Positions 1 through 64,000 of a DNA stretch of 64,000 nucleotides are shown here, one piece after another. Location of the stretch: positions 896,001 to 960,000 of the forward strand of contig CAVYTU010000014.1 in assembly GCA_963771465.1 (NCBI GenBank), written 5' to 3'. The DNA comes from an uncultured delta proteobacterium (GTDB taxonomy: Bacteria; Desulfobacterota; Binatia; UBA9968). The notes below the pieces were generated by a model. That model did no database searches. It saw only the letters and a program-made list of their open reading frames with translations, and was not told the DNA's origin. How positions within the stretch are numbered: position 1 is the stretch's first letter; the number at the start of each line of letters is the position of its first letter. The position numbers were made by a program, and so were the translations under genes.

Positions 1-110
1 CGCGAAGCCGAGCTGGCGAGGGCTTCGCAGGTTGAGTTGTCATTGGCAAAAGTGCGGATTTTGCCGTTGTAAAGGATGGTTTCGGGATAAGGCAGCGGAC
101 GGGATTTCAT
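1..110 (-). CDS. Amidohydrolase family 3 (YtcJ-like), 5' part only; runs off the window start
   Basis: Manual translation MKSRPLPYPETILYNGKIRTFANDNSTCEALA matches the typical ILxNGKIxT...EAxA N-terminus. AAGGAG RBS upstream. Confidence 0.65.
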   Translation of the reverse strand, partial: MKSRPLPYPETILYNGKIRTFANDNSTCEALASSAS

Positions 111-201
111 CGGTGGTGTCCTCCTTGTTCCATCGGCACTCATAGGCTATAGGTTGCTTCGTTTGGTGAAGTCAACAGCCCGAGTAGCGGAGGATTGCAT
201 C

Positions 202-1050
202 ATGGCCCAGCAAGTTTTTCACTGGCCCAACAACGCCCGTGTGGCGTTCGTGCTCGGCATCGCCTTTGAGTGTTGGGATCGCAACAAGCCGTCGCGCGGC
301 GGCGCGCTGCAGGCGCCGCTGCCGGCTAATGCGCTGTGCAAGCGCGATTATTCCACTGAAACGTTTCGCGACTTCGGCGGCAAGCTCGGCGTCAAGCGCT
401 TGCTCGATATCTGCGACAAGCATGAGCTAAAAGTCAGCCTGCCGATCAATGGACTGACCTGCGAGTATTGGCCCGAGCTGGTGAAATACGCCCACGGCCG
501 CGGCCATGAGCTGGTGGCCCACGGTTGGGACCAAGGCGAGTATCTTTACATGCTGACGCGCGAGCAGGAGCGCGACAATATTTTCAAGACCGTCGAAACG
601 ATTACCAACCTCACCGGTGAACGTCCGACCGGCTGGTCTTCGCCCGGCGTGCGTTCCACCGACAACACGTTGGAACTGAATCTCGAGGCGGGATTGCTAT
701 ACAACTGCGACTATCACGATGACGAAATGCCCTATGCGAAAAAAATCGGCGATAAGACGCTGATCATGATCCCGCACCAGTACACGATCAACGATCACCG
801 CATGCAGGAAGAGGGCACGCGCCATGATTTTTTCGAGAAATTCAAAGACGAGTTCGATTACCGCTACGCCATCGGCGACCGCGATCCGACGATGATGAAC
901 GTCATCACACACGGCTATATCAGCTCGCGGGTACCCTACATCGACACGTTTGAAAAAATCATCGCCTACGCTAAGAGCCACAAGGACGTATGGTTTGCCC
1001 GGCGCGGCGACATCGCCGCGTGGGCGCGCAAGTATTACGAATCGCAATAA
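202..1050 (+). CDS. Polysaccharide deacetylase family protein (PuuE/allantoinase-like)
   Basis: WPNNARVA start, HELVAHGW, GW.SPG, D..DDEMPY and VWFARRGDIA motifs. ATG at 202 follows GGAGG. Confidence 0.85.
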   Translation: MAQQVFHWPNNARVAFVLGIAFECWDRNKPSRGGALQAPLPANALCKRDYSTETFRDFGGKLGVKRLLDICDKHELKVSLPINGLTCEYWPELVKYAHGRGHELVAHGWDQGEYLYMLTREQERDNIFKTVETITNLTGERPTGWSSPGVRSTDNTLELNLEAGLLYNCDYHDDEMPYAKKIGDKTLIMIPHQYTINDHRMQEEGTRHDFFEKFKDEFDYRYAIGDRDPTMMNVITHGYISSRVPYIDTFEKIIAYAKSHKDVWFARRGDIAAWARKYYESQ

Positions 1051-1113
1051 CAGAGTTAGGCAAGTCTGAGACGACTGAGTCCAGTGAACCCTGAACTTTG
1101 AACACGAATAGAT

Positions 1114-1326
1114 TTAGTTGACTGAACAGCTAATCGTGGCTTCGCGACAAAGTTGCATCAATTCGAGATCCACCGCGCCGCACGCGGGACAGAGTTGCAC
1201 CAGCGAACTGAATTCTCGATCCGATTCAATAGCCATCGTCAGTGGCTTAATCAGAAGTTCCTCGCAGATTTCGCAGATAAACGGTTTTCGCGCTGGTTCG
1301 AAGAGAAGCATGAGATTTGCTTTCAT
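1114..1326 (-). CDS. Small putative zinc-ribbon protein
   Basis: CEIC...CPAC Cys pairs; same strand as, and just downstream of, the fasciclin gene. Confidence 0.4.
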   Translation of the reverse strand: MKANLMLLFEPARKPFICEICEELLIKPLTMAIESDREFSSLVQLCPACGAVDLELMQLCREATISCSVN

Positions 1327-1381
1327 TGCATGTGCAAACCGCGGCTGGGAAACATCCAGCCGCGGTTTGCGTCGTTGAAGT

Positions 1382-1873
1382 TTAGTTAGGCAGAACCACT
1401 GAATCGATCACATGGATCACACCGTTGCTTGCCATGATATCGGTCGCCGTCACGCGGGCGCCGTCGACCATGACTTTGCCGTCTCGAGCGCTGATTTTGA
1501 GCGAGCGCCCGTTGATCGTCTTGGCGGAGTTTAGATTGACTACTTCGGCCGCGGTCACCCGGCTCGGCACGACGTGATAGGTCAGCACGGCGATCAACTT
1601 ATCCTTGTTCTCAGGCTTGAGCAGGTTTTCTACAGTGCCCGCAGGCAGCTTGCTGAAAGCCTCGTCGGTCGGCGCGAATACCGTCAGCGGTCCCTGACCT
1701 TTGAGCGCATCTACCAAGCCCGCAGCCTGAACCGCGGCGACGAGGGTTTTGAAGGACCCCGCTGAGACGGCGGTCTCAACGATGTCCTTGTCCGGCATCG
1801 ATTCGGCCTTCACCGAACCTGCCAAGCCTAACATTACAGCCAATACTCCTAATCCGATTTTGAAGACTCTCAT
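1382..1873 (-). CDS. Secreted fasciclin (FAS1) domain protein
   Basis: Signal peptide; [16 protein letters not shown] and [11 protein letters not shown]1 motifs; AGGAGG RBS. Confidence 0.95.
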
Positions 1874-1921
1874 TTTTTTCCTCCTTTTTTAATTTTTTTT
1901 GAATCTTCGGAAGAGCGTTAG

Positions 1922-1938
1922 AGCAACAGCGGGGCCAG
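1922..1938 (-). promoter_or_regulatory. Sigma54 (-24/-12) promoter of the fasciclin gene
   Basis: Minus strand reads CTGGCCCCGCTGTTGCT, with canonical GG-N10-GC spacing; a bEBP gene is adjacent. Confidence 0.75.
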
Positions 1939-2021
1939 GTGCGGCTGCGACCGCCATTCGGCGATTTTCACTAGCGTTTACAGTTCACCGAGCAATGGCA
2001 AAGAATCTTCGCAAACGATCA

Positions 2022-2082
2022 TGAGACACTGAAGTGTCTCAACACCGTCTCAAGGCCGTCTCAGCTGAGACAGCCTTGAGAC
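2022..2082. promoter_or_regulatory. Putative bEBP enhancer (UAS) array
   Basis: Six GTCTCA/TGAGAC half-sites forming two palindromes (2022-2041, 2047-2082) with 11-bp spacing, about 85-145 bp upstream of the sigma54 site. Confidence 0.7.
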
Positions 2083-3839
2083 TACTTGTCTTCGGGATTG
2101 ATATTGAGATCCGCCAATCGGCGGTAAAGCGTAGCGCGGCTGATGCCGAGACGCCGCGCTGCCAGCGCTCGGTTGCCGCGCGAACGGTTGAGTGCGTCGA
2201 GAAAGCGCGCCTTCTCATCGCTCAACGGATCACCGGCAATCGATCTGACAAAGGCCGCCGGCTTGACAATCTCGGGAGGCAAATCATCGGGCTGGATCAC
2301 CGCGTGGCCACAGTGAATCACGGCAAATTCAATGGCGCTTCTGAGCTCGCGCACATTTCCGGGCCAAGGATGGGCCATCAGGAGACGCACGGCCTCATGG
2401 CTCAATTCGGTGACCTGCTTGGCGCCGGCGGCGGAAAATTGGCCGAGAAACGAAGCGGCCAGCAGCGGAATGTCCTCGCGCCGCTCGCGCAGCGCCGGCA
2501 CCGCGATGCGCGCCACGCGAACGCGGTAAAACAGATCCGCGCGAAAATTGCCTTTGGTCACCTCGTCGCTCAAGCTACGGTGCGTCGCCGCCAGCAGTCG
2601 CACATCGATCTTGCGCGGGCGGGTTTCGCCCAGACGCACAATCTCGCGCTCCTGCAGGACGCGCAGCAGTTGATTCTGCACCGTCAACGGGATATCGCCG
2701 ATCTCATCCAACAGCAGAGTGCCGCCGTTTGCCGATTCGAAGAGCCCCTGTTGATCTTCGATGGCGCCGGTAAATGCGCCGCGTTTGTGACCGAAGAGCT
2801 GGCTGCTCAGGAGCGATTCCGTGAGCCCGGCGCAGTTCACCGCGACAAAGGGTTTGTCGCTGCGACGGCTGGCCGCATGGATGGCGTGGGCGACCAGCTC
2901 TTTTCCCGTGCCGGTTTCGCCTTCGATCAGCACCGTCGAATCGACGCGCGCGACGGCGCGAATCTGTTGATAGACCTGCTGCATCGCGGCGCTCTTGCCC
3001 AGAAGATCGTAAAATTGCGCCCGCTCATCGAGCAAGCGGCGCAAGTCATGAACGTCGGTCACGTCGTAAAGAAAAAAGATTTTACCGCGTGGGTCGCGCG
3101 GATCGTCTTTCACATCGACTTCGAGCCAAAGGCGCCGGCCGTCGGTTGCGTCCAAGTGCAGCGGGATGCGATTTCGCTCGGCCGTCGGCATCTCGATCAG
3201 CGCCCGCAGGTTGCGCGTATTTTCCGCATCTAGACCGAATAATTTTTGCCAGGGCAGCTTGGACGCGGCGCTCTCCGGCCGGCCAAAAAGTCGGCGCGCC
3301 ACCGCATTGAGAAATACCGCTTGGCCGTTTTCGTCGGTCATAACTGTGCCGATGCGCAATTCGTTGAGAATCGAACCGAGATCGTTGCGGCTTCGCTCCA
3401 CCTGGCGATACATTTCCAACAGTTGCTCCTCGGCCAGCTTGCGCGCGGTCACGTTCCTCTGGATTGATAAGAAATGAGTAATCTCGCCGCTGCCCGCGCG
3501 GATTGGCGTGATGTCCCATTCGACGTAGTATTCGGCGCCGTCCTTGCGATAGTTGACGGTCTCGCCGGAAAACGGCTCTCCTCGGCTGAGCGCGTCGCGC
3601 AAGCGCTGCAGCATGGCGCGATCGGACTTCGGCCCTTGGAGGATGCGCGGCGTTTTATGGAGGATCTCTTCCCGGCTGTAGCTGGTCATGTCGCATAGGG
3701 CAGGGTTGACGAACAGTATCTCCGGACCCGGCGGATCGAGCTGCGCCGAGGTAATCAGCACGGCCTCCTTCGCCTGATCGACAGCGACATCGAGCAGCCT
3801 CATGAGCTGCTCCGCTACGAGCAGCTGGGTTTCCGCCAT
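2082..3839 (-). CDS. PAS-domain sigma54-dependent transcriptional activator (bEBP) with Fis HTH
   Basis: LOV-like PAS (TPRILQG...NYRKDG), second PAS, GETGTGKE, GAFTGA, WPGNVREL, LGISRATLYR. Confidence 0.95.
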   Translation of the reverse strand: MAETQLLVAEQLMRLLDVAVDQAKEAVLITSAQLDPPGPEILFVNPALCDMTSYSREEILHKTPRILQGPKSDRAMLQRLRDALSRGEPFSGETVNYRKDGAEYYVEWDITPIRAGSGEITHFLSIQRNVTARKLAEEQLLEMYRQVERSRNDLGSILNELRIGTVMTDENGQAVFLNAVARRLFGRPESAASKLPWQKLFGLDAENTRNLRALIEMPTAERNRIPLHLDATDGRRLWLEVDVKDDPRDPRGKIFFLYDVTDVHDLRRLLDERAQFYDLLGKSAAMQQVYQQIRAVARVDSTVLIEGETGTGKELVAHAIHAASRRSDKPFVAVNCAGLTESLLSSQLFGHKRGAFTGAIEDQQGLFESANGGTLLLDEIGDIPLTVQNQLLRVLQEREIVRLGETRPRKIDVRLLAATHRSLSDEVTKGNFRADLFYRVRVARIAVPALRERREDIPLLAASFLGQFSAAGAKQVTELSHEAVRLLMAHPWPGNVRELRSAIEFAVIHCGHAVIQPDDLPPEIVKPAAFVRSIAGDPLSDEKARFLDALNRSRGNRALAARRLGISRATLYRRLADLNINPEDK

Positions 3840-3918
3840 TACTTTAGCTCCTCGGCCCACGCGCCCGCCCGCTGACGATCAGCGCACTCTAAATAATGGA
3901 AAATTGATAAGGGATATT

Positions 3919-5250
3919 TCAAAGTTGCAGTGTCCCGTGTTCCGCCAATTGTGAATTGCTTGAAACGCGCTTGTCCATCACCGAATTTCGCCCAATCAAA
4001 ACGCAACCTATCTTCCGAGTCAAGCTGGCGTCTCGCCGGCTTTTTGACGACGGTCGGCGGCAGAGTTCGCCGACTTCGAATGCGCTTGGGGTGCTCCTCT
4101 CGGATGGAGCCAGCGAGCCCATACCGCGAATTTTTCCCAGGGAGACACGGCCGAAAAAGTCGGCCCAAATGGTTTCCGCCAGGACCGCCGTGCCGCCCAT
4201 GCCGATGCCGTAGATAAAAAAACCGGCATAGAGCGGCGCCATGCCGGGCAGCGACAGCGCTATCAACAGGCCGGCGCCTTGCAGCGCGCATTTGGCCATG
4301 TTGAGGATGCCGTTATCCATGCGGTCGGCGAGCATGCCCCAGACAATCGGCGTGCTGAACTGCATGATCGCGATGATGCTCATCACCGAGGCGGCCACCA
4401 GAGTTGGATGGCCTTGATCGGTGACATAAGAAAACACATGGAGATTGAGTCCGGTGACGCCGATCTGGGCGACCCCGAAGGTGCTGGCGATGAGTCAGAA
4501 GACCGGCGTGCGCAGCGCCTCGCGCCGGCTCCACTCGACTTCGTCGGCGCCGGTGCGCTTGGCGTGGCGCGTTTTTTTTGGCGTTGCGACTTGGGCTTTC
4601 ACCCCCGCCGGTCCGCCGTCGGGCAGCAATCCCATTTCTTCGGGCGAGCGGCGCATAAACAGCAAGGCCGGGGCGACCACCAGAACCAGAGCAAAAACGC
4701 CGAAGACCACCCAAGCACCGCGCCAGCCGACGTAAAGCATTAAGGTCGCCGCCGCCACCGGCAGGCAGACTTTGGCCAAGCCATGGCCCATGCCGGCAAT
4801 CGCCAGGGCGCGGCCGCGCATGCGCACGAACCAGCGTGCGATCGACACATTGACCACCATGGAGCCCATGAGCGAATCACCCGGACTGATGAGCAGCCAA
4901 CGCACCAGCATGAACTGGATGAAACCCTGCGTTTGACCGAGGCAGATAAAGCCGGCGCCGGAAATCAAACCGCCGGCCGCCATCAGCCAACGTCCGCCGT
5001 AGCGGTCCATCAGCGTGCCGACCACGGGCGCTGCCGATGCGCCGATGAGAATCTCGCCGGAACGAATGAGCGAGAACATACCGCGGGAAATGCCGAGGTC
5101 GGCGGACAACGGTTTGAGAAATACGCTCAGCGTGCTGGAGATCGAAAATGCCGAAGCGATGTGGGCGAGAAAGCCGACGACGACGATCACCCAGCCGTAA
5201 TAGAGAGACTTTCTTTTCGCCGGTTGTTCGAGCAGAGGAGCAACGGACAT
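3919..5250 (-). pseudogene. MFS transporter (OFA-like), in-frame stop and degraded 3' end
   Basis: YYGWVIV start and DRYGGR motif. TGA at 4495-4497 in TPVF*LIAST falls at the usual Trp position. The frame continues to DFFGRVSLGKIRG and then loses similarity. Confidence 0.8.
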
Positions 5251-5395
5251 CTCTAGTTTGTAGCAAGGATCGCTGCGAAACTACAACGCGCGAAGCCGAA
5301 GCGTTGCACGTCATGGGAATGAACTCAAGATTATAACGACTGTCATGCTTCGATCTTGAGAATCATCGGCAGTGGCGTCATAGTCCTGGAAAACA

Positions 5396-6568
5396 GTGAA
5401 GCCCAAGGAGACGATCGCTGTGGTCCATACTATCGGATGCCTCGCGAGAATTTTTTCGTTGGCGCTGTTCTTAATCACAGCGACTTCTCACTCGGGAACC
5501 GCAGCGGGCTGGCAAGAAGAATGGCAAGCGACCGTCCAGGCTGCAAAACGGGAAGGCCAGCTTACTATCTACGTCAGCGGCTACGGCGCAACTCTCGATG
5601 CCGGTCATTTCCAAAAAGACTTTCCTGAGATCAAGCTTGTCACGGTTACAGGGCAATCCGGCCAATTGGGCCCGCGTATTTTAGCCGAGCGGAGAGCGGG
5701 AAAATATCTCGCCGATATCTCGAGCGCGGGCGCGAACCCCAACTACCAGCTTCTTTATGCGTCCAAGATGCTGGAGCCGATTTCGTCCGCGTTGATTCTC
5801 CCCGAGGTCACCGACACATCAAAATGGTGGGGCGGAAAACACTGGTACATCGATCCCGAAGGGCAATACATCTTTGTCTACGTGGGCAACGTGACCGGCA
5901 CCGGCGCCTACGCGGTGAATGCTGTGAACCCCGCCGAATTCAAATCCTACTGGGATTTTCTCAATCCAAAATGGAAGGGAAAAATCGTCGCCCGCGACGT
6001 CAGGATCGCCGGTCCAGGCGGCGATAACATGCGCTTCTTCTACCATCATCCGGAACTCGGCCCGAAGTTCATCCACCGCCTCTTTAGCGAAATGGATTTG
6101 ACCTTGACGCGGGATTTCCGCCAGGGGATCGACTGGCTGGGGCAGGGAAAGTTTCCTCTGGCGATTTTTTTCTCAGGCTCGGACGTCAAAGCGGCCGCGC
6201 GCCAGGGACTGCCCGTAGACGTTATCGACAACAGCCCCTTCAAAGAAGGCGTGCCCCTGGGAGTCGGTTTCGGCACCCTGAGCCTTTTAAAAAACGCGCC
6301 CCATCCCAACGCCGCCAAAGTTTTCATCAACTGGTATCTCTCGCGAAAGGCGCAGACCGCGCTGCAGAAGGACATGACCAAGGTCGCCGACGCACCGGAC
6401 TCTCTCAGGATCGACATTCCGAAGGACGACGTCGCACCCAACAACCGAAGATTCGAAGGGGTGAATTATACGACGGTCTTTCGCTCCGAATGGACGGACA
6501 TGAAGCCCATTTACGCGGTCGTTAACGAAGCCTTAGCTGAAGCCGAGAAGAAAAAGAGCGGCAAGTAA
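5396..6568 (+). CDS. Extracellular solute-binding protein (ABC, Fe3+/polyamine-type cluster)
   Basis: Signal peptide, AAKREGQL, APHPNAAKVFINWYLS. Confidence 0.9.
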   Translation: MKPKETIAVVHTIGCLARIFSLALFLITATSHSGTAAGWQEEWQATVQAAKREGQLTIYVSGYGATLDAGHFQKDFPEIKLVTVTGQSGQLGPRILAERRAGKYLADISSAGANPNYQLLYASKMLEPISSALILPEVTDTSKWWGGKHWYIDPEGQYIFVYVGNVTGTGAYAVNAVNPAEFKSYWDFLNPKWKGKIVARDVRIAGPGGDNMRFFYHHPELGPKFIHRLFSEMDLTLTRDFRQGIDWLGQGKFPLAIFFSGSDVKAAARQGLPVDVIDNSPFKEGVPLGVGFGTLSLLKNAPHPNAAKVFINWYLSRKAQTALQKDMTKVADAPDSLRIDIPKDDVAPNNRRFEGVNYTTVFRSEWTDMKPIYAVVNEALAEAEKKKSGK

Positions 6569-6712
6569 AGTCAAAAATAAATCGTGACCCATCGGTTTTC
6601 GACGTTCAAAAACTTGGCCATCGTTGACGTTGTGAAGTAGATCGGGTTATACCCGAGCCCGGGCATTGCGAGTGCTTGAAGCGCGAAATAATTCACCTGT
6701 GAGGTAAGCGAT

Positions 6713-7831
6713 ATGAAACGGAACCAGTTCAGTATCCTCGTCTTGTGCGCCACCATGGGAATTTGGCAATCCGCTTTCGCGGCGACGGTCAGTCCGTCTC
6801 TTGCCAAGGCAAAAACGGAAGCTGAAGCGAAGGGCTACATTTTTCTTACCAACCATGACGAAATAATTTCCGAAGCCAAGAAGGAGGGAAAACTTCGTGT
6901 CGTGAGTGGTTTATCGCCCGAAACGCTCAAGGTTATGGTCAGCGCATTCCGGAAAAAATATCCCTTCATCGACATCAGCGCGCACGAAACCACCGGCAGC
7001 GGCGAGCATCAACGCATTCTCCTGGAACTCAAGGCGGGGATGAACAAGGAATGGGACGCTATCAGCATGGCCAACGATTTTTACAACGAGTACGGTCCCT
7101 ACCAGAAGAAATTCGATATCCTGGGGATGTCGCAGAACGGAGTCATACAGATCCAACGCAACATGATCGATCCAAAGAGCCGCAGTGCTGCATCAGTCAC
7201 CGACATGATCCAAATAGGGGTAACTTACAACAAGAATCTCATCGCGCGGGAAAAGGCGCCGGAAAACTGGGAGGATTTTCTCAAACCGGAGTTCAAAGGG
7301 AAAAAGATCATGGTGGATATCAGGCCCACTGAAATCGCCGCCTTGGTTCCGGCATGGGGATTGGAAAAGACCTTGGATTTTGCCCGCAAGCTCGTTGCTC
7401 AGGAGCCCGTTTGGGTACGGGGTGGCTCCAGGGCGGTGGCGGCATTGTTTGCCGGAGAGTATCCCATGGCGATCGGCCAAAATTACCGAAGCGTTCGCCG
7501 GTCGCAGCTCAAGGATCGAACCGGAACGATTGCCTATAAAATGATCGAACCGGTTCCAGTTCGGCCCAGTGAATCTCTCGCTATTACTTCTACGAGTAGC
7601 CGTCCTAACGCGGCACTGCTGTGGCTGGAATTTCAAGCCAGTGATGAAGGGCAGAAAATCATGGATCAATTTGAACCATTTGGCGGCTCCGTCCATGCAC
7701 CTGGCTCAATTCAAGGACAGGAAATAAAGGGCAAGAAGTTGTCGCTGGTGGATTGGGACCATTACACCAAGTTACGCGATTACCAGGACAAAATAGTTGC
7801 GGCCTACGGTTTTCCCAAGGAAACTAAATAA
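6713..7831 (+). CDS. Extracellular solute-binding protein (KAKxEAExKGY paralog family)
   Basis: Signal peptide, AKKEGKL, KKYPFID, PxxWEDFLKPEFKGK, C-terminal AYGFPK. Confidence 0.9.
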   Translation: MKRNQFSILVLCATMGIWQSAFAATVSPSLAKAKTEAEAKGYIFLTNHDEIISEAKKEGKLRVVSGLSPETLKVMVSAFRKKYPFIDISAHETTGSGEHQRILLELKAGMNKEWDAISMANDFYNEYGPYQKKFDILGMSQNGVIQIQRNMIDPKSRSAASVTDMIQIGVTYNKNLIAREKAPENWEDFLKPEFKGKKIMVDIRPTEIAALVPAWGLEKTLDFARKLVAQEPVWVRGGSRAVAALFAGEYPMAIGQNYRSVRRSQLKDRTGTIAYKMIEPVPVRPSESLAITSTSSRPNAALLWLEFQASDEGQKIMDQFEPFGGSVHAPGSIQGQEIKGKKLSLVDWDHYTKLRDYQDKIVAAYGFPKETK

Positions 7832-7858
7832 GGCAAAAGTGGAGACTGAGCCGAGCGT

Positions 7859-7972
7859 TAGCGCTTTTAAATAGATGTAAAGTCAACCCGACCGATCTCT
7901 CGTTACTCGGCAGGCGTTTTGCCGGGCTCGACGGGTAATCCCGAATAACTCGTCCGAACTGGGGACCGCGCT
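7859..7972 (+). repeat. Dispersed ~100-bp repeat (TAGYGCT family), copy 1
   Basis: Shares GATCTCTCGTTACTCG...GGCTCG.CGGGTAATCCCGAATAA with the 22432 copy; the 43025 copy is more degenerate. Confidence 0.85.
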
Positions 7973-8017
7973 TGCCGCAACTTTCTTGCCTGTAGCCGCC
8001 GCCGGACGATTCTTGGA

Positions 8018-9169
8018 TCAGAGCGTTAGCTTGTATAAATCGATCGCGTTCTGTCGCGTCACTTTACGTTTCGTCTCTGCCGAAATACCCTCGAACTGTT
8101 GATCCACGATCTGTTGAGAGTCCGGCCACGTTGTCGCGCCATGCGGATAGTCGCTTGCCCACAAGAACCGGTCGGCGCCATAGAGTGGCGTGGTCAAAAC
8201 TCCAGCCCGGTCGTTCTCGAACGTGAACCAAATGTTCCTGCGAAAGTAATCGGCGGGCGCCAGCTTCAGTCCAGTCTTAGGATCGTGGTCCTTGAACTTG
8301 GCGACCATGTGAGCGACCCAGCCGATGTCCCACTCGGCAGCGACAATTTTCAAGCGCGGGAATCTGTCGAAAACACCACCGTAGATCATTTCCAGGAGAG
8401 ATGTTTGAATTTCTCCTTCGCCGCGGATGAAGGTGCGAATCTTCGGATGGTGGAATTTAGATTTTTTCCAGGCGCCTGTCGTCGTGTGCAGCCCAAGCGG
8501 CACGTCGGCATCCTGGGCCGCGGCCCACAATCGGTCAAAACTCGCTTCGCCGTAATTCATCCCGATCGGTGTTGAGGATGCAATCATGAAGCCCTTCGCC
8601 CCCTGCTTCGCATACTGCGTCAAATCCTCAACGGCACCCTCCATGTTCAGGATCGAAAGAACCGGGAGGCCGACAAGCCGGTTGGGCGCGACGCTGCAGT
8701 ATTCCATCAACCAGTCGTTGTAAGAACGAGCGATCGCCCGGAAAAAAGGTTCGTCCTTCACGCTCAAGCCATAAACATGACGTAGGTGACTTGCGTACAA
8801 GATATCCACTTCCACGCCATCGCGGTCCATGTCCCTGAGACGGGCGTTGGGCTCCCAGGGCCCCGGCCAGTCTTCAAACCGGAAGTTCTTCCGAAATTCG
8901 GCCGCCTGGGAAGAAGTGCGGCCGACGACGCTGCCGACGCCGAGCCCGCCTATCACCATCCCGAGAAACTCCATCGCACAGGACTCGCGGTTTTTTCCTT
9001 CGAGACTCGTTTCCCAGTCGCGAATCGATAGGTAGGGACCGTGCTCGTCTTCGCTCGGATTCCACACGATCTCGGGAGCCCGGTCGCCATACTTCCGGCG
9101 GACTCGCTCCCAAGTGGCCGGAACTTCGTTTACATGGGAATCTGCGGAGATCAATTTGTACTCGCGCAT
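8018..9169 (-). CDS. Amidohydrolase family 2 protein
   Basis: SADSH, DMDRDG, GGVFDRFPRLK, WASDYPH; close paralog of 62435..63586. Confidence 0.92.
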   Translation of the reverse strand: MREYKLISADSHVNEVPATWERVRRKYGDRAPEIVWNPSEDEHGPYLSIRDWETSLEGKNRESCAMEFLGMVIGGLGVGSVVGRTSSQAAEFRKNFRFEDWPGPWEPNARLRDMDRDGVEVDILYASHLRHVYGLSVKDEPFFRAIARSYNDWLMEYCSVAPNRLVGLPVLSILNMEGAVEDLTQYAKQGAKGFMIASSTPIGMNYGEASFDRLWAAAQDADVPLGLHTTTGAWKKSKFHHPKIRTFIRGEGEIQTSLLEMIYGGVFDRFPRLKIVAAEWDIGWVAHMVAKFKDHDPKTGLKLAPADYFRRNIWFTFENDRAGVLTTPLYGADRFLWASDYPHGATTWPDSQQIVDQQFEGISAETKRKVTRQNAIDLYKLTL

Positions 9170-9194
9170 GCGCACCTCCTAGTAGTTTTATTCC

Positions 9195-9480
9195 GTCGAG
9201 TCTCAAGTCGTAAAGTCTGATCATGTTATCGCGCACGACTTTCCCTCGGACATCCTTCGGCAAGTGTCCCGGTTCTGGCGACCACGCTGCGCGATGCGGC
9301 GCTAAAAAATGTCGCGTAAACCTGATCCTTGACGTCATCCCCCGGCAGCCTTTTCATGTAGCGCAGCGGCACTGTCGGGCTGTGGCGAATGTAGTATTTA
9401 TCCCATTGGTGAACGAAAAAGGAAAGCCACCCGACTTCGATTTCGCTAAAGACAACTTTCTTTCTCGAGATAGTTGAGTC
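9195..9480 (-). pseudogene. Fragment of another amidohydrolase-2 C-terminus
   Basis: FSEIEVGWLSFF...QVYATF and KVVRDNMIRLYDL lie in different frames; no N-terminus. Confidence 0.6.
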
Positions 9481-9696
9481 GTAGAAGTTTGACCCCGGCG
9501 ATCTAATTCGCTTTGCTACTACCTTCGTCATTGACGCACAGGCACTACGGTTGCTATTGTGCCATTTCTTTTCCTGCACGCTTCGCGGCAAATATAGAAT
9601 GATGGGTCACCTTGGTCAGCACGACCTCGCGAAATCGCGTGGCATCGGTAGCGTTCACAGCGCCCGGTACGTTCTTGCCATTTGTCCGGAGGTTCG

Positions 9697-11058
9697 ATGC
9701 CGAACGTAGATAGCGATATCATCATCATCGGCGCCGGCGGATGCGGTCTGATGGCGGCGCTGGTGGCGGCCAAGAAGGGCGCGCAGGTGCTGTTGCTCGA
9801 GAAAACGGATAAGCCTGGCGGAGGGACGGCTTTTTCTTCCAAGGGCATTCGCGCCGCGGCAAGCCGGCGACAGCGCGAGTTGAAAATCGACGATAGCGCC
9901 GCTCTCTATGCGCAGGATATTTTGCGGCGGAACAACGGCGAGAGCGACGCTGTCCTAACCCGGCGACTGGCGGAAAACTCGGGGCGAGTGGCTGATTTTC
10001 TCACCGATGAAGCCGGCATCGAATTTCAAATCGGCGAGTTTGTCTTCGGCCACGGCGCCCAGCGATCACACTCGTGGAAGGAGGATAAGACCGTCACCGA
10101 TTTTCTGTTCGCGGCGGTGCAGCGCGAAAAGAAAATTCAATTGCGCTTGTCCACACCGGTGCTCGCGCTCGAGCAAGACGACGGCGGCGCGGTGGTGGGA
10201 GTAAAAACAGCCAACGGCATTGTCACGGCGCGAAAGATTATTTTGGCGTCCGGGGGATACGGAGCGAGCGCTGAGTTGCTCTCCGAGTACATTCCCAAAG
10301 CGGTCGGCATTCCATTTCCCGGCCATCATGGCAGCACCGGCGACGGCATCAAGATGGGCTTGGTGATTGGCGCGGCGATAGAGAACATGGGCGCGTTCCA
10401 GCCGTACCCGGCCTACATCGGTCCGGGAAAGCGCGCGGTGGCGCCGGAGGTGGCGCTATCGGGCGGAATCATGGTCGACGCCGCCGGAAGGCGTTTTGTC
10501 GATGAGACTCGATATCCCGGCGGCCTCGGCACTAAAATGCTCGATCTTCCCGGCAAACACGCCTACGAGATTTTCGATGAGCGGATTTTTAAGCTGCATC
10601 GAAACGCGCCGGGGCTGAGAAGTTTATCCGGCCTCCTCGACGCGGGGCTGTTGCTGAAAGGCGAAACGCCGGATGAGCTGGCGGGCAAACTGGCAATCGC
10701 CGCCGAGGGGCTGAAGCAAACCATCCGCGACTGCAACCAGCGTGCGGCGAGCGGCGACCAAGACGCTTTCGGGCGCGTGCTGCCGCAGCCGTTCGAGGGG
10801 CCCTACTACGGAATCAAAGTGACCGTGGCGCTGTACCACACGCAAGGCGGCTTGAAAGTGAACGCGGACGGCCAGGTTCTGCGCGCCAATGGCTCGATCA
10901 TCCCCAACCTTTATGCCGGCGGCGGCGTGGCTGTCGGTGTCTCCGGCAAGGGACTGGAAGGCTATTTGCCGGGCAACGGGTTATTGGCCTCGCTTGGTCT
11001 CGGCATGATAGCGGCGGAGCATGCGGTCGCGTCGTTAAGTAGCCTGTCACTAAAATAG
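9697..11058 (+). CDS. FAD-dependent oxidoreductase (FAD_binding_2; TcuA/KstD/flavocytochrome-c superfamily)
   Basis: IIGAGGCG, GGGTAFS, LASGGY, TGDGI, GRRFVDE, HTQGGL, IPNLYAGG. Confidence 0.9.
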   Translation: MPNVDSDIIIIGAGGCGLMAALVAAKKGAQVLLLEKTDKPGGGTAFSSKGIRAAASRRQRELKIDDSAALYAQDILRRNNGESDAVLTRRLAENSGRVADFLTDEAGIEFQIGEFVFGHGAQRSHSWKEDKTVTDFLFAAVQREKKIQLRLSTPVLALEQDDGGAVVGVKTANGIVTARKIILASGGYGASAELLSEYIPKAVGIPFPGHHGSTGDGIKMGLVIGAAIENMGAFQPYPAYIGPGKRAVAPEVALSGGIMVDAAGRRFVDETRYPGGLGTKMLDLPGKHAYEIFDERIFKLHRNAPGLRSLSGLLDAGLLLKGETPDELAGKLAIAAEGLKQTIRDCNQRAASGDQDAFGRVLPQPFEGPYYGIKVTVALYHTQGGLKVNADGQVLRANGSIIPNLYAGGGVAVGVSGKGLEGYLPGNGLLASLGLGMIAAEHAVASLSSLSLK

Positions 11059-11062
11059 TCCC

Positions 11063-12070
11063 ATGCCGATTCAGATTGATCATAAAAGAACAGAAAATCT
11101 CGCACCTCAATTCGATGAAGCGCTCGAGCTCGTGCGCAACGAATTTGCCGGGCTCGACCCACACCGCCAGTACCGCAACGCCTTCGCCCGGCTGCTGAAG
11201 CCGGATCCGCTTGGGCGGGTGCTGATGATGGGCACCGACCAGCGCGACATGTTTGTGCCGGAGCTCCGCCGCGCCATAGAAACGTCGGTGCCGAGTGACG
11301 GTCACATCTTCGACTTCGGAGCGGGCGACGGTCAAACCTTCGCCCTGGTCGCCGATTCAGTGCCGCAGGGCACCCGCGTCTCGATCGAGGAGCCCAATCC
11401 CGAATACCTCGCAAACTACCGTGCTTTTCTAGAAACAACGGCGCATTTGCGGCCCGGTATGGCGCTGGCTGCAGAATTTGATGAGATCGACGCAGCGGCC
11501 GAGCGCTCGGGGGAAAAGCTACCGTCAGATGGCAGCATCGACCTCGGCCTCGCGTTGCACATGATCTATTTCGTCAACGACCTTCCCGCCAGCGTCACAA
11601 GGATGGTGCGCTTCTTGAAGCCCGGCGGTGTGCTGTTCGTCGTCGTGACCGACGAAACCGTCGGCTATACCGGCCTCGCGCTCAAAAGTTTTATCGAACA
11701 CGGCGGCGACACCGGCGACAACGCGCGCCATCTCTCAGTCATCGCCGAGCGCCGCCGCCTGCTTGGACTACCCACAGAGGGCGGCGGCGCGATTGCCGAA
11801 GTGCTCGGTGCCGCGGGAACGCCGGTGGAAATCACCGTGCGGCGCCAGCCGAGCCGACTCTACGGACACAATCTCGCCGACCTGATCGCGCTCTCCTCGA
11901 TTGCACTCCTCGCCAGCGTCGAAGGCCTCGAAAAGTTCGAGGCCGCCGCCGCGCTGCTGCGTCACAACCCCGAAACTCTGGACCTGCGCATCGAAGACGA
12001 CGGCCCCCGTAAAGGCATGTGGAGCGTCACCCAACCGCAATGGGTCGCCGCCTTCCGCCGAACGCGCTAG
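11063..12070 (+). CDS. Class I SAM-dependent methyltransferase
   Basis: FDFGAGDG motif I, IEEPN, HMIYFVND, LKPGG; starts 4 bp after the oxidoreductase. Confidence 0.85.
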   Translation: MPIQIDHKRTENLAPQFDEALELVRNEFAGLDPHRQYRNAFARLLKPDPLGRVLMMGTDQRDMFVPELRRAIETSVPSDGHIFDFGAGDGQTFALVADSVPQGTRVSIEEPNPEYLANYRAFLETTAHLRPGMALAAEFDEIDAAAERSGEKLPSDGSIDLGLALHMIYFVNDLPASVTRMVRFLKPGGVLFVVVTDETVGYTGLALKSFIEHGGDTGDNARHLSVIAERRRLLGLPTEGGGAIAEVLGAAGTPVEITVRRQPSRLYGHNLADLIALSSIALLASVEGLEKFEAAAALLRHNPETLDLRIEDDGPRKGMWSVTQPQWVAAFRRTR

Positions 12071-12246
12071 CACCTATCTCCACACTGGGCCATGAGAATA
12101 ACGCGTAATCAGTCGACAAGTCATGGAGTCATACCTCTGTTCACTGCGCGTGGCGCGATAGAACGTCATCGTGAGTTTTGCTAAACGGAGTTGCGGTAGC
12201 ACCACCAACGGCAAAGACCAACCTGACAAATTTAAGGAGATTTCCC

Positions 12247-12738
12247 ATGAGACAAAAAAAATCGATCACAAGCATTTTAATCCTTTTCGGAATTCTCTAT
12301 GCGTTATCGTTTCCAGGGATTTCTGCCGAGTCGCCACAATCTGAGGATGCCAAACTTGTGGTGGCTCTCGTCAACAGCGCAGCAGCTTTAATAGAAAGTA
12401 AAGGAAAGAATGCCTTTGCTGAATTTCGCAAGAAAGACAGCAAATGGTTCACCGCGAAAACTTATGTCTTCGTTGATGACATCAACGGAATTGTCCTCGT
12501 CAATCCCCCCTCGCCCGAAATCGAGGGAAAAAATTTAATCGATTGGAAGGATGCTAAAGGGAAAGCGCTCTTACGGGAGTTTATAACGGTCGCCAAAAAT
12601 AAAGGATCGGGTTGGGTGGATTATTGGTGGCCAAAACCCGGGGAAGAGAAACCGTCCAAGAAGATGAGCTATGTCAAGCGAGTGAAAATGCCTACCGGAG
12701 AACTCATCATTGTAGGTGCTGGGATATATGGTGAGTAA
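12247..12738 (+). CDS. Stand-alone secreted single Cache domain protein
   Basis: Signal peptide, YVFV.D..G, GKNL...KDAKGK, GWVDYWW.KPG, KMSYV, VGAGIY; AAGGAG RBS. Confidence 0.88.
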   Translation: MRQKKSITSILILFGILYALSFPGISAESPQSEDAKLVVALVNSAAALIESKGKNAFAEFRKKDSKWFTAKTYVFVDDINGIVLVNPPSPEIEGKNLIDWKDAKGKALLREFITVAKNKGSGWVDYWWPKPGEEKPSKKMSYVKRVKMPTGELIIVGAGIYGE

Positions 12739-12754
12739 CTCGATTCGATACAAC

Positions 12755-12865
12755 TGAAAGAGCACCACAGAGGAAGGCGATTGGATCGGAACGCTTTTCA
12801 AAATGTCGGTGGAATTCTGGACGAACCTGCAAACGACCTACGACTGGCATAACGTGGTCGGTTAG
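12755..12865 (+). pseudogene. Possible HigA-type antitoxin C-terminal remnant
   Basis: Translates IGTLFKMSVEFWTNLQTTYD, resembling the HigA motif FxxSxEFWxNLQxxYD; no start codon. Confidence 0.45.
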
Positions 12866-14130
12866 AGAATTTCGTTGAGCATGTAGAAAGCGTTGTCTTT
12901 CAGTTTGTGCCACAGGCCGCGCTTGCGCCACGCCTCGAGCTCGATTTCTTTGCACTGCGGTGCGTACTTCTCGAAGACGGCATCGAGCCTCTGTGCCGTT
13001 GCTGCGTCCCGGATCGCAAGCGTGATTTCGTCGTTGGTCTCGAAAGATCGGTCGTCGAAGTTGCTTGAACCGATCGCACTCCACACACCGTCAATGGTCA
13101 TCACTTTCTGGTGCAGCAGCGTGTGCGGATACTCGAACAGGCGCACGCCGCAGCGCAGGAGCTTTTCGAAGTTGCGGTGCCCGGCATGTTGCACCATCGG
13201 GTTATCGGACCCACCGGTCGAAGGCATGATCACGCGCACATCGACGCCGCGGGAAACGGCTTCGCCGAACGCGTCGATGGCTTCCGGCTCGGGAATGAAA
13301 TAGGGATTCTGAATCCAGATTCGCTTGCGGGCGAGGCAGATGGCCGTGTGGTGAAGAATCTTCACGGCAGGCGCCGAGCCCTCCGGTTTTGCGAACGCCG
13401 CGTGGATCAACACGTCACCTTGAGGTTCCAGGGGCGGAAACACATCGTCGCCGAGGAACAACTCCCCCGTTTCCCCAGCCCAGTTCTCACTGAACGCGGA
13501 CTGCACGCTGTGTACGATGGGGCCGCGCAACCTAACGCTGATGTCGGCGAAGTGTTCCTTGTCTTGGGCGTCACCCAGCCAACTGTCGACGATGCAATGG
13601 CCACCCACGAATGCTTCGCTCCCGTCGATGACGACGAGCTTGCGATGATCGCGGTCGTTCAGCACGCCGATGTTTAGGAGAGTCCATTCGTGGAAAAGAA
13701 CGACCCGGCATCCGGCTTCTTCCATCTGTCGCTTAGCTGCCTCGCCGACTTCTTTCGAGCCCGTTGCGTCAAGCATGACACGCACCTGCTTGCCGGCGCG
13801 AGCCGCCTCCGACAACGCGTCCGCCACGCGCTGACCAAGCACGCCTTCCTTCCAAAGAAAGGTTTCGAAATGCACTGACTTTTGAGCCGAGCGAATTCGC
13901 TGCAACAGCACGTCATAAAAAGCGCCGTTCTCCAACACTTCGACGGAATTGCCAGCGACGGCTGTGCCGAGCGTCAGGCCAGCTAAGGAAGGAATCAACT
14001 CATCGATCGGCGAACTACATTCGATATGCAGTCTGGGATCACGGTGACGTCTAATCGACCAAATCACAATCGATAGCAGCAAAACCACGAAAACAAACGC
14101 CGCCGCTAAAATATTGGCCACCTGATTCAT
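12862..14130 (-). CDS. Cardiolipin synthase / phospholipase D family protein
   Basis: Two HKD motifs (HRKLVVID, HQKVMTID), NPYFIP, GSSNFD.RS, N-terminal TM helix. Confidence 0.92.
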   Translation of the reverse strand: MNQVANILAAAFVFVVLLLSIVIWSIRRHRDPRLHIECSSPIDELIPSLAGLTLGTAVAGNSVEVLENGAFYDVLLQRIRSAQKSVHFETFLWKEGVLGQRVADALSEAARAGKQVRVMLDATGSKEVGEAAKRQMEEAGCRVVLFHEWTLLNIGVLNDRDHRKLVVIDGSEAFVGGHCIVDSWLGDAQDKEHFADISVRLRGPIVHSVQSAFSENWAGETGELFLGDDVFPPLEPQGDVLIHAAFAKPEGSAPAVKILHHTAICLARKRIWIQNPYFIPEPEAIDAFGEAVSRGVDVRVIMPSTGGSDNPMVQHAGHRNFEKLLRCGVRLFEYPHTLLHQKVMTIDGVWSAIGSSNFDDRSFETNDEITLAIRDAATAQRLDAVFEKYAPQCKEIELEAWRKRGLWHKLKDNAFYMLNEIL

Positions 14131-14344
14131 CGTTTCGGTACTCTATGAGGTCGAATGCAACGGAGCAAGTCATCGACGCCAAAAGCAAGCTCGATACAAC
14201 AATTTAGTCAGGAAGAAGCATATGATTTTGATTCAATAGCTCCGTTCGTCAAGTCTTCATGATCTCTGCCGGGTCTGGTAAAGATAACCTCGCGCCTGCC
14301 TCGCCTACGCACGGCGTAAATCCAACGAAAAAAAGGAACCATCA

Positions 14345-15994
14345 ATGCGAACATTAATAATTTTTTTCGTTCTCGCGCTGACCTTCTACGGCCATTGGGC
14401 GGCGGCGCAGCACCCGCATGGCGGTGCGACGACCCAGCCGGTGGAGCTTCATCCCGGGCTCGGCAATTATCAGCATCCGATCACGACCAAGAACGCCGAC
14501 GCGCAAACTCATTTCAATCAGGGGCTGATCCTCCTTTATGGCTTCAACCACGACGAAGCCGCCCGCCATTTTCGCCGTGCCACGGAGCTCGATCCTGAAG
14601 CGGCAATGGCGTACTGGGGCCTCGCACTGGCAATCGGGCCCAACTACAACGATACCGCAGTGGATGAAAACCGGGCGAAGAACACCTATGACGCCGTGCG
14701 CAAAGCGCTGCAGAACGCGCCGAAGACGAGCGACCGCGAGCAGCACTATATTCAGGCTCTGGCGAAACGTTACCCGACGTCGAACGCGAAGTCAGACTGG
14801 AAGCGGTTTCACCTCGACTACAGCAAAGCCATGCGAAGTTTGGTACGAAAGTTCCCCGATGACCTCGACGCGGCTACGATGTTCGCCGAGAGTTTGATGA
14901 TGCTGCGGCCCTGGCAGCTCTGGACACGCGACGGCAAGCCTGCGCCGGGCACGCTCGAGCTGGTCGCGGTGCTCGAGTCCGTTCTTAAGCGCAACCCCGA
15001 TCACCCGGGCGCAAACCATTTTTATATTCATGCGGTGGAAGCTTCGCATAATCTCGAGCGCGCCGTCCCGAGCGCCATGCGCCTGATGACGCTCGTCCCC
15101 GGCACGGGCCATCTCGTTCACATGCCGGGACATATCTTTCTCCAAACTGGCGACTACGAGCTGGCCGCGAAAACCAACGTGAACGCCGCCGCGGCAGATA
15201 AGGCGTTTGTGCAGCGCACCGGGGCGACCGGTGTTTACCCGCTGATGTACTGGACGCACAACATTCATTTCATCGCGTATGCGCGCGCCCAGCAGGGGCG
15301 CTACGACGAGGCGCGAGAGGCGGCGCAGGAAATGACGCAAAACGTCGGCGACGCGGATTTGAAGATGCAGATGCTGGAAGGATTCCATTTGTATCCGCTA
15401 ATGGTCGATCTGCGCTTTCATCGTTGGGACGATATTCTCCGCGCTCCGGAGCCCGGCGCCGAGCGCAAGTTACAGCGCGCCTTCAGAGCCTACGCGCGCG
15501 CGATGGCACTGGCCGTACAGGGCAAGGTCAGCGAGGCGACCGCGGAGCGACAACAATTCGAGTCTCTCCGCAAAGCGGTACCGGCTGATTCGCAGTTCCT
15601 GATCAACAATAAATCCTCGAATGTCTTGGCGTTGGCGGCAGCGACGCTCAACGCGCAGCTCGCGGCCGCGCGCCGCGAAGCTCCCAAAGCGATTCAGGAA
15701 TGGCGTCGCGCGGTGGAGCTCGAAGCAAAGATCCAGTATGACGAGCCGCCGGCATGGTTTTATCCCGTGCGGCAATCCCTGGCCGCGGCGCTGCTGCGCA
15801 GCGGAAGACCTAAAGAAGCGGAAGCCGTTTTTAGAGAGGCGATTGCCAAGCAGCCGCGCGACGGCCGGCTGCTCTTCGGCGTGTGGCAGAGCTTGATCGC
15901 CCAGAAACGCGAGAGTGACGCGGCGCTTGTCGAACAACAATTTAACGCCGCATGGAAAGACGCCACGATTAAACTAACCATCGACGACCTGTAA
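14345..15994 (+). CDS. Secreted TPR-repeat protein with conserved His motifs
   Basis: Signal peptide, YGFNHDEA, HPGANHFYIHAVE, HLVHMPGHIF. Confidence 0.85.
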   Translation: MRTLIIFFVLALTFYGHWAAAQHPHGGATTQPVELHPGLGNYQHPITTKNADAQTHFNQGLILLYGFNHDEAARHFRRATELDPEAAMAYWGLALAIGPNYNDTAVDENRAKNTYDAVRKALQNAPKTSDREQHYIQALAKRYPTSNAKSDWKRFHLDYSKAMRSLVRKFPDDLDAATMFAESLMMLRPWQLWTRDGKPAPGTLELVAVLESVLKRNPDHPGANHFYIHAVEASHNLERAVPSAMRLMTLVPGTGHLVHMPGHIFLQTGDYELAAKTNVNAAAADKAFVQRTGATGVYPLMYWTHNIHFIAYARAQQGRYDEAREAAQEMTQNVGDADLKMQMLEGFHLYPLMVDLRFHRWDDILRAPEPGAERKLQRAFRAYARAMALAVQGKVSEATAERQQFESLRKAVPADSQFLINNKSSNVLALAAATLNAQLAAARREAPKAIQEWRRAVELEAKIQYDEPPAWFYPVRQSLAAALLRSGRPKEAEAVFREAIAKQPRDGRLLFGVWQSLIAQKRESDAALVEQQFNAAWKDATIKLTIDDL

Positions 15995-16154
15995 ATGCCG
16001 AACCTACCATCTGCTCGCGGACGGTACCTGGGTGCCGATGGCGACGGTGCAGTTTGCCGCAATGACCGCAGCACTGCTCGCCAGTTGGATGGCGATGCGG
16101 GCCGAGGGCTAGTGCTTTAAGTGACCGCCAATACCTGTTGGCTAATAGGTGAGT

Positions 16155-16206
16155 TTCAACGATTTGAACGGAGCGCAGCGATTGAACGGCTGGAACGGTT
16201 GGAACG
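16155..16206 (+). repeat. 9-mer-period (T)GGAAC/TGAAC tandem array
   Basis: TTGAACGGAGCGCAGCGATTGAACGGCTGGAACGGTTGGAAC, one mismatch to 31711-31752. Confidence 0.8.
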
Positions 16207-16211
16207 TTTAG

Positions 16212-17120
16212 TTATTTGTCGGCGGTCGACGAAGCTGTACGGTGATAGGAGAGATCGACGTATTTCTCCATGGGCGGAATAGGAAGCGCCAGATAACCGA
16301 GCTCGGCTCGCACCTTGAGAGCGGCCGTGACGCCGGACACATTCACGGTGGCGTTTGCGTAGAGACCGTGCTGCAGATGGAGGAGAGCGTCCAAAGTATC
16401 TTCGGCGGCGGTTCCGTCGATCTCGTTATGTCGAGCGAGCATGTCGAGGCATGCGCGGCGATTCGATCTCTCAAAGCACCACTGCGTCGCTTCTCGGTAC
16501 GCGCGAATGTACCGGACCAGTCGGTCCGGATGCTGCTCCGCCCATCGCCGGGATGCCGCACCGCACGTGCCTTGGTAAGACGGGATCATCTCGAAGTCTC
16601 TGGCAAGCCGATGACATCCGGCCCGCAGAGCATTCACGACGAAAGGTTCAGTTAACAGAGTCGCAGAGATTCTCCCTTCCATTAATGCGTGGTAGCGGCT
16701 TTCCCATCCGCCGATTTCGATGAGCTGATAATTGCTCAAATTTCTGGCGTGGAGCATGCTTTCCAGCACTAAGGCAAAGCCGCTGGTCCTGGCATCAACA
16801 CCGATGGATCTGCCGAACAGCGTGTCGACGGATGCGCAATCCGGAGCGCCAACCAGAGTAAAGAGCCCGCTATGCAGCCCCATAAAAATGAAGAGGTCGG
16901 CGCTGTCATCGTTTTCAACAGCGGCGATGATATCGTCCGCGCCGGTATGGCCGATATCATATTGACCTTCTTTGAGAGCTTGGCTGATGTACAAGGAGCC
17001 TGGTGTGTAAGCTGTCTCGAGAGCGAGCCCGTAGCGGGTAAAAATCCCGGTCTCGATCCCCGCATGAACGGGCAAGTTGTAAGCGGCGCGAAACTGAATC
17101 AGCTTGAGTGTTGCGGTCAT
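16212..17120 (-). CDS. ABC substrate-binding protein, NMT1/THI5/SsuA-like
   Basis: GIFTRYGL, IGVDARTSGFA, EGRISATLL..P, WAEQHPD...RYIRA; start codon uncertain. Confidence 0.8.
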   Translation of the reverse strand: MTATLKLIQFRAAYNLPVHAGIETGIFTRYGLALETAYTPGSLYISQALKEGQYDIGHTGADDIIAAVENDDSADLFIFMGLHSGLFTLVGAPDCASVDTLFGRSIGVDARTSGFALVLESMLHARNLSNYQLIEIGGWESRYHALMEGRISATLLTEPFVVNALRAGCHRLARDFEMIPSYQGTCGAASRRWAEQHPDRLVRYIRAYREATQWCFERSNRRACLDMLARHNEIDGTAAEDTLDALLHLQHGLYANATVNVSGVTAALKVRAELGYLALPIPPMEKYVDLSYHRTASSTADK

Positions 17121-17345
17121 GGGATTGCGTCTCGCCATGCTCTTATCACTCCGCGCGAGAGAGTGACAATCGCTTCCCCTTGAGTTGTCCATTGAGGGAA
17201 TTCCGGCGAACTCTAAACGGACCCTCACGGAACGTTCGCCCGCAGCAAGCCGGCCGGTGGTTTCACTTGAATCTGCATGAGAGCACTTAAGTTGACAGTT
17301 GTCCTACTTTCGACTACTGCGTAGTCAAAAATTGGAGGTGAGCTT

Positions 17346-17735
17346 ATGCCAGTGAAGGTTATGCGCATAGAGGACGCGCCGGTGCGAGTCATGCGGTGGA
17401 ATCGCGGCAAGGCGCTCCGGCTGGTGGATGAAGCCGACGGCGCCAAGAACGTCGATGTGCACATCAACCTGATTAACGTCGATTCGGGGCCGGGTCCTAC
17501 CCACTACCATGCCAAAGCCGAGAATATTTACGTCGTGTTGGAGGGGAACGTGGAGGCCATCGTCGAGGGAAAGAAAATTCGCCTGGGCCCGGGCGAAGTT
17601 GCGTTTATTCCGCCCGGTGTACGGCATCAAGCCGGCAACTGCGGCGACAAGGTCGCGCGCGTCCTCGAAATTTACGCTCCCGCAGGCGAGGATTTTCACA
17701 TCGTTGACGATTCGGAGAATAAGCCGCAAACCTAG
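17346..17735 (+). CDS. Cupin domain protein
   Basis: HYH...ENIYVVLEG and IPPGVRH cupin motifs; GGAGG RBS. Confidence 0.9.
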   Translation: MPVKVMRIEDAPVRVMRWNRGKALRLVDEADGAKNVDVHINLINVDSGPGPTHYHAKAENIYVVLEGNVEAIVEGKKIRLGPGEVAFIPPGVRHQAGNCGDKVARVLEIYAPAGEDFHIVDDSENKPQT

Positions 17736-17840
17736 GACAGAGAAAATTTCGCCGCCAAGAACTCGCAGTAAAGCGATCGCCGCCAACAAATTGGACGAGT
17801 TTTGGTGCACGGCTAGAAACGGTTGGAACGAATTCGAAGG

Positions 17841-18815
17841 ATGAGACCCAAGGCGAAAATGCAGTTCGGCGTTTTGTTGCCTCACTTCGGCAAGGAGACC
17901 TCGCCTTCCCGGATCATCGATGGCGCCAGGATGTGTGAGGAGCTGGGATTTCATTCCGTGTGGGTGCGAGATCATTTGATTTGGCATCCGCATGGCATGG
18001 AAAGATCGGGGCTCAAATTCGTCGAACCCATCGTTACGCTTTCGGCGGTTGCTGCGGTGACCAAAAAAATCATTTTGGGCATCGCGGTGCTTGTCCCGGT
18101 GCGGTGGCCGCTCAAAGTCAGCCAGGAGCTTGCGAGTCTTTCCTATATCGCCGGCGGCCGGGTGATCGCCGGCATGGGTTTGGGGTTTAATCCGGCGGAA
18201 CTTGCGACAGTCGGCTTGCGGATCGAGGATCGCGTCGAAATCCTGCGGGAAAGCGTCGAGATCGCGCGGCTGATCTGGAAGGAGAATAACGCGTCGTATC
18301 ACGGCAAGATATTCTCGTTCGAAGACGTGACCATAGAGCCCAAGCCCGTCGAACCGATACCGATCTTTGGCGGCGGCAGTACTCGGGCCGCGATCAGACG
18401 AGTCGCGGCTTACTGCGACGGCTGGATTCCCGGTCGGGTTCCCATGGCGACTTTCGATGACAGGATAAAATATTTGCGGCAACTGACCGACCGCAAGATT
18501 ACTTTGGGCAATATTCCGATCACGCGCATCGATAAGGACCGAAAGAAGGCTCGGGCGAGTATCAACGTCGAGGCGCTCGCGGAGAGCTCGGAAGGAAGCA
18601 GCCGCTGGATTAAGCCGCCCTCCGGAAAGTTTCAGACCATCGAGGATCTCGAAGGCCTGTTAATCGTAGGGAATCCCGATGACTGCGCTGCGGAGATCGA
18701 AAAGTTCCGCGCACGAGAGGTCGAACACCTGGTGTTCGATTTGAGACTTCAATACGACCGCTACGAAGAAAGCTTGGAACTGATCGCCAAGGAACTGCTT
18801 GCGAGATTCCAGTAA
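17841..18815 (+). CDS. LLM-class flavin/F420-dependent oxidoreductase
   Basis: FGVLLP, GFHSVWVRDH, GGRVIAGMGLG, PKPV..IPIFGGG, CDGWIP. Confidence 0.9.
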   Translation: MRPKAKMQFGVLLPHFGKETSPSRIIDGARMCEELGFHSVWVRDHLIWHPHGMERSGLKFVEPIVTLSAVAAVTKKIILGIAVLVPVRWPLKVSQELASLSYIAGGRVIAGMGLGFNPAELATVGLRIEDRVEILRESVEIARLIWKENNASYHGKIFSFEDVTIEPKPVEPIPIFGGGSTRAAIRRVAAYCDGWIPGRVPMATFDDRIKYLRQLTDRKITLGNIPITRIDKDRKKARASINVEALAESSEGSSRWIKPPSGKFQTIEDLEGLLIVGNPDDCAAEIEKFRAREVEHLVFDLRLQYDRYEESLELIAKELLARFQ

Positions 18816-18867
18816 AAACTGACGCTTGGGTGGTGACGCAATTGACAATCACTCAAGCGTCACTTTT
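18815..18867 (+). terminator. Long hairpin / putative intrinsic terminator
   Basis: AAAACTGACGCTTGGGTG ... CACTCAAGCGTCACTTTT, immediately after the LLM stop codon. Confidence 0.55.
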
Positions 18868-19049
18868 GCGCAAATCATTTGCGTGCCGATGAAAACCAGT
18901 CACTGGTGACGCTCGCCCGAGAAACTTACAAGACCTCGGTAGACGCCCCATAGCGAAGAATTCAGAGACCCACACGATGTGCTACAACACTAGAACTGAT
19001 CTCATGTGTTAAAGAATTTTAGTGAATTTTGGCGGTTGTTCCGACCCAG

Positions 19050-19125
19050 GAACGAACCAGGGGCATTCGAACCCACCGGAACTATTGAAACGACTGGAAC
19101 CATTGGAACAGGTTCCTGAACGGGT
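19050..19125 (+). repeat. 9-mer-period GGAAC tandem array
   Basis: ACCGGAACT-ATTGAAACG-ACTGGAACC-ATTGGAACA. Confidence 0.7.
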
Positions 19126-19142
19126 TGGCCGAGGAGGAAACC

Positions 19143-21110
19143 ATGCAAAAGAGACATCTGCAACAAATCACGCTGTCATTGGCGATGACGGTTCCCCTTG
19201 CCGGGATGGCGCAAGCCCAGCCGGCCGGTGCCGGTAAAAAATTTCAAATCGTCGAAGCAACGATTGCGGATATTCACAAAGCGATAAGATCAAAACAGCT
19301 CACCGCAACCCAACTCGTCAACATGTATCTCGCCCGGATCAAGGCCTACAACGGAACTTGCGTAAATGAACCGGAAGGAATTCTCGGACCGGTGTCGCCG
19401 ATTCCTCATGCCGGAGCCCTCAATGCCTTGATCACGTTGAACCTCCGACCCGCCGCGCGCAAGAAGTGGGGTTTCGACGATCGCAAAGCCCGCAGCATGA
19501 CGGATTTGGTCGACAACGACCTGAACATGCCCGACGCCCTCGAAGTGGCGGCCGCGCTCGACGCCCGATTCGCCAAGACGAGGAAGCTGGTAGGACCGCT
19601 GCACGGCATTGTGCTGAGCATTAAGGACATGATCGACACGTACGACATGCGCACCACCAGCGGTGCCGATGCCGATTATGCCAACGATCGCCCGCCGCGC
19701 GACGCGACGCTGGTGAAACGCCTGCGCGATGCGGGTGCGATCATACTGGCGAAGGCGAATCTCGGCGAATATGCCTCCGGCAGCCGCAGCGCTTTCGGCG
19801 GCACCATGTGCAACCCTTATGCAACCGATCGTGATGTTGGCGGCTCCAGCGGCGGCTCCGCTTCTTCGGTGGCAGCGAACCTGGTGACCTGCGCGATCTC
19901 GGAAGAAGGCGGCCCTTCGATCCGCATGCCGTCGCGGCTCAACAACGGTGTGGGTCTATCGCAGTCGCAAGGCTTGGTCAGCCGGGATGGAATGATCGGC
20001 GGCGGTCCACTCAACGATCGCAACGGCGCAGCGTGCCGCACCGTCGAAGACGTCGCCAAGGTGCTCGGCGTCATCGCCGGTTACGATCCGGCGGACGACT
20101 TGACCGTGCATAGCCTCGGTCGCGTTCCCAAAGAGGGATATCCAAGCTTTGCCAGGGCGACCAGCCTCAAAGGCATCCGGATCGGCGTCCTGCGAGAATA
20201 CATGGACAAGCGCCTGTTCACCCAGGCGGATCATGAAACCATCGATATCGTCGACCGAGCCATTGGGGATCTCCGCAAGCTCGGGGCTACGATCGTTGAT
20301 CCCGGACCCGAGGGCGCGCTGTTCCAGAAATGCATCGATCAGCACATTCCGCGCAACCTGAATGCGCTCTTCATCAAAGAATTTCCTGCGCTGTTCCCCG
20401 CCGGGGCCGATCACATCGCAGTGCTGCGAGACATGTACTTCGACCCGGCTCTCGTGCCAGCCAAGCCGACGATCCGCGATTTCGGGACGAGGGCGGCGAA
20501 CGTCGGCGAAGCGAAGTATTACTTCAACCGCTATCTCAAAAAGCGCGGCGACGCGAACATCAAGGACCTCACCGATCTGATCAACAAGTCGCGCTACTAT
20601 ATCGACACCTTCGGCCGCGACACCCGGTTCCGCGACGTGAAATCAGTCCTGCAGGAGGCCAACAAGCCCTCGACCTTGGACGTGCGCGATCGGGACGCCA
20701 ACAGGTCTGCCATTCAGCAGACCGTTATGCAGTGCATGGCGACGCTCAATCTCGACGCCGTGACGTATCCAACCGGCAACGTGCCTGCGTCCCTCATCAA
20801 GGCGCCGGTCGAGCCGGACGTGAACGGCCGGTCGCATCAGGCTTGGACATTGCTCGGACAGATGGGCTTCCCGGCGATCACCGTCCCGGCCGGGTTCACG
20901 ACCCAGGTCTTCGATCGCATCCGCGACAAGGATGCTCCCGGCGGCACGCGGCTGGTCGGCCCGGTACCGGCAAAGCTTCCCGTGGGGATCGATTTTCTGG
21001 CCATGCCGTTCGCCGAACCGATGCTCTTCCGGATCGCCTCGGCGTACGAAAGAGCGACACATCATCGGATTTCGCCCCCCGAATTTGGCCCGTTGGAAGA
21101 AAAGAAATGA
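19143..21110 (+). CDS. Secreted amidase-signature family enzyme
   Basis: Signal peptide, GPLHGI...IKD, GGSSGGS, SIRMPS, FPAITVPAG, LPVGI; GGAGG RBS. Confidence 0.9.
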   Translation: MQKRHLQQITLSLAMTVPLAGMAQAQPAGAGKKFQIVEATIADIHKAIRSKQLTATQLVNMYLARIKAYNGTCVNEPEGILGPVSPIPHAGALNALITLNLRPAARKKWGFDDRKARSMTDLVDNDLNMPDALEVAAALDARFAKTRKLVGPLHGIVLSIKDMIDTYDMRTTSGADADYANDRPPRDATLVKRLRDAGAIILAKANLGEYASGSRSAFGGTMCNPYATDRDVGGSSGGSASSVAANLVTCAISEEGGPSIRMPSRLNNGVGLSQSQGLVSRDGMIGGGPLNDRNGAACRTVEDVAKVLGVIAGYDPADDLTVHSLGRVPKEGYPSFARATSLKGIRIGVLREYMDKRLFTQADHETIDIVDRAIGDLRKLGATIVDPGPEGALFQKCIDQHIPRNLNALFIKEFPALFPAGADHIAVLRDMYFDPALVPAKPTIRDFGTRAANVGEAKYYFNRYLKKRGDANIKDLTDLINKSRYYIDTFGRDTRFRDVKSVLQEANKPSTLDVRDRDANRSAIQQTVMQCMATLNLDAVTYPTGNVPASLIKAPVEPDVNGRSHQAWTLLGQMGFPAITVPAGFTTQVFDRIRDKDAPGGTRLVGPVPAKLPVGIDFLAMPFAEPMLFRIASAYERATHHRISPPEFGPLEEKK

Positions 21111-21252
21111 ATGACGGGCTAAATCAGCTTCCGCACGACCTCAAGTCCAGACCCAAAGGCGTATCGGAGGACTCATCATTCCACAGAACACCAATACAAG
21201 TGTGATGCTGCGAAAGTAGCACTGCTTCGCCAATCTGTGCTTAGTCTACAAC

Positions 21253-22434
21253 ATGACGATGCCCTTCCGACCGCGCTGGTATTTCTTTATCGCGCTCGTC
21301 TCCATCACCTTCATCGGACCGCTGTCGATCCATCTGTTCATCCCGGCCATGCCGGCGGTCAAAGAGGCCTTCGGCGTCTCGACCGGCATGGCGCAGCTCA
21401 CGCTCTCGCTTGGCATGCTGTCGATGGCGTTCTTCACGGTCGCCTATGGCGGCTTGTCCGATCGCTTCGGACGCAAGCGCGTACTCTTGAGCGGGCTGGT
21501 GCTTTTCACCTGCGGCGCCGCTAGCTGCATGGCCGCCGCCAACCTGCCGATGTTGCTCGCCGGGCGCATATTGCAGGGAGCGGGTGCGGGATGCGGTGTC
21601 GTGCTGGCGCGCGCCATCGCCCGCGACGTCTACGGCCAGGACCGAGTTGCCCAGGTGATCGCCTACCTCACGGCCGCCTACGTGCTGGGTCCGATGTTTG
21701 CGCCGCCGATCGGCGGTCACCTGACCGTGCTGTTCGGCTGGCGCGCGCTGTTCGTGCTGGCGTCGGTCGTCGGGCTGTTGGTGATCCTCGCGGTGGCTTT
21801 CGCGGTGCCGGAAACCCGCGCGCGCAACACCGCCGCGCCGCGTGGCGTATTCGCCGGCTACAAGGCGCTGCTCAGGCGACAGCGCTTCGTCGGTTTCATG
21901 CTCCAGCCCGGCATGATGTCGGCCGCCTTCTACACCCAAGCGACCGCCGCGTCGTTCCTCGCCGCCGAACATCTCGGCGCTGATGCATCCGATATCGGTC
22001 TGTGGTTCTTCGCCTTCCCGGTGGGCTTCATGGTCGGCAGTTTCATCTCGGGCCGCGTCGGCGCCAACCGTTCGATCGAATTCATGACCATGCTTGGCGG
22101 CGTGATCGGCGTTGCCAACGGCGCGCTGCTCGCCGGCTGGCTCTATTTCGGCGGCGTCTCCATGGCCGCGCTCTACATCCCGGGAATGTTCTGCAGCCTC
22201 GCTCAGGGCCTCTCCATGCCGTATGCTCAAGCCGGCGCCATGGCAGTCGACAGTGAGCTTGCCGGATCAGCCGCGGGTGCCGTCGTGTTCTCGCAGCTCT
22301 TCTGGCCCGCCGCACTGCAGCAGCTCACGGCACTGCTCGCGAACGGTAGTTGGGTGCCGATGGCGACGGTGCACCTGGCCGCAATGATTGCAGCACTGTT
22401 CGCCGGCTGGATAGCGGTGCGCGCCGAGCGCTAG
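21253..22434 (+). CDS. Bcr/CflA family MFS efflux transporter
   Basis: Multiple hydrophobic helices, LSDRFGRKRV, ARAIARDVY, PETR. Confidence 0.92.
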   Translation: MTMPFRPRWYFFIALVSITFIGPLSIHLFIPAMPAVKEAFGVSTGMAQLTLSLGMLSMAFFTVAYGGLSDRFGRKRVLLSGLVLFTCGAASCMAAANLPMLLAGRILQGAGAGCGVVLARAIARDVYGQDRVAQVIAYLTAAYVLGPMFAPPIGGHLTVLFGWRALFVLASVVGLLVILAVAFAVPETRARNTAAPRGVFAGYKALLRRQRFVGFMLQPGMMSAAFYTQATAASFLAAEHLGADASDIGLWFFAFPVGFMVGSFISGRVGANRSIEFMTMLGGVIGVANGALLAGWLYFGGVSMAALYIPGMFCSLAQGLSMPYAQAGAMAVDSELAGSAAGAVVFSQLFWPAALQQLTALLANGSWVPMATVHLAAMIAALFAGWIAVRAER

Positions 22435-22550
22435 CGCTTTAAATAGATAATAAAGAGGCAACGCGGCAGATCTCTCGTTACTCGTCAGGCCTTCTGCCGG
22501 GCTCGGCGGGTAATCCCGAATAATTCGTACAAACTCAAAAAGACCGCGCT
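22432..22550 (+). repeat. Dispersed ~100-bp repeat (TAGYGCT family), copy 2
   Basis: Begins at the MFS TAG stop codon; aligns with the 7859 and 43025 copies. Confidence 0.85.
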
Positions 22551-22651
22551 CTCACGCTGACCAGAAAGTCATGAAGTAAAAGTCTGATCCAAACTTTTCC
22601 ACTGACTACCGTCTTGTCCATGGTAGCTCCAGTCGAGCAAACGGTTGGCAA

Positions 22652-24100
22652 TCAGTGTCGGCGACCGAGCACCCGTACGCTGAACTTCAGCTCGGGGCCC
22701 GGCGTGGGGGCGACTTTCATGCGCATCTGATAGTCGGAGGGAGCGAGCTCCATCTGCAACCGGTGAAACAGCGTCGCCATCGTGAGCGCGATCTGCACCT
22801 CTGCGATGCCCACACCGAGGCAGGTGTGCTCACCGAGACTGAAAGGGGCGAAGGCGCCGGCTTTCTTGTGCTCGTTTCGTGGCGGCGCGAAGCGCGTGAT
22901 GTCGAACTTGGTCGGAATCGAATAGAACTGCTCGAGAAAGTGGGACACCGTGATGGCAATGAAGAGCGGCTCGTCCTTTTCCACCAGGTGACCGGCGAAC
23001 TCGAAGTCCCGGGTGGCATTGCGCATGGCGGCCACCGCGATCGGATACATGCGCAGAGTCTCCATGATCGCGCCGTGGAACACCGGCATGATGCGCAAGG
23101 ACTCAGGGGTCACCGGGCCCGCGGCAAATACCCGGTCGACCTCGGCCAGAACCTGCTCATGCACGTCGCGATGCTTAAGAACCGCGTAGAGCATGGCCGA
23201 GGTGGTGTTGGCCACGGTGTCGAGGCCCGCAAAATACGGCCCCAGCACCGCCATCATCAGCTCCGCCCCTTCGAACAGGGTTTCGTCCTGTTTGGCGGCT
23301 GCCATGATGTCGTCGATGAGGGTAGGCTGCTTGGGATCGACACGGCTGGGGTCGTAGCTGTCGATCATTCGCTGGCCGAGCTCGAAGATGCGCTTCTTGG
23401 CGCGTCGGTAGTCGGGCATCCGCAGCATGATGCGCGGCCGCATGTGGACCACGAGCACGTTGAGCGCAAGGCGGATGAAAAGCCGCAGATCGTCGACGTA
23501 CTCGCCCGGCGCGCGCCCGGCCACCATGATGCCCAGCTGCTCGGCGGCGAGATGCTGCATGGCCGGAACCACGCGCAACCTTTGCCCCGGTTGCCACTCG
23601 TCTTGCAGCATCCGATCAGTGATGTCGATGAGCTCTTGGTAGCGTCCGCTGATGGATGCGCGGCCGAAGCCGCGCTTCATCACCTTGCGGATCTTGTCGT
23701 GCATTTCGCCGTCGGTATTGATCAGGTTCTTCTTGGCCCCGAATTCGTTGACGAACTCTTGCCAGAATTCCTTGGAGCGTAAATGGGTGTCGCCTTCGCG
23801 TGCAATGAAGCGATTGGCTTCCGGGCCGGCCAGGACGGTGTATGGCTTGTTGAACAAACGAATGCGGAAGATGGGGCCGGCTTCGCGGTAGCACCTCACG
23901 AAGAAGGCCCCGGGATCGGTGCCCATCTCCCAGGCGTTGCCGATGAACGGTAGACCGCGCACGAACGGGGGTCGCGGTGCTCGGAGCGCCGTGGTGCGCG
24001 GCGCGGTTGCTGCGGACGGCGGCGGCTCTCCGGCGGGCAGTGCCACTGTCTCAATTCCCTGCGAACCGTTGGGTGTAGTCGCGAGCTCCATGGCAATCAC
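22652..24100 (-). CDS. Cytochrome P450
   Basis: AGLDT I-helix, ETLR (ExxR), FSLGEHTCLG heme-binding motif. Confidence 0.96.
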   Translation of the reverse strand: MIAMELATTPNGSQGIETVALPAGEPPPSAATAPRTTALRAPRPPFVRGLPFIGNAWEMGTDPGAFFVRCYREAGPIFRIRLFNKPYTVLAGPEANRFIAREGDTHLRSKEFWQEFVNEFGAKKNLINTDGEMHDKIRKVMKRGFGRASISGRYQELIDITDRMLQDEWQPGQRLRVVPAMQHLAAEQLGIMVAGRAPGEYVDDLRLFIRLALNVLVVHMRPRIMLRMPDYRRAKKRIFELGQRMIDSYDPSRVDPKQPTLIDDIMAAAKQDETLFEGAELMMAVLGPYFAGLDTVANTTSAMLYAVLKHRDVHEQVLAEVDRVFAAGPVTPESLRIMPVFHGAIMETLRMYPIAVAAMRNATRDFEFAGHLVEKDEPLFIAITVSHFLEQFYSIPTKFDITRFAPPRNEHKKAGAFAPFSLGEHTCLGVGIAEVQIALTMATLFHRLQMELAPSDYQMRMKVAPTPGPELKFSVRVLGRRH

Positions 24101-24744
24101 TTCTCCTTTGCGTAACGGGTCAGAAAAGCCTCCACGCCGTCTCTCACCAGCAGCTCCTTACGCCGCGCAGGTGAGGGGATCCCCAGGGTGCGCGGCCAGA
24201 AGAGACCATTGATGGTCAGCCCCCAGAAATGCAGCGCTGCGGTCTCGAGATGCGGGATGCGCAAGCGGCCGCGCCGTGACTCTTCGCGCAGCAGGGGGCT
24301 TATCCCCAAGAGCTCGAAGGGATCCATCTCGGAGCGAAAAGCACGGCGCAAGGCGGGGGTGCGGATCGATTCGGCCAGGACCACGCGAAACAGCCCCAGC
24401 GCCTCGGGATGAAGCAGCCCGTCGAGGAGCGCAAGCGCGAGCCCCTCGAGACGCTCCGCGACCGGGGCCTCGGAATGTGCGCCTTTTTTGCTGGCCGCTC
24501 CGAGAACGCGCCCCCATAGATCGGCAACCACTTGGTCGAAGAGTGCATCCTTGCTGGCGAAGTGGTTGTAGACCGTGCGCTTGGATACGTGCGCGAGCTT
24601 GGCCACGTGATCCATGCTGGTGGCGTGGTAGCCCTGGTCGCAGAAGCTCTGCACGGCCGCGCGCAGCACGGCGGCGCGTTTTTTCTCGGTGCGTGTCTGG
24701 GATTCCGCGGGTGGCTGGCGCGAAGGCCGATGTCCGACGTCCAT
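24097..24744 (-). CDS. TetR/AcrR family transcriptional regulator
   Basis: GYHATSMDHVA...SKRTVYNHFASKDALF HTH; overlaps the P450 start by 4 nt. Confidence 0.93.
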   Translation of the reverse strand: MDVGHRPSRQPPAESQTRTEKKRAAVLRAAVQSFCDQGYHATSMDHVAKLAHVSKRTVYNHFASKDALFDQVVADLWGRVLGAASKKGAHSEAPVAERLEGLALALLDGLLHPEALGLFRVVLAESIRTPALRRAFRSEMDPFELLGISPLLREESRRGRLRIPHLETAALHFWGLTINGLFWPRTLGIPSPARRKELLVRDGVEAFLTRYAKEK

Positions 24745-24775
24745 GGAGGGGATTGTAGCTCGGTTTGGACTAGAA

Positions 24776-24798
24776 GTAAACTACACAGTGTAGTTTAC
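24776..24798. promoter_or_regulatory. Putative TetR operator
   Basis: Perfect 11-1-11 palindrome GTAAACTACAC-A-GTGTAGTTTAC about 30 bp upstream of tetR. Confidence 0.8.
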
Positions 24799-24907
24799 CA
24801 ATGCTGCAGCGATTTCCCAGTTCAGAGCCTTACCGTGCAATATCAAGTGTCGGTTAACGGAACCTGGGAAGCAGTTCCATAGCTCGTCCATGGTCAGCTT
24901 AATGACC

Positions 24908-25010
24908 TGGAACCTTGAACCGTCGCAACCGCTGGAATGATCGGTACGCCTGGAACGAGTTCCCCTAATTGACCTTTGGATCGACTGGAACTATTGGAAC
25001 GTTTGGAACA
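24908..25010 (+). repeat. 9-mer-period TGGAAC tandem array
   Basis: ACTGGAACT-ATTGGAACG-TTTGGAACA; TGGAACGAGTTCCCCTA.TTGA shared with 31609. Confidence 0.8.
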
Positions 25011-25112
25011 ATTCGCTGCCTGTCCCGAGATTTCGACTTGCCGTAAGAGTTCTTTGCGGCCATGCGAATCTTTTGTATTCGACGCCGAAGAGTTGGACCG
25101 GTGATGCAGAGA

Positions 25113-25766
25113 CTAAAAAATTCCTAGATAAAGTCGCAACAAAAATTCCATCGGTGGGTCGATGATCCGATCGACGATCCCAGTCATGAGCAGCACGATC
25201 AGGATCAGAAAACCGTAGCGCTCGATGCCGGCAACTTTAGACGCGAGCGGACCCGGCAGAAGACCGACTAGAACTCGACCGCCATCCAGCGGCGGCAGCG
25301 GAAGCATGTTGAATACCGCCAAAGAGATATTGATCAGCACACCACCCTGCGCCATCAACACCGGCAGCGTCAACCAAGAACCGGCGGACATCCCCGACGC
25401 ACCATGCGGCATGAGAGCTTTCCAGACCAGCACAAAACCCAAGGCCAACAGCAGATTCATCGCAGGTCCGGCTGCCGCCACCCAGACCATGTCGCGTTTG
25501 GGATTACGCAGGTTGTAAAAATTCACCGGTACCGGTTTGGCATAGCCGAAGACAAACGGTGAACCCGAGAGGATCAGCATCGCCGGAAACAGGATGCTGC
25601 CGAACAGATCGATATGGGGGATCGGATTGAGCGTCAGACGCCCCAGGCGCGCCGCCGTCGAATCACCCAACCGATTGGCCACCCAGCCATGCGCCACCTC
25701 GTGAAATACCACAGCAATCACAAGCGGAATCGCCCAGATGGCAATCTTTTGAATAGTCTCTTCCAA
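25113..25766 (-). CDS. Site-2 protease (peptidase M50)
   Basis: HEVAH (HExxH), AGPAMN, FNMLPLPPLDGG. Confidence 0.93.
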   Translation of the reverse strand: MEETIQKIAIWAIPLVIAVVFHEVAHGWVANRLGDSTAARLGRLTLNPIPHIDLFGSILFPAMLILSGSPFVFGYAKPVPVNFYNLRNPKRDMVWVAAAGPAMNLLLALGFVLVWKALMPHGASGMSAGSWLTLPVLMAQGGVLINISLAVFNMLPLPPLDGGRVLVGLLPGPLASKVAGIERYGFLILIVLLMTGIVDRIIDPPMEFLLRLYLGIF

Positions 25767-26093
25767 ATTGCTCTCGTAGCGAATGCTCTGATACGAATAC
25801 GAGATGAAATCAGAAAAGACAAGTTAAATGGTTTCACGATCTAGCGCAGTAAGTTTCTCTCGGACCTCCGATTTCGGTGGGCGAACTATGGTGAATAGAA
25901 ATGTTATGTCAGGCACACGCATCGGGTAATGTAGAGCGAATCTGCATCTCGCCCGTTATTCACGTTACGCAAATTAGCCAAGTCTGAACTTGGATTTCTT
26001 ATGAATGTTGACAAGACTCGGTTAGCTAATGGATAGTGAACAAATCCAGCGAAGACTACTGCCACCCGTCACCGACCAGAGGAGGAATATGAC

Positions 26094-26726
26094 ATGGATA
26101 CGATAGACCGGAACGATGCCTACACCGTTACTTCGCTGGACGATCTCGCGAAGATTTATGCCAAGCCGTTGCCCCACATCGCCACCAAGGAAACCGACTA
26201 CATCACCGAGGTCGGGCGCGGCTTCATCGCGGCATCGCCGTTCCTGGTGCTCGCCACCTCGAATGGGACCAGCATCGACTGTTCGCCCAAGGGCGATCTG
26301 CCGGGCTTCGTGCAGCTGCTCGACGACCGCACGCTGCTGATCCCCGACCGGCCAGGCAACAACCGCATCGACGGGATTAAGAACCTGCTCATCAACCCGA
26401 AAGTCGGTATCATTTTCATGGTCCCAGGATCGGACGAAACCTATCGCGTGACTGGCAGTGCGACGATTAGCACGGACCCGGAGTTGCTGAAGCGATTCGA
26501 GGTTCGCGGCAAGCGGCCGCGCGTAGTCATGGTTGTCGCTGTCGAGGAAGCCTTCAACCACTGTCCCAAAGCTTTCGTGCGGGCGAAGCTGTGGGAAGCG
26601 ACGGCGCGGCCGAGCGGCGCGCCAAGCCACGGCGACTTCGCCGCCGCCCGTGACGGCAAGGATGCCGCATACGCCAGGGAATATAACGCGAAATATGCCG
26701 AGCGCATAAAGACCGAGCTTTACTGA
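26094..26726 (+). CDS. Pyridoxamine 5'-phosphate oxidase-like FMN-binding protein (MSMEG_1061-like)
   Basis: DCSPKGD.PGFV, PDRPGNNR.D, HCPKAF.RAKLW; GGAGG RBS. Confidence 0.9.
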   Translation: MDTIDRNDAYTVTSLDDLAKIYAKPLPHIATKETDYITEVGRGFIAASPFLVLATSNGTSIDCSPKGDLPGFVQLLDDRTLLIPDRPGNNRIDGIKNLLINPKVGIIFMVPGSDETYRVTGSATISTDPELLKRFEVRGKRPRVVMVVAVEEAFNHCPKAFVRAKLWEATARPSGAPSHGDFAAARDGKDAAYAREYNAKYAERIKTELY

Positions 26727-26975
26727 CCAGGCCGCAAAACGAGAGGGCGGCGACCAAAAATCCGGGCCGCTGCGCGTATCAATCAACTGTGATCACGCCA
26801 GAAGGATTCGACAACTTTGAACTCGCCTTACCTGATATCTATCATGGCCGCACTTCCCATGCGGACATCTGTACTGACTTTTTAATCTAGATTCCGAAAA
26901 GCTCCGCAGCGCAATGGATATGCCGGACGGCAATGGAGCGTATCATTCTTGTTACAGGGGCGAGCAAATTTGATT

Positions 26976-27239
26976 TCAGCTAACGAGCTTTGGAAGTCGA
27001 AATAGTTCTATTTGCTTTTCGCAAGCAAAGTTTCCAAAACATTCAACGCACACAAATTCGTTCTGGTATTTGCTCGGAACCACTGCCTTCCACACATTAT
27101 CCGGTACGTCGAAATCAACCTTGGCTAGCCCGCATGCGTGGCAAAGGTCGGAGCCAGGGTCATTGTCCTTCGATCTTTGCTGCCGCGCCATGACAATGAC
27201 CCTGGCGGTATTTCCCCATCTGCGTCGGTTCTGCTCCAT
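26976..27239 (-). CDS. Small CxxC...CxxC protein
   Basis: CHAC...W...CVEC; ATG overlaps the upstream TAA (TAATG translational coupling). Confidence 0.55.
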   Translation of the reverse strand: MEQNRRRWGNTARVIVMARQQRSKDNDPGSDLCHACGLAKVDFDVPDNVWKAVVPSKYQNEFVCVECFGNFACEKQIELFRLPKLVS

Positions 27240-28084
27240 TAATTCAGAGGCTGTGGCTCGCCGTAGACAAAGTCGTCCATCATAACGATGTCGTTCTTCT
27301 TATCATCATCCGGCCCCGGGGGAACGTCGCCGGTTGTGATCCGGACCCGCGCGATGCGCGCGTCCTCAAACACGATGCCGAAGAAGGAAAGGCTCCCATC
27401 GCCCGGCGAGGCCGGAACAAAGCTGCTGAACAAAAGTTTGCCGTGAGCGTCGAAGTATTCCATCAGCGTACTGGCCCCGCGGTTGCCCTTCTTCGTTCCA
27501 GGGCCGCTCCCATCCGGCTGATCAACGTCTGTGAAGACCGCGCCGAAGCCACGGACGGTTGCCGGGTCACGCCCATTAGTGCCGGGCACGAAGAACAAAG
27601 CTTCGGTGATGTTGCTGCCCACTGGAGTGAACAACCGTGACGCGCTGAAGACACTGAAGATGTCCTCATAGGTCAAATTGTTGAAGAGTCCTGCAAGGCC
27701 CGAAAGAGCAACCTGCGAAAGACCTATCCCCGGTGTGGTGAACTGGCTGCCGCGGGTGTTCAGGAACGTGGTGAACGGCGTCACCGGCAGGGTTGTGGCC
27801 GTAATGGCGGAGTTGCCGCCATCCCAGTTGATCTCGCGCCGACCGCTTCTGTCGAGCGGTGGTGGATTATTACCGTTGTTGGGATCGCCCAGAGCGTCGC
27901 GGAACGCATCGACCGTGCTCTGAATCGAGTCGGCCGTTGACCCTGCCGCCTGGAACACAATCGGCGCAACAAAGTCCTTGGATGTGTTGCCCTGCGCGTG
28001 CACAGCCTGGCGGACTGGGACTAGCAACGTCATGAACAACAAGCCAAACGCGAGTACGTGAGTTAAAGATACATGCCTCTTCAT
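27239..28084 (-). CDS. Secreted protein of unknown function
   Basis: Signal peptide MKRH...AVHA; RREINWDG, GFGAVFTDVD and MDDFVYGEP blocks; start uncertain (28084, 28165 or 28210). Confidence 0.8.
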   Translation of the reverse strand: MKRHVSLTHVLAFGLLFMTLLVPVRQAVHAQGNTSKDFVAPIVFQAAGSTADSIQSTVDAFRDALGDPNNGNNPPPLDRSGRREINWDGGNSAITATTLPVTPFTTFLNTRGSQFTTPGIGLSQVALSGLAGLFNNLTYEDIFSVFSASRLFTPVGSNITEALFFVPGTNGRDPATVRGFGAVFTDVDQPDGSGPGTKKGNRGASTLMEYFDAHGKLLFSSFVPASPGDGSLSFFGIVFEDARIARVRITTGDVPPGPDDDKKNDIVMMDDFVYGEPQPLN

Positions 28085-28472
28085 GATTGCATGATCTATC
28101 GAGCCCCCTGGGCAGGGATGGTTATTTTCGACTTCCTCAATTTTCGTTGTAACTATGGTATTCATTTCTTCTTCCTTTCTTATTTCATATGGGTTATTCG
28201 TGCTTTCCAATTGGACGTGAGCAAATCTTATCGAAGCTCATTCGATTCTCCGGTTCGCGATTAAATAATTTTTCTTTGGACAGAGGTGGTTGATGGCCGG
28301 ATGAATGATAACGATCACAAGCAAAAACGACTCGCTCATAAAAATTCTCCTATCTCCTAACGTAAATCTCGTTTCGCAAATCCATTTTCCCTGATTAACG
28401 GTCTCTGATTTCTCGGGGTCTTTTTTCCAACCCCAGCGACATGCAAAGTGAACCGTGTTCAGTGGACGTGCG

Positions 28473-28503
28473 GTATATCCCTCTGCGTAAGCAAAAGGTT
28501 CTA
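28473..28503 (-). promoter_or_regulatory. Putative ECF sigma promoter (target gene)
   Basis: TAGAACC-N15-GGGATATAC, with boxes and spacing identical to 31425-31455. Confidence 0.7.
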
Positions 28504-28715
28504 ACGCGTCCTAGTTATATAGACTTGCAAATGGGACGCGGCCTATCGATCGCGGGCAGGGAACGAGTAGGGGGACTTGACGTTATTAGCTTCGTCTAAC
28601 GCCAAGGATTAGGATGTAGCGCGAAGACAGTGAGTCAGTTGCAAGAAGGCCATTTTTGGCAGGAACACGTATGTAGGGGTCTTCAGAATCATCAAGTTAG
28701 ATCGCGAAAAAATAT

Positions 28716-29960
28716 CTACGAACATGCGTCACGCACAACTCGCCGCAGCGCCTCACAAGCATCCACATGACGGAGTGACACGGATTCTGGATCATTTTTA
28801 TTCACGGGGCGGCCAGTTTCGACTAGTAGCTCTCTCACCTCGCGCGGCGACAATTGTGGATTTGCTTCGAGCAGTAGAGCGACAATCCCGGAAACATGAG
28901 CTGCGGCAAAGGAACTGCCGGAGAGAAAATTGTAACCGCCATGGGGCACCGTGGTCAGCACCTCAATGCCGGGTGCAGCCAGTGTTGCTGGATGTTTGTC
29001 CAAGCGCGCGCGCACGTTCCCTTGTGCGTCACTGGACACCACAGCGATTACTGCCGATAAGCTGCTGGGAAAGCTAAGCGCCGGATCTCCACCTTCCATC
29101 ACGGCAGCCACTACCGTGATGCGTTGCTCATCTATGGCTTTAACGATCAGCCGCCTTAGAAGGGGATCGGCAGGTCCGGATAAGCTGAGATTTAGAACCC
29201 GCACCCGCTCAACAATGGCAAAGTCGATCGCCTTGGCGAGGGTCCAGCTGCTACACGACGCCTCCGGGTTCCCGGGCCGGCGATGCCAGCACGCTTTTAC
29301 AGCCAAAAGGTCAGCATCAGGAGCGATTCCGTAGATGCCGAGCCCATTGCCGGCCCGCGCCCCGATCACACCAGCAACAGCAGTGCCGTGCTGATCGGCC
29401 GTGAACGTCTTTTCGCCTCCCTCGACAAAGTTAATCGTCTTGACAACTCGATCCGCGAGGTCGGGGTGGTTGGTATCAACCCCAGTATCAACAACAGCTA
29501 CACGCACACCTCGACCTGTTACCCAGGCTTGGGCTCGATCGGCATGGACCGCGCGCGGCCCATATTGAAGAGGCGCGTACGGATCTTGAGCGCGCGCTCG
29601 GAGACTCTGGAAAAATTGGTTCTGCTGGACTGATTCCACGCGAGGGTCAACCGTTAACTGCGCCAGCACATCATCGAGCGGACGACTTTCGCTTACCTGA
29701 AAAACAACACATTGCACGCCGAGAGAGGTAAGTGGGAAAGCGCCGACTTGATCCAGGCCATACTCGCCTGAAAGCTCTTTGGCGAGGGTGGCCCAGACCT
29801 CTGGTGCGGCGGGAGCAAGGGTGACAATCACCTGCCGAGCCTGTAGCTGTCGGGGAAGTGCCTCAGCCTCTTCACCAACTCCTCTCTGTAAAGCGAGACC
29901 GCTGCACCCGGCAGTCAAAAACGCTAATCCAACGAGAAGAGACAATATTCGTATCATCAC
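28716..29960 (-). CDS. S8 subtilase, lipoprotein
   Basis: Lipobox LTAGC; catalytic triad motifs VDTG, HGT, GSSFAAAHVSG. Confidence 0.93.
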   Translation of the reverse strand: MMIRILSLLVGLAFLTAGCSGLALQRGVGEEAEALPRQLQARQVIVTLAPAAPEVWATLAKELSGEYGLDQVGAFPLTSLGVQCVVFQVSESRPLDDVLAQLTVDPRVESVQQNQFFQSLRARAQDPYAPLQYGPRAVHADRAQAWVTGRGVRVAVVDTGVDTNHPDLADRVVKTINFVEGGEKTFTADQHGTAVAGVIGARAGNGLGIYGIAPDADLLAVKACWHRRPGNPEASCSSWTLAKAIDFAIVERVRVLNLSLSGPADPLLRRLIVKAIDEQRITVVAAVMEGGDPALSFPSSLSAVIAVVSSDAQGNVRARLDKHPATLAAPGIEVLTTVPHGGYNFLSGSSFAAAHVSGIVALLLEANPQLSPREVRELLVETGRPVNKNDPESVSLRHVDACEALRRVVRDACS

Positions 29961-30649
29961 GGTTGTTTCAGTTCGGCAAAACGCACTTTGGGATGTGCGC
30001 GCAATACCGTGAGTGTCTCCCGAGTTCGCGCAGGGCCTTCGCGATCATCACCGACTAAAGCTACAATGTAGACGGCCATCGGGGTTGGCCCTGCCACAAT
30101 CGTGGCTCCCAGGCTGCTGAGCAATGTCCTGATTTCCCGCTCGGTTATATCGTCAGCAAAAACCACTTGAAGATGCACTCGACCCGGCTCCGGACCGCTA
30201 CCCGCGTCCGACAGTGTCCGATAAGGAGCGACCGAAGCCTGCCACATAATGGCTGCGGTTAGGAGGACAATCGCCGCGGTCTGTGCGGCCAATGCCCAAC
30301 GGAATGAGGACGGTGTCTCCTGGAAATGAAGCCGGATTTTTTCAATCCACTCGCGGACACGAATTCGCCAGTGCTCCGGAGCAGCCGAAATGCTTGCACG
30401 GTCGACGCGCTCCATTAGACGCGCAAGATGCTCCGGTGACGGCGTCCACGCAGCCTCTTTGGCGCTGCGGACTGCGGTGGCGATCGACTGACATCGCGTG
30501 ACCTCGTCCGCGCAGCTCTGACACCTCAGAATGTGGCGAGCGACAAATTGCTGTTCGTGACCTTCCAAAGTGCCGTTGACGTACCAGGGCAGGATCTCCC
30601 ACGCTTTTTGGTGCTGGTTCCCATCGGCTTCATCACTTGGGTCTCGCAT
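29957..30649 (-). CDS. Zinc-binding anti-sigma factor (zf-HC2)
   Basis: LPWYVNGTL...HILRCQSC (HxxxCxxC), one TM helix, YRTLS; start uncertain. Confidence 0.88.
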   Translation of the reverse strand: MRDPSDEADGNQHQKAWEILPWYVNGTLEGHEQQFVARHILRCQSCADEVTRCQSIATAVRSAKEAAWTPSPEHLARLMERVDRASISAAPEHWRIRVREWIEKIRLHFQETPSSFRWALAAQTAAIVLLTAAIMWQASVAPYRTLSDAGSGPEPGRVHLQVVFADDITEREIRTLLSSLGATIVAGPTPMAVYIVALVGDDREGPARTRETLTVLRAHPKVRFAELKQP

Positions 30650-30686
30650 ATTGTTTAGTTCCTTCTTCTGATCATGATCTTTTCGA

Positions 30687-31232
30687 CTAAACGGCGAAAA
30701 GTGAAGCCAGCCGTCGGCGGGCATACGACATTCGGGTTTTCACAGTATTCACAGGACATCCAACAATCTTTGCGATCTCTGCATAGGACAGGTCGTGATA
30801 GTAAGTTAGCTCCACAACCGCACCTTGCTCAGGAGGCAGGCTGTCAATGGCCCGCGCCACAGCGCCAGCCAACTCACGGTGGGCCAAGGAATCCTCAGGG
30901 CCAGTGGGCTCGACTCCGTAGGGCTCCGCCTCTCGGACCTCAGTATCGAACCTAGCAGACCGTGCCCGGGCCTTGAGCGCCTTGTTGTAAGCAATACCCA
31001 GTATCCAGGTTGAGAGTCGCGAGGTTCCGTTAAAGCGCGACGCGGTTTCCCAAACCACCATCATCACGTCATTCAGCGCTTCCTCAACACTTTCTCGCTG
31101 GCGGATTAATTTCCACAAGTAGCGGTAGACGACGGGCGAATAGCGGTGATAGAGAGTCTCGAACGCTTGGCGATCTCGTCTGACCACGCGCCGAATAAGT
31201 TCCAAGTCGTCCTCAGAGGCGGAGGGTTGCAT
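30687..31232 (-). CDS. ECF RNA polymerase sigma factor
   Basis: AFETLYHRY, STWILGIA.N, LSYAEIA....CPVNTVKTRM; start uncertain. Confidence 0.95.
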   Translation of the reverse strand: MQPSASEDDLELIRRVVRRDRQAFETLYHRYSPVVYRYLWKLIRQRESVEEALNDVMMVVWETASRFNGTSRLSTWILGIAYNKALKARARSARFDTEVREAEPYGVEPTGPEDSLAHRELAGAVARAIDSLPPEQGAVVELTYYHDLSYAEIAKIVGCPVNTVKTRMSYARRRLASLFAV

Positions 31233-31424
31233 GGGGGTCTCTCCATGCATGAGCTGGCCCACCGTGGGGCCATTCGCTCCTGCACGCACAGGGACCCTCA
31301 ATGTAGGGTAAAGGGGTTGCTCCAGCAAGTAAAAGATTCGTAGAGGGCCGTTATCTCGTCCAATGCAATGGATGGCCTCCTACTTTACCCCCTGTCTTAC
31401 TCGCTCGGTTTCCATGTCTAAGGC

Positions 31425-31455
31425 GTATATCCCGCGAACCGGCGCTTAGGTTCTA
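31425..31455 (-). promoter_or_regulatory. Putative autoregulatory ECF promoter
   Basis: TAGAACC-N15-GGGATATAC upstream of the ECF operon. Confidence 0.7.
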
Positions 31456-31583
31456 TATCAATATGAGAAATGTCTCTGGAACCAGAGTCCCCAAAACTAA
31501 AGTTGTGAATTTTCTTACGGAAATTAAAAGAAAATCCGAGCGAAAAGGGACGAGAAAAGAGGACGCGAACCTTTTTTCACTTC

Positions 31584-31753
31584 TTGAACGGTTGAAACAT
31601 GGAACCACTGGAACGAGTTCCCCTAGTTGAACCGCTGGAACGATGGGAACGACTGGAACTATTGGAACCAATCTTTAGTGAAACGTCTGGAACCAACATT
31701 TTTCAACGGCTTGAACGGAGCGCAGCGATTGAACGACTGGAACGGTTGGAACA
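31584..31753 (+). repeat. Largest 9-mer-period TGGAAC tandem array
   Basis: More than ten GAAC-core units, e.g. GCTGGAACG-ATGGGAACG-ACTGGAACT-ATTGGAACC. Confidence 0.85.
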
Positions 31754-31771
31754 AATGTTTTCGGGTCAGGC

Positions 31772-31925
31772 TGACCTGCGCACGATTTCACGGACAGTTA
31801 ATTAAGCGACACTCCAACGAACTTCTACTGCAGCGTGTTTGATAATTCAATGACTGATGCAGTCGTTTGCGATTGTAAAACAGTTCGATGTACTCAAAGA
31901 TTTCTGCTCGTGCCTCCGCTCGCGT
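31772..31925 (-). mobile_element. IS3-family right end remnant
   Basis: Terminal TGACCTGC...TTTCACGGACAG; minus strand encodes [27 protein letters not shown] (OrfB C-terminus). Confidence 0.85.
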
Positions 31926-31997
31926 CTCTTACGTCGCTGACCAATTTCCGAATTCATTGATCCCGCACTGTCTCTATGACTTTTGGCCGGTACTGAT

Positions 31998-33100
31998 CTA
32001 TCCCTTCGCTTGATGGTGAGAAATAGGCATACTCGGCATAACCATCGGCTTTGCGCGGTCCGCACCGACGCAGATGAGCTGATAACGATCAGCGCTCTCG
32101 CGCACCGGAACCCATAGTTTGTCCAGTTGCTCGTCTGTTAAGTCTAGTAAGTAGCTCCATTCCGCGGTTAATCTATTACGCCAACTGGGTCTGTATGCAG
32201 CCATACGAGCTTGCGAGAAACATGCATGTTCGTGGATGAATTTTTTGGCCATTTGTTTAGTGAATCCACCCTCCGCCACCGGACGAACTACGTCCGGCGG
32301 CATAAAGATGATCGTTTCCCAGATGCTGTCTGACCGCCATTGACTGAAAATGCTGTTGTAACCGAGCATGCGAAGCAAGCCTTCCGCCGTCGTATTGCCC
32401 TGATCAGCTACATCGACTTCTCCCTTGGTCCCAAAGACGGTCACAACACTATCGTTGCGCGGGTAGCCTTTCTCCTGGTGAAACGGTTCCCACGGCTTGG
32501 CTTCTTCGTTCTCACCCACACACGCGGTGAACTTATGGCGTACTGCCGATTGTATCCATGTCCATGGATCCCGGATACCAGTGGCCGATGTTTTTCAAAC
32601 AAAGCGTATATGCACGACCTATGGTTAGATCGACACGGTTCTGCCGGCCTGGGCCGATGGCAGCTTGTGCATTGATTCCGAGTTCCATGCGGATAGGCCC
32701 ATTTACCAACAACAAAGACGCGTGAGAGCTAGTTGACAGGAGGAAATTGCGGGCGGCTTTGGGGTCCACGTTGGAGAGCGCCTTGAGGGCTGCGAGAATC
32801 ACGGGCATATGCTCCGGCTCCGCCCCCGCCATTGCGGCATTAATTGCAACTTTTTCCACAGTAGCCAGGCCGAATCCAGGAGGAAGATCACATAGAACAT
32901 GATCTGGTCGTAGGCAAGTTCCGGTCAGCAACCGCTCCACCACTTCGACGGTTGGAGGCCGAAGGGGAAAGCCATCGCCCCAGTCCCGCTGAAAAACTCC
33001 CGGTTCGTTGCCTCAGCCGCTTCGAACGATGCTCCGGGAATGTTCTGTATCAGCAGTCGCTCAGGCTGCCTGGCTCCATGCCGTATGTGTCAGCTCTCGT
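31998..33100 (-). pseudogene. Frameshifted conserved hypothetical protein (DGxP..PPT / TVEKVAINAxMAG family, often linked to UGSC-type proteins)
   Basis: GDGFPLRPPT, ATVEKVAINAAMAG, VNGPIR, TIGRA and ENEE..PW motifs; frameshift at ~32535; no clear start. Confidence 0.7.
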
Positions 33101-33704
33101 CAAGCGGGTGCGATGGCGTTGTTCGTTTGTTCCTTAACGCGCTGCAGATCAAGATTTCGATAGATCCAGGGTACTACTACAAACTGCAACTCAGGCATCC
33201 CAAAGACACGTGCGCTGCCGATTGCATCATCTTCGAACCGACACCGAGACGATCGTCACGGCGGGCCGTCCCAATTTTTCCAACTCTACTGCGCCGTGGA
33301 TACTCCACGAGCAACACGAACCTCAAGCGGCGTTAGCGAGCATGACGGCATCGCATGACTCAGCGACCTCGCGGATCAGTCTTCCGAGAACGGGTGCTTA
33401 CCGGGAAAAAATCGTGTTCGCGAAGCTGGACTTCGCTCACATAGCAGCGCTGCAACGCAGCAATGCCAGGTCGCCATTTGCGTCCGGACCACAATAAACC
33501 CAAGGTTATTCCGTCTAAGCTCGCCGGGCGGGGGCTCACTGTTTGTGCTCTGAGATCGCTTGAAGTTCTGCGACTGAATTGAGGACCGAAGTAACGTCAC
33601 TTCAGGTTCTCCTTCATACGGGATTGGCGGAGGCTTACACTTAGCAACGCTAGCATTTAGAGTGTCAATCATCATAGACGGACAGTCATCCGGAAGATAT
33701 TTCG

Positions 33705-34829
33705 TCATTTGCTATCAGAAGCGGTCGGAAATCCGTAGGCTTCTACGATCTTTGGAATCCACTGTTCCATGCTGACGTTTTCTTCCCAGCTGACCACTGA
33801 CAGTTTTTTACCTCTGAGTTCCTGCTCCACGGCCGAGCCCTGAACATACAGGGAAGATGCCAATGGTTCATGTTGGTCGATGAGAGCTTGTGCCTCTCGC
33901 GACGCCACCCATTCCAGCCAAAGAAGAGCCGCGTGGGGATTGCGTGACGTGGAAGAATCGCGTGCTCGCCGCTTATCCGCACGGGCACCGTTTCCAAAAT
34001 GACGTATTGTATAATTCCCAGGGGATCACGGCACTGAAATCTTTGACGCTGTGGTAATTGGGGCCAAGGAAAAGTGGAACTCGCCGGATCAGCCGCAGGG
34101 GCGTGGTCGTGTTCCGCAGCTCTTCTGGTCCGCTGTGCAGCAGCTCACCACTGCTCGCGAATGGTAGACAATTGGGTGCCGATGCCGGCGACGGTGCAGC
34201 AATCTCTTGTGGATGGATATCTACTGCGAATTTTCTGTCTTTAAATACTGGTTTCAGAATATCCTCCCAGGTCTTTGGCACCTGGTCCGGCAAGGAACAA
34301 GAGTCTTATTGTAAGCAGTGACTTGAACACGACTTAGGATCGCCAGAATGTTTCGATGCCGCGGGTCGATCATTTTCGACGGGATGTTGAGTATGCCGGC
34401 CTCGGACATGCCTACCAGATGAAATCTTCTCAAGTGAGCTAAATATTCGCTGTATAAGACGGGATCCACGCGTGCGATGTCCCAGCCTGTCGCCACGCCG
34501 GATTTGATCTCCAATAAGGCGCGCTGATTCTGGTCAATCGTCCTAGTTGTGACCATCTCCTGGACGTCTATAAACGGATACTTCTTCTTGAAAGCTTCGG
34601 TCGTTGGTTTTATGGCCCCCACTAATGCCGTCATGATCCGAAGTTTACCCTCTTCTTTTGCCTTGCTCAGAATTTCATCCCGAGACTTGAGTACAGTGTA
34701 CCCGGTCGCCTCTGCTTGCACCGGCTCTCTTGGGCGAGACTCCGCGGATGCGCCGTATGCCTGAGAAAAAAGACAGCCGGCAAGCCAGAAAAGCCCGGAG
34801 CCAAGAAACAACCGGTTACGCTTCATCAT
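33705..34829 (-). pseudogene. Degraded solute-binding protein (same paralog family)
   Basis: Pieces in several frames (AKEEGKL, PKTWEDIL, IVEAYGFP); internal foreign segment at 34083-34198. Confidence 0.85.
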
Positions 34830-34964
34830 TCCGCTATTCTCGCTCTTAAATGAGTGCCATTTATGATCAACCCATCCTTCATAATCCAAAAGTGCTGCTA
34901 AACCACAATACCGCAACAAGCAAATCGAACGAGCCAGCTTCTATGGAGCCTTCAGGGGTCAAAT

Positions 34965-35245
34965 TGAGCTGCCCCGGGTTTCACGGACAGTTAATTAGGC
35001 GACACTCCATCGGGCTTGTAACTGCATTGGTGTTTGATAATTCAATGACTGATGCAGTCGTTTGCGATTGTAAAACATTCCAATGTATCTGAAAGATTTC
35101 TGCTCGTGCCTCGTCGCGAGTGTGATTGCCCCGGGTGGTGAATGATCTCGTTTTTCAGCGAACTGAAGAAGCTCTCCGCCGCATTGTCATAACAGTTTCC
35201 CTTGCCGCTCATAATACGCAGATTGCCGTACTGTTCGAGTGGATA
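34965..35245 (-). mobile_element. IS3-family right end remnant (longer copy)
   Basis: Terminus of the same type as 31772; MSGKGNCYDNAAESFFSSLKNE integrase-core motif. Confidence 0.9.
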
Positions 35246-35468
35246 ACGTGCGCCGCGACCGCCGCCAGCAATTACCGCGGGATCGGGACTGGCTCGGCGG
35301 GCGCGGCTTCGGCATAGTATAGGCATAGGATTCTGAACAAGCGGGCAGCGCATTCAGAAGCAACCGAATCTTACATTCACCTGATGGACGGTGGTTTCAT
35401 CATATGAACGGCCAATTCAAGATGGTTGTGAATATGGACACCATGACGTGATCGATTAGGGGGAATCC

Positions 35469-35984
35469 ATGGCCAAAAAAACTAGTGCTGGACTTTTGTT
35501 GTATCGTCGTTGTCCGGAGCTTGAGGTTTTTCTTGTCCATCCCGGTGGACCGTTTTGGACAAGGAAGGATGCTGGGGCATGGTCAATACCGAAGGGCGAA
35601 GTCGAGGATGGCGAGGACCCGCTTCAGGCCGCCAAGCGTGAGTTTACGGAAGAGACCGGTTTTACTATTTCTGGAGAGTTTCGTTCTCTCGATTCGCTAA
35701 AACAACCTAGCGGAAAAATAATCTATGCATGGGCGATTGAAGCTGACTACGACCCTGGGCAGATTCGCAGCAATTTATTCTCGCTGGAGTGGCCGCCCAA
35801 GTCCGGTAAAATGCAACAGTACCCAGAGGTCGATCGCGCGGCATGGTTCAACATCTCTGAAGCCAGGAATAAGATTTTGGCTGGTCAGGTCGGGTTCATC
35901 GAGCAACTCATCGCGGTTCTCGGGATAAATAGGTCGGAGTCGCAACTCTCGAAAACTGCAAGTTCTCAGGGGTCGCTCTTTTAG
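35469..35984 (+). CDS. NUDIX hydrolase, copy 1
   Basis: SAGLLLYR, HPGGPFW, Nudix box PKGE...AAKREFTEETG. Confidence 0.93.
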   Translation: MAKKTSAGLLLYRRCPELEVFLVHPGGPFWTRKDAGAWSIPKGEVEDGEDPLQAAKREFTEETGFTISGEFRSLDSLKQPSGKIIYAWAIEADYDPGQIRSNLFSLEWPPKSGKMQQYPEVDRAAWFNISEARNKILAGQVGFIEQLIAVLGINRSESQLSKTASSQGSLF

Positions 35985-36084
35985 ATCGTCCTAAGGCCAA
36001 ACGGGGCAAAGGTGGAAACCACTGGGCTCAGACTTCTATGACCCGACTACCTCGTCATTCGTGGTAAGACCGACGAAATCCAAA

Positions 36085-36206
36085 ATGTCAAAATCAAGAC
36101 CTGACCCCGACTGCGTGTTTGCAAAAATGTCAGAAGTAAAACTTTGACGTTTGATTTCTATCGATGATGTCAAGATTCAAGATTTGGCCCCGATCTTTTT
36201 GACCCG
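36085..36206. repeat. Cluster of REP-like arms
   Basis: ATGTCAAAATCAAGACCTGACCCC, ATGTCAGAAGTAAAACTTTGAC, ATGTCAAGATTCAAGATTTGGCCCC. Confidence 0.75.
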
Positions 36207-36346
36207 ATCGTTTCTGCTCTGCCTTGACACAAAGTTAAACGCGATGTTAGAGCTCAGCGGCAAAGGACGCTTCCATGCCGAACTATTTTCATTCTAACTT
36301 TGGCGGGTGAGCTCGAACGCCGTGGGAGAGTAAGATTAATCACTCT

Positions 36347-37357
36347 ATGCTGCCCGTACTCCTAGCCGTGATTGTAAGTGTGAGCGTGTCGCTCCACGGC
36401 CTTGACCGGGCATGGTCGCAGCCAACTGATGCGGCGGCGATTATCGAAGGCGCAAAGAAGGAAGGCGAGCTGGTCATCTACGGCACCACCGACCTGAGAC
36501 AGGCGACCATCCTCAACGATAAATTCCGTCAGAAATATCCCTTTATCGACGTCAAACTGAACCGTCTGACGACCGACAGTCTCTATCCCAGGTTGATCGC
36601 TGAGACGCGTTCCGGGAAATTCCTGAGCGACGTGTTACAGAACAACACTCTGGTCATGTATTTCCTCAAGCGAGGGAAGTTTTTGGCTCACTACCTTTCA
36701 ACCGAGGATCGCTATTATCCAAACGATTTCAAAGACCAAGGATATTGGATCACCAGCGGCACGAACATTCACGTCGTCGGCTACAACACCCGAGCCGTTA
36801 GCCGCGACAAGCTGCCAAAGCGATGGGAAGATCTGCTAACCCCTGCGTGGAAGGGGAAAATGCTGCTCAGCCCCCGAGAACAATGGTTCGCCTGGATATT
36901 ACAGATCATGGGTAAAGAAAATGGCCTCAATTATATGCGCGCACTGGCGAAACAAAGCCTGACGATACGTCGCGAGTCCAACGCGATGAGAGCTCAACTC
37001 ATTACCGCCGGTGAGGCCGACTTAGAGATTGACTCGACTTTAAGTGTCATAACTCCGTTGATGAAAAACAGCGCGCCGGTCAGCTGGACGACGCTGGGTC
37101 CTACCCTCGTGGTGCCGGTCGCGCACGCGCTGGCCGTGCGCGCGCCGCATCCCAACGCGGCAAAGCTCTTCATCGACTTCGTCCTCTCTAGAGAGGGACA
37201 ACGGATCGTTTTGGCGTCTGAACGAAACTCCGCCCGCGCCGATCTCGCCCAGGAGCAGGGCGCGTTGAAAGATGCCAAGTTGATCCCGCTCGATCCCTCT
37301 CAAGGCGATAACTTGGAATTCTACGCGCGCCAGGCTCACGAGATCTTTGGCAAGTAA
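36347..37357 (+). CDS. Extracellular solute-binding protein (Fe3+-type)
   Basis: GAKKEGELVIY, YNT, PKRWEDLL, APHPNAAKLFIDFVLS.EGQ. Confidence 0.9.
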   Translation: MLPVLLAVIVSVSVSLHGLDRAWSQPTDAAAIIEGAKKEGELVIYGTTDLRQATILNDKFRQKYPFIDVKLNRLTTDSLYPRLIAETRSGKFLSDVLQNNTLVMYFLKRGKFLAHYLSTEDRYYPNDFKDQGYWITSGTNIHVVGYNTRAVSRDKLPKRWEDLLTPAWKGKMLLSPREQWFAWILQIMGKENGLNYMRALAKQSLTIRRESNAMRAQLITAGEADLEIDSTLSVITPLMKNSAPVSWTTLGPTLVVPVAHALAVRAPHPNAAKLFIDFVLSREGQRIVLASERNSARADLAQEQGALKDAKLIPLDPSQGDNLEFYARQAHEIFGK

Positions 37358-37586
37358 GACGAAAGCCATCCGAGCCAAAGCCAATTTTCAAAGCCTAAAA
37401 TCGCCGCCGCATCCGCGCTCCGTTTCCAGCGGCGCGTCGCGGGGCACGATTCGATGTCGTGAGATCAGCGGCAGCAGCCGATCTAAGTGCTTCAATACTG
37501 ATCGTGCCGGCGTAGCCAATCCATCGAGAATTTGAAGCCGTCCTCATCGCGACCTTTGGGCACAAGGTCGAGGAATGGATAGGCAC

Positions 37587-37964
37587 TTATTTCTTGATGG
37601 CGAAGTCCGCCTGGTCGAAAATCTGTCGGATCTCAATCACGTCGCCTTCGTCGGCGGGGCACCGCTGCGCCCATTTCACCAGCTCTTCTTTTGAGTCGGC
37701 TTCCACCAGCCAATAACCGCCCAGCACTTCTTTCGACTCGATGTACGGCCCATCGGTCACCGTCGGTTTCCCTTTGCCGAACGAAACACGCGCGCCGGTG
37801 TTGAGTGGATGCAGGCCGTTCAGCGAGAGGATTTTGACGGCCTTGCCCAACTCCCCATTATAGCGGGCCATCTCTTCAAGTTTCTTTGGGTCGGGCACAA
37901 AGCCGGGGTCCATCTTCTTATTGCCTCTGTAAACATCGGGGATCATCAGCATCATGAATTGCAT
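37587..37964 (-). CDS. YciI/DGPF family protein
   Basis: GLHP...GARV, VTDGPYIESKEVLGGYW, IEIRQ; AAGGAG RBS. Confidence 0.92.
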   Translation of the reverse strand: MQFMMLMIPDVYRGNKKMDPGFVPDPKKLEEMARYNGELGKAVKILSLNGLHPLNTGARVSFGKGKPTVTDGPYIESKEVLGGYWLVEADSKEELVKWAQRCPADEGDVIEIRQIFDQADFAIKK

Positions 37965-38188
37965 AGGTCATCTCCTTGGTTTTTAATTTTGGTCCTGCAC
38001 CTTAGTCGTTTGGCAGCCCCCAAATTCGACACACATCCAAACATATTTTTTTGATCTCCTGGAGCCGCCGTTCCAAGTACCGCCGCTCAGGAGCGTAGCC
38101 AAGACAAAGGGTGTCGACCGCGAAGAAGATCTGCATGGTACATTGGTTTCATCATATGAACGGCTAGCGTAATCGATTAGGGGAATCT

Positions 38189-38653
38189 ATGGCCAAAAAA
38201 ACTAGTGCTGGACTTTTGTTGTATCGTCGTTGTCCGGAGCTTGAGGTTTTTCTTGTCCATCCCGGTGGACCGTTTTGGACAAGGAAGGATGCTGGGGCAT
38301 GGTCAATACCGAAGGGCGAAATCGAGGATGGCGAGGACCCGCTTCAGGCCGCCAAGCGTGAGTTTACGGAAGAGACCGGTTTTACTATTTCTGGAGAGTT
38401 TCGTTCTCTCGATTCGCTAAAACAACCTAGCGGAAAAATAATCTATGCATGGGCGATTGAAGCTGACTACGACCCTGGGCAGATTCGCAGCAATTTATTC
38501 TCGCTGGAGTGGCCGCCCAAGTCCGGTAAAATGCAACAGTACCCAGAGGTCGATCGCGCCGCATGGTTCAACATCTCTGAAGCCAGGAATAAGATTTTGG
38601 CTGGTCAGGTGCGGTTCATTGAGCAACTCATCGCGGTTCTCGGGATGAAATAG
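38189..38653 (+). CDS. NUDIX hydrolase, copy 2 (shorter C-terminus)
   Basis: Near-identical to 35469; a 1-nt insertion (GGGATGAAATAG) gives an earlier stop. Confidence 0.92.
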   Translation: MAKKTSAGLLLYRRCPELEVFLVHPGGPFWTRKDAGAWSIPKGEIEDGEDPLQAAKREFTEETGFTISGEFRSLDSLKQPSGKIIYAWAIEADYDPGQIRSNLFSLEWPPKSGKMQQYPEVDRAAWFNISEARNKILAGQVRFIEQLIAVLGMK

Positions 38654-38866
38654 GTCGGAGTCGCAACCCGCCAAAACTGCAAGTTTTCAAACGTTCCTCT
38701 TTTAGATCGTCCTAAGCCAACCGTGACAAAGTTGGAAACCACTCGGCCCAGACTTAATGATCCGACTACGTCGACAATTAGATTTGCGGCGGCAGGATGT
38801 TGACGGTGCATTGCCGGCTTGATACTCATCGGTGGATTTAAACTTTAGAAATTTGGAGGCTATTTC

Positions 38867-39910
38867 ATGCTTGACGGAAAACTTCGGATCGCTCCCATGT
38901 GTTATCACGTGCTGCATATGTTCCCTGTCATATCGGCGCACGAGATGAATTATTTTTACGATGAAGGTCTAAAGACCGCGGACGGCTCGCTCGCTTATGA
39001 GATTATTCGCGATCCCATGGTGCCGTTTGGCCTGGAGAAGTTGGGAATCTCGCAAGCCATGAAAGAGAAGTCGGTCGATATCGCTCTTGACGTCCAGTCT
39101 CGGACTATTTTCTTTCAACGGTCGCGCGGCGCGGACATCTACATCATCGCCGGCTGGCGCAACCAGCATACGTCGACCTGGGTTGGTCCGCCCCACATTA
39201 AGTCGCTCCAGGATCTAAAGGGAAAACGAGTCGGTATCAGCGATTTCAACAGCATCCGCCACTGGGGGATCCAGGTCCAGCTGCGCAAGGCCGGCCTCGA
39301 TATCGAGAAAGATGTCGAATGGGTGCGCTGCGGCGTATCGACGCGCGTCCTGGTAGAGGCGCTGCGCCAAGGCAGAGTTGAATGCGCTCCGGTATCCAGC
39401 GTGATAGCGGAAAACCTGAAGAAAGAAGGCTGCAATATCTTGGTTGTGCCGCAGGAGACATACCCGAACGGACGGCCGGAGCGTGTTATCGCCGCCACCG
39501 GACGCATACTTGAAGAGCGCCCCGATCTGGTCAAGAACTTTCTCAAAGGGCTCATTCGATCTTACTGGTTCGTGCGCGATATGCCGAAGAATTTCGAGTA
39601 CATTCACCAGCTCGATAAAAGGCTGCGGATACAAACTGCCGATCCGGAAGAGCGTATCCATGATCCCAATCGCTACACGACGGACGATTTGGAGTCGATG
39701 CCTTTCCCACTCGACGGCCTGGCCACGGGATTCGAAGATATGCTGCGCGAAGAGAAACTTATCGACGGCCTCGAGTATGACGTCCCGCCAATCAAGGACG
39801 TTTGCGCCCAGGACTTGGCGGAAGACGCCTACAAGGAATTGAGAGGCCGCAAGGAATTGGACGCTGAGTATCAGCGCGTGCAGGCCGTGGCGAAGCGTTG
39901 GGGCTACTGA
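38867..39910 (+). CDS. ABC substrate-binding protein-like (NMT1/SsuA fold), no evident signal peptide
   Basis: IKSLQDLKGKRVG, GLD.EKDV, EERPDLVKNFLKG; GGAGG RBS. Confidence 0.8.
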   Translation: MLDGKLRIAPMCYHVLHMFPVISAHEMNYFYDEGLKTADGSLAYEIIRDPMVPFGLEKLGISQAMKEKSVDIALDVQSRTIFFQRSRGADIYIIAGWRNQHTSTWVGPPHIKSLQDLKGKRVGISDFNSIRHWGIQVQLRKAGLDIEKDVEWVRCGVSTRVLVEALRQGRVECAPVSSVIAENLKKEGCNILVVPQETYPNGRPERVIAATGRILEERPDLVKNFLKGLIRSYWFVRDMPKNFEYIHQLDKRLRIQTADPEERIHDPNRYTTDDLESMPFPLDGLATGFEDMLREEKLIDGLEYDVPPIKDVCAQDLAEDAYKELRGRKELDAEYQRVQAVAKRWGY

Positions 39911-39935
39911 AACGGTTCGAAATGGCTGGAAATCA

Positions 39936-39974
39936 GGGGTCAGACTTTTACTTCTAGAGTCAAAGTCTGACCCC
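39936..39974. repeat. REP-like palindrome between convergent genes
   Basis: GGGGTCAGACTTT-N13-AAAGTCTGACCCC, a perfect 13-bp inverted repeat. Confidence 0.88.
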
Positions 39975-39998
39975 GAGTACTGTTCCGATTCGGTATTT

Positions 39999-41117
39999 TC
40001 ACTTGTCCGCCCTGGGAAAACCGAAAGCCTTCACGATCTCCTCCTCATACTTTCCCATTTGGGAATAATGTTCCCAGCCCAACAAGGAAAGCTTCCTGCC
40101 CCTCGTCGCCTTTTCATGAAACGAGCCCGCAGTTAAATGCGAGGCCGCGCGGTCCACTTTGTCGAGAATGGCTTGAGCTTCCGGGCCTGACTGGAACTCC
40201 AACCATAAAAGTCCCGCGTAGGGGTTTCGCGCCATGGCCGAGACACCCTCCGCCTCCGTCAACCGCACCGGGATGGGCTCCAGAATTTTTATGGCGAGGA
40301 CATCTTGAACGTCTTTTTCCTTGAATCTCAGGTAGCCTTTGTAATTCAAGCCAAGATTCATAAGGATTTCTCCCCCCGTCATAAGAGGCAGGGTGCGGGT
40401 GTCCCCCCGAGTCCAGATGGGCTCTTGGGCCGCCAGTCGTTTGGCATAAGCCACCACTTTCTCCAACCCCCAAGCCGGCACGAGCGCGGCAACAGCTCTC
40501 GGCCGGACGTCCGTGGCAAATTTTTTTCCCTTGAATTCGGGCTTCAGCATGTCCTCGTAGGTGTCGGGCGTCTTATTCTCCGGCACTAATTTTTTGTTGT
40601 ATGCGAACCCTGCGATATTGGTCTGCAGAGCGAGGATGTGGCGGTTGACCGGATCGACCATTTCCGGCGGTATCCGCAGCACTCCGTGCTTGGTCATGCC
40701 GAGCAGGTCGAACTTTTTCTGGTGCGGAAGATACTCGGCATAATAGTCAAAGGCCACATAATTGACATCCCAGGCCGTGGTCTTGCCGAGCTTCAACTCT
40801 TGGACCATCCGGGTGTAATTATCCGTGCCGCCAATCTCGGTCGCCTTTACATCAATGAACGGGTATTTTTTCCGGAAAGCGTCCGCCGCGGCCCGGAGGG
40901 GCTCCGCATCCTGGGAGCTGAAAACTACGAGCTTACCTTCCTTCTTCGCCTTTGCCACGATTGCGTCGTGGTTAGTCTCAAAGATATAGCCTTTCGTCTC
41001 CGCCTCAGTTTTTGCCTTTGACAGCATCGCACTGCTCTGCGCGGCTGCAGTCGTGGCAAAAGCCCACGCGCCTAGGAAAAAAAAGACTACGGCTGTGCTA
41101 AGAATTTCAGTTTTCGT
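39999..41117 (-). CDS. Extracellular solute-binding protein (paralog family), apparent ACG start
   Basis: Frame extends 30 codons above 41027 through a signal peptide to ACG, 5 nt after GGAGGT. Confidence 0.85.
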   Translation of the reverse strand, partial: TKTEILSTAVVFFFLGAWAFATTAAAQSSAMLSKAKTEAETKGYIFETNHDAIVAKAKKEGKLVVFSSQDAEPLRAAADAFRKKYPFIDVKATEIGGTDNYTRMVQELKLGKTTAWDVNYVAFDYYAEYLPHQKKFDLLGMTKHGVLRIPPEMVDPVNRHILALQTNIAGFAYNKKLVPENKTPDTYEDMLKPEFKGKKFATDVRPRAVAALVPAWGLEKVVAYAKRLAAQEPIWTRGDTRTLPLMTGGEILMNLGLNYKGYLRFKEKDVQDVLAIKILEPIPVRLTEAEGVSAMARNPYAGLLWLEFQSGPEAQAILDKVDRAASHLTAGSFHEKATRGRKLSLLGWEHYSQMGKYEEEIVKAFGFPRADK

Positions 41118-41343
41118 GGTTCACCTCCAATCTTTTCTTTTGCTGGGCTTCCCTGGTATCCAATATTCCCTTCAGTTCGCACGTTTCCTTTTTGACATTG
41201 GCTAATCTCTCCTCGGGAAAAAATCCGGACTCGCGGAGCAATTCCAACCTGTTTATCCCTTATCATAATATTTCATCCTTTATATAGTTCTAATCCACTT
41301 TCGCTCGCGCCGGCGGTGCAAGCTTGGATTGCTGTTTTCTTGA

Positions 41344-41467
41344 TTCAACATCGGCTATTTCATCGACGTCGAGCCAGGAATAAGATTCGGGCTGGTCAGG
41401 TCGGGTTCATTGAGCAACTCATTGCGGTTCTAGGGATAAATAGGTCGGAGTCGCAACCCTCGAAAAC
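41344..41467 (+). repeat. Third, partial copy of the NUDIX 3' end
   Basis: AGCCAGGAATAAGATT..GGCTGGTCAGGTCGGGTTCATTGAGCAACTCAT...GGGATAAATAGGTCGGAGTCGCAAC. Confidence 0.88.
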
Positions 41468-41544
41468 CACGGCGGGCGGTGCGGGCTAACCGCTAACGTT
41501 TTTTAACTCCTGAACGGACCACTCTGAAAAAGCTTGATGATTAT

Positions 41545-41757
41545 CTAACGCGCTTTCTCCAACTCCGCCAAACGAGTCTTCGCCTGATTCGCGTACGGCG
41601 AGTCGGGATATTTTTCTACGATCTGCCGATAAAGTTTCGTAGCGTGCGGCTTGTTGAACTGCTTCTCTTCGAGCTGCGCCGTATCGTATAAATCCTTCGC
41701 TTTATCACCGCAGCCCGTGAGCAGTAGAAGCAGGCAGGCGGCAAGAAATCTTCGCAT
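41545..41757 (-). CDS. Small TPR-like lipoprotein
   Basis: Lipobox LLTGC; YRQIVEKYPDSPYA (BamD/CpoB-like repeat); GGAG RBS. Confidence 0.8.
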   Translation of the reverse strand: MRRFLAACLLLLLTGCGDKAKDLYDTAQLEEKQFNKPHATKLYRQIVEKYPDSPYANQAKTRLAELEKAR

Positions 41758-41853
41758 GAAAATTCTCCTTGTCGAATAGCCGTGAGACGTGAGGCCTGAG
41801 GCGATTCGGTTGATCGTGCAAAGCTCAGACTCACGCTTAACACCGATCCGGAC

Positions 41854-42955
41854 TTACACTCTGAACTGAGCAATCAGGTCATCTTCCGGATCCGCGCCGA
41901 GACCTGGGCCCTGCGGAACTTCAACTCCGCCGTTGATCACCGGCACGGTCTTGGAGAACGGAGTCGCGCCAAAGTCGGCAAACATCCGCTCGAGCGGAGA
42001 ATCTTTCTCTTTCGCCGCGAGGCAATGCAACACCGCTAGAAAAGCCGGTCCCAAATAAAAGGCGTTCGGCACGCAGAGGGCGCCCGCTTGCTCGACCTCG
42101 GCCGCTACTCTTGCCAAGGCGGTGATGCCCAGCTTGACCATGGCGGGCTGAACGTAATCAGCCTTGCCGATAGTGACCATGCGGCGGAACTCGCGCAGAC
42201 TGGTTGAGTTCTCGCCAATCCCCATGGGTACGCCGGTGACCGTGCGCAGCTTGGCAAGTGCTTCGAAGTCCTCCGGAGGATAGATCGGCTCCTCGACCCA
42301 GAACGGCTTGTACGGCGCCATCGCCGAGACCGCCGCCTCGGCTTCGACCGGCGTCCAAGCGCAGTTTGTATCCACCATGAGCGGAATGTCCGGCCCCGTC
42401 ACCTCGCGCGCGGCAGCGACCGCCTCAGGGAGTGCGCTCATGCAGCTTAATCAGGCGATAACCGCGTTCGAGAGCGCGAGCGGTGTTGCGCTTGATGTAT
42501 TCTGAGTTGCCGGAATATTGCAGCAACGAAGCATAGCATTGGACGTGCGTTCGCTTGGCGCCGCCAAGGAGCGTCGACACCGGAACACCCGCAAGCTTCC
42601 CCCGAATGTCCCACAGCGCAATGTCGAGTCCCGCGAGAGCGTGGGCCAGCGGACCGGAGCGGCTCATTGAGAGCAGCATCCGTTCTATGCGTGGGACGAG
42701 TTGCTCATCCGAGGCGCTCTGTCCAACGGCGAGACGCCTGATCCAGTTGTCGAACGCTGCGACGACCATGGGACGGGCTGTGCCGAATGACTCACCCCAA
42801 CCCACCAGGCCGCCACTGGTCGTCACGCGTACATAAAGGCTTTCAACATGCGTGCGTGGTATACCTTGAGCCATCGGCGCCGGAGCCCAGATGTCCAACG
42901 GAATGCGCAACGTGATCGTTTCGATCGCGGAGATTGTCTCGTCCATGGCCGTCAT
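41854..42955 (-). pseudogene. Mandelate racemase/muconate lactonizing enzyme family, split by a +1 frameshift
   Basis: GWGES, DIALWDIRGK, IKLH | MVDTN, WVEEP, GEN, P.GPGLG; the break is at CCC-TGA (42425-42430). Confidence 0.85.
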
Positions 42956-43024
42956 TCAAAGCAAGAATTCGTGAAAATGTCGAGCCGCATTCCTCCGACG
43001 AAAGTGCGGGATATGGGCTTGCCC

Positions 43025-43117
43025 TAGTGCTCTTAAAGAATTAACGCGACCGATCTCTCGTTACTCGTCAGGCTTTCTCGCAGCCTCGGCGGGGAATCCC
43101 GCATAGTTCGTCGAAAC
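43025..43117 (+). repeat. Dispersed ~100-bp repeat (TAGYGCT family), copy 3
   Basis: TAGTGCTCTTAAA...GATCTCTCGTTACTCGTCAGGC...CTCGGCGGGGAATCCCGCATAGTTCGT. Confidence 0.8.
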
Positions 43118-43160
43118 CGAAACAATCGGAACGCACCCCGACGAAGACCACGTGGAGAAA

Positions 43161-43243
43161 CCGACGAAACCCGAAACATCAAGATTCAAGACTTGACCCC
43201 GAATCTCTGAATCTGACCCCGAATCTCGTTGACCCCGAATCTC
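43161..43243. repeat. REP-like arm with three stuttered TGACCCCGAATCTC units
   Basis: CAAGATTCAAGACTTGACCCCGAATCTC followed by two more TGACCCCGAATCTC. Confidence 0.8.
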
Positions 43244-43708
43244 CGTTCCGGGTCGGTCTCGCCGTTAGCACCATTGATGCACTCCTGCATCTCGGCGCTG
43301 GGCCCAGGGACAATCACCCGTTCTTGTTCACACCCGCCACGCCGGGAGAACGGCTCATTGACCCGAAATGTCTGTAGCACCGGCAGCGGTCCACAATCCC
43401 AGCCGAGTTTGGCGGTGCGTTGTGTGCGGTAATGTCAACTTTGGACCGGAGCGAATTCGGCGCAGCGAGTGCCGCGGGACAGTTGGCTGCAGCTGAGGAG
43501 GAATAAACCTATGGCATTCGCTGATTCACGGCTGGATATTTCGGGACTGGGTCAGCTAGCGGCTGCAATTGGGGCAATCCCTGCTTCAGAGGGGAAGAGA
43601 TCGATCTTACGCCTGCAGACAGTGGCCCGACCGCGAGTTACTAGCCGCAATGAGACTCAGACAGTTCCGACGTGCTGTGATATTCGTCCGGCCCGAACTC
43701 TACTCACC

Positions 43709-43897
43709 CTAAATTGGCAATTTATCGACGACCACGGCGGCCTCGTCTATCGCCTCATGTGCCGCATCGCCCGCGACAGGCACGATGGAAGTCACTGCGC
43801 CAACCACGCGCATCGGCACGGTGACTAATTTGGTGAGCACACAACCGGATAGCAGGATCGTCCCGATCAGCAAACATAACGCTCTGATGAATCGCAT
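43709..43897 (-). CDS. Small lipoprotein of unknown function
   Basis: Lipobox LSGC, VTVPMRVVGAV; GGAGG RBS. Confidence 0.8.
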   Translation of the reverse strand: MRFIRALCLLIGTILLSGCVLTKLVTVPMRVVGAVTSIVPVAGDAAHEAIDEAAVVVDKLPI

Positions 43898-44673
43898 AAT
43901 AGCCTCCTGAGTAAAACGCATATAGCTCAGTCAACGCTAGCACTGCAAACAAATCCACGACGACACGAGGATTGCAGATTCTCGTAGCACGTGTAAGTAG
44001 ACGAAATTACACTGCGCTGCAATATACAAAACGAATCCATCAGTATACGGAACCAGACGCTGAGGATTATTTTTTCCGCCTCCTCCGTATGCCAGCCGCT
44101 TTATTTTGACCCCGTTGATGCTTTGCTCGGATCGGAATCACTCGGCACTGAGCTGTGAGTGAAGCCAATTCTCTGAGAGCCCTCACCAGCTAACCATTCC
44201 AACCCCGGGTCATAGGTGTCATATCTCCTTGAATTCTTCATAAAGTATTACGCGCGTGACCCATGTGTCAGATTTAACAGCGTGAAGGCCGACAATGAGA
44301 AACCCGTCGTGGACAGGCGACTGGACCGACCCGACACGAGAATTGATGATGCTCTGCCCAGGGAAATCAGAATCACGGATGTGCACTTGATTTCGAGTGT
44401 CGTGAAGACTAGCAAGACGGACAACCACCAGCAAAAACCAACAGAAAATCCACGCCTCTCTCCCCTCTTCTCCGTCTGTGAGTGCTCCTTGTTGCTGAAG
44501 GAACGAGCACAAAACTAGCACAGCAGGGATCGCAGAGTCGCCCCTCGCCTTGCACGCGGTCTTTGCCGATACTAATATCGGCTGGGCGGTATACTCCAGT
44601 TAGGCGCACCGACGAACGTGAGTCGGAGATAACGGAAATGAATAAATCTGTCCCCATTTTCTGCTCACGGTAG

Positions 44674-45420
44674 ATGACCGTGAATCTCCGCGCCATGACC
44701 TACAACATCCACAGTGGCTTTGGACGGCACGGCCACGACCTTCACACCATCCTTCGGGTAATCGAGGCCGAGCGGGTGGACCTCGTGGCGCTGCAGGAAG
44801 TCGATTTTGCGTTGCGTCGAAGCGGGTACGTCAACCAGGCCCAATGGCTCGCCGATCGTCTCAGTATGCACGCGATCATCGGCGGTACGCGTCGTCAAGG
44901 CCGTTACGGCAACGCGCTGCTCACGCGCTGGGCGACCACCTTCGTGATGAACCACAGTCTCACCGTGCGGCCGCATCCCGGACGGGCCTGCCTGGAGGCG
45001 CACCTTACCACCCCGAAGGGCACGCTTCGCTGTTACGTGACGCACCTGGGGCTGGTGCCTCAGGAGCGCATGGCCCAGGTGAAGCGGTTGACCCGGGAGA
45101 TCATCGTGGCGGATGGAGGCCATGAGCCGGCTCTCTTGATGGGTGATTTCAACACGGTGTCGCGAAGCCGCGTCTCACGCCTTCTACGGAGGCGCTTCAC
45201 CGACGCGTTCAAAGTCGCGGGGAACGGTCGGGCTGCGACCTTCCACGCACGGCTGCGAGGGATGCGGTTCGACTATATCTATGCCGCCGGTCTGACGCCG
45301 ATCGCCGCTCACGTGCTCGTGACACGCTGGTCCGTCAGGGCATCCGACCACCTTCCGCTCGTCGCGGTGTTGCGGGCCGATTTCGGCGGAAAGCACACCC
45401 CTGATCCTAACTTGAATTAA
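44674..45420 (+). CDS. Endonuclease/exonuclease/phosphatase (EEP) family protein
   Basis: TYNIH, ALQEVD, YGNALL, THL, MGDFN, DYI, SDHLP. Confidence 0.93.
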   Translation: MTVNLRAMTYNIHSGFGRHGHDLHTILRVIEAERVDLVALQEVDFALRRSGYVNQAQWLADRLSMHAIIGGTRRQGRYGNALLTRWATTFVMNHSLTVRPHPGRACLEAHLTTPKGTLRCYVTHLGLVPQERMAQVKRLTREIIVADGGHEPALLMGDFNTVSRSRVSRLLRRRFTDAFKVAGNGRAATFHARLRGMRFDYIYAAGLTPIAAHVLVTRWSVRASDHLPLVAVLRADFGGKHTPDPNLN

Positions 45421-45534
45421 TGGAGACAGATCTATTTTTCACAGACGCATCACAGTTTCGTTTTCACAACGATCCAAAGACTGTACATGGGGTTTTGAAA
45501 AAACTTCCGTAAGGGACAAAGATTGCGGTCGCAC

Positions 45535-45604
45535 AAAGATTTTGGGGTCAAGTCTTAATCTTGATGTTTCTGGTTTTGTCCTCAAAAAAGATTTGGGGTC
45601 AAGT
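45535..45604. repeat. Two REP-like GGGGTCAAGT arms
   Basis: AAAGATTTTGGGGTCAAGTCTT and AAAGATTTGGGGTCAAGT. Confidence 0.75.
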
Positions 45605-45800
45605 TGAACTAGCCCAGATTTGACGGACACCGAGAAAGGGGTCGCCACCTAACGCTTGCGCTTTCGATGCCGGCGAATGAAATCGAGAACGATATCGTTA
45701 AAAATCTTTGGATGCTCCCAATAGATCGAATGACCGCATTCGGCGAGGGTAACGAGTTCACTCCGGTGGATGCACTTCGCAACTATCTGGTCATGATCGC
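45605..45800. repeat. IS3-type left end plus diverged duplicate of the alpha/beta hydrolase 3' end
   Basis: GATTTGACGGACACCGAGAAAGGGGTCGCCACCTAACGCTTG... occurs at 45617 and 45835. Confidence 0.85.
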
Positions 45801-45866
45801 AACAGAAGAGTTGAGATCTATGCTAGCTAGCCCCGATTTGACGGACACCGAGAAAGGGGTCGCCAC

Positions 45867-46729
45867 CTAACGCTTGCGCTTTCGATGCCGGCGAATGAAA
45901 TCGAGAACGATATCGTTAAAGAGCTTTGGATGCTCCCAATAAATCGAATGGCCGCATTCGGCGACGGTAACGAGTTCGCTCCGGCGGATGCACTTCGCCA
46001 CCATCCGCATGATCGACGGCGGCGTTGAAGAATCCGCATCGCCGGTAACCAGCAGCGTCGGGACTTTCATCTTGTTCAGGACTTGCGGCGTAATAAAGTT
46101 GTTGTGCGCTTGTTGGACGCCCTGGTGCTTGGTGGCGTCGTCGGCCAGCTTGTCCCAGGCTTTAAGGCCTCTCGGGTTGGCCGCAATATACGAGCAACTG
46201 AATTCCCGATACCAGCGCGGCATCTCGTTCCACTGTTTAACCCGGACGACTCGGCCATCTTCAAAATATTACCCTTGCGGATACCGGCATAGTTGCTGGT
46301 GATCGCCAAGCTTAAAGTCCTTTTGGGATAGGAAAGCGCAAAGTCCGCAGCAATGCTGCCGCCGGCGGCGCTGCTGACGATATGAGCCTTTTCGATGGAC
46401 AACGCGTCGAGCAGGCCGTTGAGGTCATCGGCGGCCGAGTGCTTGTCGCCTTTGCGCAATTTGTCGGACTTGTAGTAGCCGCGCCGGGCATAACTGATCA
46501 CCCGATAGCCGGCCTTGGCAAAGACCGGTTGCTGGTAAGCCCAAACCTTGGGATCACCTGTCGCGGCCGGATGCAGAAAGACCACAGCCTCGCCCTCGCC
46601 GCCGGTGTCGGCGTAGAAAATCTTCCTGCCCGGCAGCTTGGCCAGGGCACGTTTGGCCGGCACCTGCTTGGGCAGGGGTATGGGATTCATTGGATTGGCG
46701 GCGTTATTGCGGACAAAGCGTTCGCTCAT
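45867..46729 (-). pseudogene. Alpha/beta hydrolase, frameshifted
   Basis: VVFLHP, SYARRG, KVPTLLVTGDAD, GHSIYWEHP; 1-nt deletion near 46248. Confidence 0.82.
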
Positions 46730-46879
46730 CGGATACTCCTTAGTTTCATTGCGGGATTCATGTTCTGTGGTAGGGGTGCGGGCGGCGTCACGTACCGTTG
46801 CAGTTTCGTTGAATCGCCCTATTTGACTGGCCGGTAGCCGCTGCACTTTTTGGGCTAGAAATTGCACAGATCGCGATTT

Positions 46880-46906
46880 GAGGTCAAGTCTTCAAGATAC
46901 GACCCC
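46880..46906. repeat. Collapsed REP-like pair
   Basis: GAGGTCAAGTCTT-CAAGATACGACCCC. Confidence 0.55.
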
Positions 46907-46952
46907 GCTGGTAACTCGCGAACCGCTACCATCTTTGTTTGTGTAGCTCCGG

Positions 46953-47264
46953 CTAGCGGCTATCGCGGCGCCGGTTGAGCTTTGCGTCCGCACGTTGACG
47001 GCTAATCTCTTCACTTCCCAACGGATCGTAATCGCAGGGCCCGTAGAGGAATATTATATCGCCATCGGTCGAATCTTTGAGCCGGGGCTGCGACGAAAAC
47101 AATGTGTCCTCGCGAATCGCTGGAAACCATAAGCGGCAGTAGTTGGTGTCCGCGACCGGAACCCTGCGAACAACCTCGTCCGCGTCGACGGCGGGTGCAC
47201 TAAAGCACCCGGCAATGCTTGCAGCCATGACGAAGCCGCCTATTTTCATCTTTTTTGTAGCCAT
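46953..47264 (-). CDS. Small secreted protein of unknown function
   Basis: Signal-like N-terminus; NYC...FPAIREDTL and YGPCDYDPLG. Confidence 0.65.
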   Translation of the reverse strand: MATKKMKIGGFVMAASIAGCFSAPAVDADEVVRRVPVADTNYCRLWFPAIREDTLFSSQPRLKDSTDGDIIFLYGPCDYDPLGSEEISRQRADAKLNRRRDSR

Positions 47265-47348
47265 GTTTTTCCGAGAACGCGGCGTAATCTTCGGGCTTGT
47301 CGAAAAGTCGGCTGCGCCCATGACGGAGATGGATGTATGCGTTGCTCT

Positions 47349-47408
47349 ATGCCTAGACAAGCACGCATTGCTCCCGGTGAAATAATTTATCACGCTCTTT
47401 ACCGCGCC
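47349..47408 (+). mobile_element. Truncated N-terminus of a REP-associated Y1 (RAYT-like) transposase
   Basis: MPRQARIAPGEIIYHALYRA matches the MPRxxR..PG..YH...R start of Y1 transposases; fused directly to REP-derived sequence. Confidence 0.6.
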
Positions 47409-47668
47409 TCTGCAATCACACATTCCCGCTTCGCTCCTTCATCCGTTTGCGGCGTCGTCTCACGTCGGATGATCCCCGCGCTGACCCTGCGGATTATAAT
47501 CGACTATTGCTATTATATCGAGACAGGACCTGTTATCCCGACCGGGCTGCGGGTCGGACCTGGGCAACTTCTCGCACGCGTGAAGGAGCTTGGCGATATG
47601 AGATCTTATAGGAGCATACATTTGAAACCCTAGAAACTCGATGCGACAACAAAACAAAGCGTTTTCAT

Positions 47669-48934
47669 TCAACGACGCGCTTGGAAGTATTTGAGTACGT
47701 ATTCTTTATTTTCCGGATACCATAGGTTGCCGAGATGTCCGCCGCGTGGATAAAGCATCACTTGGTCGCCCAGGGCTTCTTTGAGCGCTTCAATGGACGA
47801 TTTCTCGGCGAAGAAATCATCGGCGTTGTGAATGATGTGCACTTTAGGATTATCACGCAACCGATCGTAGATGCTCGCCAATGACCCATGTTGAACGAAC
47901 CTTTGCGGTTCCGCCTGCAAATCTCCTTTTTGCCTTCGCCATAGGGGGAGAGCGATTTTTCGGTCATAGTCATTGAACGTAAAGCTCTTAGCTTCCTCCA
48001 GCCGTTTTCTCTTGTCATTTTTCGCGGCGGTAAGCACTCTCTGGTCGTTAATGACCTGGGTGACGTAGATCAGCTCGGCGAGCTGGCTCTGTAGGTTTTC
48101 GGCGAATAGGAATTGCATGTCTTCTCTCTTGAAAGCAGCGAATTTTTTCGCTAATTGCTCGAAGACCTCGGGATCGTCCCGCTTTGCCTTGGCAAACGAA
48201 TCGATGATGGCAAGCGCATTCGATACGATTTGCAGAGACTTCTCCTTGCCTAATTTTCTGTCCAACGCTTTCCATTCATCGATTTTACTGACGGCGTAAG
48301 CGAGATCGACGGGTGGGTTTACGAGCAGATATTTGGCGATGCCGATCTTGCCTTCGTCGGCGTCGATGACGCTCAAATGCGCGCCTTCAAGGGCGCCTAA
48401 ACTGACCCCCATGAAATTGATCGCCGTGGTTTTGACGTTGTGTCGATCGCGCAAGAGCTTAAGGGTTTTTTGCATCACTTCGTAGAGATCGCGAGCGTCG
48501 TCCGGCGCGTAACCAGGTGCGCCGCTGCGACTCGCCGATAACGCGAAGTTCCAGCTCATCGGCGAGGGTAAAACCACCACGTGGGAACCCTCTCGATGGA
48601 ACAGGTTCGCCAAATACGGCGCGATCCCGAAGTAGGGACTCGAGCCAAGGCCGGGAAGAATGAAAAGCAGCGGCGCCGCGCGGTTTTGGCGATAAAGCGC
48701 CAGACTCACGTCGCCGCGTCCTTGGAGAGAAGGCAGATTATTTCTGCCGCGAAGTCCCGGCACACGGACGATGGTCGATTGGGCGGCCGACGTCGCGCCG
48801 TCGTCGCTCAAGATCGCGAGAGTGGCGGTTGCCAAGTAGGGATCGGGATAAGGGTACCTATAGTCTGCCGGTTCGATTGCTCGGGCCGACGTCGCCCACA
48901 GGGCGACAAGAATGAGAGCGAGATAAAAGCGCAT
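47669..48934 (-). CDS. Secreted alpha/beta hydrolase-fold protein
   Basis: Signal peptide; GVSLG nucleophile elbow, HNADD, GGHLG. Confidence 0.82.
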   Translation of the reverse strand: MRFYLALILVALWATSARAIEPADYRYPYPDPYLATATLAILSDDGATSAAQSTIVRVPGLRGRNNLPSLQGRGDVSLALYRQNRAAPLLFILPGLGSSPYFGIAPYLANLFHREGSHVVVLPSPMSWNFALSASRSGAPGYAPDDARDLYEVMQKTLKLLRDRHNVKTTAINFMGVSLGALEGAHLSVIDADEGKIGIAKYLLVNPPVDLAYAVSKIDEWKALDRKLGKEKSLQIVSNALAIIDSFAKAKRDDPEVFEQLAKKFAAFKREDMQFLFAENLQSQLAELIYVTQVINDQRVLTAAKNDKRKRLEEAKSFTFNDYDRKIALPLWRRQKGDLQAEPQRFVQHGSLASIYDRLRDNPKVHIIHNADDFFAEKSSIEALKEALGDQVMLYPRGGHLGNLWYPENKEYVLKYFQARR

Positions 48935-49556
48935 ACTAAAACTCCTGTTGACTCGATGGATGCAGGCAATCCAGACGTTAAAGTTATTTTCATGGTATTG
49001 TCGGATCTATTCAAAAAGGAGACGGTCGGATTTCCTTCTTGCTCTGTATGCTAAAACTTTTACCTCGGCGCTGCTAGCCATTTTTTTGGGAAGTTTTCCC
49101 TGGGGTCAGGACTGGAATGCCGCCAGGGACTTGCAAATCCCAATTAGAGCTCGCATCTGATGGCAGCGGTAATGAAGCGGTGACGTTAAACCGTCGGTTC
49201 AACAAGAGCGATATGAGGTCAGCTCATCGTGACCCTCCTTTGCTCCTCTCTGGAAATCGGAGCAAGTCTAGAGTTCTATAGATTTTCACCTTCGAACAAA
49301 TCGTGACACAGACAAAATACCGGAATCAACGATTCAACTCCGGACCCGACCCCTTTCTTCTGACTCGGATTCTTATCTCCGGTCTTTTCTCGGAGCGCAA
49401 ACACGGCAACCGGTTAAACGGAATGGAAGTCGGTTTTCTGCGCGCGATGGGTTAGAGGAAAGCCTCACAACTGTCAACAAAAGACTTGAACCGATTCCTT
49501 CACACTTGCTCCGGTGGGGGATCAAGGATTGACAATTGTGCTTGCCCGGCGACGCT

Positions 49557-50813
49557 TTATTTTTCCATCGCCGCCAGCATCGCGTCTTTTTCAGCGCGTA
49601 TTCTGGGGTGATAACAGTCGACCGGCTGTGTGCCGATGAGTCCGACACAGGCGTTGCAATCCACGCACCGCGGTCCCGAGGTTCCATCGTGCAAGTGGCG
49701 ATACAGCAGCGGATCGGCGATAAACCCGCGGCCGACGGAAACCGCGTCGCACAGACTTTGTTCGATGGCGGACTGCATTGCTTCCCGGCTAAGAAACCCG
49801 CCGACGCATATGACCGGAATGGATAGGGCTTGTTTGAATTGGCGCGCGTAATGAAGGTTGAAGCCTTCACGACCTTTAAAGAGAAGATTGAACACAAGCG
49901 CCATCAACGGCCAGAACAAATTGAAGGCCATCCTGCGCCACAACGACAGATGGCGCACACCGCCCGACAGCGTATTGCGCAAACAGCGGCCGAAGGTGCC
50001 ACGCACCATTGGAAAGCCGGACTCGTACTGGCCGACGGATACCTCGACGGCATCGATGCCTTCCTGCTCCATCGCCTTGGCGATCTTAACCAGCTCGGGC
50101 GTTTTCAAACCGGGCCGCAGCGGCAGGTAATCGGAACCGTTGAGCTTAATGATCACCGGGTAGTCCTTGCCGACACGCCCGCGCATCGCGCGATATAAAT
50201 CGCGCAGGAATCGCAAGCGCTTCTCGAACGAGCCCCCGTAGTCGTCGGTGCGTTTGTTGGTGTACGGCGTGAGGAACTGATTGACCAGATAGCCGTGTCC
50301 GGCGTGAATCTGCACGCCGTCGAAGCCGGCCTCCTTGCAGCGGGCAGCGGCGTCAGCGAACTGTTGCACGATGCGTTCGATTTCCGCCACGGTCAACGCA
50401 CGCGGTCGCGTGCCGGTTGACAAGTCTTTGACGCTCGACGCGGACAATGCCTCGGGTAATCCGGCGAAGCCAGGAATAACCTGGCGTCCACTATGATTCA
50501 GCTGCGCGAAGATCTTGGTGCCGTGCACATGCATTGACTCGACCAGCTGCTTGAGCGCCGGAATTTTACTGTCGTCATCTACGCCCATTTGCAATGGCGT
50601 GGATCTGCCGTCAAGACTGGGATAGACATTCCCGGTAATGATGAGTGGCACGCCGCCTTTGGCCATCGGCAGGTAGAAGTCAATATGCTGCTGCGTGGCA
50701 AAGCCATCCGCCGTGGCGCGGGTTTCCGAGGTCGCGGTCTTAATGATCCGTCCATTAATCGAGAGCTTGCCGATGGCGAGGGGTGTAAAAAGAATGCTTT
50801 CGTTCGGTGACAT
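49557..50813 (-). CDS. NADH:flavin oxidoreductase (Old Yellow Enzyme family)
   Basis: AQLNHSGRQ, GFDGVQIHAGHGYL..QFL.P..NKRTDDYGGS, GRGFIADP, C-terminal CVDCNAC. Confidence 0.94.
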   Translation of the reverse strand: MSPNESILFTPLAIGKLSINGRIIKTATSETRATADGFATQQHIDFYLPMAKGGVPLIITGNVYPSLDGRSTPLQMGVDDDSKIPALKQLVESMHVHGTKIFAQLNHSGRQVIPGFAGLPEALSASSVKDLSTGTRPRALTVAEIERIVQQFADAAARCKEAGFDGVQIHAGHGYLVNQFLTPYTNKRTDDYGGSFEKRLRFLRDLYRAMRGRVGKDYPVIIKLNGSDYLPLRPGLKTPELVKIAKAMEQEGIDAVEVSVGQYESGFPMVRGTFGRCLRNTLSGGVRHLSLWRRMAFNLFWPLMALVFNLLFKGREGFNLHYARQFKQALSIPVICVGGFLSREAMQSAIEQSLCDAVSVGRGFIADPLLYRHLHDGTSGPRCVDCNACVGLIGTQPVDCYHPRIRAEKDAMLAAMEK

Positions 50814-50893
50814 AACGGACCTCCGTAGTATCGCACGCCAGCGATTAAGCTTACATCAGCCCGGGCTGTACGCGCCATACAGGAAAAGGCGGC

Positions 50894-50987
50894 AGGGTCC
50901 TTCTGGCCTTTCTTGCTTTTTGTTTCGTTCATCCTCCACAGGCACTTTTGAATTCAACTCCAAGACTCCTTGCTCGCGATCGCCGCG
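50894..50987 (+). repeat. REP-anchored methionine-synthase-II-tail repeat, copy 1
   Basis: TTCTTGCTTTTTGTTTCGTTC...CACTTTTGAATTCAAC...CTCCTTGCTCGCGATCGCCGCG. Confidence 0.85.
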
Positions 50988-51020
50988 TCCTAAGTCGATC
51001 CAAAAGCAAAACTAAAGATG

Positions 51021-51140
51021 TGAGTAGCCGGGATTTGACGGACACCAAACAAGGGCTTAACAGTTCGGGTGAGGCGTTCGATAGAAAAGCAGAAGCAATT
51101 TAGCGCTGAGTTTAAACGAGTAGCCGTACGACTAGTGGAA
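51021..51140 (+). mobile_element. IS3-family left end with degenerate OrfA start
   Basis: TGAGTAGCCGGGATTTGACGGACACC terminus; (I)EKQKQFSAEFKRVAVRLVE. Confidence 0.8.
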
Positions 51141-51347
51141 AGTTTATCGGTGGGGTGAAAATGGAAGAGGGTGTCACAATTGCCAAGGTGCCGGATTGAA
51201 TGAAACTCAAGCCGAGATGATGCGGCATCTGATCAGGGAGCACGAGAAGCTTGGGCGCACCCTGACCGAAGAAGAGACAGTCACGTTGCTACGCAGCTTG
51301 GGATTCGAAATCAGTGAGCCGAAGTGATGAGGAACAAAGTCGGCTCT

Positions 51348-51395
51348 GGGGTCAGGTCTGCAATCACACATTCCCGCTTCGCTCCTTCATCCGTT
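51348..51395 (+). repeat. REP-like arm plus 39 bp identical to 47409-47447
   Basis: GGGGTCAGG-TCTGCAATCACACATTCCCGCTTCGCTCCTTCATCCGTT. Confidence 0.85.
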
Positions 51396-51472
51396 CACCG
51401 TCGGATGCGCCGCGATCTCGTGGAGCCGTTAGCCTGAAACCGATAGCGGCTGTCGGTGTCCGGCCTTATTTA

Positions 51473-51952
51473 TCACAACTTAGCCGCCGCCTCTTTCTCC
51501 TCCTCCGTAGCCTCACGCCCGGGCCTCGGTCCGCGACCATTTTGCGCGTCGGTGTACGGAGCGAAGTTCACACGGTGAACATCCTTGATCGAAGAGTCTC
51601 GGCTGGTGATGTGGTAAATCTCCAGGGGCTCTTCCTCTGTGTTATCGAACCAGTAAGGAACTCCTTTGGGTATGGCGACACCTTCGCCGGGCCCAAGCTC
51701 AGCGACCAGGACATCGTTCATACCGTAAAATCTCGCCCTTCCCTTCAGCACAATCCAGATCGACTCTACATCGGGATGCGCGTGGAGATTGTTCTCGCCG
51801 CCGTCCTTGTTGACTCTCATTAGGCCAACGGCGAGGTTTCCAGAACGCAAACGGAACGGGCTGCTCCACTTGCCTCTGCTCGGGTCTGACGCCACGTCTA
51901 TTGGTTGCTGCCGTGCTACGGTAATACCTGCTACCTTGTTCGGCTGTGTCAT
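51473..51952 (-). CDS. Cupin domain protein
   Basis: GGENNLHAHPD.ESIWIVLKG, IPKGVPYWF; GGAGG RBS. Confidence 0.88.
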   Translation of the reverse strand: MTQPNKVAGITVARQQPIDVASDPSRGKWSSPFRLRSGNLAVGLMRVNKDGGENNLHAHPDVESIWIVLKGRARFYGMNDVLVAELGPGEGVAIPKGVPYWFDNTEEEPLEIYHITSRDSSIKDVHRVNFAPYTDAQNGRGPRPGREATEEEKEAAAKL

Positions 51953-52004
51953 TTCCGTTTACGCCTCCTTGATACCATGCTATCGGACGCTCGTGACTCC
52001 CGAC

Positions 52005-53126
52005 TTAATGCTTTTCGGCTTTTGGAAAGCCGTAAGCCCCCGCAACCTTCGAGGTGTATTCGTCGAGCTTTGTATAGTGGTTCCAATCGACCAGGGAGAG
52101 TGTCTTTCCTTTGGTCTCTTGCGCTTGAACCGAATTGGGCAACAGTACGGACGCGCCATAAGGCCAGTGTTCATCCAGTAACTTTTGTCCTTCGGGCGAT
52201 GCCTGAAACTCCAGCCATAAAAGGGCGGCATAAGGATTTCTGGCCGCGGCCAGGACGCCGTCGGTAAGATGCAGCCTGCCCACAACCGGCTCCAAAAACT
52301 TATATCCGAGCACCTTGAGGCGGTCTTTTGCCTGCGCTCTCTTCACCGCTCCGAAGTTGGTCCCGATAAACATGGGAATCTCTCCGGCCTGAACGGAAGC
52401 AATCACGATGGAATGGCCTCTTGCCCAGGCAGGCTCCTGTGCTGCGATCTTCTTGGCAAAGTCGAGAGTCTTCTCAAGGCCCCATGCAGGGACCAGCGCC
52501 GCAACCCCTACGGGCCGAATATCCGAGGCGAACTTCTTCCCTTTGAACTCGGGCCGCAAAAGATCCTCCCACTTCACGGGGACCTTTTCGGGAGGGATCA
52601 ACTTGTTGTTGTAGGCCAGCACATGGAGATTGCTGCTAAGCGCCACGACGTGGCGGTAAATGGGATCGACCATCGGCGGAGGGATACTCAGCACCTTGTG
52701 CTGGGCCATGCCCAGAATGTCGAACTTCTTCTGGTGCGGCAGGTACTCATCGTATAACTCGGTCCAGAGGCGATTGGCATCCCAGTCCTTTACGATGCCG
52801 GCCTTGATCTCCAGGAGAAAGCGTTGCGCCGCTTCAACCGATCCTCCTTGCTCCTCCACATGGACGTCGAGAAAGGGGTACTTCGCCTTGAAGGCGCGAG
52901 CCATCGCGTCAAGCATCTTCCCGGACAGGAAGCTTATAGCTCGCATCCTGCCCTCTTTTTTGGCTGCGGCCACGATCTGGTCGTGGCTCGTCGCGAAAAC
53001 ATATCCCTTGGTTTCGGCCTCCTGTTTGGCTTTAAGCAACTCCGGACTCGCAGCGTCGCCATATCCAGCAAAAGCCGTGAGCCACAGCCCCAGGGCCAAA
53101 GCGAAATTTCTCGAAATCGCTTTCAT
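52005..53126 (-). CDS. Extracellular solute-binding protein (paralog family)
   Basis: Signal peptide, KAKQEAETKGY, AAKKEG, AYGFPKA. Confidence 0.9.
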   Translation of the reverse strand: MKAISRNFALALGLWLTAFAGYGDAASPELLKAKQEAETKGYVFATSHDQIVAAAKKEGRMRAISFLSGKMLDAMARAFKAKYPFLDVHVEEQGGSVEAAQRFLLEIKAGIVKDWDANRLWTELYDEYLPHQKKFDILGMAQHKVLSIPPPMVDPIYRHVVALSSNLHVLAYNNKLIPPEKVPVKWEDLLRPEFKGKKFASDIRPVGVAALVPAWGLEKTLDFAKKIAAQEPAWARGHSIVIASVQAGEIPMFIGTNFGAVKRAQAKDRLKVLGYKFLEPVVGRLHLTDGVLAAARNPYAALLWLEFQASPEGQKLLDEHWPYGASVLLPNSVQAQETKGKTLSLVDWNHYTKLDEYTSKVAGAYGFPKAEKH

Positions 53127-53243
53127 ACGCCCGTTACCTCCCAAAAAGTGTTCAAACCTGCGGTATGCAAAATCTTTAACACAATAATTCCGGCAAGGAC
53201 AAACGAGTTCAGTTCTAAGCAACGGCAAACCAAGGGTTCAGGC

Positions 53244-53280
53244 GTCAGGCTTGCCTAAGTCTACTAACTTTCTAGCAGTG
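53244..53280 (+). repeat. 37-bp direct repeat, copy A
   Basis: GTCAGGCTTGCCTAAGTCTACTAACTTTCTAGCAGTG. Confidence 0.8.
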
Positions 53281-53423
53281 CCGGTATTCTCGCTAGGCAA
53301 AAATCTTCTGGCGCGTGACGATGCCGCGCGCCGATGCGGCCGACTCCTTCGGTCACGCGACTACTAACACCAGGAGGGATGAATGAATAGGCGTTCTTGC
53401 AAAGAAATCACCGGGAAGCCGGT

Positions 53424-54329
53424 CTAGCGGTGAACCGCTTGTTCGAAGCAAACACCCGCTTCCGACGCAACGTCGAAAAGCTCCCGCGCGTGCATCCAGG
53501 CCTGTGTCTTTTCGAACATCTCTCGTGTGTAAGGCTGCGGCACGACCCGTTCGCCGATCCCGAATCGCCGAACATCGACTTGGTCGCGAAACCGCTCGGG
53601 AATCTCGTTGATGAAGTGGCGCTTGTAGCGCTCCGGTTCGACGTCGATATCCGCTTGCGCTCTGATGAGGGCGCGCATGTAGCGTTCGACGTCTAGCGAA
53701 TCCACATCGCGATGAAACATGAAGGCCATCATGAACGTCGTCGAGACGATTCTCCGAAAGCTGTGCTGTTCCAAAAGATAGAGTTGCGGTCCCCAGACGT
53801 TTACCGCCGGTGTCTTCCGCGCTAAAGCTGCATCGACGCGCGACCAGGAAGTGCCGACAAATTTGAGCGCGATGTCTGCGCGCGTCAGAAACACCTCCAT
53901 CGCCTGCAGCGCGGAGTAGTGACTGCCCGAGTGGTATCCGACCGCGATGTCCGTCCGAGCGAGGTCAGCGGGCTCGAAAACACTCGAATCACCCGGCACG
54001 ACGATGGCCGCCTCACAGACGCTATAAGCCTTGCCCCACATAATCCCTTCTTCCACTTTCGCCGACTGGTTTACCGTCCAATGACAGGCACAACTTACGT
54101 CGCCCGCGCCTTCTCCTTTACGTCCGTGCCCCTCCGCGTACCGTTCGAACGCACCAAAGCGGTTATCCTCGAGCGCGGCCGGCGAATCGCCGGTCGCGAG
54201 CCGGGGCGTGTTCTTGCGGCTTCCTTCCACATTGAGTTCGTAGTCGAGACCTTCCGCAGCAAAATAACCTTTTTCTTCGGCAACCCAATCGTTGAGCCTG
54301 CCGTGCGGCTGAATGATGAATTTCGCCAT
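53424..54329 (-). CDS. ABC substrate-binding-like protein (NMT1-like), no signal peptide
   Basis: WVAEEKGYFAAEGL, SCACHW, VGYHSGSHYS. Confidence 0.75.
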   Translation of the reverse strand: MAKFIIQPHGRLNDWVAEEKGYFAAEGLDYELNVEGSRKNTPRLATGDSPAALEDNRFGAFERYAEGHGRKGEGAGDVSCACHWTVNQSAKVEEGIMWGKAYSVCEAAIVVPGDSSVFEPADLARTDIAVGYHSGSHYSALQAMEVFLTRADIALKFVGTSWSRVDAALARKTPAVNVWGPQLYLLEQHSFRRIVSTTFMMAFMFHRDVDSLDVERYMRALIRAQADIDVEPERYKRHFINEIPERFRDQVDVRRFGIGERVVPQPYTREMFEKTQAWMHARELFDVASEAGVCFEQAVHR

Positions 54330-54420
54330 ATCTTTCTCCCCGTCAGTTTATGACAGCCCGCATTTTGAATTTTCTAGTCGGCGCTTTGGATCACCTTGTA
54401 AAGCTGTTTGCGGGCTGTCT

Positions 54421-54457
54421 GTCAGACTGGCCTAAGTTTACTAACTTCCTGGCAGTG
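54421..54457 (+). repeat. 37-bp direct repeat, copy B
   Basis: GTCAGACTGGCCTAAGTTTACTAACTTCCTGGCAGTG. Confidence 0.85.
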
Positions 54458-54779
54458 TTTGTATAGCGCTGCGCAAAATCCCCTCGCGCGCGCCGGTGCC
54501 GCCGCCGGCAATTTCAGCGAAGTTGGAAAATTTCGTTCCAGTGCTTCTCGTACTTGGGATAATTTTTTGTATCATCCGCTGAAAGCTTATAGGTTTTCGC
54601 CGGGAGAATTTTCTCGACCTTCTTTTGTGATGCCTGTTCGATAAAGTCCAGGGCCCGATCTTGGCGGACTGGTCCGTATGCTATCTCAGCCCCATGGTCA
54701 CAGCAAAAGGCCTTGTAATCGCGGCGTTGTTCGGCCTATTTTTTGGTTGTCGGTCTAAAACTTCTCTGGAGGTGTGAAT

Positions 54780-55616
54780 ATGCCACGCTATCTCGTTTTG
54801 GCCAATCAAACCGCCGCGAGCCCGGAGCTGACCAGCGCAGTTCGGGAGATCGTGGCAAACGACGCAGATACGGAATTTGTCTTGCTGGTTCCCGCCACAC
54901 CGGTAGAAGATCTCCTCGATTGGCAGGACGGCGATAGTGAAACGATCGCGCAGCGCACCGCTCAAGCGGCAAAAGGTCATCTAGCGGGAGTGGGTGCGAA
55001 AGTCGCGCGCACGGAAGTGGGTGACGCTTCGCCTGTAAAAGCAATCGAGAACGAGTTGGAACAGCACCAAGAAAAATATGACGGCATCATCATCTCCACT
55101 CTACCGCTGCAAAGGTCACGCTGGGTGGCTCTCGACCAGCCCCGGCGCATCGAGCGCCGCTTCAAAGTGCCGGTCCGACACGTGGTAGGCCATTCGGTTA
55201 CTATGACCAGGGAGGATCTCATAAACGGTCTGAATGAAGATCTCAACCTTGAGCTCGAGGCGCTCCTGAGGAGCGTGTATCACGCCGCCGCCGGTCGCGG
55301 CATGCTCGGCCACGAGCTTCGCGAGTTACTGAAAAAGGAGCTCCCGGGCGAGCTTGACCACGCTACGTTTCTCGCCGATAAGATCGTGGCGCTCGGCGGC
55401 GAAGTGCGTATCCGGCCGGCCATGCCCGCAGAATTTGGCGCTGCCCGGGAGCTTTTGCAGCAGAATATTGCCGCCGAACGGAAGATCATAAACAATTACA
55501 CGAGACGGATCGATCAGGCGGCGGAGTTTGGCGACAAAGGTCTGGCGATACGCTTGGAGAATATGCTGGCATCGGAAACTGATCACCTCGAGCAACTCGA
55601 ACGTCTGGGACGCTAG
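54780..55616 (+). CDS. USP-like domain fused to a ferritin-like (bacterioferritin-type) domain
   Basis: N-terminal LVLANQT...GDASP...IIISTLP...SRW. C-terminal four-helix bundle with E, ExxH (ELDH), E, ExxH (ETDH) and IVALGG. Confidence 0.85.
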   Translation: MPRYLVLANQTAASPELTSAVREIVANDADTEFVLLVPATPVEDLLDWQDGDSETIAQRTAQAAKGHLAGVGAKVARTEVGDASPVKAIENELEQHQEKYDGIIISTLPLQRSRWVALDQPRRIERRFKVPVRHVVGHSVTMTREDLINGLNEDLNLELEALLRSVYHAAAGRGMLGHELRELLKKELPGELDHATFLADKIVALGGEVRIRPAMPAEFGAARELLQQNIAAERKIINNYTRRIDQAAEFGDKGLAIRLENMLASETDHLEQLERLGR

Positions 55617-55697
55617 TGCGCCGGACCGCTCACGTCGAACTTTGAGGACTGAACGCAGCGGAGGGCGCGGTCCGCGTGGCAGGCGTGCGGGCTGCTT

Positions 55698-55734
55698 GTC
55701 AGACGGGCCTAAGGTTACTAACTTCCTGGGAGTG
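55698..55734 (+). repeat. 37-bp direct repeat, copy C
   Basis: GTCAGACGGGCCTAAGGTTACTAACTTCCTGGGAGTG; also shares upstream TGCGGGCTG with copy B. Confidence 0.85.
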
Positions 55735-55767
55735 TGTTCCGCGGAGAAAACAAGCCCGTTTTTCGGC

Positions 55768-56796
55768 TTAGTCTCGCAGCACCGCATTCATCCGCGCGAT
55801 GACCTCCGGCGGCTGGGTAACCACCTCGCGCGCCAGGGCTTGAAGCTTCTCGCCGCTCACAGGGTCCGGTTCCCAGCGACGCTTTTCCGCCTCGGCCAAA
55901 AGCTCGGGATCTTTCATCACCTTCAAAAAACTGTCGCGCAGAATTTTGACCCGATCAGCGGGGATCGTCGGACCGCCTACGATCGGCCGGCCGAACGGAC
56001 CGGGCGAGAGCAGAACGGTCGCGAGCCGTTTACCGGCCTCGGGTGTTTTATGTTTTTCCATCGCTTCCCAGATCGTTGGCACGTCCGCTGCCCGCGGATC
56101 GCGCTTTGACCCGCCGATGACAAGTATTCGGACGAATCCGTTTTTCGCCCAGGTGCGGCCCGGTTCCCTGCCGAAAAATGCGCTGGTCGTGCCGGCGCGG
56201 CATTGGACTTCGCCTTTCTCGATGGCGAGGTCGATGTCGTTCGCTCCGGGGTAACCTGCCACCAGGTTGAACTTCAGCGCGAGAACTTCTTCCAGGAGCC
56301 GCGGAAAATAGTGGCCGGGCGTGCCGGTGCCGGTGGTGCCGCACTTGGGCGGCGTCGATGCCTGGCGAATATCATCGAAAGTTTTGAAAGGCGTGTCGGA
56401 ACGCATGGAAAGCATTTCGCTGGTTTCCTCGGGCGTGCCGATCCAGGCGAACTTTGCCCAGTCGAACTTGGCTTCTTTTTGACCGCCGAGTTGGTTGAAA
56501 AACAGCGCGGGGGCGATCAAGCCCAGGGTGAGCCCATCGCCTTTTTCGACTCCATAGATGTAATTAGCCGCGACCATGGTGGCGGCGCCGGGCATATTTT
56601 GCACGATGAAATTCGGATTGCCTGGAATGTACTTGCCCCAAAACCGCGCGATCGCCCGCGCCCAAAGATCGTTGGTGCCGCCGGCGGAGTAGCCGATCAA
56701 CAGTCTGACCGTTTTACCCTTGTAAAAATCAGCTTGAGCGCCGGCGCTCGTGCTGCCGATGGACAAAAGCAATAGAGCGAAAAGAAATGTTCTCAT
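55768..56796 (-). CDS. Bug/TctC tripartite tricarboxylate transporter substrate-binding protein
   Basis: FYKGKTV, GGTND, IPGNP..IVQNMPGA, GYPG, DPELLAEA. Confidence 0.9.
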   Translation of the reverse strand: MRTFLFALLLLSIGSTSAGAQADFYKGKTVRLLIGYSAGGTNDLWARAIARFWGKYIPGNPNFIVQNMPGAATMVAANYIYGVEKGDGLTLGLIAPALFFNQLGGQKEAKFDWAKFAWIGTPEETSEMLSMRSDTPFKTFDDIRQASTPPKCGTTGTGTPGHYFPRLLEEVLALKFNLVAGYPGANDIDLAIEKGEVQCRAGTTSAFFGREPGRTWAKNGFVRILVIGGSKRDPRAADVPTIWEAMEKHKTPEAGKRLATVLLSPGPFGRPIVGGPTIPADRVKILRDSFLKVMKDPELLAEAEKRRWEPDPVSGEKLQALAREVVTQPPEVIARMNAVLRD

Positions 56797-56910
56797 TGTC
56801 TGAGTTCCTTTCGTTACGTGGATTGCGGCCATTGACCCAAACCCAGGTCCCCTGCCCAAGGGCACGTATAATTCATGCCGGCAGGAAGTCAACACCGCCA
56901 ACGAAAAATT

Positions 56911-57150
56911 GAGAGTCAGACTTTTACTTCTAGACTTTCTTGCTTTTTGTTTCGTTCATCCCGCACAGACACTTTTGAATTCAACTCCACAACTTCTTGC
57001 TGCGATCGCCGCGCCGTCGCGCAGCTTGGCCCAGGCGATTTACGGATGAACGCGGCAGCGGTCGGTGCCGGCGATGACGTTTTCTCGGTCGACGATTTCA
57101 GCAAACGTAATGATACGATCGGCTACCAGTTCCAGGATGCTCGACGAGTT
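56911..57150 (+). repeat. REP-anchored methionine-synthase-II-tail repeat, copy 2 (longest)
   Basis: GTCAGACTTTTACTTCTAGAC arm; minus strand decodes, with indels, to VEHPELVADRIITFAEIVDRENVIAGTD...RVHP.IAWAKL..DGAAIA. Confidence 0.85.
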
Positions 57151-57289
57151 TCGCGGTGAGTTTGCCTAGATCACGGTAAGTCAACGACCGGCAGAGCATC
57201 GTCGTTGACTTGGCCACCCCTTCAAAGCTATTGGAGGCGGTGACGCTTTTCGCAATATCTGTTCTTGAAACTTCAAGGAGGTAGCAGAA

Positions 57290-58594
57290 ATGAACTCATG
57301 GCGAGTTTTACCCGCGGTGTATTTACTGTGTCTTGCATCTAGCGTTGCCGTCGCCTTTGGGCAGAGCAACCCAACCTATATTCAATTTTCCCCCGCTGAA
57401 GTGAAGGGAGCGCTCTACAAACCCGACTCCGGGCCGGCGCCGCATGTTGGGATACTCGTGACGCATCGTACCTCGAATGTCATGGGAAGCTTGACCTGCA
57501 CCGAGCTAGCAAAGAGAGGATTCGCGGTTCTCTGCTTGAACCCAAGATCCGATAACAACGAAGCTCTGGTCAGATGGGAGAGCATCGCTCTAGACGTGCG
57601 GTCGGGAGTGAATTTCCTGAGAAAACAACCGGGCATCACGAAAGTTTTGCTTCTGGGAGGGAGCGGTGGAGGGCCGACAATGAGCTTCTATCAGGCGGTG
57701 GCGGAGCGCGGTCCTTCGTACTGCCAGGGTCCCAACAAACTTGTTCAATGTAGCGGCGAGCTTGCCAATCTCCCGCGGGCCGACGGGATCATCTTCAGAG
57801 ATGCGCATCCAGGAAATCCGGTGAACGGCATCAGGAGTCTGAACCCCGCAATCGTGAACGAGGGGCAACCTGGTCAAAAAAATCCTGAGTTGGATCCGTT
57901 CAACCCCGAGAACGGCTACAACCCCAAGGGACCATCGAAATATTCCGAGGCATTCAAGAAAAAATACTTCAAGGCGCAAGCAGACCGGATGAACAAACTG
58001 ATCGACGACGCTTTGCGCAAGGTGGCGCTGATGAAAGAAGGCAAATACCATTATCCCGATGACGATGTCTTTGTTGTCGTCGGAGGGGGCGGAGCGCGAC
58101 TCATGGAGCTCGACTTGAGTATTCATCACGGCACGATACAGCCGCAGAAATTGCTGAAGAACGACGGCGGCATCGTAACCGAGGTCGTGCACAGCGTTCG
58201 GCGCGCCAATCCAGCGCTCGCGAAAGAAAGCGCGACTTTCGAGAATGGGGCGCGGTTATTGACGGTACGATCTTTTCTCAGCGCCAATGCGACAAGAGCC
58301 GCGGATTCCATGGACGGAATCGATGATTGCTCCACCAACAACTCGACGCCATGCGCCCTGCGCAATATTTCTGTTCCGGTGCTCATTGCCGCCATGGGGG
58401 CGCACTATTTTATACGGGACAACGAGATCCATTACGAAGTAGCCGCCAGCTCGGACAAAGATTTCATCGTGATAGAAGGCGCAACGCACGGAATCACGCC
58501 GTGCGTCCGGTGCGAACAATCGCCGGGGCAATATTCGAACAGCGTGAAGAACTTTTTTGATTACGTGGCGAAATGGATTAACGCCCGGTTTTGA
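57290..58594 (+). CDS. Secreted alpha/beta hydrolase-fold protein
   Basis: Signal peptide, GGSGGG elbow, ISVPVL, IEGATH; AAGGAGG RBS. Confidence 0.85.
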   Translation: MNSWRVLPAVYLLCLASSVAVAFGQSNPTYIQFSPAEVKGALYKPDSGPAPHVGILVTHRTSNVMGSLTCTELAKRGFAVLCLNPRSDNNEALVRWESIALDVRSGVNFLRKQPGITKVLLLGGSGGGPTMSFYQAVAERGPSYCQGPNKLVQCSGELANLPRADGIIFRDAHPGNPVNGIRSLNPAIVNEGQPGQKNPELDPFNPENGYNPKGPSKYSEAFKKKYFKAQADRMNKLIDDALRKVALMKEGKYHYPDDDVFVVVGGGGARLMELDLSIHHGTIQPQKLLKNDGGIVTEVVHSVRRANPALAKESATFENGARLLTVRSFLSANATRAADSMDGIDDCSTNNSTPCALRNISVPVLIAAMGAHYFIRDNEIHYEVAASSDKDFIVIEGATHGITPCVRCEQSPGQYSNSVKNFFDYVAKWINARF

Positions 58595-58680
58595 TAGCAT
58601 GGGAAGAACAGCGTCGTGGCGAGGTTTGCATGTACGCCAACGGCATCAATTTGCGAAAGGATGAGTGCGAGGTTCTAGGT

Positions 58681-58856
58681 TTCGGGGTCACACGAGTTTC
58701 GCACAGTTTCGGGGTCACGCACAGTTTCGGGGTCAGGTCTTTACTTTTGACATTCGTGGTTACTTAAAATCTGCAATAGAAAATCTCGCGGAGCCCACGC
58801 ATCTACACCCTCGGTGCCGGCGTTACGATTTCGGTCAAGAGTAAAAATACGACCCT
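58681..58856. repeat. REPIN-like pair with stuttered TTTCGGGGTCA units
   Basis: Three TTTCGGGGTCA units, the last continuing GGTCTTTACTTTTGAC, then GTCAAGAGTAAAAATACGACCCT. Confidence 0.8.
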
Positions 58857-58879
58857 TAACGTGTCCATCATGACGATTA

Positions 58880-59566
58880 TTACTTTGCTTGAACGAGCGC
58901 AAAAGCTTCATGCGCTTCCGACAGGAACTTTTTGACTTTCTCACGGCTCTTGCGGCCGATGGCGTCTTCGACGCCGGTGTGGGAGTCGACTCCGGCCGGG
59001 CGTACTTCCAGAATCGCTCGCCTGACGTTCTCCGCGGTCAGGCCGCCAGCGAGAATGATCGGGCGAGGGGAAAGTTCCACCAGGCGCCGGCTCACGCGCC
59101 AGTCGTGAGTCTTGCCGGTGGCGCCCGATGCGCCGGTTTTTGGATCGAAGGTGTCGGTGATAAACGCATCGACGAAAGGCGATAACTCTCTCAGCATCGC
59201 TTCGAGAGCCTGGTCGTCGCGCATGCCGACGACCAGACTTTTGATCACGGTCAAGTTCGGATCGAGAGTTTTCAAGTGCGTCAGCTCATCTTGGTCGATG
59301 TCGCCGTGAAGCTGCACGATCCGGGCACCGAGTGCATGACAGAAGGCGGCGATCTTGCTCGCCTCGGAGAGATACGTGATCAGCACGCCGAATACCGGCG
59401 GCGCCAGGTTCTTGATGATCGCCGCCGCCTCTTCCTCGGTGAGATCTTCGCGGTGAACCGGCAGCCGCAGGGGAAATCCCAAATAGCGAACGCCGCATTG
59501 CTGAAGCATTTGCGCTTCGGCGGCGTCGATCACCCCGGCAATCTGGACTAAATTCTCTTCGAGCAT
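58880..59566 (-). CDS. trpF: Phosphoribosylanthranilate isomerase-like protein (orphan)
   Basis: VQLHG, GATGKTHDW, ILAGGLTAENV, GVDSHTGVE; N-terminal QIAG instead of KICG. Confidence 0.85.
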   Translation of the reverse strand: MLEENLVQIAGVIDAAEAQMLQQCGVRYLGFPLRLPVHREDLTEEEAAAIIKNLAPPVFGVLITYLSEASKIAAFCHALGARIVQLHGDIDQDELTHLKTLDPNLTVIKSLVVGMRDDQALEAMLRELSPFVDAFITDTFDPKTGASGATGKTHDWRVSRRLVELSPRPIILAGGLTAENVRRAILEVRPAGVDSHTGVEDAIGRKSREKVKKFLSEAHEAFALVQAK

Positions 59567-59586
59567 GAATCTATTGAGGAAACCAA

Positions 59587-59762
59587 GGGTCATACTTTTT
59601 GCTTCTAGACTTTTCTCGCTTTTTTGTTTCGTTCATACCTCACAGACACTTTTCAATTCAACGCCGCAACTCCTTGCTCGCGATCGCCGCGCCGTCGCGC
59701 AAAGCGCGCAGCTTGACCTATGCGATTTGCGGATGGACGCGGTCGCTTAGGCCGCAGTCGGT
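59587..59762 (+). repeat. REP-anchored methionine-synthase-II-tail repeat, copy 3
   Basis: AGGGTCATACTTTTTGCTTCTAGAC arm; minus strand TDCGLSDRVHPQIA*VKLRALRDGAAIASKEL. Confidence 0.85.
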
Positions 59763-60010
59763 TGGATCAAATCTTTACCATATAAACTGGTCCTACTCGC
59801 AACTGATTGACTGCACAAATTTACTCGAGGCTGCTCCAAGATAAGGATAAGAGACCGACGAAAATCCGAAACATCAAATTACCAGACTTGACCCTGATGG
59901 TTTCACTGCCGTATACGAGAGCGAGGAAGGTGGCAAAAGTAACAAACATTCTGACGTGCGTATTAATTGAATCTTTAAAAGGCCGAGAAAATGACTGAGG
60001 AGTTTATTTT

Positions 60011-61135
60011 ATGAAGGTTAAGTTCGTGACGGCCGGGTTTGTGTTTTGCGCGTTAGCCCTAGGAGTGTTGGCCGACAGCGCGGGTGCGGCGACGGCGTCA
60101 AGCGCAGAACTGGCTAAAGCGAAGAAAGAAGCCGAGTCCAGAGGGTACGTTTTCTATGCTAACCGGGACGAGATCGTTGCCAAGGCGAAAGCGGAAGGTC
60201 GCGTGCGGGTGTTGAGTAATATGGACCCGGACAATATCGATGCGCTGCGCAAAGCTTTCATGAAGCAGTACCCGTTCATTGACGCGCGCGCGGAGAGGAT
60301 TGCCGGGGTTGACGGCGGGCAACGCTTTGCGCTCGAACTGCAGGCCGGGAGAAGCAACTGGGACGTGTTTGAAGTCGCGCAAGAATTGTATCAGGACTTC
60401 CTGCCGCACCTTAAGAAATTCGATATCCTGGGGATGGCAAAGCAGGGAGTGCTCCAGATCCCCGGCGAAATTATTGATCCGACAAACCGTAACGTCATCA
60501 GTCTTGCCAGCACGATTTACAGCCTCTCGTATAACAAGAACCTGATCGCCCCGGACAGGGTGCCCAACCGGTGGGAAGATTTCCTCAGGCCCGAATTCAA
60601 GGGCCGAAAATTCATGGCCGAAATTCGCCCGACAGGGATGGCAACCCTGGCGGCCGGGCTCGGCGAAGAATGGATGTTGGATTATGCGCGCAAGCTCAAA
60701 GATCAGGACCCGGTCTGGGCGCGCGGCATCAGCCGTGCAATTGTCGCGATCACGACCGGCGAACAGTCCATGCTGCATTTGTCTTACTATCACTCGTGTA
60801 TACGGGCAAAACGAAAAGACATCTCCAAGTCGCTGGAGTGTAAGCTGATCGAGCCGGTGCCGGTGCGCACCCAGGAAATGACCACGATTGCGCAGGTCTC
60901 GCCCTATGCGCACGCAGCGCTACTGTGGCTCGAGTTCCAAATCTCGCCGGCGGCGCAGACGATTATCGAGAGCCTCGAGCCTAAAACATCGGTCTTTGTG
61001 GCCGGCTCCGAAGCGGCTAGAGTGACGCAGGGAAAGAAACTGGCGGTGAATAGCTGGGACACTCTGCCGAACAGCAACAAGTGGGAGAAGAATGCGCTCA
61101 ACGCTTTCGGTCTTCCCCAGGCGATTTTGAAATAA
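60011..61135 (+). CDS. Extracellular solute-binding protein (paralog family)
   Basis: Signal peptide, KAKKEAESRGY, PNRWEDFLRPEFKG, AFGLP. Confidence 0.9.
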   Translation: MKVKFVTAGFVFCALALGVLADSAGAATASSAELAKAKKEAESRGYVFYANRDEIVAKAKAEGRVRVLSNMDPDNIDALRKAFMKQYPFIDARAERIAGVDGGQRFALELQAGRSNWDVFEVAQELYQDFLPHLKKFDILGMAKQGVLQIPGEIIDPTNRNVISLASTIYSLSYNKNLIAPDRVPNRWEDFLRPEFKGRKFMAEIRPTGMATLAAGLGEEWMLDYARKLKDQDPVWARGISRAIVAITTGEQSMLHLSYYHSCIRAKRKDISKSLECKLIEPVPVRTQEMTTIAQVSPYAHAALLWLEFQISPAAQTIIESLEPKTSVFVAGSEAARVTQGKKLAVNSWDTLPNSNKWEKNALNAFGLPQAILK

Positions 61136-61261
61136 CGCGGGTTTCTGGCTGCTGACACCGGTGTATGGACTTCAAAGTACGTTACGAGCACACGGGTGCC
61201 AGAGCAATGAAAAGAAATAGGGCTTACCCGAGATAGTTGCGCAATGAAAGGAGACCAGCCT

Positions 61262-62323
61262 ATGAAAAAGCCCCAATGCATCGCTGCGCTCGCAGTGATT
61301 ATTTTGGCTGGACTGATACTGATGCCCGCCCTTGCTGATGCTCAGGCGAATTTCTACGAAGGCAAAACCATCACACTGATTCAATCGAGCGAGGGAGGTG
61401 GAACCGGCGACCTGCGAGTTAAGGCGGTGATCCCCTTCCTGCGCAAGTACATTGCCGGCAACCCCCACATTTTGTCGGAGTACATGCCCGGGGGAGGAGG
61501 GCGCAAAGCGGGCAACTACATGTTCGCCTCGGCTCGCCCGGATGGGCTGACCGTAGGTCACGTGGGAGGCGTTGTGGCCAACGCCATTCAGGGCCAGGCA
61601 GGGGTGCAGTACGACGTGGACAAGTTTATTTACTTGGGCGCCCCGAACACCGCGAGCCACTACGTCTTCGTGAGCCGCGGCGAACTCGGCCTCAACTCGC
61701 TTGAGAAACTGCGCGCCCACGCCGGCCTCCGCGTCGGCGCCCATGCCGTAGGCCATTTCGTTTACATAACCGGCCGATTGTTTACTTGGCTCATCGGACT
61801 CAGAGAGCCGCGCTTTGTGACCGGCTACTCGGGAACAGAGCTGGACCTAAACCTGCTTCGGGGAGAGATCGACTCGCGCGCCAACATCGCCGATACCGTG
61901 CTGCAACGCGGCGCCGATTCACTGACCAAAGGCTTGGTCAACGTCCACGCCATCTTGGAAATTCCCAAGGGGGATAAGCACCCCCATTCCCGTTTCGCAT
62001 CCCTGCCGGAGATCGAGAGCTTCGCCCGGAGTGACAAGGAGAGCAAGGTCCTGAGCATGTTCCGCGCATTTCGCCTCGTCGGCTCTCCCTACCTTCTCCC
62101 TCCCGGCACGCCCCAGGAGCGGGCGGAGATTCTGAGAGAGGCATTCCGCAAAACGTTTCGAGATCCGGAGTTCCACAAGGAGTACAGAAAGCTCACAGGC
62201 GACGACGCCACGCCGCTGCTGCCTGAGGGGATGCAAAAGGCCGTCAGGGAGTTGCCCAGGGAGCGCGAGATCGTGGATATTTTCCAGAAGATTGCAGGCG
62301 CTGACGCTCTTCCGCCGCGGTGA
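61262..62323 (+). CDS. Bug/TctC family substrate-binding protein
   Basis: FYEGKTI, GGTGD, GNP....YMPGGGG, PDGLT, PPGTP, DPEF. Confidence 0.9.
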   Translation: MKKPQCIAALAVIILAGLILMPALADAQANFYEGKTITLIQSSEGGGTGDLRVKAVIPFLRKYIAGNPHILSEYMPGGGGRKAGNYMFASARPDGLTVGHVGGVVANAIQGQAGVQYDVDKFIYLGAPNTASHYVFVSRGELGLNSLEKLRAHAGLRVGAHAVGHFVYITGRLFTWLIGLREPRFVTGYSGTELDLNLLRGEIDSRANIADTVLQRGADSLTKGLVNVHAILEIPKGDKHPHSRFASLPEIESFARSDKESKVLSMFRAFRLVGSPYLLPPGTPQERAEILREAFRKTFRDPEFHKEYRKLTGDDATPLLPEGMQKAVRELPREREIVDIFQKIAGADALPPR

Positions 62324-62330
62324 AAAAATC

Positions 62331-62404
62331 GGGTCGGACTTTTACTTCTAGACTTCTTGCTTTTTGTTTCGTTCGGCCCGCACAAGCACTTTTCAATTTA
62401 ACGC
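62331..62404 (+). repeat. REP-anchored repeat, copy 4 (shortest)
   Basis: GGGTCGGACTTTTACTTCTAGACTTCTTGCTTTTTGTTTCGTTC...CACTTTTCAATTTAACGC. Confidence 0.85.
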
Positions 62405-62434
62405 TCGCCAACAACAACTGGTGTGGAGGTATTT

Positions 62435-63586
62435 ATGATTGGCTACGGATTGATTTCGGCCGATTCTCACGCAAATGAAGTTGCTGCAACCTGGGAGCGA
62501 GTCCGCCGCAAATACGGCGACCGGGCTCCGCAAATACTGTGGAATCCGAGCGCAGAGGAACCCGGTCCTTACCTGTCAATTCCGGAGTGGGATACGAGCC
62601 TGGAAGGCCATAACCGCGAATCCTGCGCGATGGAGTTCGTCGGCATGGTGATCGGCGGGCTCGGCATAGGCAGCGTTGTCGGTCGTACTTCGGGGAAAGC
62701 CGCCGAATTTCGCAAAAAATTCCGCTTCGAAGACTGGCCAGGGCCGTGGGAGCCCAACTCCCGGCTCAAAGACATGGACCGCGACGGAATCGATGCGGAT
62801 ATTATTTACGCCAGTCATCTGCGCCACATTTACGGGCTAAGCGTCAAGGACGAGCCTTTCTTTCGCGCCATCGCGCAGTCGTACAATGATTGGTTGATGG
62901 AGTACTGTAGCGTTGACCCTAAACGGCTCATCGGCCTGCCGGTGCTTTCCATTCTCGACGTTCAAGGCGCAGTGCAAGATTTAACCGACTACAGCAAGCG
63001 GGGGGCTAAGGGATTCATGATTGCATCGTCGACACCGCTCGGCAGTAGCTACGGCGACAGAAAGTTCGACCCCCTATGGGCGGCGGCGCAGGACGCCGAC
63101 ACCCCGCTCTCCCTGCATACGACGACCGGCGCATGGAAAAAAGCCAAGTTCCATCATCCGCGGGTTCGCACTTCGATCCGCGGCGAGGGTGAAATTCAAA
63201 CGTCACTTCTCGAGATGATTTACGGCGGTGTTTTCGATCGCTTTCCTCGGTTAAAGATTGTTGCCGCGGAGTGGGACATCGGCTGGGTCGCCCATATGGT
63301 AGGTAAATTCAAAGACCATGATCCGAAAACCGGACTCCAATTGGCTCCCGCCGAGTATTTCCGCCGTAACATTTGGTTCACATTCGAGAACGACCGCGCT
63401 GGAGTGTTGACCACCCCGCTGTACGGTGCGGAGCGCTTTTTATGGGCGAGCGACTATCCACATGGCAATACCACATGGCCGGATTCCAAACAGATTGTCG
63501 AACAGCAGTTTGAAGGGATCTCGGACGAAATCAAACGTAAACTCACGCGCCAGAATGCCATCGATCTGTACAAGCTGGAATTCTGA
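62435..63586 (+). CDS. Amidohydrolase family 2 protein, paralog of 8018..9169
   Basis: SADSH and WASDYPH; colinear with the first copy; GGAGG RBS. Confidence 0.92.
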   Translation: MIGYGLISADSHANEVAATWERVRRKYGDRAPQILWNPSAEEPGPYLSIPEWDTSLEGHNRESCAMEFVGMVIGGLGIGSVVGRTSGKAAEFRKKFRFEDWPGPWEPNSRLKDMDRDGIDADIIYASHLRHIYGLSVKDEPFFRAIAQSYNDWLMEYCSVDPKRLIGLPVLSILDVQGAVQDLTDYSKRGAKGFMIASSTPLGSSYGDRKFDPLWAAAQDADTPLSLHTTTGAWKKAKFHHPRVRTSIRGEGEIQTSLLEMIYGGVFDRFPRLKIVAAEWDIGWVAHMVGKFKDHDPKTGLQLAPAEYFRRNIWFTFENDRAGVLTTPLYGAERFLWASDYPHGNTTWPDSKQIVEQQFEGISDEIKRKLTRQNAIDLYKLEF

Positions 63587-63634
63587 TCGTAGTATTGGCG
63601 AGCTTAGGTCATGGCAGATCCAATGGAGTCATTT

Positions 63635-64000
63635 ATGAAACTGTTATGCCGGTATGCGGCTTTCTCCTGGTTAGTGTTCGGTGCTCTTGGCTTGCCGCTT
63701 TTCGCAGCGACGGCACAGACGAAACCAACCTATCATGTTAGTTCGAGCCGTGAAGAAATCGTCTCAGCAGCTAAGAAAGAAGGAAGACTGCGCATTCTCA
63801 CGACCATGGATGACGCCGACACCAAAGCGAATACGGCGGCATTCAAAAAGAAATACCCGTTTATCGATGTCCACGCACAGCAAAGCCGCGGCACTGATTC
63901 GGCGCAGCGCTTGTTGCTGGAAATCAAAAGCGGCATGGCTAAGGAATGGGACGTAGTCCTGGTTTCCGCGGACTTCTACAGCGAATATCACCCGTACCTC
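63635..64000 (+). CDS. Extracellular solute-binding protein (paralog family), 5' part; runs off the window end
   Basis: Manual translation: signal peptide, AAKKEGRL, FKKKYPFID, QRLLLEIKSG. Confidence 0.85.
   Translation, partial: MKLLCRYAAFSWLVFGALGLPLFAATAQTKPTYHVSSSREEIVSAAKKEGRLRILTTMDDADTKANTAAFKKKYPFIDVHAQQSRGTDSAQRLLLEIKSGMAKEWDVVLVSADFYSEYHPYL

Follow-up and report, generated by a model that had tools for sequence, protein, structure and literature searches.

Three direct repeats in a Binatia genome as probable orphan ends of a TIRYT-type element

Three repeats among single genes

The window, a 64,000-nt stretch of contig C14 of an uncultured Binatia genome, carries three ungapped direct copies of a 37-nt repeat on its + strand, at 53244-53280 (A), 54421-54457 (B) and 55698-55734 (C). 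The copies and their spacings of 1177 nt (A-B) and 1277 nt (B-C) agree with the initial annotation. Scanned with up to 3 mismatches, the annotated pattern gave 3 matches in the window, whereas 0 of 100 dinucleotide shuffles contained any. A repeat search of the window lengthened the family to 50 nt, and the features are listed below with the copies labelled according to the reading favoured here.

53232..53281, + strand: copy A, probable solo 3'-side terminal inverted repeat (TIR) with ~13 nt of element interior (nhmmer, 3'-end model)
53424..54329, - strand: 301-aa gene between A and B, weakly NMT1/THI5-like, periplasmic-binding-protein type (Pfam)
54409..54458, + strand: copy B, probable degenerate solo TIR (nhmmer, 3'-end model)
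54780..55616, + strand: 278-aa gene between B and C, C-terminal ferritin-like domain (PF00210)
55686..55735, + strand: copy C, probable solo TIR, the most degenerate (nhmmer, fold)

All three copies are intergenic. Copy A lies in a tandem pair, between an SBP-like gene (52005-53126, -) and the 301-aa gene; B separates the 301-aa gene from the divergent ferritin-domain gene; and C sits within the convergent pair of the ferritin gene and a TctC-like gene (55768-56901, -). The gene labels given earlier hold in part. The NMT1-like label stands for a weak likeness, since PF09084 scores 19.1 bits, just under its cut-off of 20.5. In the proposed USP-ferritin protein the ferritin domain is solid (PF00210, E 1.5e-16), but Pfam showed no USP domain even at E up to 1, and the N-terminal half has no domain assigned.

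B and C are 90% identical, A and B 68%. B is the sister of C, and the 12 nt that the two have in common outside the TIR head indicate a duplication that was not a clean TIR-defined transposition. Copy A is nearest to the family consensus: both keep a GTAG head on the - strand, and the stem of A has one G.T mispair. B and C read GTAA instead and have lost both head and stem, the consensus stem being broken in B. The unique flanks (53281-53422, 54348-54408 and 54458-54704) have no second copy in the genome or the fetched loci.

The imperfect dyad noted earlier folds in B (-6.3 kcal/mol, z -2.0), but copy A does not fold (z +0.9) and copy C has no stable fold (z +1.4). The consensus hairpin is a weak 6-bp AT-rich stem (-3.8 kcal/mol, z -1.67). 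These folds bear on whether the repeats serve the host by binding a transcription factor, by forming a hairpin that terminates transcription or stabilises mRNA, or as a small RNA. Their intergenic position would suit such a role, and REP-type repeats are described as co-opted in this way (PMC3733652, PMC3479197). However, the folds are weak and inconsistent, with A and C no better than shuffles; no T-run follows the repeats, and their placement relative to genes varies from tandem to divergent to convergent. At the gathering score the window had no Rfam match, and 14 related loci had none at E up to 1. We consider a host function highly improbable.

The repeat family and its parent element

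Scanning the 6.9-Mb genome with an nhmmer motif model gave 6 copies at E < 0.001 (10 matches in all at E up to 10), those besides A, B and C lying at C19:36797, C16:75151 and C19:31573. The same ~29-nt sequence is present in 10 of 30 same-genus sister genomes, with 1-6 copies in each. The pattern occurs at 22 places in relatives, and an extended GTCAGACTTG head was read by eye from the copy listings at 20 of them, within 10/30 genomes; the places without it are L013 and L016. By the same reading, the start or end of a RAYT-like Y1/HUH transposase gene directly adjoins 15 of the 21 distinct copies read in relatives. In six of these the gene start comes within about 15-25 nt downstream, in nine the copy leads into the gene's 3' end in reverse complement, and the other six copies are solo. 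Copies also cluster on the same strand: on the + strand of C19 those at 31573 and 36797 are joined by a weak one at 41157, and one relative carries three in 19 kb (G026:C33). Many TIR elements are described as organised in dimers or clusters (Di Nocera 2013, PMC3733652).

The repeat sequence of the element is GTGTCAGACTTGCCTAAGTCTACTAACTT, seen in L007 and L017. The transposase gene, which is in the relatives and not in the window, encodes 290 aa in L017 (622-1494, -) and matches PF01797 (Y1_Tnp, E 3.6e-12) and NF047646 (REP-associated tyrosine transposase, 84.9 bits against a cut-off of 80). HFH and Y-x3-NP (Y-I-H-L-N-P) motifs are visible in its translation. In G007 (L045) an intact element of ~930 bp encloses its 290-aa gene between a + copy that lies at about 1475 and a - copy occupying 2377-2405. 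G018 (L014) shows the same inverted layout around a gene shortened to 247 aa, the + copy lying at about 1489 and the - copy near 2395. Inspection by eye of the two complete elements showed no obvious target-site duplication, and the transposase had no PDB sequence match at E up to 0.01. The last 100 residues gave only sub-threshold helix-turn-helix (HTH) matches (MarR, HTH_20 and others, E 0.03-0.14).

The genome studied here has no intact cognate transposase gene. It retains only four fragments of it, at 59-79% identity (one 41%), together with two intact paralogues at 37% identity whose flanks carry a related GGGTCAG head.

Copies A, B and C are members of one repeat family with the TIRs that flank the transposase gene. 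A TIR model built from 23 copies, A, B and C among them, matched A at C14:949241-949273 (nhmmer E 9.4e-9), B (E 3.5e-7) and C (E 2.2e-5). With a model of the 3' end built without the three, A aligned to positions 3-45 (E 7.9e-8) and B to positions 5-42 (E 0.0022), both running through ~13 nt of element interior; C was absent among the matches listed. The initial annotation had placed the motif in a family of DNA-recombination sites, and that reading is kept, the motif being the end of a mobile element. An early idea that remnants of the transposase gene start follow A and B was dropped, because tblastn of the transposase against 52000-58000 had a best E of 0.93; A and B match the 3'-end model instead.

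Cassette sites, active ends or relics

The initial annotation took the repeats for the sites of an unrecognised site-specific cassette array, integron-like or pdif-like, in which a recombinase encoded elsewhere would move one-gene cassettes delimited by the repeats. Three direct, evenly spaced repeats do part unrelated single genes. The exclusion of attC was borne out by direct reading, since there is no RYYYAAC/GTTRRRY pair and the nearest strings, TACTAAC and GTTAGTA, both fail; nor is the site dif, as had been said. It is also correct that the enzyme is not encoded nearby: the window contains no recombinase gene of the Tyr, Ser or IS110 type. None of the 14 matches to Phage_integrase (PF00589) in the genome is on contig C14, the nearest resolvase matches lie ~194 kb beyond the window end, and the single IS110 match in the genome is sub-threshold, on C10.

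Copies of the enclosed genes occur in other species in different contexts, which would favour cassettes. The 301-aa gene has a 94% identical block (53423-54347) in G019, between unrelated flanks and with no TIR, and the ferritin-domain gene has 90% identical blocks (54705-55676) in G026, G030 and G021, again between unrelated flanks. However, the homology stops 11 to 248 nt short of the repeats, and across 11 loci of homologues in relatives nhmmer found just one site, flanking the TctC-like gene on a different side. That each interval holds one gene is true here but not special, because single-gene mosaicism relative to relatives runs across the whole window, including parts where the repeats are absent. 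In species-level relatives, where an empty site was looked for, the neighbouring genes are nowhere syntenic, and these genomes have just 1-3-gene blocks in common with congeners, a pattern that deserves its own study. A metagenome search with the SBP-like protein gave two close loci among 80 kept. In one (L070, 91% aa identity) homology stops at 53204 and a DDE transposase gene follows, and the other (L071) ends within the gene; neither informs on site A.

We sampled variants of the locus in 4 metagenome runs, as assembled contigs only, and describe those among the contigs listed. One feature was added by this comparison.

53235..54695, no strand: 1461-nt segment (A, the 301-aa gene, B and 238 nt) missing from one metagenome contig (run X5)

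In the X5 contig (1375 nt) the SBP-like gene runs straight into the DNA upstream of the ferritin gene; the joint has 158 nt on its short side, and the SBP side differs at 67 of 1214 letters. The check for cassette polymorphism yielded one presence/absence variant, the loss of a block with A, one gene and B, but its ends are out of register with the repeats: recombination of A with B would skip 1177 nt, and this sole variant skips 1461 nt and takes both copies. Among the contigs listed, B and C are each bridged in three runs, and their context is unchanged in contigs of three runs from three studies. Copy A is bridged by none of them, which says nothing either way. Taken together, we regard a cassette array as very unlikely. 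The motif is instead the TIR of a RAYT-like Y1 element of a described type, and the annotation's own alternative, a scattered mobile-element end, is essentially what was found.

The break in X5 falls at 53234/53235, the head of A, exactly where a head-like GGGTTCAG precedes the copy. This would fit solo ends that are still active in trans through a paralogous TIRYT transposase (37% identical, with the related GGGTCAG-headed end), one-ended or end-to-end events inserting or deleting gene-sized DNA beside them. Two intact paralogues whose flanks carry a related head are present, and same-strand clusters of ends with intervening genes recur on C19 and in G026. On the other side, the GTAG head and stem are missing from B and C, the right end of the 1461-nt block has no recognisable end sequence, the variant is a single one on one assembled contig, and cross-recognition at 37% identity is presumed. 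We consider continued activity in trans unlikely. The broader idea that orphan TIRYT ends, worked on by paralogous Y1 transposases, seed such one-ended insertions and deletions is decidedly improbable; if true, the block at the head of A would be a case in point, and such events would add to the single-gene mosaicism of these soil genomes.

We conclude that A, B and C are very probably orphan, decaying single ends of a TIRYT/TIRtron-type element and not cassette sites. Such an element is ~930 bp long, with a RAYT-like Y1 (HUH) transposase as its sole gene between ~29-bp TIRs. Its enzyme would nick and rejoin DNA at the ends, as HUH/Y1 enzymes do, and in this way may have spread solo ends and truncated elements. 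All window copies appear to be remains of the element's 3'-side end together with about 13 nt of its interior, and one of B and C may have arisen from the other by a local 50-nt copying event. In the accounts of PMC3733652 and PMC6006769 no TIRYT is reported as biochemically tested, and cleavage at the ends is therefore an inference. Today the window copies probably lie inert, as relics that do not work as recombination sites.

Several observations count against relics of this element. The copy number is very low and 3 of 6 copies lie within 2.5 kb, for which decay alone is insufficient. There is no transposase remnant at A, B or C (tblastn against 52000-58000, best E 0.93), the head agrees with GGGGWSAS at 7 of 8 positions, and the HTH is sub-threshold. 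The X5 contig shows that DNA with A and B was gained or lost as a block starting at the head of A, which would allow the end some part in rearrangement.

Reading the repeats as TIRs would remove a candidate new cassette system and assign them to a described element class. By-products are a clean consensus end with one intact transposase gene (G007), and a documented lineage in which the enzyme has decayed and the ends alone remain.

Comparison with known systems

We compared the repeats with four known systems. Integron attC arrays likewise place single unrelated genes between direct repeats. However, the present repeats have no R''/R' core pair and no integrase on the contig, they conserve sequence where attC conserves structure, and the enclosed genes do not travel with the sites.

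The transposase falls in the same Y1 HUH superfamily (PF01797) as those of IS200/IS605 elements of the IS608 type, and small hairpins occur in the ends of both. IS200/IS605 elements carry subterminal hairpins in the same orientation on one strand and are not known to have inverted terminal repeats, whereas the ends of the present element are inverted repeats, with no tnpB in its ~930 bp.

REP/RAYT systems (REPtrons of Gammaproteobacteria; Nunvar et al. 2010, PMC2817692) are closer. The NF047646 model is passed, two inverted copies flank the gene, a GTAG head (GTAA in B and C) stands by a short palindrome and the copies are extragenic. REPs usually number >100 copies per genome (PMC2817692), in contrast to 6 here and 1-6 per relative; the palindrome is the weak AT-rich stem described above, and no alternating arrays of the BIME type turned up.

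The closest match is with the TIRtrons, or TIRYTs, described by Di Nocera, De Gregorio & Rocco (2013, BMC Genomics 14:522, PMC3733652), most of which have been put in TnpA-Y1 subclass 2.1 (Quentin et al. 2018, PMC6006769). Three differences stand out in addition to the uncultured soil lineage of the host. The present repeat has a REP-like GTAG foot on the complementary strand. Its head agrees with the majority TIR motif GGGGWSAS (PMC3733652, PMC6006769) at 7 of 8 positions, as GGTGTCAG or TGGGTCAG in relatives and GGCGTCAG in copy A, and at 5 of 8 in B and C. A C-terminal HTH (Bac_DnaA_C, HTH_23 or HTH_28) is expected in most TIRYTs (PMC3733652, PMC6006769), whereas that of the present transposase is sub-threshold only. 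As in the TIRYTs described there, a RAYT-like Y1/HUH gene lies between terminal inverted repeats with no classical REP hairpins, the head is GGGGWSAS-like, the TIR includes a tract that is in part complementary to itself, and solo copies form small clustered families of low copy number.

A low-copy repeat family in the genome and its relatives

The initial annotation had described three ungapped direct repeats, and direct reading confirmed them, with every letter of its consensus fitting and with spacings of 1177 nt (A to B) and 1277 nt (B to C).

53244-53280, + strand: copy A, ungapped
54421-54457, + strand: copy B, ungapped
55698-55734, + strand: copy C, ungapped

The core pattern, at up to three mismatches, matches no place in the 64-kb window other than A, B and C, and none of 100 dinucleotide-preserving shuffles of the window contained a match. 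A repeat search widened the family to 50 nt, over which B (54409-54458) and C (55686-55735) are 90% identical, a stretch that takes in 12 nt left of the conserved core, and A and B are 68% alike. All three copies are intergenic. Among the gene labels first given to the intervals, ferritin stood (+ strand, E 1.5e-16), NMT1 fell just below threshold (19.1 versus 20.5 bits for the 301-aa protein) and no USP domain was detected. The imperfect dyad was borne out only for B when folding was compared with shuffles; A and C fold no better than shuffles.

In a scan of the genome and relatives for more sites, as had been suggested, the 15 specified core bases, at up to one mismatch, were found four times in the 6.9-Mb host genome (reversed-pattern control, zero). 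A profile of the terminal inverted repeat (TIR; see below), built from 23 copies, found six at E < 0.001: A, B, C, C19:36797, C16:75151 and C19:31573. That three of the six should fall within 2.5 kb of a 6.9-Mb genome is highly non-random: by our own estimate, the chance of such clustering is of order 1e-6. Among 60 relatives, the one-mismatch pattern matched 12 genomes and its reversed control matched 18; since the control also gave matches, all pattern places were read individually. The conserved extended head GTCAGACTTG is present in 20 of the 22 places in relatives, in 10 of 30 same-genus genomes. The remaining two places (L013, from G004, and L016, from G035) look fortuitous, and the 30 genomes searched beyond the genus yielded no convincing copy. 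The unpublished genomes G035 and G005 were counted in the tallies of pattern places, homology blocks and transposase matches; no specific claim depends on them.

A transposase gene between inverted copies

We read the 400 nt downstream of 21 distinct copies from relatives, including a second copy in locus L014. In six cases an ORF start (MPRHPR...LLYHVMARGNDG...) comes within about 15-25 nt of the copy; in nine the copy leads into the 3' end of that MPRHPR... gene, in reverse complement; the other six copies are solo. The intact cognate gene lies at:

L017:622-1494, - strand: intact cognate transposase gene, 290 aa

The 290-aa protein matches Pfam Y1_Tnp ("Transposase IS200 like", E 3.6e-12) and NCBIfam NF047646 ("REP-associated tyrosine transposase", 84.9 bits, cut-off 80). 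Its translation contains the HUH motif (HFH) and the tyrosine motif Y-x3-NP, which Quentin et al. (PMC6006769) give as the class 2 signature; for a C-terminal HTH there are only faint signs (E 0.03-0.14). In the intact element of G007 (L045), the motif has one copy at about 1475 (+ strand) and another at 2377-2405 (- strand), so TIRs of ~29 bp surround a one-gene unit of ~930 bp. The layout in G018 is equal, with the gene copy cut short at 247 aa, and the inverted ends of a sister gene in G019 (68% identical) have the outer TGTCAGACTTGC in common and then diverge. Y1 transposase genes are common in the genus, with matches at E up to 1e-8 in 26 of 31 genomes and a maximum of 27 matches (G015); only three (near) full-length genes in the 31 genomes reach at least 68% identity with the cognate transposase.

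Gene mosaicism, the cassette proposal and a population variant

The repeats had been proposed as recombination sites of a cassette array holding one gene per interval. The genes near the repeats all have close homologues (78-94% DNA identity) among the 30 congeners. Each homologue is on a different contig, and homology stops at the gene's own edges:

53423-54347: homology block, G019 at 94%
54705-55676: homology block, G026, G030 and G021 at 90%
55745-56906: homology block, G025 at 92% and G018 at 91%

None of these blocks contains A, B or C. Of 11 homologous loci searched with the TIR profile, only one, from G018, has a copy, and there it is on the other side of the TctC-like gene, joined to a truncated transposase start. 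Scattered blocks of 1-3 genes on different contigs extend across the whole 64-kb window in five relatives (G018, G019, G025, G026 and G028). The window is thus an unusually fine-grained mosaic relative to congeners, and the TIR repeats do not explain it; because the mosaic holds window-wide, the single gene in each interval reflects general mosaicism rather than the repeats, and the cassette array is not upheld. Nor were tyrosine, serine or IS110 recombinases found in the window: none of 14 tyrosine recombinase matches is on contig C14, the only resolvase matches lie ~194 kb past the window's end, and the one IS110 match, on C10, is sub-threshold.

Blocks common to the window and congeners have 74-96% DNA identity and sharp edges at gene boundaries. 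A second family of repeats, about 75-235 nt long, also occurs in the window (50900-50974, 56927-57055, 59604-59742 and about 62345-62402), immediately upstream of three unrelated - strand genes (FMN oxidoreductase, TctC-like and PRAI-like). On the - strand it reads, in order, as a gene fragment's 3' end, an intergenic stretch, GGAGG, and a short frame that begins MNETKSKK. By blastn the genome has 15 pieces, nearly all of them on C14:946900-967671 and C19:1635-13984, and metagenome depth at this family is several-fold above its flanks. A stretch of ~237 nt at 41533-41769, with 86-91% identical copies in G019 (three), G018:C46 and G026:C68, looks like another dispersed repeat.

The locus is partly present in 20 public runs from 16 studies, all soil-type metagenomes, and we compared it with assembled contigs of four runs, each from a different study. 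In X1, X2 and X3, contigs bridge the window arrangement across B (records 5, 11 and 20) and across C (records 6, 12 and 22). Among the contigs listed, one from X5 (record 26, 1375 nt) fuses 53234 directly to 54696 and so lacks 1461 nt, made up of A, B, the 301-aa gene between them and a further 238 nt. On its SBP side 67 of 1214 letters differ, so the source of the contig is a related strain or species. On the left, the break coincides exactly with the point at which a head-like GGGTTCAG stands before A; on the right no end can be recognised, and the break is 9 nt away from the edge of the ferritin homology block. The 1461-nt block is a real presence/absence variant, resting on one assembled contig. 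The missing segment is not the 1177-nt product that A x B recombination would give. The X5 variant leaves a low probability that the TIR ends take part in rearrangements. In a further metagenome contig (L070, reverse complement 2054-3298), a 414-aa DDE-type transposase gene occupies the place of copy A; the SBP-like gene of that strain is 92% identical (DNA) and homology to the window stops at 53204.

Decay of the element and comparison with known families

Against a model of the element's 3' side built without the window copies, A aligns to positions 3-45 (E 7.9e-8) and B to positions 5-42 (E 0.0022), a span corresponding to the TIR and about 13 nt inside the element. No transposase remnant follows the window copies (tblastn best E 0.93). 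A is nearest to the consensus and retains GTAG; B and C have GTAA instead and mismatched stems. B and C have derived changes and 12 nt outside the TIR head in common, which argues for local copying of one from the other, a duplication that, by its sequence, appears not to have proceeded via TIR-defined transposition.

The host genome has no intact cognate transposase, only four fragments (C16:75000, C19:36825, C19:35660 and C6:128040), and two intact paralogues (37% identity), which are flanked by a related head of the GGGTCAG type. A second cluster, on C19, has ends at 31573, 36797 and, weakly, 41157, all on the + strand, with two 3' transposase gene fragments and ordinary genes in between. 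A, B and C are real and non-random and appear to be orphan ends of a TIRYT/TIRtron-type element, the enzyme of which is decayed in this genome.

Locus L004 (C19:35310-38326 of the host) holds two ~270-nt direct copies of a decayed transposase 3' end (305-575 and 1518-1790) flanking one 228-aa gene that has no Pfam match; the TIR is retained at the second copy only, just before which lies a weak remnant of the transposase 5' part. In L007 (G025:C362, about 1440-1580) two complete TIR copies form a tandem with a spacing of 48 nt; ahead of them come short tandem repeats whose unit, GGTCACAG / GTGTCAG, is head-like. The GGTCACAG string also occurs at the end of the 1461-nt variable block (54686-54693).

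Nunvar et al. 2010 (PMC2817692) describe RAYT genes as always bracketed by a pair of REPs in inverted orientation, headed GT(A/G)G, and REPs as usually exceeding 100 copies. Like a REP, the present element has GTAG on the complementary strand at the foot of a small hairpin, but the hairpin is weak (-3.8 kcal/mol, z -1.67) and the copy number tiny; we therefore filed it as a TIRtron rather than a REP family. Di Nocera et al. 2013 (PMC3733652) gave the names TIRYTs/TIRtrons to RAYT-like genes in which TIRs replace the REP hairpins, and reported a GGGGWSAS motif common to many TIRs, self-complementary tracts inside some, and moderately abundant families with many TIRs in dimers or clusters; Quentin et al. 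2018 (PMC6006769) assigned 20 of 26 TIRYTs to subclass 2.1, with a C-terminal HTH. The present element likewise has inverted ends, an internal 6-bp self-complementary tract (AGACTT / AAGTCT) and few, clustered copies, and its head, GGTGTCAG or TGGGTCAG, agrees with GGGGWSAS at 7 of 8 positions. Judged by these features, it seems to fit the published description of TIRtrons, an already known class to which it would add a member.
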